From: Escherichia coli
Lineage (GTDB): Bacteria > Pseudomonadota > Gammaproteobacteria > Enterobacterales > Enterobacteriaceae
Length of the DNA stretch: 64,000 nucleotides
Direction: 5' to 3' (one strand)
NCBI RefSeq assembly: GCF_024700885.2
Contig: NZ_CP117016.1
The position numbers were made by a program, and so were the translations under genes. Below are positions 1 through 64,000 of this stretch, one piece after another (within the stretch, counting starts at the first letter, position 1; each line of letters starts with the position of its first letter). Below the pieces are notes generated by a model, which was given only the letters and a program-made list of their open reading frames with translations, did not search any database and was not told the origin of the DNA.

Positions 1-1258
1 ATCGGACGGTGCGGAAGTTGCCGTCAGCAAGACCACCGGCATTAGCGTAAGCACGCGTTATGGTGAAGTGGAGAATGTTGAATTCAATAGCGATGGCGCG
101 TTGGGGATCACTGTTTATCACCAGAACCGCAAAGGTAGCGCATCGTCTACCGATTTAAGCCCGCAGGCCATTGCCCGCACCGTACAGGCGGCACTGGATA
201 TTGCCCGTTATACCTCGCCAGATCCCTGTGCCGGCGTGGCAGACAAAGAGCTGCTGGCCTTTGACGCACCGGATCTCGACTTGTTCCACCCTGCGGAAGT
301 TTCCCCGGATGAAGCCATTGAACTGGCGGCCCGCGCAGAACAGGCGGCATTGCAGGCGGACAAACGCATCACCAATACCGAAGGCGGCAGCTTTAACAGC
401 CACTACGGTGTCAAAGTTTTCGGCAACAGCCACGGCATGTTGCAGGGTTACTGCTCTACGCGTCATTCGCTCTCCAGCTGTGTAATTGCTGAAGAAAATG
501 GCGATATGGAGCGTGATTACGCCTACACCATTGGTCGTGCGATGAGCGATCTGCAAACGCCAGAGTGGGTTGGGGCCGACTGTGCTCGCCGTACTTTATC
601 GCGCCTGTCACCGCGTAAACTCTCCACCATGAAAGCGCCGGTCATTTTTGCCAATGAAGTGGCAACCGGGCTTTTTGGGCATCTGGTGGGGGCGATAGCG
701 GGTGGATCGGTTTACCGTAAATCTACCTTCCTGCTGGATTCGCTGGGTAAACAAATTCTGCCGGACTGGCTGACCATTGAAGAGCATCCGCATCTGCTGA
801 AAGGGCTGGCCTCTACGCCATTCGACAGCGAAGGTGTGCGCACCGAGCGTCGCGATATTATTAAAGATGGCATTCTGACTCAGTGGCTGCTGACCAGCTA
901 CTCGGCGCGGAAACTGGGGCTGAAAAGCACTGGACACGCAGGCGGTATTCACAACTGGCGGATTGCCGGACAAGGGCTAAGCTTCGAACAAATGCTCAAA
1001 GAGATGGGTACCGGGCTGGTGGTGACGGAGCTGATGGGCCAGGGCGTGAGTGCCATTACCGGTGATTATTCCCGTGGTGCAGCGGGCTTCTGGGTAGAGA
1101 ATGGCGAAATTCAGTATCCTGTTAGTGAAATCACCATCGCAGGTAATTTGAAAGATATGTGGCGCAATATTGTCACCGTCGGTAACGATATTGAAACACG
1201 CAGTAATATACAGTGTGGTTCTGTGCTGTTGCCGGAGATGAAAATCGCCGGGCAGTAA
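1..1258 (+). CDS. pmbA: Metalloprotease PmbA/TldE, C-terminal part (5' end lies outside the window; reading frame begins at position 2)
   Basis: ORF 68..1258 is open to the window edge; translation recognised as PmbA; followed by cybC as in E. coli. Confidence 0.85.
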
Positions 1259-1438
1259 AAAAACTGGCGCGACCTGCCGCGCTATAAACTAAAAAATTAC
1301 ACAAAATCATTCGCACTGCATCGAGACGGAAAGTGAATGAGGGCCGGGGAGCGTACTCGCAGTACGTGACTCGGGCGAATGAGCGTAGCCGTCGATGAGG
1401 CAGTGTGAAGGATGAAGTGTAAATAAAAAAGGAAGTGA

Positions 1439-1828
<390 letters not shown>

Positions 1829-1837
1829 TTCCTTATT

Positions 1838-1872
1838 GGGCGGTGAAACGTTACCGCCCAACGCTTTCTTCT
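1838..1872 (+). terminator. Probable intrinsic terminator after cybC
   Basis: Hairpin GGGCGGT-gaaacgtt-ACCGCCC followed by a T-rich tract. Confidence 0.45.
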
Positions 1873-1959
1873 CCCTTCGTAAAATCACCGCAATATCTAT
1901 CTTCACCACGGCATATTCCTGCGTGTCGTCCTCATTTTTGCGAGGCGTTTTCCAGAAAT

Positions 1960-1996
1960 GAATGTAATGCATATGTAATGCTATAATGCATTACAC
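1960..1996 (+). promoter_or_regulatory. Candidate promoter/operator of the toxin-antitoxin pair
   Basis: Direct repeats TGTAATGC (x2) and inverted copy GCATTACA; palindrome TAATGCATTA overlaps a TATAAT -10 hexamer about 30 bp upstream of the antitoxin ATG. Confidence 0.4.
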
Positions 1997-2019
1997 TTTT
2001 CATAATTACCGGAGGCATA

Positions 2020-2262
2020 ATGGCCACACTTAACGTCCGCCTGGATGACAAACTGAAAAATGAGGCTTATGCGGTGCTGGAAAAATTAAATATCACGCCT
2101 ACTGAAGCAGTGCGACTGCTGTTTCAGTACGTTGCGGAAAATGGACGAATGCCGGTAAAAACGCTCACTGTCAGTGATAGTGAAGAAGCCTTGTTACGCA
2201 CTGTCAGGGAACGACTGGCCAACCCACAAGAGGCCATTAAGGTCCGACTGGATGAACTATGA
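2020..2262 (+). CDS. Type II antitoxin, RelB/DinJ-like
   Basis: 80-aa acidic protein; N-terminal MATLNVRLDDKLK is a ribbon-helix-helix-like motif; stop overlaps the next ORF by 11 bp. Confidence 0.7.
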   Translation: MATLNVRLDDKLKNEAYAVLEKLNITPTEAVRLLFQYVAENGRMPVKTLTVSDSEEALLRTVRERLANPQEAIKVRLDEL

Positions 2263-2542
2263 GCTGGCGTTTGATCCGCGGGCGCTGAAAGAGTGGCAAA
2301 AACTGGGCGTGACAGTCCGGGAACAATTTAAAAAAAAGCTTGAGGATGTGCTGAAAAGGCCGCGCAATCCATCGGCTAAACTGCGGGATTTACCGGACTG
2401 CTACAAAATTAAGCTGCGCACACAGGGATATCGCCTGGTTTATCAGGTTAACGATAAAGAGTTGCTCGTGTTGGTGATAGCTATTGGTAAGAGAGAGAAC
2501 TCAGCCGTTTATGAAGACGCGACTAAACGGCTGGATGAGTGA
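2252..2542 (+). CDS. Type II toxin, RelE/ParE superfamily
   Basis: 96-aa basic protein from internal ATG 2252 (MNYELAFDPRALKEWQKL...); RelE/StbE-like C-terminal region (YRLVYQVNDKELLVLVIAIGKRE); classic antitoxin-toxin overlap. Confidence 0.7.
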   Translation: MNYELAFDPRALKEWQKLGVTVREQFKKKLEDVLKRPRNPSAKLRDLPDCYKIKLRTQGYRLVYQVNDKELLVLVIAIGKRENSAVYEDATKRLDE

Positions 2543-3007
2543 CTAACGCAAATGATGCACCACCTGATTGCTGCTGCCGCGCCAGATCAGGGAAGGGTCT
2601 TTTAAATCCTGCACAAATTTGCCGTCGACCAGTACGTTAATCAAATCAACAACCTGCATTTGCGCAGCGTTGAGTTCGTCGAGTTTATAGCCTGTCCACA
2701 CCCAAATGTCTTTACCCGGACATTCGGCGCGGATTCGTTGTACCAGTTTCAGAATATCCGGCACGTTTTGCGGATGCAGCGGATCGCCGCCGGAGAGGGA
2801 AATACCCTGGCGTTTGATGCGAGTGTCATTCAGATCGTTAATGATCTGGTCTTCCATTGCTTTGGTAAATGGCTGACCGGAATTTACCCGCCAGGTGCTT
2901 TTGTTATAGCAACCGGGGCATTCATGAACACACCCGGAGACAAACAGGGTGCAGCGAGTGCCGGGGCCGTTGACGATGTCGACAGGATAGTACTGATGAT
3001 AATTCAT
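2543..3007 (-). CDS. nrdG: Anaerobic ribonucleotide reductase activating protein (radical SAM)
   Basis: 154-aa product with CxxxCxxC cluster (CVHECPGC); adjacent to nrdD. Confidence 0.92.
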   Translation of the reverse strand: MNYHQYYPVDIVNGPGTRCTLFVSGCVHECPGCYNKSTWRVNSGQPFTKAMEDQIINDLNDTRIKRQGISLSGGDPLHPQNVPDILKLVQRIRAECPGKDIWVWTGYKLDELNAAQMQVVDLINVLVDGKFVQDLKDPSLIWRGSSNQVVHHLR

Positions 3008-3009
3008 TA

Positions 3010-3160
<151 letters not shown>

Positions 3161-3164
3161 AAGA

Positions 3165-5303
3165 TTAACCTATCTGCCCATTTCCCAAATGTTTAACGCG
3201 GCGCTTAACTTCTTCCTGCTTACCAGCGTTAAACGGACGTGCATCCGGGCTACCTAAATATCCGCACACGCGGCGAGTCACCGATACACGGGAGGTGTCA
3301 TGGTTACCACATTTCGGACAAGTGAAGCCTTTACTAGTGCACTCGAACTCACCGGTAAAGCCACACTCGTAGCACTCATCGATCGGCGTATTGGTGCCGT
3401 AATACGGTACATGCTGATAGCTGTAATCCCAGACATCTTCCAGCGCCTTCAGGTTGTGCTGAATGTTTGGATACTCGCCGTAGCAAATGAAACCACCGTT
3501 CGCCAGCGGCGGGTAAGGCGCTTCAAAGTCGATCTTGTCGTATGGGTTCACCTTCTTCTCCACATCGAGGTGGAAACTGTTGGTGTAGTAACCTTTATCG
3601 GTCACGCCCGGCACCACGCCAAACTCAGCGGTATCGAGACGGCAGAAGCGGTCGCACAGGTTTTCACTTGGCGTGCTGTAGAGACTGAAACCGTAACCCG
3701 TTTCTTCTTTCCACTGATCCACTGCCTGACGCAGACGTTCAACAATTGCGATACCTTTCGCGCGAAGCTGCTCGTTGTCGTAAACATGCTCGCCGCCGAA
3801 CAGCGCGTTAATGGTTTCGTGGATGCCGATGTAACCCAGCGAAATAGACGCACGACCGTTTTTGAAGATTTCAGAAACATCATCGTCAGCATTGAGACGC
3901 ACGCCACAAGCACCTTCCATATAGAGGATCGGGGCCACGCGCGCTTTCACGCCTTCGAGACGAGCGATACGGGTCATCAGCGCTTTACGTGCCAGCACCA
4001 GACGTTCATCCAGCAGCTTCCAGAAGGTGGCTTCATCGCCTTTTGCTTCCAGAGCAATACGCGGCAGGTTCAGGCTGATCACGCCGAGGTTGTTACGACC
4101 ATCGTGGATCTGCTCGCCGTTTTCATTTTCCCACACGCCGAGGAAGCTGCGGCAGCCCATCGGGGTTTTAAACGAACCGGTGACTTTCACTACCTGATCG
4201 TAGTTCAGGATATCCGGATACATGCGCTTGCTTGCGCACTCCAGCGCCAGCTGTTTGATGTCGTAGTTCGGATCGCCTTTTTTATGGTTCAGACCATCGC
4301 GAATTGCAAACACCAGTTTCGGGAACACCGCAGTTTTACGGTTTTTACCGAGGCCTGCGATACGATTACGCAGGATAGATTCCTGAATCAGGCGCGATTC
4401 CCAGCTGGTGCCCAGACCAAAACCAAAGGTTACAAACGGTGTTTGACCGTTGGCGGTGTGCAGGGTGTTTACTTCGTACTCCAGCGACTGGAAGGCATCG
4501 TAGCACTCTTTGATGGTACGAGAGTTAGCGTAGCCTTCGGCGTCCGGGATGTTCCACTCTTCTGCGGTCTTGCGATGTTTGTTGTAGCTGGCGGTGACAA
4601 ACGGTGCCAGCACTTCATCGATACGGTTAATGGTGGTGCCGCCATAAATATGGCTGGCGACCTGGGCAATAATCTGCGCAGTTACCGCGGTTGCCGTAGA
4701 GATCGACTTCGGCGGTTCAATCTCGGCGTTCCCCATTTTAAAGCCCTGGGTCAGCATGCCTTTCAGGTCGATCAACATGCAGTTGAACATCGGGAAGAAC
4801 GGTGAGTAATCGAGATCGTGATAGTGAATATCACCACGTTCATGTGCCTGCACCACGTCACGCGGCAGCAGGTGCTGGCGTGCATAGTGTTTAGCCACGA
4901 TCCCGGCCAGCAGATCGCGCTGGGTTGGAATCACCTTGCTGTCTTTGTTGGCGTTTTCGTTGAGCAACGAGGAGTTGGTCTGCTCGACCAGACCACGGAT
5001 CTCCTGGTTCAGGCGGCCGCGTTTTTCACGTTCAATGTCGCGATCGTGACGGTACTCGATGTAAGCACGAGCCAGTTGTTTGTATGGACCCGACATCAGC
5101 TGGTTTTCAACTGCGGTCTGGATCTCATTGATATCCACCTGGTTGCGGCCCTGCATCTGCTCGCTGACAACCGCAGCAACAGTGGCGCAATAATCGGCAT
5201 CATCGACTTCCGCTGCTTTAGCTGCACGCAGAATCGCTTCTTTGATGCGCTCTGATTTAAACGGCACTTTGCAGCCGTCTCGTTTCATCACATGCGGTGT
5301 CAT
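3165..5303 (-). CDS. nrdD: Anaerobic ribonucleoside-triphosphate reductase (class III)
   Basis: 712-aa product; C-terminal glycyl-radical region (RVCGYLGSP) and Zn-ribbon cysteines. Confidence 0.95.
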   Translation of the reverse strand: MTPHVMKRDGCKVPFKSERIKEAILRAAKAAEVDDADYCATVAAVVSEQMQGRNQVDINEIQTAVENQLMSGPYKQLARAYIEYRHDRDIEREKRGRLNQEIRGLVEQTNSSLLNENANKDSKVIPTQRDLLAGIVAKHYARQHLLPRDVVQAHERGDIHYHDLDYSPFFPMFNCMLIDLKGMLTQGFKMGNAEIEPPKSISTATAVTAQIIAQVASHIYGGTTINRIDEVLAPFVTASYNKHRKTAEEWNIPDAEGYANSRTIKECYDAFQSLEYEVNTLHTANGQTPFVTFGFGLGTSWESRLIQESILRNRIAGLGKNRKTAVFPKLVFAIRDGLNHKKGDPNYDIKQLALECASKRMYPDILNYDQVVKVTGSFKTPMGCRSFLGVWENENGEQIHDGRNNLGVISLNLPRIALEAKGDEATFWKLLDERLVLARKALMTRIARLEGVKARVAPILYMEGACGVRLNADDDVSEIFKNGRASISLGYIGIHETINALFGGEHVYDNEQLRAKGIAIVERLRQAVDQWKEETGYGFSLYSTPSENLCDRFCRLDTAEFGVVPGVTDKGYYTNSFHLDVEKKVNPYDKIDFEAPYPPLANGGFICYGEYPNIQHNLKALEDVWDYSYQHVPYYGTNTPIDECYECGFTGEFECTSKGFTCPKCGNHDTSRVSVTRRVCGYLGSPDARPFNAGKQEEVKRRVKHLGNGQIG

Positions 5304-5538
5304 GATCGCTCCATATTTTTAAGAACAGGTTATCCACAGAAATTGGGAAAGGCGTTTTCCGGTTTTTTCGTTTCGTTTTCCGGTGCTTTCCGCAATCGCC
5401 ATCCGCTTATCCACAACGCCGCACCTTTTTCGTGGGGAGCTGTAGTAGCAATTATAGTCGATTAATACAACATATTGGGTTGGGACGCATTTTAAAGTCT
5501 ATATATAGTGCTTTGCATCAAGGATGTTTGAACTTTTT

Positions 5539-5552
5539 TTGATGTAGCTCAA
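5539..5552 (-). promoter_or_regulatory. Possible FNR-type site in the nrdDG promoter region
   Basis: TTGATGTAGCTCAA resembles TTGAT-N4-ATCAA; lies upstream of nrdD on the minus strand. Confidence 0.3.
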
Positions 5553-5696
5553 AGTAAAAAGCAGAGCGTACGGATGACGGGCGCTACAGCGATATGTAAA
5601 TTTTTTAATGAATTTGCTGGTTGAAAAATCAACAAAAACAACATGCTGACAGACAAAACCCCGGAATGACCGGCATTACCGGGGTTTAGCGAAGAT

Positions 5697-7352
5697 TTAC
5701 TTTTGTAACCACCAGACAGCCTCAAAAGGCCGTAAAGTCATGGCGCAGGGTTGTGGTGAGGCTTCTTCGTAGTTATGCATCACAAGCTGCCAGTTGCCGC
5801 GCATTTGCCCTAGTTGCCAGGGTTGGATCTCACGGCTAAGGTTGGCAATGACCAACAAGGTTTGCCCCTTCCATTCACGGCGATAGCACCACAATACAGG
5901 GCTGTTTGGCAGCAGATCCTGGTAATCGCCCCATGTCAGAACGGCTTCTTGCTTACGCAGTGCGATTAACTTTTGGTAGGTGTAAAACACCGAGGACTCA
6001 TCGGTCAGCGCGGCTTCTACGTTGATTTGTTGATAGTTATCGCCTAGGCCAATCCACGGTTCGCCAGCCGTAAACCCGGCATTATCGCCGTTGGTCCATT
6101 GCATGGGTGTGCGACTGTTGTCACGGGATTTACTGGCGAGGATTGCCAATAACTCGTCGGCATCACGACCATCGTTGCGCAGCTCGGCAAACATATTGAG
6201 GCTCTCCACGTCGCGATAGTCAGTAATGCGCGTGAAATGCGGGTTGGTCATGCCAATCTCTTCGCCCTGGTAGATATACGGCGTTCCCTGCATGCCATGC
6301 AGCACCATCGCCAGCATTTTTGCCGCAGGCACGCGGTATTCACCTTCATCACCAAAGCGAGAAACAATGCGCGGCTGATCGTGGTTACACCAGAACAAGG
6401 CATTCCATGCCACGTTGTGCATTCCTTGTTGCCAGTGGCGGAACAATGTTTTCAACGCTACAAAGTCAGGTTTAGCCAGCGTCCATTTTTCACCACCGGG
6501 ATAATCGACTTTCAGGTGATGAAAATTAAAGGTCATCGACAATTCACTGCCTGTCAGTGCCGCGTATCGCTGGCAATGCTCAAGGCTGGTGGAGGACATT
6601 TCACCTACGGTCATTAACCCGCGTGGCGTAAACACATCGCGGTTCATCTCGTGCAAAAACTCGTGTGCTCGTGGCCCGTCGGTGTAGAAGCGACGCCCGT
6701 CGCCATCCAGGTCATCAGGGAAACGCGGGTCTTTGGAGATCAGATTCACCACATCCAGGCGCAACCCGTCGACCCCACGATCGGCCCAGAACTCACAGAC
6801 TTTTTTCAGCTCTGCGCGTACCGCTGGATTCTCCCAGTTGAGATCCGCCTGTTCTGGTGCAAAGAGATGCAAATAGTACTGTTCGCTTTCCGCATGCCAG
6901 CGCCACGCACTACCGCCAAATTTTGAACGCCAGTTGTTCGGTGGCGTTTCTGGTTCTCCATCGCGCCAGATATAAAACTGGCGGTAAGGGCTTGCTTTGT
7001 TCAGCGCCTCGCGAAACCAGGCATGTTGGGTAGAGGTATGGTTAAACACCATATCGAGAATGATACGAATCCCGCGCGATTTTGCCTGTGTCACCAGTTC
7101 GTCAAAATCGTCCAGCGTGCCGTAGGTGGGATCAATCGCTGTATAGTTCGCTACGTCGTAACCGTTATCGACCTGGGGAGAGACATAAAAGGGGGTTAGC
7201 CAGATGGCATCAACGCCCAGTTTATGCAGATAGTCCAGGCGCTGGATAACGCCACGTAAATCGCCGGTGCCGCTACCCGTGGTGTCCTGAAAACTCTTTG
7301 GATAAATCTGGTAGATAACGCCGTTTTGCCACCAGTGGGGAAGATTAGTCAT
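5697..7352 (-). CDS. treC: Trehalose-6-phosphate hydrolase
   Basis: GH13 alpha-glucosidase sequence; start placed at MTNLPHWWQNGVIYQIY (internal Met of the longer ORF 5697..7499). Confidence 0.92.
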   Translation of the reverse strand: MTNLPHWWQNGVIYQIYPKSFQDTTGSGTGDLRGVIQRLDYLHKLGVDAIWLTPFYVSPQVDNGYDVANYTAIDPTYGTLDDFDELVTQAKSRGIRIILDMVFNHTSTQHAWFREALNKASPYRQFYIWRDGEPETPPNNWRSKFGGSAWRWHAESEQYYLHLFAPEQADLNWENPAVRAELKKVCEFWADRGVDGLRLDVVNLISKDPRFPDDLDGDGRRFYTDGPRAHEFLHEMNRDVFTPRGLMTVGEMSSTSLEHCQRYAALTGSELSMTFNFHHLKVDYPGGEKWTLAKPDFVALKTLFRHWQQGMHNVAWNALFWCNHDQPRIVSRFGDEGEYRVPAAKMLAMVLHGMQGTPYIYQGEEIGMTNPHFTRITDYRDVESLNMFAELRNDGRDADELLAILASKSRDNSRTPMQWTNGDNAGFTAGEPWIGLGDNYQQINVEAALTDESSVFYTYQKLIALRKQEAVLTWGDYQDLLPNSPVLWCYRREWKGQTLLVIANLSREIQPWQLGQMRGNWQLVMHNYEEASPQPCAMTLRPFEAVWWLQK

Positions 7353-7401
7353 TACGTTATTCCTGCAAATGCGAGGGGGCGCAATTGCGCCCCGAAGAAA
7401 A

Positions 7402-8823
7402 TTAAACAATGTCCAGCGTGCCCAGGCGGTATTTCCGCTGATAGATAAACGAGGTGAGTACAATCGGGATGATGATGGCGATAGCCATTGCCAGCGCAAA
7501 CACCTGCCAGTAGCTCGGTTGAATCGAGAGAATTCCCGGCAGGCCGCCTACGCCAATGCCATTCGCCATAACGCCGTTCAGGCCGCATAGCAATCCTGCC
7601 AGACCAGAACCAATCATCGCGCACAGCATCGGGAAGCGATATTTCAGGTTGATGCCGTACATAGCAGGCTCAGTGACTCCAAGCCAGGCGGAGATAGCGG
7701 CAGGCACGGAGATCTCGCGTTCATTGTGCTTGCGGCTGGAAATGATAATGCCTATCACGGCGGAACCCTGAGCGATATTCGACAGCGCAATCAGCGGCCA
7801 CACTGGCGTACCACCCATGCTTTGAATCATCTGCAAATCAATAGCAAGCGTGGTCTGATGTACGCCGGTGATCACCAGCGGGGCGTACAGGAAGCCAAAC
7901 AATGCCGCGCCAATCGGAGCAAAGCTGCCGGTCATCAGGTGACGTACCGCAAAGGCAACGCCATCGCCAATCATGCGACCAAACGGACCAATCAGCGCAT
8001 GGGCGAGGAACACCGCGAGGATCAGCGAACAAACGGGCACCACCACCAGATAGAGGTAATCCGGCACGATGCGCTTAAGACGAGTTTCAATAACGCCCAG
8101 CGCCAGCCCGGCTAACAGTGCCGGGATCACCTGCGCCTGATAGCCCACTTTGGCGATGCTGAACATGCCAAAGTCCCACACTTCCGGCAGCTGCTGCCCG
8201 AGCAGATAAGCGTTCATCAGCTGTGGAGAAACCAGCGTTACGCCAAGCACGATACCAAGGATCGGCGTGCCGCCCATTTTTTTCACCGCTGACCAGCAAA
8301 TCCCGACCGGCAGGTAGAAGAAGATCGCTTCACCGATCAACCACAGAAAATCGTAGATCGTTTGCAGGGAAGGGTACATTTGCGCCAGCGTTTGACCGTT
8401 GCTCATGGGCAAATCGCCGATCACATTGCGAAAACCGAGGATCAAACCGCCGCTAATCAACGCGGGCAGCAACGGGAAGAAAATCTCCGCGAAATGAGAG
8501 ATCAACTGCTCATGCCATTTCATATTCTGCCGGGCGGCTTTTTTTACCTGCTCTTTATCAACCTGCGCCTGTCCGGTTGACGCTATCAGTGCTTGATAGT
8601 AATCACCCACGTTGGTGCCAATCACCACCTGAAATTGCCCGGCATTGGTGAAACAGCCTTTCACCATGGGGAGTTGCTCAATTTCTTTCGGTCTGGCATT
8701 GGCCGGTTGGTTGAGGACAAAGCGCAGACGAGTAATACAGTGGCTCACCGTCGCAATATTGCCGCGCCCGCCGACCAGTTCAATCAACCGATCGATATCC
8801 GTTTGGTTTATTTTGCTCATCAT
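7402..8823 (-). CDS. treB: PTS trehalose-specific EIIBC component
   Basis: 473-aa product; N-terminal EIIB cysteine motif (SHCITRLRF) followed by membrane EIIC domain. Confidence 0.92.
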   Translation of the reverse strand: MMSKINQTDIDRLIELVGGRGNIATVSHCITRLRFVLNQPANARPKEIEQLPMVKGCFTNAGQFQVVIGTNVGDYYQALIASTGQAQVDKEQVKKAARQNMKWHEQLISHFAEIFFPLLPALISGGLILGFRNVIGDLPMSNGQTLAQMYPSLQTIYDFLWLIGEAIFFYLPVGICWSAVKKMGGTPILGIVLGVTLVSPQLMNAYLLGQQLPEVWDFGMFSIAKVGYQAQVIPALLAGLALGVIETRLKRIVPDYLYLVVVPVCSLILAVFLAHALIGPFGRMIGDGVAFAVRHLMTGSFAPIGAALFGFLYAPLVITGVHQTTLAIDLQMIQSMGGTPVWPLIALSNIAQGSAVIGIIISSRKHNEREISVPAAISAWLGVTEPAMYGINLKYRFPMLCAMIGSGLAGLLCGLNGVMANGIGVGGLPGILSIQPSYWQVFALAMAIAIIIPIVLTSFIYQRKYRLGTLDIV

Positions 8824-8941
8824 AAAGCCCCATGGCAGATGACATTTTTGGTTGGCTGCAGAATATATTGCGCTGAAAAATTTAAAAACGGGAACGTTCC
8901 CGAAACGCAGCGAAGATCACAATTTATCGTTCAGGAAACGA

Positions 8942-9889
8942 TCAGGACAGGGTGGCGGGAATGATGATTTGTTGCGGTTCGCTGCGCCCGGTTACCTGCG
9001 CGATCAACTGGCAGGCCGCCTGGCGTCCAGCTTCGGCGTAACCGGGATCTACGGTGACGATCTCCGGATGGAGGAATTTCATTAACGGCGTATTACCGAC
9101 GCTCGCCAGTTGCAAGGTGTCGATGCGTTGCTCTTGCAGGTATTTACTTGCGCCAAGTGCCAGCGTGTCGGTTGCGCACAGTAACGCGGTAGTTTCAGGC
9201 GTAATCACTTTTGCTACGTTCTCATAGCCTTGCTTCATAGCAAGCCCTGGCAGAGCGGCAACGGGATGCAATTTATGCGCTTTGCAGAACGCCAGGTAGG
9301 CTTCGTGACGTCGCTTACCGGTCGTCACGTCACTGTGCGGCACGCCGAGATAACTGATATTACGATGTCCCTGGTCATACAGCCGTTGCATCAGGATCTT
9401 GATTGCCCCTTCGTCGTCATAACAGACCGAAGCAAAGCCTTTTGCGTCACGCGCCAGCAGAACCAGCGATGACTGCCAGTGGGCTAACATTTCTTCTGTT
9501 ATGCCGGTAAAACCGAACAGCACTACGCCGTCGATATTACGCCGTTTCAGCACCCCCAAATGTTCGGCAACTAATTGCGGGGAAAACTGACTTTCCATCA
9601 TGATTGGGTCGTAACCTTGTTCATAGAACGCTGGCAGCATGGTTTGAACGGCGAGATTTTCTGACAACGAATCCAGACGGGTAACAATGATGGCGACCAC
9701 TTTATCGCTTTGACCACGCATAGCGCGCGCAGAGCGGGAAGGGGAAAATCCATGCTGATTCATCACTGCTTCAACACGCTCGCGCGTGCGCTGGCTCACG
9801 CCGCTTTCGTTATTCAGCACCCGGGAAACCGTAGATTTCCCCACGCCGCTTAAGCGCGCGATGTCTTTGATGGTCAGCCGATTTTGCAT
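8942..9889 (-). CDS. treR: Trehalose operon repressor (LacI family)
   Basis: 315-aa product with N-terminal LacI-type HTH (LTIKDIARLSGVGKSTVSRVLNN). Confidence 0.9.
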   Translation of the reverse strand: MQNRLTIKDIARLSGVGKSTVSRVLNNESGVSQRTRERVEAVMNQHGFSPSRSARAMRGQSDKVVAIIVTRLDSLSENLAVQTMLPAFYEQGYDPIMMESQFSPQLVAEHLGVLKRRNIDGVVLFGFTGITEEMLAHWQSSLVLLARDAKGFASVCYDDEGAIKILMQRLYDQGHRNISYLGVPHSDVTTGKRRHEAYLAFCKAHKLHPVAALPGLAMKQGYENVAKVITPETTALLCATDTLALGASKYLQEQRIDTLQLASVGNTPLMKFLHPEIVTVDPGYAEAGRQAACQLIAQVTGRSEPQQIIIPATLS

Positions 9890-10003
9890 CCTGTTGTCCC
9901 GTAACGTGTTGTTTAATTATTTGAGCCTAACTTTACCCGTGCATTCAGCAATGGGTAAAGTCTGGTTTATCGTTGGTTTAGTTGCCAGCAGGTATTATAT
10001 CGC

Positions 10004-10267
10004 CATAGATGCTACGAATATTATTGGATTCTCCTTATTATTTGCGGCGCTTTTTTCACTTACCGGAGGTTATATGGAACCTGATCCCACGCCTCTCCCT
10101 CGACGGAGATTAAAACTTTTCCGGTAAGCCCGTCTTTTCACGGCGTTACCGGATGCGTAAGGCCGTGACGTTTTAACGTCCCTGCTCAGCTTTATTACCT
10201 TCAGGTAAGGCTTCGCCACGCCTGAAGACATTTCTGTACTGTTTCAGACAGTGCGGAGGGACTCCTT
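10004..10267 (+). promoter_or_regulatory. mgtA 5' leader (Mg2+/proline-responsive attenuation region)
   Basis: Long untranslated leader carrying the proline-rich mgtL peptide ORF immediately upstream of mgtA; extent approximate. Confidence 0.5.
10074..10127 (+). CDS. mgtL: mgtA leader peptide
   Basis: 17-codon ORF encoding [17 protein letters not shown] inside the mgtA leader. Confidence 0.75.
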
Positions 10268-22449: not shown

Positions 22450-22473
22450 AGATCCCTCCTGTGGCTAACGCCT

Positions 22474-22515
22474 CAATGAATTAAAATTCAATTTATATGG
22501 ATGATTATTCATTTG
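22474..22515 (-). promoter_or_regulatory. Tandem ARG boxes (ArgR operator) in the argI promoter
   Basis: AATGAATTAAAATTCAAT and ATGGATGATTATTCATTT, two 18-bp boxes separated by about 3 bp. Confidence 0.6.
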
Positions 22516-22610
22516 CAAGTCTAAAGCATAAATCTTTGTCACAAAGGTGGAGGCAATGTCAGTGGTGTGTGACAATAAGAGTATCGGCAGGACATTAAGA
22601 GGAATGAGCC

Positions 22611-23027
22611 ATGGCAAACCCGGAACAACTGGAAGAACAGCGTGAAGAAACACGTTTGATTATTGAAGAATTACTGGAAGATGGCAGCGATCCGGACGCG
22701 CTGTACACCATCGAACACCATCTTTCCGCAGACGATCTGGAAACTCTGGAAAAAGCGGCAGTTGAAGCGTTTAAACTCGGTTACGAAGTGACCGATCCAG
22801 AAGAGCTGGAAGTTGAAGATGGTGACATCGTGATTTGCTGCGACATCCTCAGCGAGTGCGCATTGAATGCCGATCTGATCGATGCCCAGGTTGAACAACT
22901 GATGACGCTGGCGGAGAAATTTGACGTTGAGTACGACGGTTGGGGCACTTACTTTGAAGATCCTAATGGCGAAGATGGCGACGATGAAGATTACGTCGAT
23001 GAAGACGATGACGGGGTTCGCCACTAA
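22611..23027 (+). CDS. rraB: Regulator of RNase E activity B
   Basis: 138-aa highly acidic product with D/E-rich C-terminus. Confidence 0.9.
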
Positions 23028-23041
23028 TTAATTGATTAAAA

Positions 23042-23074
23042 TGCCCGATAGCACACACTAGCGGGCATTTTTTT
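23042..23074 (+). terminator. Intrinsic terminator after rraB
   Basis: Hairpin TGCCCGATAGC...GCTAGCGGGCA followed by TTTTTTT. Confidence 0.6.
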
Positions 23075-23576
23075 AGAGTTCGCGTAGCATCCGCACTTCA
23101 CAATCGACATGGCCCGTGCAGCCAAGCGCATAGTCGATATGCTCAAAGCCCAAATGCTCATAAAGCGCAATGGCTTCCTTTAAAAAAGCGGTCGTTTCCA
23201 GATAGCAGCGTTTGAAGCCCATCTCTCGTGCCTGCTCCATCGCCATTACGGCCAGTTTTTTCGCTAGCCCTTTACCGCGAATAGCCGGAAGAAAATACAT
23301 CTTTTGCAGTTCGCAAATGTCCGACTCACTCCCGGTTAATGGCGCAATCCCACCGCCGCCGACCACTTCACCCTCGTACTCAACCACCCAATATGCATGG
23401 CCAGGCTGACTATACACTTGATACAGCTCGTCAAGATTCGGATCGGCGACGGTGTAGCCTTTATCAGCGGTAAGACCGTATTCGGCGGATACCTGACGAA
23501 TGACGCGGGCAATAGCAGGATTATCCTGCAGCGTCAGGCGACGCATTACAGGTGATTGCGGCGCAATGTTATTCAT
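23073..23576 (-). CDS. yjgM: GNAT-family N-acetyltransferase
   Basis: 167-aa product with acetyl-CoA-binding motif (RGKGLAKKL). Confidence 0.8.
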
Positions 23577-23768
23577 AGTTTAACCCAATAAAAATAAAGT
23601 AATTATACATTTGTTTAATACCACTCTCTTCTTACGTGCGCAAGCGTCTTATAAAGCAATAAAGTTTTTGCCAGCCTATTACTGATAAGAGTATTGTAAC
23701 GTGGCAGAACATTTTACTGTCTGTATCTATAAATTATATCAATGGATTTTTTAATTCAGGGAATTTTT

Positions 23769-24965
23769 ATGGCTCAAGTTATTAATGAAATGGATGTTCC
23801 GTCCCATTCTTTTGTTTTTCATGGTACAGGTGAGAGATATTTTCTTATTTGTGTGGTGAATGTGTTGTTAACGATTATAACGCTAGGTATCTATTTACCA
23901 TGGGCATTAATGAAATGTAAGCGTTATCTTTATGCTAATATGGAAGTTAACGGACAACGATTTTCTTATGGAATAACCGGTGGGAATGTTTTTGTTAGTT
24001 GTCTTATTTTTGTTTTTTTCTATTTCGCAATCTTAATGACAGTGTCAGCAGATATGCCGCTTGTTGGTTGTGTTTTGACTTTGTTACTGTTGGTTTTGCT
24101 TATATTTATGGCAGCAAAAGGACTGCGTCATCAGGCCTTGATGACCAGTCTCAACGGCGTAAGATTTAGTTTTAATTGCTCTATGAAAGGGTTCTGGTGG
24201 GTAACCTTTTTCTTGCCGATTTTAATGGCCATTGGGATGGGGACTGTTTTCTTTATCTCGACAAAGATGCTACATGCCAATAGTTCAAGTAGTGTTATTA
24301 TATCTGTGGTTCTGATGGCAATAGTTGGTATTGTTTCCATTGGTATTTTTAATGGTACTTTATATAGTCTGGTAATGAGTTTTCTCTGGAGTAATACCAG
24401 TTTCGGTATACATCGTTTCAAGGTGAAATTAGATACTACATATTGTATAAAATATGCCATTCTCGCATTTTTAGCTTTATTACCTTTTCTCGCTGTTGCT
24501 GGTTATATTATCTTCGATCAAATATTAAATGAGTATGATAGTTCTGGGTATGCAAATGATGATGTTGAGAATTTACAGCAGTTTATGGAAATGCAACGTA
24601 AAATGATAATCGCGCAGTTAATTTATTATTTTGGGATTGCTGTTAGCACCAGTTATTTAACGGTGTCGTTGCGAAATCATTTTATGAGCAACCTGTCACT
24701 GAATGATGGGCGTATTCGTTTTCGCTCAACTTTAACGTACCACGGTATGCTTTATCGCATGTGTGCGTTGGTGGTGATATCCGGGATTACGGGTGGTCTG
24801 GCTTACCCACTGCTGAAAATATGGATGATTGACTGGCAGGCAAAAAATACGTATTTGCTGGGCGATTTGGATGACCTTCCTTTAATCAATAAAGAAGAAC
24901 AACCAGATAAAGGCTTCTTAGCCAGTATTTCTCGGGGAGTTATGCCTTCTTTACCATTTCTGTAA
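23769..24965 (+). CDS. yjgN: DUF898-family inner membrane protein
   Basis: 398-aa polytopic membrane protein from MAQVINEMDVPSH (internal Met of the longer ORF). Confidence 0.8.
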   Translation: MAQVINEMDVPSHSFVFHGTGERYFLICVVNVLLTIITLGIYLPWALMKCKRYLYANMEVNGQRFSYGITGGNVFVSCLIFVFFYFAILMTVSADMPLVGCVLTLLLLVLLIFMAAKGLRHQALMTSLNGVRFSFNCSMKGFWWVTFFLPILMAIGMGTVFFISTKMLHANSSSSVIISVVLMAIVGIVSIGIFNGTLYSLVMSFLWSNTSFGIHRFKVKLDTTYCIKYAILAFLALLPFLAVAGYIIFDQILNEYDSSGYANDDVENLQQFMEMQRKMIIAQLIYYFGIAVSTSYLTVSLRNHFMSNLSLNDGRIRFRSTLTYHGMLYRMCALVVISGITGGLAYPLLKIWMIDWQAKNTYLLGDLDDLPLINKEEQPDKGFLASISRGVMPSLPFL

Positions 24966-24970
24966 GAGAT

Positions 24971-25005
24971 AAAAAAGGCCGGAGCATGCTCCGGCCTTCG
25001 TTTTC
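24971..25005. terminator. Bidirectional intrinsic terminator between yjgN and valS
   Basis: Hairpin AAGGCCGGAGCATGCTCCGGCCTT flanked by A-run and T-run. Confidence 0.6.
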
Positions 25006-25018
25006 ATCACGGTGTTGA

Positions 25019-27874
25019 TTACAGCGCGGCGATAACAGCCTGCTGTTCAAGCAGCTTCGCTTTCGCTTCCGCATAGCCTTCCAGCTTCTCACGCTCTTTC
25101 GCGATAACCGCTTCCGGTGCACGGGCGACAAAGCCTTCGTTCGCCAGTTTGTTCTCGATACGGCTGATTTCACCTTCGATCTTCGCCACTTCTTTCGCCA
25201 GGCGCGCCAGCTCATCTTCTTTGTTGATGAGGCCAGCCATCGGGATCAGCAGCTCTGCGCCGTCGATGATCTTCGTAACGGAAACCGGACCTTTGTCATC
25301 GGCAGGCAGCACGGTGATGCTTTCCAGACGCGCCAGCGTTTGCAGGAAGCCACGGTTTTCGTTCACTCGACGTTCTGCATCCGCGCTGCAACCACGCAGC
25401 AGCAGCTCCAGCGGTTTGCCCGGCGCGATGTTCATTTCTGCACGGATGTTACGTACAGCAACGATCGCCTGTTTCAGCCACTCGGTGTCGGCCAGTGCGG
25501 CTTCATCAACCTGAGACGCATCGTACTGCGGGAACGGTTGCAGCATGATGGTGTCAGCAGTGATACCGCAAAGTACTTTCACACGCTGCCAGATGGTTTC
25601 GGTGATGAACGGAATGATCGGATGCGCCAGGCGCAGCAAACCTTCCAGTACAGTCACCAGCGTATGGCGAGTACCGCGCAGTTCGGCTTCTGTTCCACCG
25701 TTCATTACCGGCTTGGTCAGCTCCAGATACCAGTCACAGAACTGGTTCCAGGTGAACTCATACAAAATGCCTGCGGCGATATCGAAGCGGAAGCTGTCCA
25801 GCGCTTCGCGGTACGCTTTGATAGTCTGGTTGAACTCCGCCAGAATCCAGCGGTCCGCCAGCGACAGCGTCATTTCACCGCCGTTGAAGCCGCAATCCTG
25901 ACCTTCTGTGTTCATCAGCACAAAGCGGCTGGCGTTCCACAGCTTGTTACAGAAGTTACGGTAGCCTTCCAGACGCTTCATATCCCAGTTGATGTCACGA
26001 CCGGTAGAAGCCAGCGCCGCCAGGGTGAAGCGCAGCGCGTCAGTGCCGTGCGGCTCAATGCCGTTCGGGAACTGTTTCTCGGTGCGCTTACGGATTTTGT
26101 CCGCCAGCTGCGGCTGCATCATATTGCCGGTACGTTTTTCCAGCAGTTCTGGCAGCGAAATACCGTCAACCATATCCAGCGGGTCGATAACGTTACCCTT
26201 GGATTTGGACATCTTCTGGCCTTCGTCGTCACGAATCAGACCGGTCATGTAAACAGTGTGGAACGGCACCTGCGGTTTGCCATTTTCATCTTTGATGAAG
26301 TGCATGGTCATCATGATCATGCGGGCAATCCAGAAGAAGATGATGTCGAAACCAGATACCATCACGCTGGTTGGGTGGAACTGACGCAGGGCGTCGGTAT
26401 TTTCCGGCCAGCCGAGCGTGGAGAAGGTCCACAGCGCGGAGGAGAACCAGGTGTCGAGAACGTCTTCGTCCTGACGCAGGGCAACGTCGGCACCGAGGTT
26501 ATTTTCTTTACGCACTTCGTCTTCATTGCGGCCAACATAAACGTTACCCGCTTCGTCGTACCATGCCGGGATACGGTGACCCCACCACAGCTGACGAGAG
26601 ATACACCAGTCCTGAATATCGCGCATCCAGGAGAAGTACATGTTTTCGTACTGCTTCGGTACGAACTGAATGTCGCCGTTCTCAACCGCTTCAACTGCCG
26701 GTTTCGCCAGTACATCGGCACGCACGTACCACTGGTCGGTCAGCATCGGTTCGATAACCACGCCGCCACGGTCGCCGTAAGGAACGGTCAGGTCGTGCGG
26801 TTTAATTTCTTCCAGCAGGCCGAGTGCATCAACCGCAGCAACGACTGCTTTACGTGCAGCAAAACGCTCGAGTTTCTGGAACTCTGCCGGGATTTCGCTG
26901 GAATAAACGTCAGATTCGTTACCTTTGGTATCGAACACCTGGGCGCTTTCACGGATATCGCCGTCAAAGGTCAGGATGTTGATCATCGGCAGCGCGTGAC
27001 GTTTACCGACTTCATAGTCGTTAAAGTCGTGCGCCGGGGTGATTTTCACGCAGCCGGTGCCTTTTTCCATGTCGGCGTGTTCGTCGCCAACGATCGGAAT
27101 ACGACGGTTAACCAGCGGCAGAATGACATATTTGCCAATCAGATCTTTGTAACGCGGATCTTCCGGGTTAACGGCTACGCCGGTATCGCCCAGTAGGGTT
27201 TCCGGGCGAGTGGTCGCAACCACCAGATAATCTTTACCGTCTGCGGTTTTCGCGCCGTCAGCCAGCGGATAGCGGATGTGCCACATCGAACCTTTCGATT
27301 CGCGATTTTCCACTTCCAGGTCAGAGATAGCGGTACGCAGTTTCGGGTCCCAGTTTACCAGGCGCTTGCCACGGTAAATCAGGTCTTCTTTATACAGACG
27401 AACGAAAACTTCTTTCACCGCATTGGACAGGCCTTCGTCCATGGTGAAGCGTTCACGCTCCCAGTCGACGGAGTTGCCGAGACGGCGCATCTGACGGGTA
27501 ATGGTGCCGCCAGATTCCGCTTTCCATTCCCAGATTTTGTCGATGAAAGCTTCGCGGCCGTAGTCGTGACGGGTTTTACCTTCTTCTGCGGCAATCTTGC
27601 GCTCAACGACCATCTGGGTAGCGATCCCGGCGTGGTCAGTACCGACCTGCCACAGGGTGTTTTTGCCCTGCATGCGCTGATAGCGGATCATGGTATCCAT
27701 GATGGTTTGCTGGAAGGCGTGACCCATATGCAAACTGCCGGTGACGTTCGGCGGCGGGATCATGATGCAGAAACTTTCCTGGCTTTCATCGCCATTAGGC
27801 TTAAAGTAGCCCTGCTTTTCCCAGTGCTCGTAAAGCGGCTGTTCGATATCTTGTGGGTTATATGTCTTTTCCAT
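25019..27874 (-). CDS. valS: Valine--tRNA ligase
   Basis: 951-aa product with HMGH and KMSKS motifs and C-terminal coiled coil. Confidence 0.97.
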
Positions 27875-28317
27875 TATTTCCAGGTTGCCGTATTCAGGTT
27901 GAAACCAGCCACGCGGTAGGCTTTATAGCGTTCGCGCGCCAGTTGTTTCAGAGAATCTTCATAAGGAACGAAGTCTACCACTTCTGTGAAAGCGGTGGCA
28001 AAATCTGCAAAGCTTGTTCGCAGACTAATCAATATATCGCGCGGGCTGCTGCTACGCTTTTGCGGCCAGGCGATCTCCACCGGCGCACCGCCGCGCGGTC
28101 CTTCTCCCGCTAAATTATGCGGAACAAAGCTTTCTGCCGGACGCGCCCACAGGGCTTCATCCAGCCGGTAAGCCTGCTTTTCATCTTCACAGGCGATGAG
28201 CACGCGCTTACCGCTGCGCCAACGTTCTGCGGCAATTTCACACACCAGCTGCTCAACGGCGCTTAAGCCATCGACGGTGGTGTCATTGTCCAGAAGGTAG
28301 AACGTTGCGTTTTTCAT
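27874..28317 (-). CDS. holC: DNA polymerase III chi subunit
   Basis: 147-aa product from MKNATFYLL; stop overlaps the valS start. Confidence 0.9.
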
Positions 28318-28450
28318 ATATGGGGCTTCTTGTGGTGGATTTAAATATTGCTGCATTCCTCACCCTGAAAGATGAGCAATGAATTTCTATTGCGCTCGAT
28401 CGGTTCCCTCTCCCTTAGGGAGAGGGTTAGGGTGAGGGTAAAACGCAAAC

Positions 28451-29965
<1,515 letters not shown>

Positions 29966-30228
29966 CTACGCTCCTGAATCTTAAAGACAACGGCGGTGGC
30001 TACAGATAGAATTGCAAGCTTTCGTAACTCATGTCCGCTGTTGCGATGACTTCGTGTTAATCTTAACGTTATTACGGCATTGGCACGTCAGAACATAATC
30101 TGAGAGGTGAATCCGTTGAGTATAATTATCTTAGCGACGATTTCGACGACTCAAGAGAATAAATGACGTTTAAGCCATGAAACAAGCTAAAATCCTGCAA
30201 AAGACGAGTTTTTACGGGCGTATTTAAA

Positions 30229-31329
30229 GTGATAATCATAAGATATCTGGTGCGGGAGACGCTCAAAAGCCAGCTGGCGATACTCTTCATCTTGCTTTTG
30301 ATCTTCTTCTGTCAAAAGTTAGTGAGGATCCTCGGCGCAGCGGTTGACGGCGATATTCCGGCGAATCTGGTGCTCTCCCTTCTCGGGTTGGGCGTGCCGG
30401 AAATGGCGCAGCTTATCCTGCCATTAAGCCTGTTCCTCGGGCTGCTGATGACGCTGGGCAAACTGTATACCGAAAGTGAAATTACGGTAATGCATGCCTG
30501 CGGCCTGAGCAAAGCGGTTCTGGTGAAAGCGGCAATGATCCTTGCGGTATTCACGGCAATCGTCGCGGCGGTTAACGTGATGTGGGCGGGACCGTGGTCA
30601 TCGCGTCATCAGGATGAAGTGTTAGCAGAAGCGAAAGCGAACCCTGGCATGGCGGCGCTGGCGCAAGGGCAATTCCAGCAAGCGACTAATGGCAGTTCGG
30701 TGCTGTTCATCGAAAGCGTTGACGGCAGCGATTTCAAAGATGTGTTCCTCGCGCAAATTCGACCAAAAGGTAATGCACGTCCTTCTGTGGTGGTGGCCGA
30801 TTCCGGACATTTAACCCAGCTGCGCGACGGCTCCCAGGTCGTCACTCTCAACCAGGGAACGCGCTTCGAAGGCACTGCACTGTTACGTGATTTCCGCATT
30901 ACGGATTTCCAGGATTATCAGGCGATCATTGGTCACCAGGCGGTGGTGCTCGACCCGAACGATACCGACCAGATGGACATGCGCACATTGTGGAACACTG
31001 ACACCGATCGTGCTCGCGCAGAACTGAACTGGCGTATCACGTTGGTATTCACCGTGTTTATGATGGCACTTATGGTCGTACCGCTGAGCGTGGTTAACCC
31101 ACGTCAGGGACGCGTACTGTCGATGCTGCCAGCCATGCTGCTGTATCTGTTGTTCTTCCTGATCCAGACCTCCCTGAAATCGAACGGCGGTAAAGGTAAG
31201 CTGGACCCGACGCTGTGGATGTGGACCGTTAACCTGATTTATCTGGCTTTGGCGATTGTTCTCAACCTTTGGGACACCGTGCCGGTCCGCCGCCTGCGCG
31301 CCAGTTTTTCGCGTAAAGGAGCGGTGTGA
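30229..31329 (+). CDS. lptF: LPS export ABC transporter permease LptF
   Basis: 366-aa membrane protein; stop overlaps the lptG start. Confidence 0.93.
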   Translation: MIIIRYLVRETLKSQLAILFILLLIFFCQKLVRILGAAVDGDIPANLVLSLLGLGVPEMAQLILPLSLFLGLLMTLGKLYTESEITVMHACGLSKAVLVKAAMILAVFTAIVAAVNVMWAGPWSSRHQDEVLAEAKANPGMAALAQGQFQQATNGSSVLFIESVDGSDFKDVFLAQIRPKGNARPSVVVADSGHLTQLRDGSQVVTLNQGTRFEGTALLRDFRITDFQDYQAIIGHQAVVLDPNDTDQMDMRTLWNTDTDRARAELNWRITLVFTVFMMALMVVPLSVVNPRQGRVLSMLPAMLLYLLFFLIQTSLKSNGGKGKLDPTLWMWTVNLIYLALAIVLNLWDTVPVRRLRASFSRKGAV

Positions 31330-32411
31330 TGCAACCTTTTGGCGTACTTGACCGCTATATCGGTAAAACTATTTTCACCACCATCATGATGACACTGTTC
31401 ATGCTGGTGTCGCTGTCGGGCATTATCAAATTTGTCGATCAGTTGAAAAAAGCCGGGCAGGGGAGTTACGACGCGTTAGGCGCAGGAATGTATACCTTGC
31501 TGAGCGTGCCGAAAGATGTGCAGATCTTCTTCCCGATGGCGGCTCTGCTTGGGGCGTTGCTTGGTCTTGGGATGCTGGCGCAGCGCAGCGAACTGGTGGT
31601 GATGCAGGCTTCTGGTTTTACCCGTATGCAGGTGGCGCTGTCGGTGATGAAAACCGCCATTCCGCTGGTCTTACTGACGATGGCGATTGGTGAATGGGTC
31701 GCGCCGCAGGGCGAGCAGATGGCGCGTAACTACCGTGCGCAGGCGATGTACGGCGGCTCGTTGCTCTCTACCCAGCAAGGTTTATGGGCGAAAGATGGCA
31801 ACAACTTCGTCTACATTGAGCGGGTTAAAGGTGACGAAGAGTTAGGTGGCATCAGTATTTATGCCTTTAACGAGAATCGTCGTCTGCAATCCGTACGCTA
31901 TGCCGCTACCGCGAAGTTTGACCCGGAACATAAAGTCTGGCGTCTGTCGCAGGTTGATGAATCTGATCTGACCAATCCGAAACAGATCACCGGTTCGCAG
32001 ACGGTGAGCGGCACCTGGAAAACCAACCTCACGCCGGACAAACTGGGCGTGGTGGCGCTGGACCCGGATGCACTCTCCATCAGTGGTTTGCACAACTACG
32101 TGAAGTATCTGAAGTCGAGCGGTCAGGATGCCGGGCGTTATCAGCTCAACATGTGGAGCAAAATCTTCCAGCCGCTATCCGTGGCGGTGATGATGCTGAT
32201 GGCGCTGTCGTTCATCTTTGGCCCACTGCGTAGCGTACCGATGGGTGTGCGTGTGGTCACCGGTATTAGCTTCGGTTTTGTCTTCTACGTACTGGACCAG
32301 ATCTTCGGCCCGCTGACGTTGGTTTATGGCATCCCGCCGATCATCGGCGCACTGTTGCCAAGCGCTAGCTTCTTCTTAATCAGCCTGTGGCTGTTAATGA
32401 GAAAATCGTAA
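31329..32411 (+). CDS. lptG: LPS export ABC transporter permease LptG
   Basis: 360-aa product from ATG 31329 (MQPFGVLDRYIGK); the ORF track starts one codon earlier at GTG 31326. Confidence 0.93.
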   Translation: MQPFGVLDRYIGKTIFTTIMMTLFMLVSLSGIIKFVDQLKKAGQGSYDALGAGMYTLLSVPKDVQIFFPMAALLGALLGLGMLAQRSELVVMQASGFTRMQVALSVMKTAIPLVLLTMAIGEWVAPQGEQMARNYRAQAMYGGSLLSTQQGLWAKDGNNFVYIERVKGDEELGGISIYAFNENRRLQSVRYAATAKFDPEHKVWRLSQVDESDLTNPKQITGSQTVSGTWKTNLTPDKLGVVALDPDALSISGLHNYVKYLKSSGQDAGRYQLNMWSKIFQPLSVAVMMLMALSFIFGPLRSVPMGVRVVTGISFGFVFYVLDQIFGPLTLVYGIPPIIGALLPSASFFLISLWLLMRKS

Positions 32412-32425
32412 CCGAATGAACGAAT

Positions 32426-32452
32426 AAAGGGAGCGAAAGCTCCCTTTATTAT
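32426..32452 (+). terminator. Intrinsic terminator after lptG
   Basis: Hairpin AAAGGGAGC-gaa-AGCTCCCTTT followed by a T-rich tract. Confidence 0.55.
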
Positions 32453-32571
32453 TGTTAGCATAGTGTGCTTCGTTCATTTATGAAAAATCATTAAAATTCA
32501 ATATATTGCAGTGGTGTGGGCATAATAAGACGCGCCAGCGTCGCATCAGGCAAAGACAAATCGCACCTGGC

Positions 32572-34074
32572 TTACCTTTTTCTCCCCCCCAGCAAACTCC
32601 CCAACATTCCACGCACAATCTGATTCGTCACCTGGCGGGCGGCGCTTTTCGCCATTGTTTGCACAACACCATCTTTCTTCCCGCCGCGTGGTCCGGTAGT
32701 GCCGAACAAAATATCCTTCAATCCACCAAGAATGCCGTCATCTACCGCTACCTCTTTCCCTTTCGCGGGGGGATTATTTTGCTGCTCGGTGCTTGCCTGT
32801 ACGCCTTTTTGCAACATCTCATAGGCGGATTCCCGGTCCACGTCATCCTCGTACTTGCCATACACCGGAGAGTGATTAATCAAGCCATTACGCTCATCTT
32901 CCGTCACCGGTCCCATCCGCGAACAAGGCGCAATCACCATCGCCCGTTCCACCACAGAAGGACTTCCTTTTGCATCGAGAAACGAGATTAACGCCTCGCC
33001 GGTCCCCAGTTCCTGGATTGCCTTTTCCGTATCAAATGCAGGGGTGGGGCGCATGGTTTGCGCCGCAGCTTTTACCGCTTTCTGATCTTTGGGCGTAAAA
33101 GCACGCAAAGCGTGTTGAACGCGATTACCGAGCTGGCCGAGCACATTATCTGGAATATCAGACGGGTTTTGCGAAACGAACCAGACGCCCACGCCTTTTG
33201 AGCGAATAAGCCTTATCACCTGCTCAATCTTATCCAGCAGTACCTGCGGGGCATCGTTAAATAGCAGATGTGCCTCGTCGAAGAAAAACACCAGTTTTGG
33301 TTTCTCCAGATCGCCCGCTTCCGGCAATTGTTCATACAACTCTGAAAGCATCCACAGCAGGCTGGCGGCGTACAGTTTCGGCATCTGATAAAGTTTCTCG
33401 GCGCTGAGGATATTGATAACGCCTTTACCGTTGGCATCGGTGCGCATCCAGTCTTTGATATCCAGCATCGGCTCACCAAAGAAGTGTGCTGCGCCTTGCT
33501 GTTCCAGCGACAACAGCCCGCGCTGGATGGCACCAACCGATGCGCTACTGATATTTCCGTACTGATTCTGGAAGGATTTGGCGTTATCGCCGATGTACTG
33601 GGTAATTGCCCGCAGATCTTTAAAGTCGAGCAGTAACAGCCCCTGATCGTCAGCAATGCGGAAAATGATATCCAGCACGCCAGATTGCACATCGTTGAGA
33701 TTCAACAGTCGCGCCAGCAACAGCGGTCCCAGATCCGAAACCGTCGCCCGCACCGGATGGCCTTTCTCGCCAAAGATATCCCACACCACCACCGGATTGG
33801 CATGCGGTTGCCAATCATTGACGCCGATATTTTTAAGCCTTGCGAGCAGTTTTTCCGACGCCGTTCCTGCCTGCGCGATACCGGTCAGATCGCCTTTCAC
33901 ATCAGCCATAAACACCGGCACGCCGATTTCCGACAATGACTCTGCCAGTTTTTGCAGCGTAACGGTTTTACCCGTCCCCGTTGCGCCGGTAATCAGCCCG
34001 TGACGGTTCGCCATTCCCGGCAGTAAAAACAGTTCTGTGTCCGGCGTGCGGGCAATTAACAGGGGTTCGCTCAT
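32572..34074 (-). CDS. yjgR: DUF853 P-loop NTPase (HerA/FtsK-like)
   Basis: 500-aa product from [12 protein letters not shown]; Walker A GATGTGKT. Confidence 0.85.
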
Positions 34075-34203
34075 GAGATTTCCTCCAGTTTCCTGCCTGG
34101 AGTATAGGCAACGGCTGCGCACTCTTCACCGCTAAATTCAGCAGATTGCGAGACGCCTTCCAAAGAGATTTAAGTGCCGGGCGACAGGCACCCGGCAAAG
34201 GGA

Positions 34204-35223
34204 TCAGAAGTCGGCTTTCAGGACCACTCGGTAGCGCGCTTTACCATCGCGTACATGCTGAATGGCGTCGTTAATTTTCGACATCGGGAACAATTCGGTA
34301 GTCGGCGCAACCTTGCTGCGGGCGGCAAAGCGCATCAGCTTACGCAACTCATAAGGCGTGCCGGTAGCAGAACCAGAGACGCTGCGGTCGCCCGCAATTA
34401 ACGTAAAGGCCGGAACAGACAGCGGCGTGAGAACCGCACCGACCGTATGGAAATTACCGCCGTACGTCAGCGCTTCAAAATAAGGCTGCCAGTCGAGGCT
34501 GACGTTGACGGTGTTGATAATGAGATCAAACTGCCCCGCCAGTGCTTTCAGTGCCTGCGGATCGCGGCTATTCACCACTTTATCGGCACCCATCGCCAGT
34601 ACTTCCTGCTCTTTCGCCGGATTCGAACTAAAGGCTGTCACCTCGCATCCCATTGCGTGCAGAAGTTTTATAGCGATATGCCCCAGCCCGCCAATACCAA
34701 TTACCCCAACGCGGCTGGTGGCAGTGATATGGTGCATTAACAGTGGTTTGAAGACCGTGATACCACCGCACAACAGCGGCCCGGCGGACTCGATATCAAT
34801 ATTTTCTGGCAGTGGAATCACCCATTGCCAGTCCGCACGCAACTTCTCGGCAAAGCCACCGCGATTCATAATCGTCGGCACCGCACCTTGCTCACAGTTG
34901 ATCTGATTACCGCTAATACAGGCATCGCAATGCCCGCAGCTACGCGCCGTCCAGCCAATCCCGACACGCTGACCGACCTGCAAACCTTTATCCTGCGCGG
35001 CGCTCCCGAGCGCCACCACGCGACCAATCACCTCATGCCCGGCAACCAGCGGATATTGTGAAAATCCCCATTCGTTATCGATCATCGACAGATCGGAATG
35101 GCAGATCCCGCAGTAATCCACCTGCACTTCAACATCTTGTGGCTTCAGTTCACCGGGATCGTACTCATAAACTTCCAGTTCGCCGCCTGCTTCTTTTGCG
35201 GCATAGCTTTTTATCATCGACAT
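34204..35223 (-). CDS. ahr: NADPH-dependent aldehyde reductase (Zn-dependent MDR family)
   Basis: 339-aa product from [14 protein letters not shown]; Zn-binding GHEVIG and CGxCxxC motifs. Confidence 0.88.
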
Positions 35224-35418
35224 TTTTTGGTCCTTCTCTGGTGTTGTCTGGGAAGTGTAGAGCATGGCAGGGCGGGGTGCCTGGAGTGTGACAAAGGTTA
35301 CACATCGCTGTATGCAATGCTGAAAATTTCAGCACTTAGCGAGGTGCGAGCAAGCTGGCGCTTGCATGGTGGCGTGCGACAGGTATAATCCACAACGTTT
35401 TCCGCATACCTCTTCAGT

Positions 35419-35503
35419 GCCGAAGTGGCGAAATCGGTAGACGCAGTTGATTCAAAATCAACCGTAGAAATACGTGCCGGTTCGAGTCCGGCCTTCGGCA
35501 CCA
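35419..35503 (+). tRNA. leuX: tRNA-Leu (anticodon CAA)
   Basis: 85-nt sequence GCCGAAGTGGCGAAATCGGTAGACGCAGTTGATTCAAAATCAACC...GGTTCGAGTCCGGCCTTCGGCACCA with long variable arm and encoded CCA. Confidence 0.9.
35479..35503 (+). repeat. Island junction (attL-like): leuX 3' end, repeated at 41077-41101
   Basis: 25-bp GGTTCGAGTCCGGCCTTCGGCACCA present twice in direct orientation. Confidence 0.75.
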
Positions 35504-36016
35504 AGTCACTAAATTCCTTACAATACAGGTAGTTAGACAATAAAATCTGTCTCTTTTGCCTGTAAGAAATGCTCTGTTATGTCCCTTGAAAAAGCCGCTG
35601 TGGTTGATAGTGGTAATTGGGATGTTAACTCATAGCGGCGTGTAGTTCCAAGCGTCAAACACGTACTGACTCAACTTGAAAGCTATGACGTAGCCACTGT
35701 CTCTAAACAATCCCAAAAACTTTTAGTGAAGCGCATTTTAGCCCGATGCCCCCGTTCTGCCGCTGTCGCGAGACGCCGCAGGGGATAAACAGGTTTATGG
35801 TGGTCACGGTACTTGCAGACCATATGCAAGCTCTGCCAGCGGTTCGGCCTCGCTCCCCTTGGGTACATGGTCATCCTGATAAGCCTCACTAACTGACATA
35901 ACTGTGATGTAGTCGCCAGAGGCTCCGCTTGTTGTCTTACCACCAACGGGGCTTTATGGATTCTATTGCGGTATGTTTGAAAGTGCGCGGGGGTTCATTC
36001 CCGCGCGTCCGGCGCT

Positions 36017-36931
36017 TTATGGTAAGTATTTAAGTATTTCTGCTGCCCAGTTTACACGGTGGATGACACGGGCATGGTGCAAGTTTCCGTCTAGTATTTC
36101 GGCTTTAGTTAGCTGGGATAACTGCTGCCAATTATTGTTAAGTATATAAGTTGCGTTATTACATTGTGAGCTTTCTAGCACGTAAATGTTTTGGCCTGTG
36201 AACCCAAATATCACGTAGCCTTGGAACCCAGCTTGCCCAACCGCTACGAAATCTGGTTTTTTACTATTGATAAGTTCAAGTCTGCCTTCAACAACAGCGG
36301 TATTGCCCTTTCCCCTGATCTTAATAGCTGAAAGGATTTTTGAGCCGATAGTACTCCAAGGCTGTTGACCCTGAGGCAGGAGGCTCCAGTTTAGTTTTAT
36401 AGATTTACTTTTAACGATGGTATTAAGTTGGTCGTCAACAGTTTCGCACAACCCAAAAAGCTCTAAAAAAAGATTAATGCAGTGAGCCACTAACTCTTTG
36501 TTGTTAGCTGTCAAACTTAGCTTTGGAGAGATGATCAACTTCTCCCCTTGAAGATTCTCTACAATCTTTAACTCTATGCTTGGTGGAGGGGTGAGGATTC
36601 TCTTGTAGCGCTTATACTCAATTTCACGAGTGTCAGTAACTTCTTGAGTTGCGCCCCCTCCGATCCATTGCTTTCTAGTCCATGAAATTTGTCTGTATGC
36701 AGTTTCTTTAGGTGCTGTTTTGTCAGGTACTGATTTGCCATTAGCATTGAATCTGGTTATTGGCCCTAAAATCTTGGGGAGGACTTCTTCACCTAAAGCT
36801 CTTTGACTTGAGAAACCAATAGAGTCCGTTTTCCCCGCATCTGGCAAAGAATGTGCAATGTAGATATCACGGCCATCAAAGTTAGGTATGTAATTATCAA
36901 TATTTCGAATACGCTTTTTCTGAATAAGCAT
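36017..36931 (-). CDS. Hypothetical protein, 304 aa, no family recognised by eye
   Basis: Long ORF with SD (AAGGAA) upstream of ATG; first gene of the island next to leuX. Confidence 0.6.
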   Translation of the reverse strand: MLIQKKRIRNIDNYIPNFDGRDIYIAHSLPDAGKTDSIGFSSQRALGEEVLPKILGPITRFNANGKSVPDKTAPKETAYRQISWTRKQWIGGGATQEVTDTREIEYKRYKRILTPPPSIELKIVENLQGEKLIISPKLSLTANNKELVAHCINLFLELFGLCETVDDQLNTIVKSKSIKLNWSLLPQGQQPWSTIGSKILSAIKIRGKGNTAVVEGRLELINSKKPDFVAVGQAGFQGYVIFGFTGQNIYVLESSQCNNATYILNNNWQQLSQLTKAEILDGNLHHARVIHRVNWAAEILKYLP

Positions 36932-37058
36932 GGATCGTTCCTTTTGATTTTATCTTACTGTTTACATAACCAACCAAGCCGGGCACAATCGAGCCGTTAG
37001 AAACGATAGTGAGGCTAACAATCGTTATGAGTTTGCAGACTCATGGCGGTCATGCTTC

Positions 37059-37094
37059 ATAGACCGGATTCACGCAGGTGACTCCGGTTTTTTT
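37059..37094 (+). terminator. Orphan plus-strand intrinsic terminator
   Basis: About 10-bp stem (CCGGATTCAC / GTGACTCCGG, one mismatch), GCAG loop, followed by 7 T; no plus-strand ORF upstream. Confidence 0.5.
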
Positions 37095-37782
37095 ATGCCC
37101 ATCATTTATACATGAGCACAACATATAGGGTGTGTTAATAAGATTACCCCCTACATGTTCAGCATTCTAGTTAGGATTCTTTGCAGTACAAGGGGTGATT
37201 TTGAGGTTAAATTGAGGTTGTCAAAGGGAAATTTCGACCAACCCTACGTGCCGTAAGGCTTAGGCTGTATGTCAATGTTTCAGAAAAAAAATGAAAATTT
37301 GATCGAGTGCTGATTTCTTTAGCACGAGAACATGAGATCGAACCAAAATATTGCAAAGTTTTGAACAAAACTTGAGCTGCCTCGTGTCTCCATAGCCAAG
37401 ACGAATGCAGTTTAAATAAGCTAAGTCAGCTCTCAAAAGTCCTTTATGACCCGAACCAAAAATTGTACCTCTTAAACCCCCACCGCAAGCGGCTCTCCGG
37501 GGTTTGTGCGCGTGGAGTAATGCGATTGTACTGGGTATGTGCGCACAACCCTCTACAAGCCGCATTCTACCGTTAGCCTATAGCTGAATCCCCGGCTTGA
37601 AAAATTGCACGCTTATGGTTGCCCCTCCCTCAACTGTATAGCTCGCCCGCGCCCCCGTGCGCATGTGCGTGCCCGCGCGTCAGGGGTCGCTGAGAAAACC
37701 CTAAGATTTTGCTCATCCGAGACAACCGTTGCAGGCGCGCGTTGCCGGGGCACACTGTTAGTGTTTGATGGTGTCATCAATC

Positions 37783-37892
37783 GACCGTTTTCTGGCACCT
37801 CCCAATCGCACGCTTTCACACTGTTGGAAAAATAGCCTTGGCTTTTCTGGCAGGCCATCCTAATGTTGGCCTCGTTTTCTGGCAGGGGTCAG
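37783..37892 (+). repeat. Three direct repeats of (C)GTTTTCTGGCA upstream of the recombinase gene
   Basis: cgaccGTTTTCTGGCAcc, ggcTTTTCTGGCAgg, ctcGTTTTCTGGCAgg at about 37789, 37843 and 37875. Confidence 0.4.
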
Positions 37893-37906
37893 ATGGGGAG
37901 ATAACA

Positions 37907-38467
37907 ATGGCAACTTTTGGCTACGGACGTGTTTCGACATCGCAGCAGGATACTGAGAACCAACGGCTGGAGCTTGGGCAGGCTGGGTGGCAAATTGATT
38001 ACTGGTTTGCCGATGTTGTTAGCGGGAAGGTTCCGGCAATGCAACGTAAAGCATTTTCTGAAATGCTCAATAAAATCCGCGATGGTGAAACGTTGGTGGT
38101 AGCGAAGCTTGATCGTCTGGGGCGTGATGCGATTGACGTCCTGCAAACGGTAAGGGCGCTGGCTGACCGTAATATCAAGGTTCTTGTCCACCAGCTTGGT
38201 AACACAGATCTCACTTCTGCCGCTGGGAAGTTGCTATTATCTATGCTCGCCGCGGTTGCGGAGATGGAGCGTGATCTGCTGATTGAGCGCACTCAGGCGG
38301 GACTATCACGAGCAAAAGCCGAAGGTAAGAAATTGGGCAGACCTCCTAAAATCGCGTCAGAAGCCCGTAGAGAGATTTTAGAGAAAAAGAATAGCGGTTT
38401 GAGTATCAGTGCGTTAGCGCGTCAATATGGCGTTTCAAGAGCGACTGTAGCAGCTATTACCGATTGA
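37907..38467 (+). CDS. Small serine recombinase (resolvase/invertase family)
   Basis: 186-aa product from MATFGYGRVSTSQQD (catalytic Ser motif), C-terminal HTH; SD GGGGAG upstream. Confidence 0.85.
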   Translation: MATFGYGRVSTSQQDTENQRLELGQAGWQIDYWFADVVSGKVPAMQRKAFSEMLNKIRDGETLVVAKLDRLGRDAIDVLQTVRALADRNIKVLVHQLGNTDLTSAAGKLLLSMLAAVAEMERDLLIERTQAGLSRAKAEGKKLGRPPKIASEARREILEKKNSGLSISALARQYGVSRATVAAITD

Positions 38468-38480
38468 ATATGGAGAGTTT

Positions 38481-39326
38481 ATGGCTTACACAGCAACTGT
38501 TATCCCTGTAATGATTGCTTCTCCTGGTGATGTCGCTGAAGAGAGACAAGTCATTCGTGAAATGATCCATGAGTGGAATGATATAAATTCAGCTCGTTCA
38601 AAAGTAATGTTGACACCAATTGGATGGGAAACTCATACATCACCCGAATTAGGAGTTAGGCCTCAGAAGTTGATTAATCAAAGATTATTAGTAGATTGTG
38701 ATTTATTAATCGGTGTGTTTTGGACTCGTCTAGGCTCACCGACTGGGAACGAGGCCAGCGGAACAGTCGAAGAAATCCACCGTCATTTGAATGCGGGAAA
38801 ACCGGCAATGATTTACTTTTCCTCAAAGCCTGTTGCCCCTGAAAGCCTTGATAGAGAACAATATGAGTCTCTTAAATTGTTCAAAACTGAGTGCATGCAA
38901 AAGGGATTGATAGAGTCTTTTAATGACTTATCTGATTTCAAAGACAAAGTCCGTAGGCAACTTTCGATAATTATTTCTAGTAGCCCTTATTTGTCTTCTC
39001 TTATATCTACCATTAACAATTCTCCTGATGCGAATACAAGTCAATCTTTGCCAGAAAGTAATTTGTCCGCCGATGCACTCAGTTTGCTGAAATTGGCATG
39101 TGTCGATGATAGCGGAACAATTTATGTGATAAGGCATTTAGGTGGCACGGATATTCAAGCGGGAAATCAATCCTTTGGTGGAAGTTCGGCTAGAGAGGTA
39201 GCCCGTTGGGAGGGCGCACTTAACGAACTGTTATCCTTTGATTATGTGATTGAAAGAGGGGCAAAAGGACAAATGTATTATGTTACTCATAAAGGCTGGA
39301 CATTTCTTGAATCTTTAAATGAATAA
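38481..39326 (+). CDS. Hypothetical protein with DUF4062/TIR-like-looking N-terminal domain, Ser-rich linker and small C-terminal domain
   Basis: 281-aa ORF 14 bp after the recombinase gene; N-terminal pattern VIPVMIASPGDVAEERQ ... CDLLIGVFWTRLGSP ... GKPAMIYF; domain call is by eye only. Confidence 0.55.
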   Translation: MAYTATVIPVMIASPGDVAEERQVIREMIHEWNDINSARSKVMLTPIGWETHTSPELGVRPQKLINQRLLVDCDLLIGVFWTRLGSPTGNEASGTVEEIHRHLNAGKPAMIYFSSKPVAPESLDREQYESLKLFKTECMQKGLIESFNDLSDFKDKVRRQLSIIISSSPYLSSLISTINNSPDANTSQSLPESNLSADALSLLKLACVDDSGTIYVIRHLGGTDIQAGNQSFGGSSAREVARWEGALNELLSFDYVIERGAKGQMYYVTHKGWTFLESLNE

Positions 39327-39362
39327 TTAAATGCGAGGCCATTACATAAGTTTATTTTTGAT

Positions 39363-39391
39363 GTGAGGGTGAATTCCCTCACATTTTTATT
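39363..39391 (+). terminator. Intrinsic terminator after the recombinase/DUF4062-like gene pair
   Basis: Hairpin GTGAGGG-tgaatt-CCCTCAC followed by ATTTTTATT. Confidence 0.6.
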
Positions 39392-39881
39392 CGAAAGAGG
39401 CCGCAATGACTTCTCCTGTTTTTGCGTTGAAAACACAAAAGTATTGAAGCGGAGCTAGCATCCCCAAGCCGTTAACTACCTTAGCTTGTTGCCCAAATGC
39501 CTGAATAATCTTCGCATTCTCATCGTGCCAGAGATAAGTATTAAATACAGGCGCTTCGCTTTCTTGCCACACATGGCGAAACTTCGCTTTCTCATCCATT
39601 ACCTTTTTGCACTCCCTGACCGGGTTATGGTGCGTTTTCGCATAGCATTCCGGGTTGTCATCTGCACATACGATATCTTTTCGTGCTGTCTGATGCTCAG
39701 CACCTACAGCAGAAAAGGCGCATACGCCCAGCACCAATGAGAGAGTGCCCAGAGCACCCCATACAGTTGCGCGTAGCGTGCTGATGTGCTGCTTTGATAC
39801 AGCATGGGCAACTACACTATAACTGGCCCAGCTAATCGCGGCTCCCGCTGCAATCGGTAGTAAAAAGTCTGCTCCCGTCAT
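39387..39881 (-). CDS. Hypothetical small membrane-anchored protein (two N-terminal TM helices, Cys-containing soluble C-terminus)
   Basis: ORF 39387..39938; start preferred at Met 39881 with GAGGG SD; no family recognised. Confidence 0.5.
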   Translation of the reverse strand: MTGADFLLPIAAGAAISWASYSVVAHAVSKQHISTLRATVWGALGTLSLVLGVCAFSAVGAEHQTARKDIVCADDNPECYAKTHHNPVRECKKVMDEKAKFRHVWQESEAPVFNTYLWHDENAKIIQAFGQQAKVVNGLGMLAPLQYFCVFNAKTGEVIAASFE

Positions 39882-40121
39882 GATTCCCTCACTTTCCAAA
39901 CCACATCGCGCCTGATAGCGAACGCTGGTGACGCCCAACCGATGATGATCATCATACTTGTTGGGTTTTAAATGTCACCATTGGTGTTTGTTTTGAATCA
40001 AAAAGGATTGTCATGATACAGCCGATGAATGCTAGTGACTAAGCTCGCTGACGTGAGATTGGATTCAAAATATCTCATATGGAGCGTGGCCTTACAGTGG
40101 TCAAAATTGCACATTCAGTGC

Positions 40122-40586
40122 ATGAAAAAATCCCTGAGAATACAGTTTGGCGAGCGGGTAAAAGAACTGCGCATTGCCACCGGATTGAGCCAGGAGGCCT
40201 TTGCCGATCGGTGCGGGTTTGCACGTAGTTATATGAGCAGAATTGAACGTGGTGGCTCTAATGCGTCTCTGGATGCGATTGAGGTGCTGGCTAACGCTCT
40301 GAGCGTTGAGCCGTGGCAGTTGTTAGCGCCTGGCCCATCTGAAGATAACGACTCGGAACTGTTGGTTCCATACGCAGCCGATGGTTCCTGTTTTCACCCC
40401 GGTTTGGCGAGCACCCGTGATGGCTCGTTTGGCGTAGGTGATAAAGCGGCTCAGAAGCGTTTTGGCACGTTTGCTGAAGCTCTTGAGTATCTTCGTAGCA
40501 TGGAGACAGCAAAATGGCGTAGGCCTAATCCTAGCGGCAACTGGGGTATCGTATCAGCGGTTCGGTGGGACAAACTGAGAAAGTAG
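40122..40586 (+). CDS. XRE-family HTH transcriptional regulator with about 90-aa C-terminal extension
   Basis: Cro/C1-type HTH (LRIATGLSQEAFADRCGFARSYMSRIERG); divergent from the membrane protein gene. Confidence 0.65.
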   Translation: MKKSLRIQFGERVKELRIATGLSQEAFADRCGFARSYMSRIERGGSNASLDAIEVLANALSVEPWQLLAPGPSEDNDSELLVPYAADGSCFHPGLASTRDGSFGVGDKAAQKRFGTFAEALEYLRSMETAKWRRPNPSGNWGIVSAVRWDKLRK

Positions 40587-41076
40587 CTCAAGTGTAAGTT
40601 TATGAATTTTCATGCTGTATGGATGAACAGTATTCATTAGATGCTGATAGTCTTATGTTTCATCAGCCCTTTGTTTCTATAAGAGTGAATAAAACAGCAA
40701 AATGCGGGTGCGTTACGTAGGCGTTACGGTGGCGTTTCGCTTTGGCTCTTAATGGCTTAATTCATATAAATAACATTGAGTTAAATAGTTATTCTGAACA
40801 AGGTCTGCCGGGGTCTAACTGGTTTCAAAATCCGAACGCAGTGGCGTTTATTCAACGTCCACATAGCTGACAAATGTTCTTTCCTCCCGACTCGGCAGAC
40901 CTCCAGAAACATTAAAAGGCAGGTATGGCACGTTGATGTTTTATGCCGCCACGAACACTCGGTTTGATTCCGTCCAGCGGATCAAACTTAATATGTAGCC
41001 CCTAGAACAAAAAGGTCCTACGATTGCTCTCTTAACAGCTAACAGGAACGTGATTACAGCAGGTTATAGAGACTTA

Positions 41077-41101
41077 GGTTCGAGTCCGGCCTTCGGCACC
41101 A
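41077..41101 (+). repeat. Island junction (attR-like): displaced copy of the leuX 3' end
   Basis: Second copy of GGTTCGAGTCCGGCCTTCGGCACCA, followed by the expected tRNA terminator hairpin. Confidence 0.75.
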
Positions 41102-41114
41102 AAAGTATGTAAAT

Positions 41115-41140
41115 AGACCTCAACTGAGGTCTTTTTTTAT
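41115..41140 (+). terminator. Intrinsic terminator following the displaced leuX 3' end
   Basis: GACCTC-aact-GAGGTC followed by TTTTTTT. Confidence 0.55.
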
Positions 41141-41287
41141 GCCTGAAATCCAGTGTTTATCTATCTTTCCCGCTATATTAACTCTCTCAAGGTCAACCGA
41201 TATCAACGTACATCTACCAACATATGTTGGTACAGATGATGGTATTTCCGGTTCGATAATGCTTGTACCAACAGGGAGGGAATACGC

Positions 41288-41878
41288 ATGGCATTAACAG
41301 ATATCAAAGTCAGAGCAGCCAAGCCAACGGATAAGCAATATAAGCTGACTGATGGTGGCGGTATGCATCTGCTTGTCCATCCAAATGGTTCTAAGTACTG
41401 GCGTTTGCAGTACCGTTATGAGGGAAAGCAAAAAATGCTGGCACTTGGGGTTTATCCTGAAATCACACTAGCGGATGCCAGAGTACGTCGTGACGAGGCG
41501 CGTAAGCTGCTTGCGAATGGCGTCGATCCGGGAGACAAAAAGAAAAATGATAAGGTTGAACAGAGTAAAGCACGAACCTTTAAAGAAGTCGCGATTGAGT
41601 GGCATGGCACCAATAAAAAGTGGTCTGAAGATCACGCCCATCGTGTGCTAAAAAGTCTTGAAGATAATCTTTTTGCAGCGCTTGGTGAACGTAATATCGC
41701 TGAGTTAAAAACTCGAGATTTATTAGCACCTATTGTTCCTTTAACCATCCGCAATGGCCAACGGTTTACAGAGCATAATACGAATAGCCGTAGAGCCAGC
41801 CAGTTACGGTGGTCGCGATGGTGTGTCCGCCAGAAAATCACCACGAATACCAGAATCGCGGCACTGACCAGAAAATGA
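41288..41878 (+). pseudogene. P4-type tyrosine integrase, N-terminal fragment (truncated or frameshifted after about 150 aa)
   Basis: N-terminus MALTDIKVRAAKPTDKQYKLTDGGGMHLLVHPNGSKYWRLQYRYEGKQK is typical of P4-family integrases; the catalytic domain is absent. Confidence 0.75.
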
Positions 41879-42372
41879 TAAACAGGAAACACGGGGAGGT
41901 TCACTTTGCTTTCTCCTGTAGTATTTTCTGTAGGTTCTGAACCGGTTCGAGCGGGGTTGTGAGGCTGATGGCAATCCCCGGGCTCTTCCTGCATGTTACA
42001 CTGGTACTGCAACAGGGGGCCTTCGCTCCTATGACATTACTCAGTATTTTCACTACTACACCCCATCTGCCATCCATAACAACCGATTCACCCCCTCGGG
42101 AGGCGTTGTTGCCCGTCACCCGGACAGGCATCGTTATGGACTTCTCTTGTTGCACGATCGATCAATTGTTATGCATGCTGACACCACTACCCCGGTGGGT
42201 ATGACCGATGCCTTTCTCACTCTCTTCCCGGTCATCGTCGGCCTTCCCCGTTATTGTGGCGTGTCGGCACCATCGACGGCATTTCGATGGCTGCTCAGTG
42301 TTCACTCACGTTACGGCCCGCATAACCCATTGACTTCCTGAAGAAGTCGTTTCAGGGAGAGATTCAGCCCTT

Positions 42373-43358
42373 TTGTTACCTCCTGGACCGCTTCCTGTCC
42401 TTCCAGTTGGAGCGAGAGTTAGTCGGGGCGGACTTTCACCGACGGAAAGATCGTGCATTTCAAGGCACACACAACAATATCTGCGAGCGTGCTATCCGTC
42501 CGGTCGTTATGGGACGAAAGGCCTGGTTGTTCGCTGGTTCACTGATGGCCGGGAACCGAGCGGCACAGATAATGAGCCTTCTGGAAACAGCAGTCTGGAG
42601 CCACATGCTTGGCTGACGGACGTCCTAACGCGTCTGCCCGGAGTGGCCGGAGGAGAGGTTGGCAGAGTTACTGCCTCTTGAGGGCTTTACCTTCTTTGGG
42701 TAAGTGATACCTGCCGTCAGGTGTTTGTGCACCGGGCCATAACCTGCAGTTGGGAATTGAACGCCTGACAACAGGAAATGAGCTAGAGCAGTAAACACGC
42801 GGGCTGACAATGGGTCAGAATATGAGTCTGCCCGGCGTTATTCTTGGGGTCAGTACTTCAGATCCAGCCTCCGGTACCAGACTAGCTAGCCCCTACGCAA
42901 CCAAATAAATCAACCATCGTAAGAGTGCAATCGTTCATATACACTGCCGGTGATGGGCGGAAAAATGCGTTAATGTTGAGTTCCTCGAACCCTTACCAAT
43001 TAAGGGACATAGCCAGATACGCAACTGGCTGATGCAAGCAGTCTGATGTCTTTAGATTCGCTGGCCTGCGGGCATGACAATGTCAAACAGTCAAAGATTG
43101 TGGCGTTGACGGTCAGTCTGGGTCGTAAAAACTTCCTGTTCTTCGGCTCTGACCATGGTGGTGAGCGGGGAGCGCTACTGTACAGCCTGATCGGGACGTG
43201 CAAACTGAATGACGTGGATCCAGAAAGCTACCTTCGCCATGTGCTTGGCGTCATAGCAGACTGGCCGGTCAACCGGGTCAGCGAACTGCTTCCGTGGCGT
43301 ATAGCACTGCCAGCTGAATAACACATCCCCGTCAATACGGCCCTCGCTGTACGCTTAC
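42373..43358 (+). mobile_element. IS66-family transposase remnants (two C-terminal fragments), right end at about 43358
   Basis: Fragments with GRKAWLFAGS and LGRKNFLFFGSDHGGERGALLYSLIGTCKLNDVDPESYLRHVL; terminal ...ACGCTTAC matches the IS66 right end at 57116. Confidence 0.55.
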
Positions 43359-43434
43359 GATTAGTGGTGGTGTCTTCCAGTGCGAGGAGCAGCGGATGAG
43401 CCTCACATGCCCTTGCAGTGGCGGTAAATCCGGC

Positions 43435-43815
43435 TTAGGCAATGGCTTCCGGGGACACAGACGGGTTACGTATCAGGCGGTACGCACTTTCAACCTGAGC
43501 AGTGGAGTGGGATGATTTCACAATAGAAAGACCTGCATGCTGAGCGAGAGAAGAGGCCAGTGACACAAGGCGTCGTGTACGACGCGGATCACCGAGACGG
43601 GCATGTCCAAACTGCTCGTTATCCCATGAATAACAATCAGAAAGTACCATAACAGACCCGAAGAAAATGAAATATAAGAGAAGATCAACGGGTGAAGAAA
43701 AAGTTCAAAAAATCGCTGCCGGGGAGGAAGGAAACTACCGAATGGAAAGAGTCCCCCTAAAGCAGACTGACAGACATCACAAATCCCCGGGTGGGGATTT
43801 GTGTATAAGAGACAG
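43435..43815 (-). mobile_element. IS4-family (IS50-like) element remnant: terminal inverted repeat plus transposase N-terminal fragment
   Basis: Fragment ARLGDPRRTRRLVSLASSLAQHAGLSIVKSS...AYRLIRNPSVSPEAI resembles the IS50 transposase N-terminus; end sequence CTGTCTCTTATACACAAA at 43798-43815. Confidence 0.55.
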
Positions 43816-44113
43816 CCTGATAGGGGGGCGCATACATTATGCATACATACTCTCGGATATTGTAAAAGTTTTTTATATAATTACTAAGTTAGCTACCATC
43901 AATAAAATATTGACGTTAGCAGGTAACATCAACTTAATATATAAAAATATTCTTAGGTGAAAGTAACTGTTCAAGATAAAATAAAATCATCGCTTAAAAA
44001 GAAAAACACTCTCTTTGTTATATACGTACTCTGATAAATGCCAGATAAAACTATTAATTTTCATAAAAATATAATGCCATATATTATGATGCTATACATC
44101 TTACATATTCAAT

Positions 44114-44878
44114 TCAGATATATTTTAATTTTTCCGATAGTTCTTGACACGCATCAAGAACCAAAGTTGAATAATATTCAATTTTTTCTTTAGGTATCTG
44201 AATTTCCACGCCACTAATGCTGATAGCTGCAATTACTTCACGAGTCTGATTAAATACCGGAGCAGCAATACAATAAATTCCCGGTGAATCCTCTGCGTTA
44301 TCAAAAGCCCATCCACGTTCACGAATACGTGCAAATTCCTGTATTAGATCAGATTTACGAGTGATAGTTGTTTGCGTAAATCGTGGCAACGTTTCCTCAG
44401 GCAACAATGTGTCAATGACGTCTTGAGGTAACCACGCACATAAAGCCTTACCAACTCCAGAACTATGGAGTGGCAACTTCTTGCCTACCCACGTTCTGAT
44501 GCCAATTGGTTGTGTACTCTCGAGTTTCAAAATATAGATTGGAGCGACTTCATCGAGAATGCCCAGATGGCAGATAAGATCAGTACTGTCTCTCAGTTTT
44601 TCTAGAACCGGCCTCGCTACCTTACTGATGTCAAACTGCTCCAGAGATCGATTCCCCCATTCATACAATTTCAGCCCAAGAAAAAAACGCCCTCTTTCCT
44701 GACGTAACAGATGATGTTCGACAAGGGCATTCAGTAAAGATGATGTGCTGCTTTTTGGCAGATCCAGATCCTGCTGGATCTGGCTGAAGGTGGCGCCTGG
44801 AGAGCTAAAAAGGTAATTGCAGACTCTGACAGTTTTATCGAGTGCTGGTACCGATGTTCTGATGGTTTGATTATTCAT
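44114..44878 (-). CDS. IclR-family transcriptional regulator
   Basis: N-terminal HTH region and C-terminal effector domain; start taken at MNNQTIRTSVPALDKT; divergent from the catabolic operon. Confidence 0.75.
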   Translation of the reverse strand: MNNQTIRTSVPALDKTVRVCNYLFSSPGATFSQIQQDLDLPKSSTSSLLNALVEHHLLRQERGRFFLGLKLYEWGNRSLEQFDISKVARPVLEKLRDSTDLICHLGILDEVAPIYILKLESTQPIGIRTWVGKKLPLHSSGVGKALCAWLPQDVIDTLLPEETLPRFTQTTITRKSDLIQEFARIRERGWAFDNAEDSPGIYCIAAPVFNQTREVIAAISISGVEIQIPKEKIEYYSTLVLDACQELSEKLKYI

Positions 44879-45117
44879 AAAAAAATATGATTCCTTACAA
44901 TACTGAATAGTATACCCCATTCCCCCTTGATGCGCAGCGGCGCTTAGCACACATATTATACATGGCCTCCGCGTACCGGCATGCCTCTATAAACCTGACT
45001 TATTTCACACTTTTCATATCGCATTGTAAAAACATTTGACATGCAAAACCTGAATTTGATTCACTTTATTCAGCATAAAGAACTTATGTTCCATATACAG
45101 AACTTAGTGAGAGTGAT

Positions 45118-46017
45118 ATGTTGACAGCGTTTAGAGGTATTTTCCCGCCAGTTCCTACAATTGTTGACGCACAAGGGAAACTAGATAAGGCTGGCATGGC
45201 CCGGATGATCGACCATGTTTTAGAAAATGGTGCAAACGGGATGTTGATCCTTGGCAGTGGGGGAGAATTCTCACAATTTTCTTCCCAGCAACGAAAAGAG
45301 ATAGCTGCATTTTGCTTAAGTCATGTAGATGGCAAAGTGCCTGTTCTGGTGGGGATCGCCTGCGCGGGAACTGCAGAAACTATTGATTTAGGACATCATG
45401 CACAGGAGCACGGAGCTGATGGTGTGATGGTGGTGAATCCGTATTATGCAAAACTCAGCGATGATGCCCGGTTTATGCATTACAAATCTATTGCCGATTC
45501 ACTTAAAATTCCAGTGTTTCTCTATAACTTTCCTGATCTGACCGGTCAGGATATTGGGCTTGAGGTCATTACCCGGCTGGCCCGGGAAGTTCCAAATATC
45601 GTGGGTATCAAGGATACCATCGATAATATCAGCCATACCCGGGAAGTCATCAACCGTGTACATGCTTTTCGTCCGGATTTCATTATATTCAGCGGATATG
45701 ACGAATATATGCTGGATACCCTGTTACTGGGCGGCCATGGTGGTATTCCGGCGACATTCAATTTTGCTCCAAATATCACACGTGGTATTTATCAGGCCGT
45801 TATGGAAAATGATCTTGATAAAGCACGTTCTTTTCAGCAACAACTGGCAAAACTGTCTCCGTTATACACACTGGAGCAGCCTTTCTTTGGCGTGATAAAA
45901 ACTGCCATCAAACTGAGTGGACTGGACATATCTACTGCAGTTATGGCACCGGCTCTTCCGCTCAGTGATGACAAGGTCGCCAGGGTGAAAGCCATTCTGG
46001 AACACATTCACCAGTGA
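45118..46017 (+). CDS. DapA/NAL-family aldolase or dehydratase (Schiff-base class I aldolase fold)
   Basis: 299-aa product with conserved GIKDT lysine motif. Confidence 0.8.
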   Translation: MLTAFRGIFPPVPTIVDAQGKLDKAGMARMIDHVLENGANGMLILGSGGEFSQFSSQQRKEIAAFCLSHVDGKVPVLVGIACAGTAETIDLGHHAQEHGADGVMVVNPYYAKLSDDARFMHYKSIADSLKIPVFLYNFPDLTGQDIGLEVITRLAREVPNIVGIKDTIDNISHTREVINRVHAFRPDFIIFSGYDEYMLDTLLLGGHGGIPATFNFAPNITRGIYQAVMENDLDKARSFQQQLAKLSPLYTLEQPFFGVIKTAIKLSGLDISTAVMAPALPLSDDKVARVKAILEHIHQ

Positions 46018-46033
46018 TTACGAGGATCGTAAG

Positions 46034-47551
46034 ATGAATAAGACTCCGATACTCAAATTAAATAACTCGGATGATGTCGTTATTGCCAGGACAGAACTTC
46101 CTGCCGGAAGCTGGCTGGAATCTGAAAGTATGGAAACACGTGACCTTATTCCGGCAGGGCACAAAATTGCTCTTCGGGATATTCCGGCCGGCAGTGCCGT
46201 TAAACGCTATGGACAGATAATCGGTTTTGCGACCCGTGACATCCGACAGGGCGAACATATTCATGTGCATAATCTCGGTATGGGGAGTTTTGAGCGTGAT
46301 TATGCCTGGGGGATAGACAGTCATCTTCCGGAAAAGGATGTTCATCAGGATACCTTTATGGGGATCCGCAGAAAAGACGGACGGGTGGCAACCCGTAATT
46401 ATATTGGTGTACTGAGTTCTGTAAACTGTAGTGCAACCGTAGTAAGGGCAATTGAAGATCATTTCCGTACCCGTGGTCTCAGTGATTACCCTAATGTGGA
46501 TGGTATTGTTGCCCTCCCACAAAGTTTTGGTTGTGCCTTTGGCTCTGACAGCGAAATGATGAAAGTCATGCGGAGGACAATGGCAGGCTATGCCACGCAC
46601 GCGAACTTTGCCGGGATCGTGATCGTGGGACTGGGATGTGAATCATTCCAGATTAAGGACATGATGAATGCCCACGGATTACATGAAAGTCCTGTATTCC
46701 ATACAATGACTATTCAGGAAAGCGGCGGAACACGTAACGCTATAGAAAAAGGTATTTCCTTCATTCTCGACATGCTCCCGGAAGCCAACAATGTCAAACG
46801 AGAACCAGTTCCGGTATCAGAAATCATTCTGGCTCTTGAGTGTGGCGGCTCTGATAGCTATTCAGGAATTTCCGCTAATCCGGCTCTCGGGTACGCAGTT
46901 GATCGCCTGGTTCGCCAGGGAGGAACGGCTATTCTGTCGGAAACATCGGAAATTTATGGAGCAGAACACCTTCTGACACGCCGTGCCATTAGTCGCGAAG
47001 TTGGCGAGAAACTAATCCGCAGAATTAAGTGGTGGGAAGAGTACTGTAAACGTACAGGGAGTGAAATGAATAACAACCCTTCTGCAGGTAATAAAGCGGG
47101 GGGACTGACCACTGTTCTGGAGAAATCGCTGGGAGGGATAGCAAAAGCTGGTACAACCAGCTTAATGGATGTATATGAATATGCTGAACCGGTGACAGCA
47201 AAAGGGCTTGTCTTTATGGATACCCCCGGATATGACCCGATGGCAGTAACCGGACAAATCGCCGGAGGAGCCAACCTGCTGTGTTTTACCACGGGCAGGG
47301 GATCTGCCTTTGGCGCAAAACCCACTCCTTGTCTGAAACTGTCAACCAATAACGCACTATGGCAACGGCAGCGCGACGACATGGATTTAAACTGTGGCAC
47401 GATTGTTGATGGCGAAGAAACAATAGAACAGGTTGGAGAACGTATTTATCAGAGAATTATTGAGCTGGCTTCAGGTCATCGTAGTCGAAGTGAAGAGCTG
47501 GGTTATGGGAGCCAGGAATTCGTTCCCTGGATAATGAACTCAATCATGTAA
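46034..47551 (+). CDS. UxaA/GarD-family sugar-acid dehydratase (SAF domain plus altronate-hydrolase-like domain)
   Basis: 505-aa product; N-terminal SAF-like region and conserved Cys-containing C-terminal domain. Confidence 0.75.
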   Translation: MNKTPILKLNNSDDVVIARTELPAGSWLESESMETRDLIPAGHKIALRDIPAGSAVKRYGQIIGFATRDIRQGEHIHVHNLGMGSFERDYAWGIDSHLPEKDVHQDTFMGIRRKDGRVATRNYIGVLSSVNCSATVVRAIEDHFRTRGLSDYPNVDGIVALPQSFGCAFGSDSEMMKVMRRTMAGYATHANFAGIVIVGLGCESFQIKDMMNAHGLHESPVFHTMTIQESGGTRNAIEKGISFILDMLPEANNVKREPVPVSEIILALECGGSDSYSGISANPALGYAVDRLVRQGGTAILSETSEIYGAEHLLTRRAISREVGEKLIRRIKWWEEYCKRTGSEMNNNPSAGNKAGGLTTVLEKSLGGIAKAGTTSLMDVYEYAEPVTAKGLVFMDTPGYDPMAVTGQIAGGANLLCFTTGRGSAFGAKPTPCLKLSTNNALWQRQRDDMDLNCGTIVDGEETIEQVGERIYQRIIELASGHRSRSEELGYGSQEFVPWIMNSIM

Positions 47552-47628
47552 TAACTACAGGCATAATTTGTTTTGCCCGGAAATAAGGAAACAAACTGAA
47601 TCCTGTTTTTGATAATTAGAGGTGAATA

Positions 47629-48636
47629 ATGGAACGTAAACCAGTACTGGGCATTTTTTTAGGTGAAGCTGCCGGCATTGGACCTGAACTGGTTGCCAAA
47701 GTCGTAGCTGATGGTACTGTCTATAAATATTGCAGACCTGTTCTGATTGGCGATGCCCGGGTACTTGCTCTTGGGCAAGAGATTGCTGGTGTGGATTTTC
47801 AGTGGGATGTCATCAGTGATCCCACTGAAGCTGACTGGACTACGGGAAATGTACCATTACTTGATTTGAAAAATTTTAATCCCGAAAAACTAACTATGGG
47901 CACCATTGACACTGCCTCAGGTTATGCAACAGGAGAATCACTGGTAACCTGTATGTCATTACTTAAATCAGGTAAAATTGACGGTTTTGTTTTCGCTCCA
48001 CTCAATAAAGAAGCGTTCAAGAAGGGGGGCTGGGATATTGAGGACGAACATTATCTCTTTGCTGAGCAGTTAGGATACTTGGATAAACCACGTGGCCTGT
48101 TGAATGTCCTTGATGACCTCTGGGTTTTTCGCGTGACGGGACATATTCCATTCAAAGATATTGCCAGCCATATTACACCAGAAAATGTCAGTCGTTCGAT
48201 TCAGTTATGCTACGATACATTAAAGATGGCGGGTTATAAATCACCTCGCATTGCAGTTGCGGCACTAAATCCTCATGCTGGTGATGGTGGTACATGTGGC
48301 ACTGAGGAAATAGATGTACTTATCCCTGTAATTGAAATGTTTCGGGAGAAAGGAATGGATATGTACGGTCCTGTCCCAGGGGACACCATCTTTATTCATG
48401 CATTTAATCATGAATATGATGCGATCGTTACCCTGTTCCATGATCAAGGACAAATTGCCACCAAGCTTCATTCCTTTGATGTGGGCATAACTGTAGCCGC
48501 CGGGCTTCCATTTGCTATAACAACACCGGAACATGGCACTGCATTTGATATTGCAGGTAAGGGGATCGCAAAAACAATGGCTACAGAGAGGGCTATTGCT
48601 GTTGCAGCCAGAATGGCATCAACAACACAGAAATAA
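47629..48636 (+). CDS. PdxA-family NAD-dependent dehydrogenase (4-hydroxythreonine-4-phosphate dehydrogenase-like)
   Basis: 335-aa product with GEAAGIGPE N-terminal motif and metal-binding His residues. Confidence 0.75.
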   Translation: MERKPVLGIFLGEAAGIGPELVAKVVADGTVYKYCRPVLIGDARVLALGQEIAGVDFQWDVISDPTEADWTTGNVPLLDLKNFNPEKLTMGTIDTASGYATGESLVTCMSLLKSGKIDGFVFAPLNKEAFKKGGWDIEDEHYLFAEQLGYLDKPRGLLNVLDDLWVFRVTGHIPFKDIASHITPENVSRSIQLCYDTLKMAGYKSPRIAVAALNPHAGDGGTCGTEEIDVLIPVIEMFREKGMDMYGPVPGDTIFIHAFNHEYDAIVTLFHDQGQIATKLHSFDVGITVAAGLPFAITTPEHGTAFDIAGKGIAKTMATERAIAVAARMASTTQK

Positions 48637-48937
48637 TTTTTATAATAGCAGATAATAATACAATATATAACTTATATTGAGGGATATAGATATTATCTGC
48701 ATTAAAATGAGCTTTATAAAATGTCTTTATAAAGTTATCGCAAGTAATAGTGACTGTTTAAAATAGCAATAGACTATTTTATCTTCTAAGGAATACGATA
48801 CAGTCTATTGTTGGACTTATAGGAGCACTACTTCTCGGAACTATTCTTTGTTAGTAATTTCGCAATCAATATCCAGAAAGTAAAATCAAATTTTAACATA
48901 TTTAGTCTAATAGGTGTATTATTAAAGGAGAATAATT

Positions 48938-50203
48938 ATGTCCGCCTATGAGAAAGCAACAAATATAAGATGGAGAATATTTTTTGTACTTTTCCTTCTT
49001 GTTGTTGTCAGTATGATTGATCGAGCCTCAATATCTATAGCTATGCCTACTATTGCTAAAGATCTGGGATTAAGCGATACGATGCAAGGACTAATCTTGA
49101 GTGGTTTTTTCTGGACTTATGCATGCATGCAAATACCGGGTGGATTTTTAGCCGATAAATTTGGGGCAAGAATTATATTAGCATGCTCGGCAATACTTTG
49201 GGGAACTGCAGAAGCACTATTAGGGTTATGCCCAACAGGCTTTGCCTTACTTGCTGCTAATCTATTGCTTGGTGCAAGTGAAGCACCTGTATTTCCTTCT
49301 GGAGCCAGACTGAATGCAATCTGGCTTAACAAAAATGAAAGAGCTCGGGGAGCAACACTAATGGATGCAGGAGGGCCATTTGGTGCTGCAATTGGAGGAA
49401 TATTAGTAGCTGAAATGATGTTATATTTTACATCATGGCGGATTACCTTCATTATTTGTGGCATCGCAGCTATAACTCTGGGGCTAATCGCATACTGGGT
49501 TATTCGCGACAGGCCTGAAGATTCGCCAAGAGTGAATAACAAAGAACTGGGAATCATTAATCTCGATCGTGTTGTACAAGATACAGTAGAAGAAAATAAT
49601 GATCCCTTATTAAAAGTGATTCCACTACGTTCCTTCATCGGCATGCTTCTAGGCCGTTGTTCATGGGCTATGTGTTTCTTTGGTTTATTAACATGGGGGC
49701 CGGGATATCTTACACGAGCATTAAACCTGGATTTAAAAGCCGTTGGGTTTGCCACAATGATCGTTTTCTGTGCAGGTGGTTGTGGTAGCCTTTGTGGAGG
49801 ATGGCTCGCAGATAAACTTGCAAGTAAAGGGTTCGGACAGGCTAGATCATGTAAATTTCTATTAACAGTGTCAGGTATCTGCACGCTTATATCATTTGCT
49901 TTATTACCAAGTATTCCTGACGTAAAAACATCGATTATTTTACTGTCCTGCGCTGCATTTGTTTTAATGTGGGGAAGTATGTACTGGACATTCCCTCCTT
50001 TACTGGCACCCCGTTCTCGCGTAGCTACCGTCGGAGGAATGATGAATATGGCGGGAAGTGTTGGGGGCATTTGCATTCCTTTATTAGTAGGACTTATTTT
50101 AGATGTAACAAATTCATTCAATCCTGTACTCTATTTCTTTGCTGGTTGCGCAGTGATATTTATTTTAATGACAAACATTATTGATTTACGACACGTGCGA
50201 TAG
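48938..50203 (+). CDS. MFS transporter, anion:cation symporter-like (hexuronate/aldarate type)
   Basis: 421-aa, about 12 TM segments; AT-rich codon usage. Confidence 0.75.
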   Translation: MSAYEKATNIRWRIFFVLFLLVVVSMIDRASISIAMPTIAKDLGLSDTMQGLILSGFFWTYACMQIPGGFLADKFGARIILACSAILWGTAEALLGLCPTGFALLAANLLLGASEAPVFPSGARLNAIWLNKNERARGATLMDAGGPFGAAIGGILVAEMMLYFTSWRITFIICGIAAITLGLIAYWVIRDRPEDSPRVNNKELGIINLDRVVQDTVEENNDPLLKVIPLRSFIGMLLGRCSWAMCFFGLLTWGPGYLTRALNLDLKAVGFATMIVFCAGGCGSLCGGWLADKLASKGFGQARSCKFLLTVSGICTLISFALLPSIPDVKTSIILLSCAAFVLMWGSMYWTFPPLLAPRSRVATVGGMMNMAGSVGGICIPLLVGLILDVTNSFNPVLYFFAGCAVIFILMTNIIDLRHVR

Positions 50204-50212
50204 GAGATAAAT

Positions 50213-51169
50213 ATGAACATTAAGCCACTAAATTTATATGATGGTCCTGTAATCGATGCTCATCATCATTTCTGGGATCCGATAAAAAACGATCATCCTT
50301 GGTTGAAACCGGATGTTTTAATTCCTTTTAGATATGGTGATTATACAGCCATTAAGAGAAAATATTATCCAGAAGATTATTTTGCAGATGTAGGTGATAT
50401 TAATATTGTTGAAACATGTTATATGGAAACTGAATGGAATCCAACGGATCCATGTGGTGAAAGCGATTTCATTACATCAGTGGCAAAAATGACAGGTTAT
50501 CCAAATGCTGTTGTCGGTCAGGCTTGGTTAAACCATGATGATATAGATTCTGTATTAAAAATGCAGAGCTCATATAAGCTAATGCGAAGCATCAGACATA
50601 AACCTGAAGGCCCGGATAAACCAGAAGATGTTGGACAGTATACCACACTGATGAGTGATGAAAAATGGCGATATGGCTATTCGTTACTTTCGAAATATAA
50701 TTTAATGTTTGACCTTCAGACCCAGTGGTGGAACCTGCATGAAGCAGTAAAACTTGCAAATGATTTTCCAGATACAGTCATAATACTTAACCATACAGGA
50801 CTTCCTGCACAACGATCTGCTGAAGGGCTTGCCGGTTGGCATTCAGCAATGGCTTCTTTAGCTGAGTGTCAAAATGTTATGGTCAAAATTTCGGGAATAG
50901 GTTTAAAAGGAATCCCATGGACAATGGAGAATAATTTATGGATTATATCTGAAACCTTATCAATGTTTGGTCCTGACAGGGTAATGTTTGCAAGCAATTT
51001 CCCCGTAGATAGCCTTTGTGGCAGCTTTACTAATATATTCCATGGTTTTATGACAGTGTGTGAAATGAAAGGATATTCGCATGCCGCTCAGCGGAAGATG
51101 TTTCATGACAATTGTAAGAGAATTTATCGAACAATCCCACCACATAAATTGAAAGAAAAGCATAGCTAA
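50213..51169 (+). CDS. Amidohydrolase-2 family metal-dependent hydrolase (putative lactonase)
   Basis: 318-aa product with N-terminal HHHFWD metal-binding motif. Confidence 0.7.
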   Translation: MNIKPLNLYDGPVIDAHHHFWDPIKNDHPWLKPDVLIPFRYGDYTAIKRKYYPEDYFADVGDINIVETCYMETEWNPTDPCGESDFITSVAKMTGYPNAVVGQAWLNHDDIDSVLKMQSSYKLMRSIRHKPEGPDKPEDVGQYTTLMSDEKWRYGYSLLSKYNLMFDLQTQWWNLHEAVKLANDFPDTVIILNHTGLPAQRSAEGLAGWHSAMASLAECQNVMVKISGIGLKGIPWTMENNLWIISETLSMFGPDRVMFASNFPVDSLCGSFTNIFHGFMTVCEMKGYSHAAQRKMFHDNCKRIYRTIPPHKLKEKHS

Positions 51170-51676
51170 TAACCATACAACAAAACCTGATATTTATTGT
51201 GATATATAACGTATCAAACTTTATAACTTTTAAATATATGTTATGTTCATACTATGTCGAATGATAGTGCTCAAGTAGCACATCTAAAAAGACAATGCAA
51301 AACAGTAATAACCCCCCTTGCTAAAAAAAGGGGGGTATCATCCCTACACCGTCTCCAAAGGAGATGGAGATAGTTCCTATAAGGTCATAGCCTAAAAAAT
51401 ACCTATGACGGAATATCTCAACTTACTCACCACAATTAAAAAGAGACAAAATGACATGGAGTTTATGTGACCTCATCCCATTTTGCACAGCCTCCATTGT
51501 TCTGACATTGACGGCAGGTTGCCGCTTTATATCCGGCTTTATTGCAGCCATAAAGTTATGTGCCACTATATAATTCTCTGACTCACACTTCATTTACTGC
51601 ACGGGCTTCAAGCCCAAACCTCATGCAGGTTTAGTGAGTCCCAATCTTACCTGTCTTTATCATCTGTCACGAACGA

Positions 51677-53249
<1,573 letters not shown>

Positions 53250-53297
53250 TGAAATTCCTGAGAGAATAGTGGACACCAAATATGGTGGACGCTATCC

Positions 53298-53702
53298 ATG
53301 AAATCATTAACCGCAGTGCGTAAAAAAAGCCCTAATTATCCCGTTGAGTTCAAAATCAAAATGGTTGAACTCTCGCATCGACCAGAGATCTCCGTAGCGC
53401 AACTCGCTCGTGAGCATGGGATCAACGATAATTTGCTGTTCAAGTGGCGCCAGTACTGGCGCGAAGGAAAACTACGTCCTCCTTCAACAACAGAAAACAA
53501 CGTGCCTGAGCTGCTCCCGATAACACTTGATGCCGAAGATGTTGTCCCTACAACCTCCCCCCGGTCACAACCTGTAGCTGCTGCGACACCTGAATCACTC
53601 AATATCAGCTGTGAAGTGACGTTCCGGCACGGATCACTCCGTCTGAATGGTGCCATCAGCGAAAATATCCTGAACCTGCTGATACGGGAGCTCAAACGTT
53701 GA
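53298..53702 (+). CDS. IS66-family accessory protein (orf1/TnpA-like)
   Basis: 134-aa product with LAREHGINDNLLFKWRQ motif. Confidence 0.75.
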   Translation: MKSLTAVRKKSPNYPVEFKIKMVELSHRPEISVAQLAREHGINDNLLFKWRQYWREGKLRPPSTTENNVPELLPITLDAEDVVPTTSPRSQPVAAATPESLNISCEVTFRHGSLRLNGAISENILNLLIRELKR

Positions 53703-54046
53703 TCCCATTACCATCAGGGACAAAGATCTGGCTGGTCGCTGGCATCACCGATATGAGAAACGGCTTCAACGGCCTGGCGGCAAAGGTGCAGACGACGCTG
53801 AAAGACGATCCGATGTCAGGTCACGTTTTTATCTTCCGTGGGCGTAATGGCAGTCAGGTAAAGCTCCTCTGGTCTACCGGCGATGGACTGTGTCTGCTGA
53901 CCAAACGGCTGGAGCGCGGCCGCTTCGCCTGGCCGTCAGCCCGGGATGGCAAAGTGTTCCTCACACCGGCACAGCTGGCGATGCTGCTGGAAGGTATCGA
54001 CTGGCGGCAGCCTAAAAGACTACTTACGTCCCTGACTATGTTGTAA
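53699..54046 (+). CDS. IS66-family accessory protein (orf2/TnpB-like)
   Basis: 115-aa product overlapping orf1 by 4 bp (ATGA). Confidence 0.75.
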   Translation: MIPLPSGTKIWLVAGITDMRNGFNGLAAKVQTTLKDDPMSGHVFIFRGRNGSQVKLLWSTGDGLCLLTKRLERGRFAWPSARDGKVFLTPAQLAMLLEGIDWRQPKRLLTSLTML

Positions 54047-54094
54047 GCCTCTTTATCCTGGTCGACGCTGAATGAGCCTGGTAATATACCCGGT

Positions 54095-55519
54095 ATGAGC
54101 AGCTCACTTCCTGACGATATCAATGCACTGAAACGTCTCCTTGCCGAACAGGAGGCGCTGAACCGTGCCCTGCAGGAAAAGCTGAACGAGCGTGAACGCG
54201 AAATAGACCATCTGCAGGCACAGCTGGATAAGCTGCGCCGGATGAACTTCGGCAGCCGCTCGGAAAAAGTCTCCCGTCGTATCGCACAGATGGAAGCTGA
54301 CCTGAAGGCACTTCAGAAAGAAAGTGATACCCTTACCGGTCGGGTTGACGACCCGGCCGTGCAGCGCCCGCTGCGTCAAACCCGCACCCGCAAACCGTTC
54401 CCCGAATCACTCCCCCGCGATGAAAAACGGCTGCTGCCGGCAGCGTCATGCTGCCCGGAATGTGGAGGCTCGCTGAGCTATCTGGGTGAGGATGCCGCCG
54501 AACAGCTGGAGTTGATGCGCAGCGCCTTCCGGGTTATCCGGACTGTACGTGAAAAGCATGCCTGTACTCAGTGCGATGCCATCGTGCAGGCCCCCGCGCC
54601 TTCACGGCCCATCGAGCGGGGTATCGCAGGACCGGGGCTGCTGGCCCGCGTGCTGATCTCAAAGTATGCAGAGCACACCCCGCTGTACCGCCAGTCTGAA
54701 ATGTACGGCCGCCAGGGCGTGGAGCTGAGTCGTTCACTGCTGTCGGGCTGGGTGGATGCATGCTGCCGGCTACTGTCACCGCTGGAAGAAGCGCTTCAGG
54801 ACTATGTGCTGACTGACGGTAAGCTCCATGCTGATGACACGCCTGTCCCGGTGCTGTTGCCAGGCAATAAGAAAACGAAGACCGGGCGGTTATGGACCTA
54901 CGTTCGTGACGACCGTAACGCCGGGTCAACGCTGGCGCCGGCGGTGTGGTTCGCTTACAGCCCGGACAGAAAAGGCATCCATCCGCAGACCCATCTTGCG
55001 GGGTTCAGTGGTGTACTGCAGGCGGATGCATACGCCGGGTTCAACGAGCTGTACCGGGATGGCCGGATAACGGAAGCCGCCTGTTGGGCTCACGCCCGCC
55101 GTAAAATCCACGATGTGCACGTTCGCACCCCGTCAGCCCTGACGGAGGAAGCGCTGAAACGGATCGGCGAACTGTACGCCATCGAGGCAGAGATAAGGGG
55201 AATGACGGCGGAGCAGCGCCTTGCCGAACGTCAGTTGAAAACGAAACCGCTGCTGAAATCCCTGGAAAGCTGGCTGCGTGAAAAGATGAAAACCCTGTCG
55301 CGACACTCAGAACTGGCGAAAGCGTTCGCATACGCCCTGAACCAGTGGCCGGCGCTGACGTACTATGCAGATGATGGCTGGGCTGAGGCGGACAATAACA
55401 TCGCTGAAAATGCGTTGCGGATGGTCAGTCTGGGCCGCAAAAACTCTTATGACCTTTGTCAAATATTAAGCCCAAAAAGACCTACGCAGCTCCGGGAGCT
55501 TCGTTATATCGCGGATTAA
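54095..55519 (+). pseudogene. IS66-family transposase (orf3), disrupted at about 55445 by the IS110-family insertion; C-terminal remainder at about 56890-57078
   Basis: Transposase sequence stops matching after ...MVSLGRKN and resumes as FFGSDHGGERGALLYSLIGTCKLNGVEPESYLRYVLDVIADWPINR after the insert. Confidence 0.7.
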
Positions 55520-56889
55520 AGAACCTGAAACAGTCAGACTGTATCTTGGATTTTACAAACTCTTATTCGGGGATTTTAGCCCCATGACGATTTACGCAGT
55601 GAGCTGGCCTCTTTCTACGTGCAGGTATTAGCGCATTCTGGCTTCCCTGAATTCTTTTTCGAGGATCACTCATTCCGTGTCTGACTGCTTCAGGGTTTAA
55701 TTTTGCTTCTGCTGACTGAATGATGATTGGGCAGCAAGTGCAATATCCCACATAAATCCAGTCAACTCACGAGCCACCGCCGTAATGGCTACTTGTGATT
55801 TTTTCCCTTTTGCTGTCAGAGTTCGGTAACGAGAACACAATCGTTGTTGAGCTTTCCATGCAATATCTTTGGAATATTGTGTTACAGAGTCCGGTCGGTA
55901 ATATATAAGCCATGCACCAACTTTTGCAGGTGTACGATAAGACCAGGCGGCTTCGTAAAGCAGACGTCTCAGTTCGCTGTTTCCAACTTTTGTTATTCCT
56001 CTGGGACGAATACTGTTTCCACTGGAATATTCACCTGGCACCAGTCCCAGAAAAGCCATGAGCTGTTTGGGATTGGAAAATCGCGAAAAATCACCCAGTT
56101 CAGCAACCAGGGTTATTGCAATTAGCTGACCAACACCTTTTAGAGCCTGCAACTGGCAGACCAGATTGCACAGAGACCACTCAGGTAACAGGCGAGATAT
56201 TTCCTGGTCGAGTTGAAGTATGCGATCTTCAATCTGCTCCAGACTTTGACAATAGTGTTGAAAAGCAATCTGCTGAGATGGCTGACTAAATGATTGATTA
56301 GCTAACCAGGTTCGATGTTTGCCGGTCCAGTGCTTCCCTGCATAACGTTTGTCTGTTCGCAATAGCATGCTCAGAATTCGCTGTCGGGCAACTCTGCTGT
56401 CTCGTTTAGCTGCTGCACGGGCTCTGATTAGATCCCGCATAGCTTCATGAGTCAGGTCAGGGATCCAGACAGGGGTAAGTTCACCAGCCCGCAGTAACCT
56501 GGCAAGAGAAATTGCGTCCCGATGATCATTTTTGATTCTGTCTGTCGGTGATTTTGGTATCCGGGAAGGGGCAATAACCTGGAATTTTATATTCATCGCT
56601 GTGAGTTGATGATATAGCCCAAAACCACAGGGGCCAGCCTCATAGCAGGAAAGAATGTTTCCGTAAAGTCCCTGCAATTTCTGAAATAATCGACGTACAG
56701 CCTGGGCTTCGTTGTTAATCGTACCATAATAACGAACTTCGCCAAGCCGTTCAGGTGCAGCAATAGCAACCGCCAACGTTTCTTTATGTACATCCAGCCC
56801 GATGTAAGCTGCAATATTTTCCGAATGCATAATGACCTCCTCTGGAATATCCCACCAATGCTATAGTGAGTATATAAAGGTCATACCAT
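55445..56889 (-). mobile_element. IS110-family insertion sequence nested inside the IS66 transposase gene
   Basis: About 1.45-kb block carrying a single transposase gene; exact ends approximate. Confidence 0.6.
55697..56830 (-). CDS. IS110-family transposase
   Basis: 377-aa product; N-terminal YIGLDVHKETLAVAIA (DEDD catalytic region) and C-terminal Transposase_20-like GLVPGEYSSGNSIRPRGITKVGNSELRR. Confidence 0.75.
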   Translation of the reverse strand: MHSENIAAYIGLDVHKETLAVAIAAPERLGEVRYYGTINNEAQAVRRLFQKLQGLYGNILSCYEAGPCGFGLYHQLTAMNIKFQVIAPSRIPKSPTDRIKNDHRDAISLARLLRAGELTPVWIPDLTHEAMRDLIRARAAAKRDSRVARQRILSMLLRTDKRYAGKHWTGKHRTWLANQSFSQPSQQIAFQHYCQSLEQIEDRILQLDQEISRLLPEWSLCNLVCQLQALKGVGQLIAITLVAELGDFSRFSNPKQLMAFLGLVPGEYSSGNSIRPRGITKVGNSELRRLLYEAAWSYRTPAKVGAWLIYYRPDSVTQYSKDIAWKAQQRLCSRYRTLTAKGKKSQVAITAVARELTGFMWDIALAAQSSFSQQKQN

Positions 56890-57116
56890 CTACCTGTTCT
56901 TCGGTTCGGATCATGGAGGAGAGCGGGGAGCGCTGCTGTACAGCCTGATCGGGACGTGCAAACTGAACGGAGTGGAGCCAGAAAGCTACCTCCGCTATGT
57001 CCTTGACGTCATAGCCGACTGGCCGATAAACCGGGTCGGCGAACTGCTCCCCTGGCGCGTAGCACTGCCGACTGAATAACACATCCCCGTCAATACGGTT
57101 CTTGCTGCACGCTTAC

Positions 57117-57640
57117 AGTTCGTAAACGTCCGATAGCGATGATCTGAAGTGCACTATTTGCAGCACGCTCCCCACCCCGATTAAGTCGGTAACGGTTCAT
57201 TTTTTTAGAAGATACGGTAACCGAGTTGACACCACACAGCACCGCAAAACCTGATTCTATTCTTAGCCGTTGGGGATTATCTCCGGCAGTGATGAGCAAC
57301 TGCGAAGCGCTTTCGTATCCAACAGCATTACGTTTAATCAGTTCAGGTGCCAGTTCATCGACAATTGCCGCAATCATGACATCAAGGTCGGCGATTTCAT
57401 CATGTAACTCGAAATAGCGTCAGGCAAGTGATTTCAATGCAATGCGATAAACGTTGGTAACATTACGATATTCACTGGCACTAGGCTTCCAGGATCCCGG
57501 AGTCCTGATAAGTTGCATACGTGTCATATTTCTGAGTGGTTCGCGTAATTCATCCGGTGCAGAGATAATATAGGAATGGATAATCTGGAGAGCGACTCTG
57601 CAGGCTGATATTGCGGTTTTGCGGCAAGTTTTTGGCATCC
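57117..57640 (-). pseudogene. Fragmented transposase gene, possibly IS110-like, abutting the IS66 right end
   Basis: Frame-shifted fragments with AIVDELAPELIK and SSKKMNRYRLNRGGERAANSALQIIAI motifs. Confidence 0.35.
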
Positions 57641-57768
57641 GCTTCTACGCCAAATACCTGAAGTAGGAATGGATGCGTTAGCAGCATACATCCGGATCTG
57701 CGCGGGGAATAGCCGGAAACGGCTATCCCTACCACAATAGCTAACTTTGTAATAGTGCCCTTTTAGGC

Positions 57769-64000: not shown

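What the first reader, a model, noticed from the sequence alone, without database searches (positions are those of the whole stretch)
41150..41878. Truncated P4-type integrase with a palindromic half-site array in its promoter
Only the N-terminal 150 aa or so of the integrase are recognisable, so the older island is probably immobilised. Upstream, an 18-bp perfect palindrome TACCAACATATGTTGGTA (41215-41232) and a third copy of GTACCAACA (41264-41272) look like binding sites for an integrase regulator or excisionase.
Basis: partly seen in the sequence, partly recalled or inferred. Interest (0 to 1): 0.35.

Follow-up and report, generated by a model that had tools for sequence, protein, structure and literature searches.

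The report
Dead integrase with its arm-binding sites
This is the broken remnant of a P4-type island integrase gene next to the E. coli leuX tRNA site, and the "palindrome" upstream of it is part of a four-copy set of the integrase's own arm-type docking sites, an ordinary and expected feature of this family.

Summary

The truncation is real. Relative to K-12 it is a 3.5-kb deletion fusing intB to a yjgX/eptA-like fragment. The same junction is in 445 complete E. coli genomes.

The array is four 8-bp sites of TGWTGGTA: A(-), B(+), C(+) and D(-).

B and C are tandem with a 12-bp period and D is inverted. This is the layout of the annotated "attP arm sequence repeats" of phage P4.

In four other P4-family lineages B, C and D change in concert with the integrase type. 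Two tandem TGTTGGTA copies lie 77 and 65 bp left of the core at the far end of intact IntB-type islands such as PAI II536, in register with P4's P-arm repeats.

The sites are therefore most likely arm-type sites for the integrase's own N-terminal domain (P' arm of attL). They probably also serve as its autorepression operator. They are unlikely to be excisionase or regulator sites.

The element is immobile: no catalytic domain, no attR and no excisionase gene were found. Ordinary; low interest.

The parts
41077..41101 (+). 25-bp duplicate of the leuX 3' end. It serves as the att core and direct repeat, marking the left boundary (attL core) of the IntB-type element. The intact leuX is at 35419-35503.
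   Evidence: the alignment to K-12, where this position is the real leuX 3' end
41115..41139 (+). leuX intrinsic terminator copy: stem-loop at 41115-41132 followed by a T-run.
41147..41159 (+). Tentative IHF-type site AATCCAGTGTTTA, with 1 mismatch to WATCAANNNNTTR. It would be the H'-like bend site between the core and the arm sites.
   Evidence: perfect matches sit at the same offset (+43 to +45 from the core end) in L014 and L015. This is inference only.
41215..41222 (-). Arm-type site A (TGTTGGTA on the minus strand), the left half of the perfect palindrome. It is present only in the IntB lineage.
41225..41232 (+). Arm-type site B (TGTTGGTA), the right half of the palindrome and first unit of the 12-bp tandem.
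41237..41244 (+). Arm-type site C (TGATGGTA), the second unit of the 12-bp tandem.
41250..41257 (+). Conserved GGTTCGAT box between sites C and D. TTCGAT is invariant in all seven P4-family lineages aligned. It overlaps the best -10 candidate, GATAAT at 41255-41260. Its function is unknown.
41266..41273 (-). Arm-type site D (TGTTGGTA on the minus strand), inverted and directly 5' of the ribosome-binding site GGGAGGG (41274-41280).
41288..41734 (+). intB' : the authentic 149 N-terminal codons of a P4-family tyrosine integrase. It keeps the complete arm-DNA-binding domain and about half of the core-binding domain.
41735..41878 (+). 47-codon unrelated tail plus stop codon, created by read-through across the deletion junction.
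41731..41889 (-). Fragment of a phosphoethanolamine-transferase (yjgX/eptA-like) pseudogene abutting the deletion junction.

Best explanation
The region is the attL end of a decayed KpLE2/PAI II536-type genomic island integrated at the leuX tRNA site.

Layout. Between the att core (the leuX 3'-end copy, 41077-41101) and the integrase start codon (41288) lie four 8-bp arm-type sites, TGWTGGTA. These are A(-) at 41215-22, B(+) at 41225-32, C(+) at 41237-44 and D(-) at 41266-73.

In an intact element (inferred). The N-terminal arm-binding domain of the island's own P4-family integrase would bind these P' sites and two tandem copies on the P arm at the island's other end. The C-terminal domains would bind the core. 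The bridged intasome would carry out integration and excision. The sites fill the short space that must also hold the int promoter, 5' UTR and RBS, so integrase occupancy would also repress int, as reported for phage P4.

In this window (shown). A deletion of about 3.5 kb relative to K-12 removed the catalytic domain. No attR or excisionase gene remains, so the array is a relic.

Residual activity (speculative). At most, the surviving 149-aa arm-domain fragment could still bind the array if it is expressed.
For: 1. Layout match to P4. GenBank X51522/NC_001609 annotate 'attP arm sequence repeat' as two 12-bp tandem units plus one inverted unit just upstream of or over the int start, and two tandem units left of the core. 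The window's B, C and D align column for column with them.

2. Concerted change across five specificities. B, C and D are TGWTGGTA for IntB and TG(C/T)GGGTA in L008, L009, L016 and L025. They are TGCTGGTA in L015 (at a tRNA-Asn), GTGAGTAT in L023, L026 and L027, and TGGGGGCA in P4. Each goes with a different integrase N-terminus, and the 12-bp period and the inverted D are kept.

3. A prediction that was tested and met. The far end (attR) of PAI II536 has TGTTGGTA twice, with 12-bp period, starting 77 and 65 bp left of the core. The integrase N-terminal region and upstream intergenic DNA of that island are 96.7% identical in DNA to the window. The same is true in two diverged attR copies (about 74-75% identity), where the flanks differ but the sites persist. 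P4's P-arm repeats sit in the same columns. The GTGAGTAT lineage likewise has its own motif at -77/-65 of the next core.

4. The protein keeps a complete Arm-DNA-bind_3 domain (E 1.7e-29). It matches PDB 3JU0 and 3JTZ (E 4e-39 and 4e-23). By my recollection of Szwagierczak et al. [quoted passage not shown]

5. The cluster is far beyond chance.

6. Literature. P4 Int represses its own gene by direct DNA binding near the int start. Overlap of attL with the int promoter generally gives negative autoregulation (PMC2951348, citing Piazzolla 2006). Excision of PAI II536 depends on its own integrase (PMC7545054).

7. Decay in a degenerate copy. L007, a 37-codon int remnant, has lost one site through a 12-bp deletion.
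Against: No binding or expression data exist for this locus, and everything about function is comparative.

No convincing sigma-70 promoter is found. The best candidate is TACAGA-18-GATAAT at 8 of 12 matches, so the autoregulation step is an extrapolation from P4 and KplE1.

Site A, which creates the perfect palindrome, has no counterpart in P4 or in the three other lineages. Its role is unexplained.

The invariant TTCGAT box between C and D shows that something else also reads this region, either a host factor, an RDF or RNA polymerase.

I could not read Pierson & Kahn 1987, Piazzolla 2006, Wilde 2008 or Szwagierczak 2009 directly.
Confidence: 0.85

Rival explanations
1. The palindrome and the extra copy are operators for a separate protein, either an excisionase/RDF of the AlpA/Vis type or a dedicated int regulator, which binds as a dimer to the inverted repeat.
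For: A perfect 18-bp palindrome is typical of dimeric HTH operators. RDFs do bind within attL or attR, and in KplE1 and P4 they also down-regulate int (PMC2951348). The invariant TTCGAT box shows that another factor may bind nearby.
Against: The conserved unit is the 8-bp site, not the palindrome. The palindrome centre varies, it is imperfect in L014, and site A is absent in four other lineages. The same motif occurs as a direct tandem on the far P arm at P4's arm-repeat positions. The motif tracks the integrase N-terminal sequence type. No RDF gene is present in this locus.
Confidence: 0.08
2. The sites are real arm-type sites, but site A plus site B (the palindrome) has gained a separate, IntB-lineage-specific role. 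For example, it could be a high-affinity head-to-head operator used only to repress int, or a binding site for a host factor.
For: Site A is conserved in all IntB-lineage loci examined, down to about 72% identity in L014. It is absent in P4 and the other lineages. It is not needed for the P4-like layout of two P and three P' sites.
Against: There is no independent evidence. A is an exact inverted copy of the arm motif, so the simplest reading is a fourth arm-type site.
Confidence: 0.05
3. A chance repeat or a sequence relic with no protein-binding role.
For: 8-9-mers with one mismatch are common in the window. The GTACCAACA search with 1 mismatch gave 12 hits against 10.9 expected.
Against: The clustering P is about 7e-11. 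The sites are conserved in register across lineages, with concerted substitutions, and are present on both arms.
Confidence: 0.02

Closest known systems
Phage P4 attP/int region (GenBank X05947, X51522; Pierson & Kahn 1987, recalled from memory, not read)
   Same: It uses the same target (leuX 3' end) and the same core, GAGTCCGGCCTTCG. The integrase family is the same, at 52% aa identity over the N-terminal 149 residues. The arm-site plan is the same: two tandem 12-bp units plus one inverted unit just upstream of int, and two tandem units about 77 and 65 bp left of the core. The shared TTCGAT box is present.
   Different: The motif is TGWTGGTA rather than TGGGGGCA. IntB has an extra inverted site, A. 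The P' sites lie 9-11 bp further from the core. P4 has a good Pint (TTGAAA-18-CATAAT) overlapping its tandem sites, whereas no comparable promoter is recognisable here. The gene here is truncated.
PAI II536 integrase/att system of uropathogenic E. coli 536 (Hochhut 2006 and Wilde 2008, cited via PMC7545054; the primary papers were not held)
   Same: The same integrase lineage: 96.7% DNA identity over the intergenic region and N-terminus (H76). The same P' array and the same leuX site. Its attR carries the matching P-arm tandem.
   Different: PAI II536 has a full-length integrase and both att ends, and it excises. The element in this window lacks the catalytic domain, attR and P arm.
E. coli K-12 KpLE2 intB (leuX-adjacent cryptic element)
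   Same: The intergenic region including all four sites is identical to the window apart from a 1-bp deletion just before the ATG, and the N-terminal coding sequence is essentially the same. The downstream context is the same (yjgX fragment, yjhI/yjhH-like genes).
   Different: K-12 keeps the 3' part of int but has a TAG at codon 18, the 1-bp deletion before the ATG and an adjacent IS2. This window has an intact start but a 3.5-kb deletion.
KplE1 IntS/TorI and lambda Int paradigm of arm-type sites overlapping Pint (PMC2951348)
   Same: attL overlaps the int upstream region in the tRNA-int arrangement, with multiple P' arm-type sites near the -10/+1. Negative autoregulation is predicted for this class.
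   Different: A different integrase subfamily, motif and site geometry. Regulation has been demonstrated experimentally there and not here.

Membership tests
P4-family (DUF4102/Arm-DNA-bind_3) tyrosine integrase | N-terminal Arm-DNA-bind_3 domain (PF13356) | tested here: met
   Residues 3-87, E 1.7e-29. PDB 3JU0 and 3JTZ match at E 4e-39 and 4e-23.
P4-family (DUF4102/Arm-DNA-bind_3) tyrosine integrase | C-terminal catalytic domain (PF00589, R-H-R-Y active site) | tested here: not met
   Absent. Homology stops at residue 149. The full-length relative L005 has PF00589 at residues 209-383. It is therefore a pseudogene fragment, not a functional member.
P4-family (DUF4102/Arm-DNA-bind_3) tyrosine integrase | Gene directly downstream of a tRNA 3' end or att core | tested here: met
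   The leuX 3'-end copy is at 41077-41101, 186 bp before the ATG. In K-12 the intact leuX occupies that position.
Integrase arm-type site array (P' arm of attL), P4 type | At least 3 copies of a short motif between the core and the int start, arranged as two tandem units (12-bp period) plus one inverted unit | tested here: met
   B/C at 41225 and 41237, D at 41266(-). They are in register with P4's annotated arm repeats.
Integrase arm-type site array (P' arm of attL), P4 type | The same motif on the opposite (P) arm of an intact element with the same integrase type | tested here: met
   PAI II536 attR and two diverged attR copies have TGTTGGTA twice, at -77 and -65 from the core. It is absent in this window's own element because attR is lost.
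Integrase arm-type site array (P' arm of attL), P4 type | Motif co-varies with the integrase arm-binding domain across lineages | tested here: met
   Five motif and integrase types. Both-arm concordance is seen in three of them: IntB, P4 and the GTGAGTAT type.
Integrase arm-type site array (P' arm of attL), P4 type | Direct binding by the integrase N-terminal domain | not testable with these tools
   Requires EMSA or footprinting.
Negatively autoregulated int (attL overlapping Pint; P4, KplE1) | Mapped int promoter or TSS overlapping the arm sites, and repression by Int | tested here: inconclusive
   No sigma-70 match reaches 9 of 12. The best is TACAGA-18-GATAAT, embedded in the array. Repression is known for P4 and KplE1 only.
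   No AlpA/Vis/excisionase is annotated in the identical genome, and tblastn with P4 Vis finds nothing in the window. The sites are on both arms and track the integrase type.

The most novel reading that the evidence does not exclude
The 149-residue IntB fragment keeps a complete arm-binding domain, its own RBS and all four sites, and its junction is shared by 445 complete genomes. It might still be expressed and act as an arm-site-binding protein. In that role it would repress its own promoter and, in trans, occupy the P and P' arms of incoming PAI II536/IntB-type islands. That would make it a dominant-negative 'immunity' factor at leuX, rather than inert debris.
Probability: 0.06. Interest if true: 0.45.

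Novelty: new member of a known kind. Interest (0 to 1): 0.15.

Why it matters
For this locus it matters little. The finding is a decayed island end with the expected integrase docking sites, and the pseudogene is already flagged by standard annotation.

The useful by-product is a practical rule for the P4 integrase family. There are two tandem 8-bp sites with a 12-bp period at -77 and -65 from the core on the P arm. There are two tandem sites plus one inverted site just upstream of int on the P' arm. The motif is lineage-specific, and five specificities were seen at leuX and asn tRNA sites.

The rule lets one assign each junction in stacked tRNA-site islands to the integrase that can act on it. 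It also lets one predict which ends are still recombination-competent.

Tried and rejected
- Sigma-70 promoter scan of 41000-41400, plus a relaxed hexamer scan. No convincing Pint was found, although P4's annotated Pint was recovered as a positive control.
- Search for attR of this window's element. No core and no P-arm tandem was found, either in the window or in the 45 kb downstream in the identical strain CFSAN061761.
- Search for an excisionase. None appears in the PGAP annotation. tblastn with P4 Vis against the window gave no hit with E below 0.2. Small ORFs were not scanned with Pfam.
- Attempt to confirm both-arm concordance for the tRNA-Asn (TGCTGGTA) lineage. The element in strain 7-58 72A is degenerate with no far-end repeat, so it was uninformative.
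- The 5.6-kb islet's right end (left of 41077) was checked for IntB-type or P4-type P-arm tandems. None was found, so IntB was not its integrase.
- Literature. Piazzolla 2006 and Szwagierczak 2009 were looked up and are not held; a title search showed Wilde 2008 only as a reference in other papers. Pierson & Kahn 1987 was not looked up and is cited from memory. A full-text search for TGTTGGTA plus integrase returned only unrelated primer sequences.
- A GntR/FadR-like host operator reading was considered by eye and rejected. The half-site orientation and spacing do not fit TGGT-N3-ACCA.

Full report
**What is in the sequence.** The window is E. coli chromosome, 100% identical to strain CFSAN061761 over 40900-42100. 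The only tRNA is leuX, tRNA-Leu(CAA), at 35419-35503. A 25-bp copy of its 3' end lies at 41077-41101. So a 5.6-kb islet (35504-41101) sits between leuX and an older leuX-associated element, whose left end begins at 41077. In K-12-like genomes the intact leuX occupies that position directly.

**Checking the observation.** The 18-bp perfect palindrome TACCAACATATGTTGGTA is at 41215-41232, as reported. The extra GTACCAACA copy is at 41265-41273, 1 nt off the reported position. Perfect palindromes of this length are rare: three in the window against 0.28 expected. The other two are GC-rich terminator-type hairpins.

The integrase claim also holds. Residues 1-149 are 95% identical to a full-length 421-aa leuX-associated integrase, and nothing after them aligns. 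Pfam finds a complete Arm-DNA-bind_3 domain (residues 3-87), part of the central domain, and no catalytic domain.

The break is not a sequencing error. Relative to a K-12-like genome, 3,499 bp are missing, covering the int 3' two-thirds, IS2 and most of the yjgX phosphoethanolamine-transferase pseudogene. Collinearity resumes at 41734/41735. PGAP annotates the same pseudogene in the identical strain. The junction is spanned in 445 of 5,426 complete E. coli genomes.

**What the repeats are.** I aligned the tRNA-to-int intergenic region from diverged leuX loci. The conserved unit turned out to be an 8-bp site, not the palindrome, and there are four sites rather than three:

- A, 41215-22, minus strand
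- B, 41225-32, plus strand
- D, 41266-73, minus strand

The consensus is TGWTGGTA. Four exact matches in 59 bp, against seven in the rest of the window, gives P of about 7e-11. B and C form a tandem with a 12-bp period. D is inverted and abuts the ribosome-binding site.

This is the layout annotated in the phage P4 GenBank records as 'attP arm sequence repeat'. P4 has TTGGGGGCATAA and TTGGGGGCATCT in tandem, an inverted copy over the int start, and two more tandem copies left of the core. A seven-lineage alignment puts B, C and D of all lineages in the same columns.

**Covariation.** Each integrase lineage has its own motif, and the motif changes in concert at B, C and D:

| Lineage | Loci | Motif |
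|---|---|---|
| IntB | window, L005, L006, L017, L019-L021, L014 | TGWTGGTA |
| second leuX type | L008, L009, L016, L025 | TG(C/T)GGGTA |
| tRNA-Asn element | L015 | TGCTGGTA |
| third leuX type | L023, L026, L027 | GTGAGTAT |
| P4 | L004, L024 | TGGGGGCA |

The integrase N-terminal sequences differ accordingly. Only TG at the start and A at position 8 of each site are constant.

**A prediction tested.** If these are arm-type sites, the other end of an intact element with the same integrase should carry the same motif on its P arm. PAI II536 of strain 536 has an integrase N-terminal region and upstream intergenic DNA 96.7% identical to the window, and its excision depends on its own integrase (PMC7545054). 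Its far end has the degenerate core GAGTCCGGCCTTCG. TGTTGGTA occurs twice, with 12-bp period, starting 77 and 65 bp to the left of it.

Two diverged attR copies (about 74-75% identity) keep both sites while their flanks diverge. P4's P-arm repeats align to the same columns. The GTGAGTAT lineage shows the same both-arm concordance on one IMG/VR contig and in L016.

In stacked arrays, each internal core is a hybrid. It has the P arm of the upstream element on its left and the P' arm of the downstream integrase on its right. That is the arrangement at 41077-41101. The islet to the left, however, has no P4-type P-arm tandem and no TGWTGGTA, so IntB was not its integrase.

**Mechanism.**

- Shown: the site array; its family-wide geometry; covariation with integrase type; presence on both arms; and retention of a complete arm-binding domain homologous to PDB 3JU0 and 3JTZ. 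The identification of those entries as the HAI7 and HPI integrase arm-binding domains rests on my recollection of Szwagierczak et al. 2009, cited via PMC8138268.
- Inferred from the lambda and P4 paradigm: Int monomers bridge arm sites and core to build the intasome. A candidate IHF site at 41147-41159, at the same offset as perfect consensus matches in two other lineages, would supply the bend.
- Inferred from P4 and KplE1 (PMC2951348): the sites occupy the 155 bp between the leuX terminator and the ATG. Bound Int should therefore repress int.
- Weakest step: no good sigma-70 promoter is recognisable. The best candidate is TACAGA-18-GATAAT, with its -10 at 41255-60. P4's annotated Pint scored 10 of 12 as a control.

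**State of this copy.** It is a relic. The catalytic domain is deleted. No attR core or P-arm tandem exists in the window or in the next 45 kb of the identical genome. No excisionase is annotated or detectable with P4 Vis. In a more decayed copy, L007, one site has been lost through a 12-bp deletion.

**Rivals.** The palindrome is not the conserved unit: its centre varies, it is imperfect in L014, and site A is missing in four other lineages. The motif also occurs as a direct tandem on the far arm and tracks the integrase type.

Two points remain open. Site A is IntB-lineage-specific and its role is unknown. An invariant TTCGAT box (41252-57, within GGTTCGAT) lies between C and D in all lineages, so something other than the arm domain also reads this region.

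**Comparison and novelty.** The closest known systems are P4 attP/int, PAI II536 int/att, and K-12 KpLE2 intB. K-12 intB has the same array but a TAG at codon 18 and a 1-bp deletion just before the ATG. The locus fails membership as a functional integrase because it has no catalytic domain. It meets every computationally testable criterion for a P4-type arm-site array.

I found no open-access description of the TGTTGGTA motif. Wilde 2008 appears only as a reference in held papers and may describe it. I rate the finding a new member of a known kind, of low interest.

**Limits.** There are no experimental data. Several primary papers were unavailable. The excisionase search relied on annotation and one tblastn query.

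Noticed in passing
window 41250-41257 (GGTTCGAT; TTCGAT at 41252-41257): A box between arm sites C and D whose TTCGAT core is invariant in all seven P4-family lineages aligned, even though the arm motif differs in each. It overlaps the best -10 candidate, GATAAT. Its reader is unknown: RNA polymerase, a host factor or an RDF.
   Followed up: partly
window 41147-41159: An IHF-consensus-like sequence, AATCCAGTGTTTA (1 mismatch). It sits at the same offset from the core end (+43 to +45) as perfect WATCAANNNNTTR matches in L014 and in the tRNA-Asn element L015. It is absent at 1 mismatch or fewer in P4 and two other lineages.
   Followed up: partly
window 35504-41101: A 5.6-kb islet between leuX and the 25-bp leuX 3' repeat. 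It has no tyrosine integrase. It carries a serine recombinase (ORF 37838-38467), an XRE-type HTH gene (ORF 40029-40586) and hypothetical genes. Its right end (40900-41151) is 95% identical to the end of SpLE5 in O157 Sakai (H19). It has no P4-type P-arm tandem left of its repeat, so a different recombinase inserted it.
   Followed up: partly
L019, L021, L023, L026, L027, L014, L025, L016 (about 100 bp left of each internal leuX core): In stacked leuX elements the internal cores are hybrids. On the left is the P arm of the upstream element, either P4-type TGGGGGCA twice or GTGAGTAT-type, at -77 and -65. On the right is the P' arm of a different downstream integrase. This suggests that arm-motif divergence keeps co-resident elements from cross-recombining.
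   Followed up: partly
L002 (K-12-like NBRC 3301) 4208-4290 versus window 41288-41345: K-12 intB differs from this window's allele by a TAG nonsense at codon 18 (AAG to TAG) and a 1-bp deletion just before the ATG. K-12 is therefore inactivated differently, and RefSeq starts its CDS downstream.
   Followed up: no
window 7376-7393 and 24978-24995: Two other perfect 18-bp palindromes, GGGGCGCAATTGCGCCCC and GGCCGGAGCATGCTCCGGCC. Both are GC-rich and look like ordinary intrinsic-terminator hairpins.
   Followed up: partly
window 42400-43700: A run of transposase debris directly after the junction: two IS66-family C-terminal fragments and an IS4/Tn5 N-terminal fragment. The yjhI/yjhH-like sugar-acid genes follow. 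This is consistent with heavy IS-mediated erosion of the island.
   Followed up: no

What the first reader, a model, noticed from the sequence alone, without database searches (positions are those of the whole stretch)
43700..43815. IS50-like terminal repeat with adjacent perfect hairpin
The sequence CTGTCTCTTATACACAAA (minus strand, ending at 43815) closely resembles the Tn5/IS50 outside end, and the adjacent transposase fragment matches the IS50 transposase N-terminus. Next to it is a perfect inverted repeat AAATCCCC-GGGT-GGGGATTT. This is a decayed IS4-family end that may still be bound by related transposases.
Basis: partly seen in the sequence, partly recalled or inferred. Interest (0 to 1): 0.3.

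Follow-up and report, generated by a model that had tools for sequence, protein, structure and literature searches.

The report
Truncated ISEc13 end with terminator-like hairpin
This is the broken-off first 452 bases of a known E. coli jumping gene (ISEc13, a relative of IS50/Tn5); the neat hairpin beside its end is a standard part of that element and probably derives from a transcription stop signal, so the finding is real but ordinary.

Summary
Window 43364-43815 (minus strand) is the 5' 452 bp of ISEc13, an IS4-family element of the IS50 type. It is 98.2% identical to intact 1550-bp copies, and NCBI already annotates it as a pseudogene in hundreds of E. coli genomes.

- **End:** CTGTCTCTTATACACAAAT matches the IS50 outside end at 17 of 19 positions.
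- **Gene fragment:** it carries the Tn5 transposase DNA-binding domain (Pfam E=1e-18). It has a stop at codon 72 and is cut off at about codon 96 by an ISEc8 fragment.
- **End not decayed:** the end and hairpin are identical to those of intact copies. Only the gene is broken.
- **Hairpin:** 43778-43803, an 11-bp stem. It belongs to every ISEc13 copy examined.
- **Relatives:** at least 17 related elements (Vibrio, Aeromonas, Photobacterium and others; transposase about 50-55% identical where a full gene was matched) have a stem-loop at the same position. The inner stem differs between most of them but stays complementary. There it is followed by T6-T8 and then TTGAAC, a canonical intrinsic terminator facing inward.

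I infer that the hairpin shields the transposase gene from transcription reading in from outside, as described for IS200. In ISEc13 a roughly 68-nt insertion separates the stem from its T-run, so its present activity is uncertain.

Novelty is low.

The parts
43364..43815 (-). ISEc13 remnant: the 5' 452 bp of a 1550-bp IS4-family (IS50-type) insertion sequence
   Evidence: 98.2% identity over 453 bp to the intact ISEc13 in L002 (2515-4064). No other ISEc13 piece lies in the window. PGAP annotates the same sequence as a pseudogene, 'IS4/Tn5 family transposase DNA-binding protein'.
43797..43815 (-). Left 19-bp terminal repeat CTGTCTCTTATACACAAAT, resembling the IS50 outside end; the transposase binding site
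   Evidence: 17 of 19 identical to the IS50R outside end read from L006. Identical to the ends of intact ISEc13 copies. Contains TTATACACA, which fits the DnaA-box consensus TTATNCACA (from my own knowledge, not tested).
43778..43803 (-). Perfect hairpin CACAAATCCCC-ACCC-GGGGATTTGTG: the stem-loop of the ancestral left-end terminator, whose T-run is interrupted in ISEc13
   Evidence: Predicted RNA energy is -18.6 kcal/mol. Present in intact copies. At least 17 relatives have a homologous stem-loop followed by T6-T8. 5 of 11 pairs show compensatory changes. The simple terminator scan does not call the ISEc13 hairpin but does call the V. owensii homologue.
43716..43765 (-). Second, imperfect stem-loop inside the ~68-nt segment specific to the E. 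coli lineage, ending 3 nt before a T6 run
   Evidence: It is part of the minimum-free-energy fold of the 5' UTR. It is not conserved in the 86%-identical EFF60 lineage, so support is weak.
43703..43714 (-). GATTTTTTGAAC: a T-run fused to TTGAAC, a possible -35 element of the transposase promoter
   Evidence: In relatives the same T-run plus TTGAAC directly follows the hairpin. No consensus promoter is called by the scan, so the promoter assignment is an inference.
43435..43650 (-). Transposase pseudogene: N-terminal DNA-binding domain, ATG at 43648-43650, premature TAA at 43435-43437 (codon 72). Homology continues to 43364.
   Evidence: Pfam PF14706 at E=1e-18. tblastn of the ISEc13 transposase aligns residues 1-96 at 95.8% identity. 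The stop arises from GAA to TAA.
43110..43360 (+). 3'-terminal fragment of ISEc8 (IS66 family), whose end abuts and truncates the ISEc13 remnant
   Evidence: 99.6% identity to annotated ISEc8 copies over query positions 211-461. Pfam DDE_Tnp_IS66_C at E=1e-17.

Best explanation
Window 43364-43815 (minus strand) is a dead, one-ended remnant of ISEc13, an IS4-family insertion sequence built like IS50. It lies in a run of broken mobile-element genes downstream of tRNA-Leu(CAA). It keeps an intact left transposase-binding end, the whole 5' untranslated region and the first ~96 codons of the transposase gene. The gene has a premature stop, and an ISEc8 fragment removed the rest.

The perfect hairpin is a built-in part of ISEc13. 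It descends from a Rho-independent terminator placed directly inside the left end, upstream of the element's likely own promoter (TTGAAC, then a GATC 16 nt further on in ISEc13). RNA polymerase reading in from neighbouring genes would stop there before it could express the transposase. In ISEc13 the stem is perfect and extended, but a roughly 68-nt insertion has separated it from its T-run. It may therefore act only as a weak terminator or pause site, perhaps helped by a second stem-loop that now precedes the T-run.

**Shown:** the identity of the element, the truncation, and conservation and covariation of the stem-loop.

**Inferred:** termination, insulation and the promoter assignment.

**Confidence by part:** about 0.97 that this is an ISEc13 remnant; about 0.65 that the hairpin is terminator-derived and serves, or served, to insulate the transposase gene.
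For: **Identity**
- 98.2% DNA identity to an intact copy that PGAP names ISEc13, which has a 9-bp target duplication.
- The intact transposase matches the solved Tn5 transposase over its full length, E=5e-83. It has the Tnp_DNA_bind and DDE_Tnp_1 domains above Pfam's cut-offs, and a Tn5 dimerisation domain match just below its cut-off (24.2 against 26.7 bits).
- The left end is 17 of 19 identical to the IS50 outside end, and the intact right end is 19 of 19 identical to the IS50 inside end.

**Decay of the gene**
- Internal stop and truncation; the ISEc8 junction.

**Hairpin**
- Identical in intact copies.
- In at least 17 distinct relatives from about ten genera, repeat positions 16-19 (AAAT) start a stem of 10-16 bp. 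The inner pairs differ between most of them but stay complementary. The stem is followed by T6-T8 and, in most of them, TTGAAC.
- RNAalifold finds 11 consensus pairs, 5 of them with compensatory changes.
- The terminator scan calls the V. owensii homologue on the inward strand only.
- A soil-metagenome relative (L019) has ATTTTTTTGAACCTTTTCCCCATCCGTTGATC directly after its hairpin. This closely matches ISEc13's GATTTTTTGAACTTTTTCCTCACCCGTTGATC, which lies about 65 nt further in. That points to an insertion in the E. coli lineage.

**Precedent**
Against: - The ISEc13 hairpin itself fails a simple terminator definition. After the stem come TTTGTGATG rather than a T-run.
- No termination data exist for any member of this group.
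- No consensus sigma-70 promoter is detected downstream, so the order terminator-then-promoter is inferred from a TTGAAC motif alone.
- Some relatives do without this hairpin: IS50 itself, the Parashewanella-type elements, and Photorhabdus L110/L114 at 54-55% identity.
- The covariation alignment comes from MAFFT on short sequences, and some of those sequences are closely related.
Confidence: 0.65

Rival explanations
1. In ISEc13, and so in this remnant, the hairpin is a functionless relic. The ancestral terminator lost its T-run through the ~68-nt insertion, and the stem persists only because the element is young and its copies are nearly identical.
For: The hairpin is not called as a terminator. 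E. coli copies are 95-100% identical, so conservation among them says little.
Against: The 86%-identical EFF60 lineage keeps a stem with a different inner pair and loop (CCCCG-AGTC-CGGGG) together with a T6 run. In ISEc13 the stem has lengthened to 11 perfect pairs rather than eroded.
Confidence: 0.2
2. The palindrome is a double-stranded DNA binding site for a dimeric protein, either a host factor or a second subterminal transposase site, that regulates assembly of the transposition complex.
For: It overlaps positions 13-19 of the transposase binding site. The outer half, AAATCCC/GGGATTT, is strongly conserved in sequence.
Against: The inner stem sequence, stem length and loop length vary freely among relatives while complementarity is kept. 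The constant T-run lies on one side only. Both point to RNA structure rather than sequence-specific recognition of a DNA palindrome.
Confidence: 0.07
3. The hairpin acts within the transposase mRNA, as a 5' stabiliser or translational control element, rather than as a terminator.
For: The 5' UTR folds more stably than shuffled sequence, z=-3.2. IS10, IS50 and IS200 use mRNA structure to block translation (from my own knowledge; PMC4513863).
Against: The stem begins 13 nt from the element tip, so a transcript containing it must start outside the element. It lies 128 nt upstream of the ATG, and the predicted fold does not pair it with the ribosome-binding region.
Confidence: 0.05
4. The sequence is Nextera/Tn5 mosaic-end adaptor contamination or an assembly artefact.
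For: The first 16 nt equal the start of the Tn5 mosaic end as I recall it. Adaptor-like strings do turn up at contig ends of some metagenome bins.
Against: The same 501 bp, with both flanks, is present at 100% identity in many independently finished E. coli chromosomes, and it runs straight on into ISEc13 sequence.
Confidence: 0.01

Closest known systems
ISEc13 (IS4 family, IS50-type; name as used by NCBI PGAP)
   Same: 98.2% nucleotide identity over the 452 bp. The terminal repeat, hairpin and 5' UTR are identical.
   Different: Only the first 29% of the element is present. The transposase has a premature stop and is cut off by ISEc8. There is no right end and no detectable target duplication.
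IS50 / Tn5
   Same: Same architecture: an outside-end-like repeat at the 5' side of the gene, an inside-end-like repeat overlapping the stop codon, and a 9-bp duplication. The ends are 17/19 and 19/19 identical. The transposases are homologous over their full length.
   Different: The transposases are only about 39% identical. IS50 has no GC-rich stem plus T-run next to its outside end. The ISEc13 5' UTR is 165 nt; the IS50 UTR is 92 nt in L006.
IS200 left-end terminator (nt 12-34), which protects against impinging transcription
   Same: A stem-loop beginning about 12-16 nt from the left tip, upstream of the transposase transcription start, with the proposed role of stopping read-in transcription (PMC4513863).
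   Different: IS200 belongs to an unrelated family with a different type of transposase. Its terminator is described as bidirectional, whereas the homologues here look unidirectional. No experiment exists for the ISEc13 group.
IS10 / IS50 protection from read-through by mRNA secondary structure
   Same: Same purpose: keeping outside transcription from expressing the transposase (from my own knowledge).
   Different: Those systems block translation by sequestering the start region. Here the structure lies far from the start codon and, in relatives, has the form of a transcription terminator.

Membership tests
ISEc13 (same insertion sequence) | At least 95% nucleotide identity to the reference element (ISfinder convention, from my own knowledge) | tested here: met
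   98.2% over 453 bp to a full-length copy that PGAP names ISEc13. The ISfinder reference itself was not available.
IS4 family, IS50 type | Transposase with the Tn5-type N-terminal DNA-binding domain | tested here: met
   PF14706 at E=1e-18 on the fragment. 57% identity to residues 12-74 of the IS50R transposase.
IS4 family, IS50 type | DDE catalytic domain and Tn5-type dimerisation domain | tested here: not met
   Both are absent from the window because the gene is truncated at about codon 96. The intact cognate has DDE_Tnp_1 above Pfam's cut-off and a Dimer_Tnp_Tn5 match just below it, 24.2 against 26.7 bits. The window therefore holds a remnant, not a functional member.
IS4 family, IS50 type | Terminal repeats of about 19 bp starting CTG and resembling the IS50 ends | tested here: met
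   The left end matches the IS50 outside end at 17 of 19. The right end is missing from the window; in intact copies it matches the IS50 inside end at 19 of 19.
IS4 family, IS50 type | 9-bp target site duplication | not testable with these tools
   The right end has been lost in the window. Intact relatives have 9-bp duplications: L002, L004 and L005.
Rho-independent (intrinsic) terminator | GC-rich stem-loop | tested here: met
   11-bp perfect stem including four consecutive G-C pairs, -18.6 kcal/mol.
Rho-independent (intrinsic) terminator | A run of T/U immediately after the stem | tested here: not met
   In ISEc13 and the window the tail is ATGTCTGT, and the scan gives no call. The feature is met in the relatives, which have T6-T8. 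The ISEc13 hairpin is therefore filed as terminator-derived, not as a canonical terminator.
Rho-independent (intrinsic) terminator | Transcripts actually end there | not testable with these tools
   This needs Term-seq or an in vitro transcription assay.

The most novel reading that the evidence does not exclude
Two readings remain open.

1. The ISEc13 clade of IS50-type elements carries a previously undescribed, structurally conserved inward-facing terminator fused to the inner edge of the transposase binding site, with repeat positions 16-19 doubling as the base of the stem.
2. Its ends are nearly identical to the IS50 outside and inside ends (17/19 and 19/19) although the transposases are only about 39% identical. 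Chromosomal ISEc13 ends and remnants such as this one could therefore be recognised by Tn5 transposase, and Tn5 ends by the ISEc13 enzyme.
Probability: 0.35. Interest if true: 0.3.

Novelty: already known. Interest (0 to 1): 0.12.

Why it matters
The practical value is in annotation. This is an ISEc13 pseudogene fragment in a run of broken mobile-element genes downstream of tRNA-Leu(CAA), not a new element.

The comparative result is a small addition to insertion-sequence biology. One branch of the IS50-type elements appears to shield its transposase gene from outside transcription with a terminator fused to its outside end. That strategy is documented for IS200 but, as far as I found, not for this group.

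The near-identity of the ISEc13 ends to the Tn5 ends may matter to people using Tn5 tools in E. coli strains that carry ISEc13.

Tried and rejected
- **Rfam:** a permissive scan of 43300-44150 found nothing.
- **Promoter and terminator scans:** nothing on the window or on intact ISEc13. The promoter assignment (TTGAAC plus GATC) therefore stays an inference.
- **Rest of ISEc13 in the window:** searched with tblastn and blastn; none found.
- **Literature:** 'ISEc13' gave only survey papers that list the name. The IS4-family review PMC2266710 does not mention terminators or stem-loops.
- **Adaptor contamination:** considered and rejected.
- **Second hairpin as replacement terminator:** the stem-loop before the T6 run (43716-43765) is not conserved in the EFF60 lineage, so I keep it only as a possibility.
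- **Genome pattern scan:** It is therefore not a census.
- **Solo 35-bp palindrome between trmL and lldD:** looked at briefly for a target duplication. None was clear, and I did not pursue it.

Full report
**Observation.** Read on the minus strand from 43815, the window gives CTGTCTCTTATACACAAATCCCCACCCGGGGATTTGTGATG....
- The 19-mer CTGTCTCTTATACACAAAT occurs once in the window at up to three mismatches, against 0.02 expected.
- IS50R read from plasmid locus L006 has CTGACTCTTATACACAAGT at its outside end. The match is therefore 17 of 19, a tool-derived figure rather than a remembered one.
It has 11 perfect pairs, CACAAATCCCC/GGGGATTTGTG, with a 4-nt loop at 43778-43803, and overlaps positions 13-19 of the terminal repeat.
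- Perfect hairpins of this size occur at four places in the window. Markov-random sequences averaged 0.25 hits each.
- The minus-strand ORF 43438-43650 matches the Tn5 transposase DNA-binding domain, PF14706, at E=1e-18. It is 57% identical to residues 12-74 of the IS50R transposase.

**What it is.** The window is E. coli chromosome. A 501-bp query spanning the feature is 100% identical in many finished genomes. There PGAP annotates it as a pseudogene: 'IS4/Tn5 family transposase DNA-binding protein; internal stop; missing C-terminus'.
- Lower-identity hits lead to full-length copies annotated 'IS4-like element ISEc13 family transposase'.
- One such copy (L002 2515-4064) is 1550 bp long and is flanked by a 9-bp duplication, CTCTCTTCG. 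Its 457-aa transposase gene starts 165 nt from the left tip.
- The window matches positions 1-452 of this copy at 98.2% identity and holds no other piece of it.
- The first ~85 bp, covering repeat and hairpin, are identical to intact copies. A GAA-to-TAA change creates a stop at codon 72.
- Homology ends at 43364. Three bases further on, at 43360, lies the end of a 250-bp 3' fragment of ISEc8 (IS66 family, 99.6% identity), which evidently truncated the element.
- The surroundings are a run of broken mobile-element genes downstream of tRNA-Leu(CAA) at 35419-35503. They include fragments of an integrase with phage-integrase domains and IS66-family fragments.

**Relation to IS50.**
- The intact ISEc13 transposase aligns over its full length with solved Tn5 transposase structures, E=5e-83.
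- It carries Tnp_DNA_bind and DDE_Tnp_1 above Pfam's cut-offs, and a Tn5 dimerisation domain match just below its cut-off.
- It is only about 39% identical to IS50R.
- Its right end, CTGTCTCTTGATCAGATCT, is identical to the IS50 inside end at 19 of 19 positions and overlaps the stop codon as in IS50.

**The hairpin.** It is present unchanged in intact ISEc13 copies from a chromosome and from plasmid pMAR2, so it belongs to the element.
- Many pattern hits are chance matches with no transposase nearby, and a few are adaptor-like contig ends.
- At least 17 distinct elements have a stem-loop at the same position. They come from Vibrio, Salinivibrio, Photobacterium, Aeromonas, Aliagarivorans, Alishewanella, Rheinheimera and Photorhabdus, plus a soil metagenome bin and a second E. 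coli lineage. Their transposases are about 50-55% identical to ISEc13 where a full gene was matched.
- In these elements, repeat positions 16-19 (AAAT) open a stem AAATCCC(C) plus 2-6 variable pairs. The loop is 3-7 nt and the exact complement follows.
- The stem is followed by six to eight T, and in most of them directly by TTGAAC.
- Predicted energies are -14 to -24 kcal/mol.
- The inner stem differs between most lineages while pairing is kept. On 13 sequences RNAalifold finds 11 consensus pairs, 5 of them with compensatory double changes.
- The terminator scan calls the V. owensii homologue on the inward-reading strand only.

This anatomy is that of a Rho-independent terminator facing transcription that enters from outside. 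It sits just upstream of what is probably the element's own promoter.

**ISEc13's own version.**
- The stem is extended, but after it come TTTGTGATG rather than a T-run. The scan does not call it.
- The motif GATTTTTTGAACTTTTTC(C/T)TCACCCGTTGATC lies about 65 nt further in. In relative L019 a very similar motif directly follows the hairpin.
- The simplest reading is an insertion of about 68 nt between stem and T-run in the E. coli lineage.
- The 86%-identical EFF60 lineage still has CCCCG-AGTC-CGGGG plus T6 before its own inserted segment.
- The inserted segment in ISEc13 folds into a second, imperfect stem-loop ending 3 nt before the T6 run. That structure is not conserved in EFF60.

Whether the ISEc13 hairpin still terminates is therefore open.

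**Mechanism and precedent.** The best-supported model is insulation of the transposase gene from impinging transcription. The same function is described for the IS200 left-end terminator at nt 12-34 (PMC4513863). From my own knowledge, it parallels the translational blocks on read-through transcripts in IS10 and IS50. The IS4-family review does not mention such a structure, and papers naming ISEc13 only list it. In the window, the IclR-family regulator gene (44114-44950, minus strand) points toward the remnant. Any residual terminator activity would act on that gene's transcripts; this is speculation.

**Rivals.**
- **Functionless relic in ISEc13:** possible.
- **DNA-binding palindrome:** disfavoured by the free variation of the inner stem and loop, and by the one-sided T-run.
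- **mRNA element:** disfavoured because the stem starts 13 nt from the tip and 128 nt upstream of the ATG.
- **Adaptor contamination:** refuted.

**Can it still be bound or moved?** The 19-bp site is intact, so binding by an ISEc13 transposase is plausible but untested.
- Copies covering at least 80% of ISEc13 occur in 874 of 5426 complete E. coli genomes.
- In 20 of the 25 best-matching chromosomes the remnant is the only ISEc13-like place.
- Transposition needs two ends, and only one is present here.

**Verdict.** The object is a known, already annotated insertion-sequence remnant. The one modest addition is that the hairpin descends from a conserved left-end terminator in the ISEc13 branch of IS50-type elements. 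Interest is low.

Noticed in passing
L002 4032-4062 (intact ISEc13 right end; not in the window): The right end carries a perfect 13-bp palindrome, GTCTCTTGATCAG-gagat-CTGATCAAGAGAC, spanning the transposase stop codon. In effect it is an inward-facing partial copy of the end. Its 9-bp core is kept in Vibrio, Salinivibrio, Alishewanella and Photobacterium relatives, with one compensatory change in V. owensii. It is absent from IS50 and from the Photorhabdus relatives.
   Followed up: partly
L129 399-433 (E. coli WP5-W18-ESBL-11, between trmL and lldD): A solo 35-bp perfect palindrome, CTGTCTCTTGATCAG-GAGAT-CTGATCAAGAGACAG, made of two inside-end-like termini back to back. It is present with its flanks in about 799 of 5426 complete E. 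coli genomes. K-12 has about 80 bp of different repeat-rich sequence there, and no clean target duplication is visible. It differs from the ISEc13 right end only by CT instead of AA at one tip.
   Followed up: partly
L007 1424-1780 (E. coli EFF60, next to espY1): A remnant of a second ISEc13-like lineage, 86% identical. Its end is CTGCCTCTTGTACATAAAT, and its hairpin CCCCG-AGTC-CGGGG is followed by T6.
   Followed up: partly
L128 401-450 (E. coli Ec-U5): A solo 50-bp ISEc13 left end (repeat plus hairpin) cut off by an IS3-family element. This is another example of one-ended remnants.
   Followed up: no
L037, L069, L104, L109 (contig ends of metagenome bins): Strings such as CTGTCTCTTATACACAAATCCGAGCCCACGAGAC look like Nextera adaptor sequence with errors left in public assemblies (the adaptor identity rests on my own knowledge).
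   Followed up: no
window 35419-35503 and 41288-43360: tRNA-Leu(CAA) is followed some kilobases downstream by an integrase fragment with phage-integrase domains (41288-41878), a phosphoethanolamine transferase fragment and IS66/ISEc8 fragments. Together they look like a degraded genomic island.
   Followed up: partly
window 14395-14421, 15017-15050, 32423-32450: Three other perfect hairpins with stems of 12-13 bp and short loops. They were not examined and may be terminators.
   Followed up: no
window 43667-43960 (+): A 97-aa ORF on the opposite strand runs across the boundary between ISEc13 and its flank, covering the hairpin and terminal repeat. PGAP does not annotate it at this locus, and it is probably spurious.
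   Followed up: no

What the first reader, a model, noticed from the sequence alone, without database searches (positions are those of the whole stretch)
44114..51169. Accessory sugar-acid catabolic cluster with a bipartite composition
A divergent IclR regulator controls an apparent operon of a DapA-family aldolase/dehydratase, a UxaA/GarD-family dehydratase, a PdxA-family dehydrogenase, an MFS acid-sugar transporter and an amidohydrolase-2 enzyme (a family that includes sugar lactonases). The combination suggests an oxidative uronate/aldarate or related acid-sugar pathway, but the PdxA-like dehydrogenase is not part of the textbook routes. The last two genes and the 300-bp spacer before them are much more AT-rich than the first three, suggesting the cluster was assembled from two sources.
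Basis: inference. Interest (0 to 1): 0.5.

Follow-up and report, generated by a model that had tools for sequence, protein, structure and literature searches.

The report
Two-module sugar-acid operon, odd PdxA enzyme
An accessory E. coli gene cluster for breaking down an unidentified sugar acid is a fusion of two separately inherited modules, one of which carries an uncharacterised PdxA-type dehydrogenase, also found in gut anaerobes, that has lost residues conserved in the phosphate-dependent relatives.

Summary
The six genes are real, intact and under strong purifying selection (dN/dS 0.03-0.07 against Salmonella). They lie in the leuX island of E. coli: the full cluster is in 55 of 5426 complete genomes, and about 394 genomes, including ST131, carry a truncated variant.

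The composition step is real (GC3 0.43 for dhdps/uxaA, 0.34 for pdxA, 0.29-0.30 for MFS/amidohydrolase). The "two sources" idea is partly right. IclR-DHDPS-UxaA (module A) matches a stand-alone Serratia cluster (54-72% identity). PdxA-MFS-amidohydrolase (module B) matches gut Desulfovibrio clusters (68-79%), whose DHDPS, UxaA and IclR are only 27-49% identical to the window's. The boundary is uxaA|pdxA. The fusion is old, because the same step and a uniform ~80% nt divergence are seen in Salmonella and Citrobacter. The AT-rich spacer holds the last ~20 codons of a deleted GntP permease gene.

The best reading is a non-phosphorylative sugar-acid pathway: lactonase, UxaA-type dehydratase, then YagE-like aldolase giving pyruvate plus an aldehyde. 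A PdxA-clade enzyme lacking three residues conserved in PdxA/PdxA2, with no kinase nearby, is proposed as the front end. The substrate is unknown and no characterised pathway matches. This is a new variant of a known kind and of moderate interest.

The parts
44114..44878 (-). IclR-family regulator, divergent from the operon (254 aa by the RefSeq start; the longest ORF runs to 44950)
   Evidence: Pfam IclR_C 2.3e-50 and HTH_IclR. Best NCBIfam hits BhcR/KdgR are far below cut-off. RefSeq WP_001064798.1. A divergent IclR gene is also present in the Salmonella, Desulfovibrio, C. difficile and Fusobacterium versions.
45080..45091 (.). Candidate operator: palindrome GAACTTATGTTC (GAAC-N4-GTTC), 27 nt upstream of the dhdps ATG
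   Evidence: The arms are invariant and the 4-nt centre varies among E. coli, Salmonella, C. werkmanii and C. braakii (alignment A3; sequence checked). Its function is inferred, not tested.
45118..46017 (+). DHDPS/NAL-family class I aldolase, YagE-like (module A)
   Evidence: Pfam DHDPS 8.8e-80. Best solved relative is E. coli YagE at 5.5e-87, against ~1e-43 for true DapA. Below the DapA, NanA and KdgD equivalog cut-offs. Motifs GSGGE46, Y136 (YNFP) and K165 (GIKD) are present.
46034..47551 (+). UxaA/GarD-superfamily sugar-acid dehydratase, fused SAF+GD_AH form (module A)
   Evidence: Pfam SAF, GD_AH_second, GD_AH_C. GarD 6u7l 2.3e-99. TIGR03248 scores 404 bits against a cut-off of 731. Hundreds of relatives at 62-66%, a few labelled arabinonate dehydratase by JGI. 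The same WP accession is named D-arabinonate dehydratase in some RefSeq records. Four Cys (132, 167, 202, 270) are conserved in all cluster types.
47629..48636 (+). PdxA-family NAD-dependent dehydrogenase of a distinct clade (module B)
   Evidence: Pfam PdxA 2.3e-85. Below every PdxA/PdxA2 equivalog cut-off. Metal-ligand His and K274-equivalent are kept, but GHTE is replaced by DEHY, N283 by T, and R292 by I, throughout the clade at >=58% identity.
48213..48636 (.). Mosaic 3' part of pdxA: recombination zone between the window-type and ST131-type clusters
   Evidence: Mismatch to ST131 JJ1887 rises from ~0.3% (up to 47560) to 2-4% (47775-48213), then 20-27% (48219-48418). Homology ends at the stop codon.
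48637..48937 (.). AT-rich spacer (GC 0.25) between pdxA and the MFS gene
   Evidence: Not conserved in Salmonella or in ST131. The sigma-70-like matches inside it are no more frequent than in shuffled sequence.
48795..48857 (+). Relic of the last ~20 codons of a GntP-family permease gene (TIQSIVGLIGALLLGTILC**)
   Evidence: 73% nt identity over 60 nt to the 3' end of the C. braakii gntP gene, E 4e-6. Alignment A2 ends at the same TAA stop as the C. braakii and C. youngae genes. Sequence; C. braakii translation. C. braakii carries an intact gntP at exactly this position.
48938..50203 (+). MFS transporter, anion:cation symporter (D-galactonate-transporter) subfamily (module B)
   Evidence: Pfam MFS_1 1.6e-53; TIGR00893 scores 239 bits, below cut-off. 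69-71% identical to the Desulfovibrio-type cluster MFS; only 29% to the ST131 MFS and 36% to the Serratia MFS.
50213..51169 (+). Amidohydro_2 hydrolase, probable lactonase (module B)
   Evidence: Pfam Amidohydro_2 1.8e-36. The only NCBIfam hit is L-fucono-1,5-lactonase at 79 bits against a cut-off of 400. Weak match to 4dlf and 6uvz. 78-79% identical to the Desulfovibrio-type protein. N-terminal DAHHHFW motif.
35419..35503 (+). tRNA-Leu(CAA) leuX, anchor of the genomic island that carries the cluster
   Evidence: ARAGORN. RefSeq context shows an integrase fragment and IS66/IS4/IS21/IS110 fragments on both sides of the cluster.

Best explanation
The cluster is a horizontally acquired, IclR-controlled operon for a non-phosphorylative sugar-acid catabolic pathway, built from two modules that also exist separately.

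Module A (IclR, YagE-like DHDPS aldolase, UxaA-type dehydratase) dehydrates a (2S,3R)-configured polyhydroxy acid to its 2-keto-3-deoxy acid and cleaves that to pyruvate plus a short aldehyde. Candidate substrates are of the D-arabinonate, L-fuconate, L-galactonate, D-altronate or D-threonate type.

Module B (anion-type MFS transporter, formerly also a GntP permease; Amidohydro_2 lactonase; PdxA-clade dehydrogenase) is proposed to be the front end. It imports the acid or acid-lactone and opens the ring. The PdxA-like enzyme then oxidises a hydroxyl beta to the carboxylate of a non-phosphorylated substrate, with or without decarboxylation. Its product either becomes the dehydratase substrate or goes directly to central metabolism.

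Shown here: the family assignments, the modular architecture and its separate histories, intactness and purifying selection, replacement of residues conserved in PdxA/PdxA2, and absence of a kinase from the cluster. Inferred: the order of steps, the lactonase role, regulation by IclR through the GAAC-N4-GTTC palindrome, and every candidate substrate.
For: Families and best relatives. YagE (aldolase for 2-keto-3-deoxy sugar acids) is by far the closest solved relative of the DHDPS protein. UxaA-type enzymes dehydrate D-arabinonate, D-altronate, L-fuconate, L-galactonate and D-threonate, all of which share the C2/C3 configuration (PMC6336799; PMC10079672).

The C. jejuni fuc locus has the same frame: divergent IclR, DapA-like gene, UxaA, MFS and amidohydrolase (PMC6946681, PMC12566272).

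Module A alone: Serratia has IclR-DHDPS-UxaA-MFS-Fe-ADH; C. difficile and Fusobacterium have IclR|KdgT-UxaA-FAH-DHDPS. Module B alone: Megasphaera/Veillonellaceae have sigma54 activator|MFS-hydrolase-PdxA.

A+B fused in different gene orders and with non-homologous parts: enterics, Desulfovibrio, M. stantonii with Amidohydro_1 in place of Amidohydro_2.

PdxA clade signature. Purifying selection.
Against: No enzyme was assayed and no substrate is known. The PdxA step is placed by elimination and by the logic of module co-occurrence, not by direct evidence. Citrobacter youngae/portucalensis clusters lack the hydrolase, so the lactonase step is dispensable there. Module A works without PdxA in Serratia and C. 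difficile, so PdxA may serve a second substrate rather than feed the dehydratase. That T137, N283 and R292 are PdxA's annotated substrate-binding (probably phosphate-contacting) residues is recalled from database annotation, not verified here. MAFFT and HMMER place the GHT/DEH motif one residue apart. I could not compare the proteins directly with C. jejuni or Herbaspirillum sequences.
Confidence: 0.5

Rival explanations
1. Two parallel pathways under one regulator. Module B on its own converts a small non-phosphorylated 2,3-dihydroxy acid (for example a tetronate such as D-threonate or D-erythronate, released from its lactone) to dihydroxyacetone plus CO2. This would be a kinase-free version of the PdxA2 reaction. 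Module A separately degrades a related longer acid.
For: Module B occurs alone in Megasphaera/Veillonellaceae, and PdxA+GntP occurs alone in Superficieibacter. Module A occurs alone in Serratia, C. difficile and Fusobacterium. The closest characterised relatives of the PdxA-like protein are D-threonate-4-phosphate dehydrogenases (2hi1, 6e85). 3-oxo-tetronates decarboxylate to dihydroxyacetone (abstract and section list of PMC12994016).
Against: The two modules have been joined at least three times, in different gene orders and with non-homologous parts (fused versus split UxaA; Amidohydro_2 versus Amidohydro_1). This argues for functional coupling rather than chance adjacency. Megasphaera species also carry the split dehydratase, so 'module B alone' may not be truly alone.
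Confidence: 0.25
2. One reading: an oxidative uronate/aldarate pathway (aldarate or aldarolactone, GarD-like dehydratase, KdgD-like DHDPS enzyme), possibly with the PdxA-like enzyme decarboxylating an aldarate or reducing tartronate semialdehyde.
For: The only NCBIfam hit of the dehydratase is galactarate dehydratase, and GarD is its only full-length solved relative. ACS-type MFS transporters include the glucarate and galactarate carriers (established knowledge). An aldaro-lactone is both an anion and a lactone, which would explain having an anion transporter together with a lactonase (inference).
Against: The TIGR03248 score is 404 against a cut-off of 731. The KdgD models score 112-119 against cut-offs of 278-374. 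The DHDPS protein is much closer to the aldolase YagE. There is no uronate dehydrogenase or 2-oxoglutarate-semialdehyde dehydrogenase in any version of the cluster. The dehydratase is 62-66% identical to a large proteobacterial group that includes JGI-labelled arabinonate dehydratases, much closer than it is to GarD, which matches at 337 bits over about 490 residues. A downstream role for PdxA is hard to reconcile with module B standing alone.
Confidence: 0.12
3. The cluster is a decaying remnant with no current function in E. coli, carried along in an IS-ridden island.
For: IS and integrase fragments lie on both sides. The gntP gene is deleted. The ST131 version is truncated by a transposase fragment and lacks the amidohydrolase. 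The full cluster is in only 55 of 5426 genomes.
Against: All six ORFs are intact. The listed full-length copies are 100% identical, and all 55 are at least 99%. dN/dS against Salmonella is 0.03-0.07 for every gene. The candidate operator is conserved.
Confidence: 0.08

Closest known systems
Non-phosphorylative 'route 1' L-fucose/D-arabinose pathway locus of Campylobacter jejuni (cj0480c-cj0490); the corresponding Veillonella ratti pathway is recalled from memory
   Same: Divergent IclR-type repressor, DapA/DHDPS-family aldolase, UxaA-family dehydratase, an MFS transporter and an amidohydrolase in one operon. The logic is lactone, then acid, then 2-keto-3-deoxy acid, then pyruvate plus aldehyde (PMC6946681, PMC12566272, PMC11199699).
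   Different: Here there is no sugar 1-dehydrogenase (FucX), no FucP permease, no mutarotase and no aldehyde dehydrogenase. A PdxA-family dehydrogenase is present instead. The dehydratase is fused rather than split. Sequence orthology to the C. jejuni proteins could not be tested.
E. coli YagE/YjhH with YagF/YjhG (D-xylonate, then 2-keto-3-deoxy-D-pentonate, then pyruvate + glycolaldehyde), regulated by the IclR-type YagI/YjhI
   Same: YagE is the closest solved relative of the DHDPS-like protein (5.5e-87). An IclR-type regulator sits next to a dehydratase-aldolase pair. From memory, yjhIHG also lies in the leuX-associated element of K-12.
   Different: The dehydratase here belongs to the UxaA/GarD superfamily, not IlvD/Edd. 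The system also has an extra PdxA-like enzyme, a lactonase and an anion-type MFS.
UxaA/GarD-superfamily D-arabinonate dehydratase (Herbaspirillum huttiense C785_RS13685; Acidovorax ACAV_RS08155)
   Same: Same domain architecture and four conserved Cys. Some RefSeq records give this very protein that name. It is 62-66% identical to a large proteobacterial group, a few members of which JGI labels arabinonate dehydratase. One 63% relative shares the C-terminal LGAVM with the Acidovorax enzyme.
   Different: Identity to the characterised enzymes was not measured. In Herbaspirillum the partners are FAH-family and SDR enzymes (routes II and III), not a DHDPS aldolase plus PdxA.
PdxA2 / D-threonate-4-phosphate dehydrogenase with a DUF1537 kinase (also PdxA; TphB)
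   Same: Same Pfam family and fold. Metal-ligand histidines and the Lys274-equivalent are retained. Closest solved relatives: 4jqp 2.8e-64, 2hi1 1e-52, 6e85 2e-50.
   Different: No kinase gene is in the cluster. Three positions conserved in PdxA, PdxA2 and 4jqp (T137, N283, R292) are replaced by Y/x, T and I/V throughout the clade. All equivalog cut-offs are missed.

Membership tests
C. jejuni-type non-phosphorylative L-fucose/D-arabinose locus | Divergent IclR-type regulator next to the operon | tested here: met
   IclR on the minus strand at 44114-44878, 239 bp from dhdps. FucR precedent in PMC12566272.
C. jejuni-type non-phosphorylative L-fucose/D-arabinose locus | UxaA-family dehydratase + DHDPS-family aldolase + amidohydrolase + MFS | tested here: met
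   Met at Pfam family level only. Gene list of the fuc locus from PMC6946681 and PMC12566272.
C. jejuni-type non-phosphorylative L-fucose/D-arabinose locus | Sugar 1-dehydrogenase (FucX SDR), FucP permease, mutarotase, aldehyde dehydrogenase | tested here: not met
   None of these families is in the cluster or in its Salmonella, Citrobacter or Desulfovibrio versions.
C. jejuni-type non-phosphorylative L-fucose/D-arabinose locus | Sequence orthology to Cj0481-Cj0484 and Cj0487 | not testable with these tools
   The primer-based scan returned only chance hits. The Watanabe 2020 paper is not held.
PdxA / PdxA2 (4-phospho-hydroxy-acid dehydrogenases) | Pfam PF04166 and the metal-ligand histidines | tested here: met
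   2.3e-85. H172, H216 and H271 align with H166, H211 and H266.
PdxA / PdxA2 (4-phospho-hydroxy-acid dehydrogenases) | NCBIfam equivalog score | tested here: not met
   284 vs 470, 257 vs 290, 226 vs 378. PdxA2 model: 205 vs 583.
PdxA / PdxA2 (4-phospho-hydroxy-acid dehydrogenases) | Substrate/phosphate-binding residues T137, N283, R292 (E. coli numbering; roles recalled from database annotation) | tested here: not met
   Replaced by Y142, T288 and I297. PdxA, PdxA2 and 4jqp keep them. The replacement is conserved in all clade members at >=58% identity.
PdxA / PdxA2 (4-phospho-hydroxy-acid dehydrogenases) | Partner DUF1537-type kinase in the neighbourhood (PdxA2 systems) | tested here: not met
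   No kinase in any version of the cluster.
Galactarate dehydratase GarD / altronate dehydratase UxaA | SAF + GD_AH architecture and four conserved Cys | tested here: met
   C132, C167, C202, C270. Cys criterion from PMC6336799.
Galactarate dehydratase GarD / altronate dehydratase UxaA | Equivalog-level similarity | tested here: not met
   TIGR03248 scores 404 bits vs a cut-off of 731. No altronate dehydratase model is hit.
UxaA-type D-arabinonate dehydratase subfamily | High identity to C785_RS13685 / ACAV_RS08155 | tested here: inconclusive
   The RefSeq name appears in some records. 62-66% identity to a group that includes JGI-labelled arabinonate dehydratases. A shared C-terminal pentapeptide in a 63% relative.
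YagE/YjhH 2-keto-3-deoxy-sugar-acid aldolases | Closest relatives within the DHDPS family; Schiff-base Lys and Tyr motifs | tested here: met
   YagE 5.5e-87 vs DapA ~1e-43. K165 and Y136 present. Activity not tested.
Oxidative uronate/aldarate pathway (Udh, Gli/Gci, GarD/GudD, KdgD, KGSADH) | KdgD-type decarboxylating dehydratase, uronate dehydrogenase, 2-oxoglutarate-semialdehyde dehydrogenase | tested here: not met
   KdgD models score 112-119 bits vs cut-offs of 278-374. No Udh-like or ALDH gene in any version of the cluster.
cog3618-type sugar lactonases (L-fucono-1,5-lactonase, LigI) | Family membership and equivalog score | tested here: inconclusive
   Pfam Amidohydro_2 1.8e-36. The L-fucono-1,5-lactonase model is the only NCBIfam hit, at 79 bits vs a cut-off of 400. 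4dlf only 3e-8.

The most novel reading that the evidence does not exclude
The PdxA-like proteins of this clade (DEH-x / G[IV]T / [AP][IV]TT signature) are a new enzyme. They would be a kinase-independent, NAD-dependent and possibly decarboxylating dehydrogenase acting on a non-phosphorylated sugar acid freed by a lactonase. Together with the transporter and hydrolase they would form a portable 'front-end' module that plugs into UxaA/DHDPS back ends. That would define an unrecognised nutrient route shared by gut Desulfovibrio, Megasphaera and extraintestinal pathogenic E. coli lineages, for example for an aldaro-lactone or an ascorbate-derived acid.
Probability: 0.35. Interest if true: 0.65.

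Novelty: new variant of a known kind. Interest (0 to 1): 0.5.

Why it matters
If the model holds, it adds a new reaction type to the PdxA family and a new route of sugar-acid use in the gut. The route would be present in sulfidogenic Desulfovibrio, in Megasphaera, in non-enterica Salmonella, and in the ST648 and (truncated) ST131 lineages of E. coli. It is also a clean example of a catabolic operon built by joining two portable modules, with later loss of a redundant permease and later replacement of the right-hand end. Finally, it flags that the current annotations ('4-hydroxythreonine-4-phosphate dehydrogenase PdxA', 'altronate dehydratase', 'dihydrodipicolinate synthase') are almost certainly wrong for these proteins.

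Tried and rejected
- **BEN2908 'pdxA-like cluster' (PMC12928451):** a different cluster, with a DUF1537 kinase and PdxA2.
- **L-threonate 3-dehydrogenase (PMC12994016):** it is an SDR, not PdxA-type.
- **Literature searches:** no paper lists altronate hydrolase, DHDPS, PdxA and IclR together. A search for papers on PdxA residue roles found nothing usable.
- **C. jejuni comparison:** Watanabe 2020 (PMC6996899) is not held.
- **Herbaspirillum AraD sequence:** the supplement of PMC10079672 holds primers only.
- **Inverted-repeat search:** the tool found nothing in the iclR-dhdps spacer at seed 6. The palindrome was found by alignment instead.
- **Promoter and terminator scans:** not above shuffle expectation, so they say nothing about a separate promoter in the spacer.
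- **Rejected, SuyAB-type sulfolactate lyase reading of the split dehydratase:** all four Cys that PMC6336799 says SuyAB lacks are conserved.
- **Rejected, 'recent two-source assembly in E. coli':** divergence from Salmonella is uniform.

Full report
**1. Observation.**
The six ORFs exist at the stated coordinates and belong to the stated families:
- IclR, minus strand, 44114-44878 by the RefSeq start (the longest ORF runs to 44950)
- DHDPS family, 45118-46017
- UxaA/GarD family (SAF + GD_AH), 46034-47551
- PdxA family, 47629-48636
- an MFS transporter of the anion:cation-symporter / D-galactonate-transporter subfamily, 48938-50203
- Amidohydro_2, 50213-51169

None reaches an NCBIfam equivalog cut-off.

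The composition claim holds:

| Feature | GC3 (or GC) |
|---|---|
| dhdps | 0.43 |
| uxaA | 0.43 |
| pdxA | 0.34 |
| MFS | 0.30 |
| amidohydrolase | 0.29 |
| iclR | 0.36 |
| 301-bp spacer | GC 0.25 |
| core genes of the window | 0.56-0.69 |

A split between uxaA and pdxA gives z = 5.4.

**2. Where it sits.**
The window is E. coli. The region is 100% identical to ST648 and other strains. It lies in the island at tRNA-Leu leuX (window 35419-35503), between an integrase fragment and IS66/IS4 fragments on one side and IS100/IS66/IS110 on the other. The complete six-gene cluster is in 55 of 5426 complete E. coli genomes.

About 394 further genomes, including ST131, match only IclR through PdxA at 98.2%. 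In ST131 JJ1887, iclR, dhdps and uxaA are 99.6-100% identical to the window, but pdxA is only 91.8% identical. Mismatches rise from 47775 and reach 20-27% in 48219-48418, and homology ends at the stop codon. What follows is a different MFS gene (414 aa, 29% identity to the window's MFS) and a transposase fragment, with no amidohydrolase. So E. coli holds two right-hand ends on one left-hand end, with a recombination zone inside pdxA.

**3. The six genes are an old unit in enterics.**
Salmonella enterica (diarizonae and others) and Citrobacter werkmanii have the same six genes in the same order. E. coli and Salmonella differ uniformly: 78-81% nt, 86-91% aa, dN 0.056-0.081 for every gene. dN/dS is 0.03-0.07. 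The genes therefore co-diverged and are under purifying selection.

The GC3 step is also present in Salmonella and Citrobacter (about 0.57, 0.57, 0.50, 0.37-0.40, 0.40-0.41). It was inherited, not created in E. coli.

**4. The spacer.**
Citrobacter braakii has a seven-gene version with a GntP-family permease gene between pdxA and the MFS gene. Window 48795-48857 aligns with the 3' end of that gene and of the C. youngae gntP, and ends at the same TAA stop. It translates as TIQSIVGLIGALLLGTILC**, against VTVQSVVGLIGVLILGAIIGS* in C. braakii. Nucleotide identity is 73% over 60 nt, E 4e-6. The AT-rich 'spacer' is therefore largely the scar of a deleted permease gene. The Salmonella spacer is shorter and not homologous to it.

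**5. Two modules with separate histories.**
Gut Desulfovibrio contigs (L017, L024, L025) and a Firmicute-like contig (L013) carry IclR | DHDPS, MFS, Amidohydro_2, SAF small subunit, GD_AH large subunit, PdxA. Compared with these, the window's proteins fall into two groups:

| Protein | Identity to L017 / L013 |
|---|---|
| PdxA | 73 / 68% |
| MFS | 71 / 69% |
| Amidohydro_2 | 79 / 78% |
| DHDPS | 49 / 48% |
| UxaA (fused here, split there) | 38 / 38% |
| IclR | 27 / 31% |

Rates within enterics are similar for all six genes, so this gap reflects different ancestry.

The left half has its own relatives. Serratia carries IclR (54%), DHDPS (67%), fused UxaA (72%), an unrelated MFS (36%) and an Fe-ADH, with no PdxA and no hydrolase. 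C. youngae and C. portucalensis have Fe-ADH | DHDPS, UxaA, PdxA (82%), GntP, IclR.

The right half also stands alone. In Megasphaera and other Veillonellaceae, a sigma-54 activator precedes MFS, a metal hydrolase (Cyclase family or Amidohydro_1) and PdxA-like (61-64%).

Megasphaera stantonii has split UxaA, MFS, Amidohydro_1, PdxA and DHDPS together. C. difficile and Fusobacterium have IclR | KdgT, split UxaA (77-78% to Desulfovibrio's), an FAH-family enzyme and DHDPS, without PdxA.

So module A (dehydratase + aldolase) and module B (transporter + hydrolase + PdxA-like) occur separately, and they occur joined in several orders with non-homologous parts. The boundary, however, is uxaA|pdxA, the event is old, and the recurrence of the combination shows that the halves cooperate.

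**6. What the enzymes are.**
- **DHDPS-like protein.** It is closest to E. coli YagE, an aldolase for 2-keto-3-deoxy sugar acids (5.5e-87, against about 1e-43 for DapA). It has the Schiff-base Lys motif (K165) and Y136.
- **Dehydratase.** It has the four Cys conserved in the UxaA/GarD superfamily (PMC6336799). It is 62-66% identical to a large proteobacterial group, a few members of which JGI labels arabinonate dehydratase. It is much more distant from GarD, its only full-length solved relative (337 bits). Some RefSeq records name this same accession D-arabinonate dehydratase. Characterised members of that type accept D-arabinonate, D-altronate, L-fuconate, L-galactonate and D-threonate, which share the C2/C3 configuration.
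- **Amidohydrolase.** Its only NCBIfam hit is the L-fucono-1,5-lactonase model, far below cut-off.
- **PdxA-like protein.** It keeps the metal-ligand histidines, D247/D267 and K274. It replaces GHTE by DEHY, N283 by T and R292 by I. All clade members at 58% identity or more share this signature, while PdxA, PdxA2, 4jqp and five more distant relatives keep the canonical residues. From memory of database annotation, these positions are substrate-binding in E. coli PdxA. Together with the absence of any kinase gene, this suggests a non-phosphorylated substrate.

**7. Mechanism proposed.**
The compound is imported as an acid or acid-lactone (MFS; formerly also GntP) and the ring is opened (Amidohydro_2). 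The PdxA-like enzyme oxidises a hydroxyl beta to the carboxylate, with or without decarboxylation. The UxaA-type enzyme dehydrates the acid to a 2-keto-3-deoxy acid. The YagE-like aldolase cleaves that to pyruvate plus an aldehyde. In Citrobacter and Serratia, a linked Fe-ADH would reduce the aldehyde.

IclR probably represses through the conserved palindrome GAAC-N4-GTTC at 45080-45091.

The dehydratase-aldolase back end is well supported by homology and by the C. jejuni precedent. The position and chemistry of the PdxA step, and the substrate, are inference. The main rival is that the two modules run in parallel on related substrates, for example tetronate to dihydroxyacetone + CO2.

**8. 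Comparison and novelty.**
The closest known system is the non-phosphorylative route-1 L-fucose/D-arabinose locus of C. jejuni. It has a divergent IclR, DapA-like aldolase, UxaA, MFS and amidohydrolase. The present cluster lacks the sugar dehydrogenase, FucP, the mutarotase and the aldehyde dehydrogenase, and has a PdxA-family enzyme instead.

It is not a member of the GarD/KdgD oxidative aldarate route, nor of the PdxA2-kinase tetronate route. No paper in the held library describes the combination. I rate it a new variant of a known kind, with an uncharacterised PdxA subfamily as the interesting part.

**9. Limits.**
I had no assays. I made no direct comparison with C. jejuni, V. ratti or Herbaspirillum proteins. 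The roles of the PdxA residues are recalled, not verified. The origin of the ST131 right-hand end was not traced.

Noticed in passing
window 38481-39326 (+), within the ~35.9-40.6 kb block just after tRNA-Leu: A 281-aa ORF matches the PADLOC candidate defence protein PDC-S60 (E 1.3e-26), but only profile positions 5-169 of 906, and weakly matches DUF4062. It sits with a recombinase-family gene, an HTH gene and hypotheticals. This block is absent from ST131 JJ1887, where the integrase fragment follows the tRNA directly.
   Followed up: partly
window 19516-21387 (+): A 623-aa ORF with GC 0.33, far below its neighbours, with no Pfam or PADLOC match.
   Followed up: partly
L002 (ST131 JJ1887) 15630-18148; window 48213-48636: The ST131-type cluster has a mosaic pdxA 3' half. 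In the block equivalent to window 48219-48418, ST131 is closer to Salmonella (85-93%) than the window is (69-82%). It is followed by a different MFS gene (414 aa) of untraced origin.
   Followed up: partly
L049 (C. difficile) 6468-11086; L050 (Fusobacterium) 6675-11081: The same split dehydratase (77-78% identical to Desulfovibrio's) sits in an IclR | KdgT-UxaA-FAH-DHDPS cluster. In C. difficile, kdgT-uxaA'-uxaA fall more than 1000-fold with D. piger or its spent medium (PMC10174544). The authors attribute this to metal limitation. Removal of a shared inducer by Desulfovibrio is an untested alternative.
   Followed up: partly
window ~57.7-64 kb (L001 33770-42388): Further along the island lie a frameshifted LacI gene with a PTS ascorbate-type IIA/IIB/IIC set, and a DeoR / ribokinase / FucP-like permease / aldose-epimerase set that, from memory, resembles the deoxyribose (deoQKPX) operon of pathogenic E. 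coli.
   Followed up: no
L003 14342-20931 (Salmonella, downstream of the cluster): Next to the Salmonella copy lies another unassigned cluster: MFS, HMGL-like, a 720-aa Iso_dh + MoCF_biosynth fusion, RraA-like, DUF6282 and a LysR regulator.
   Followed up: no
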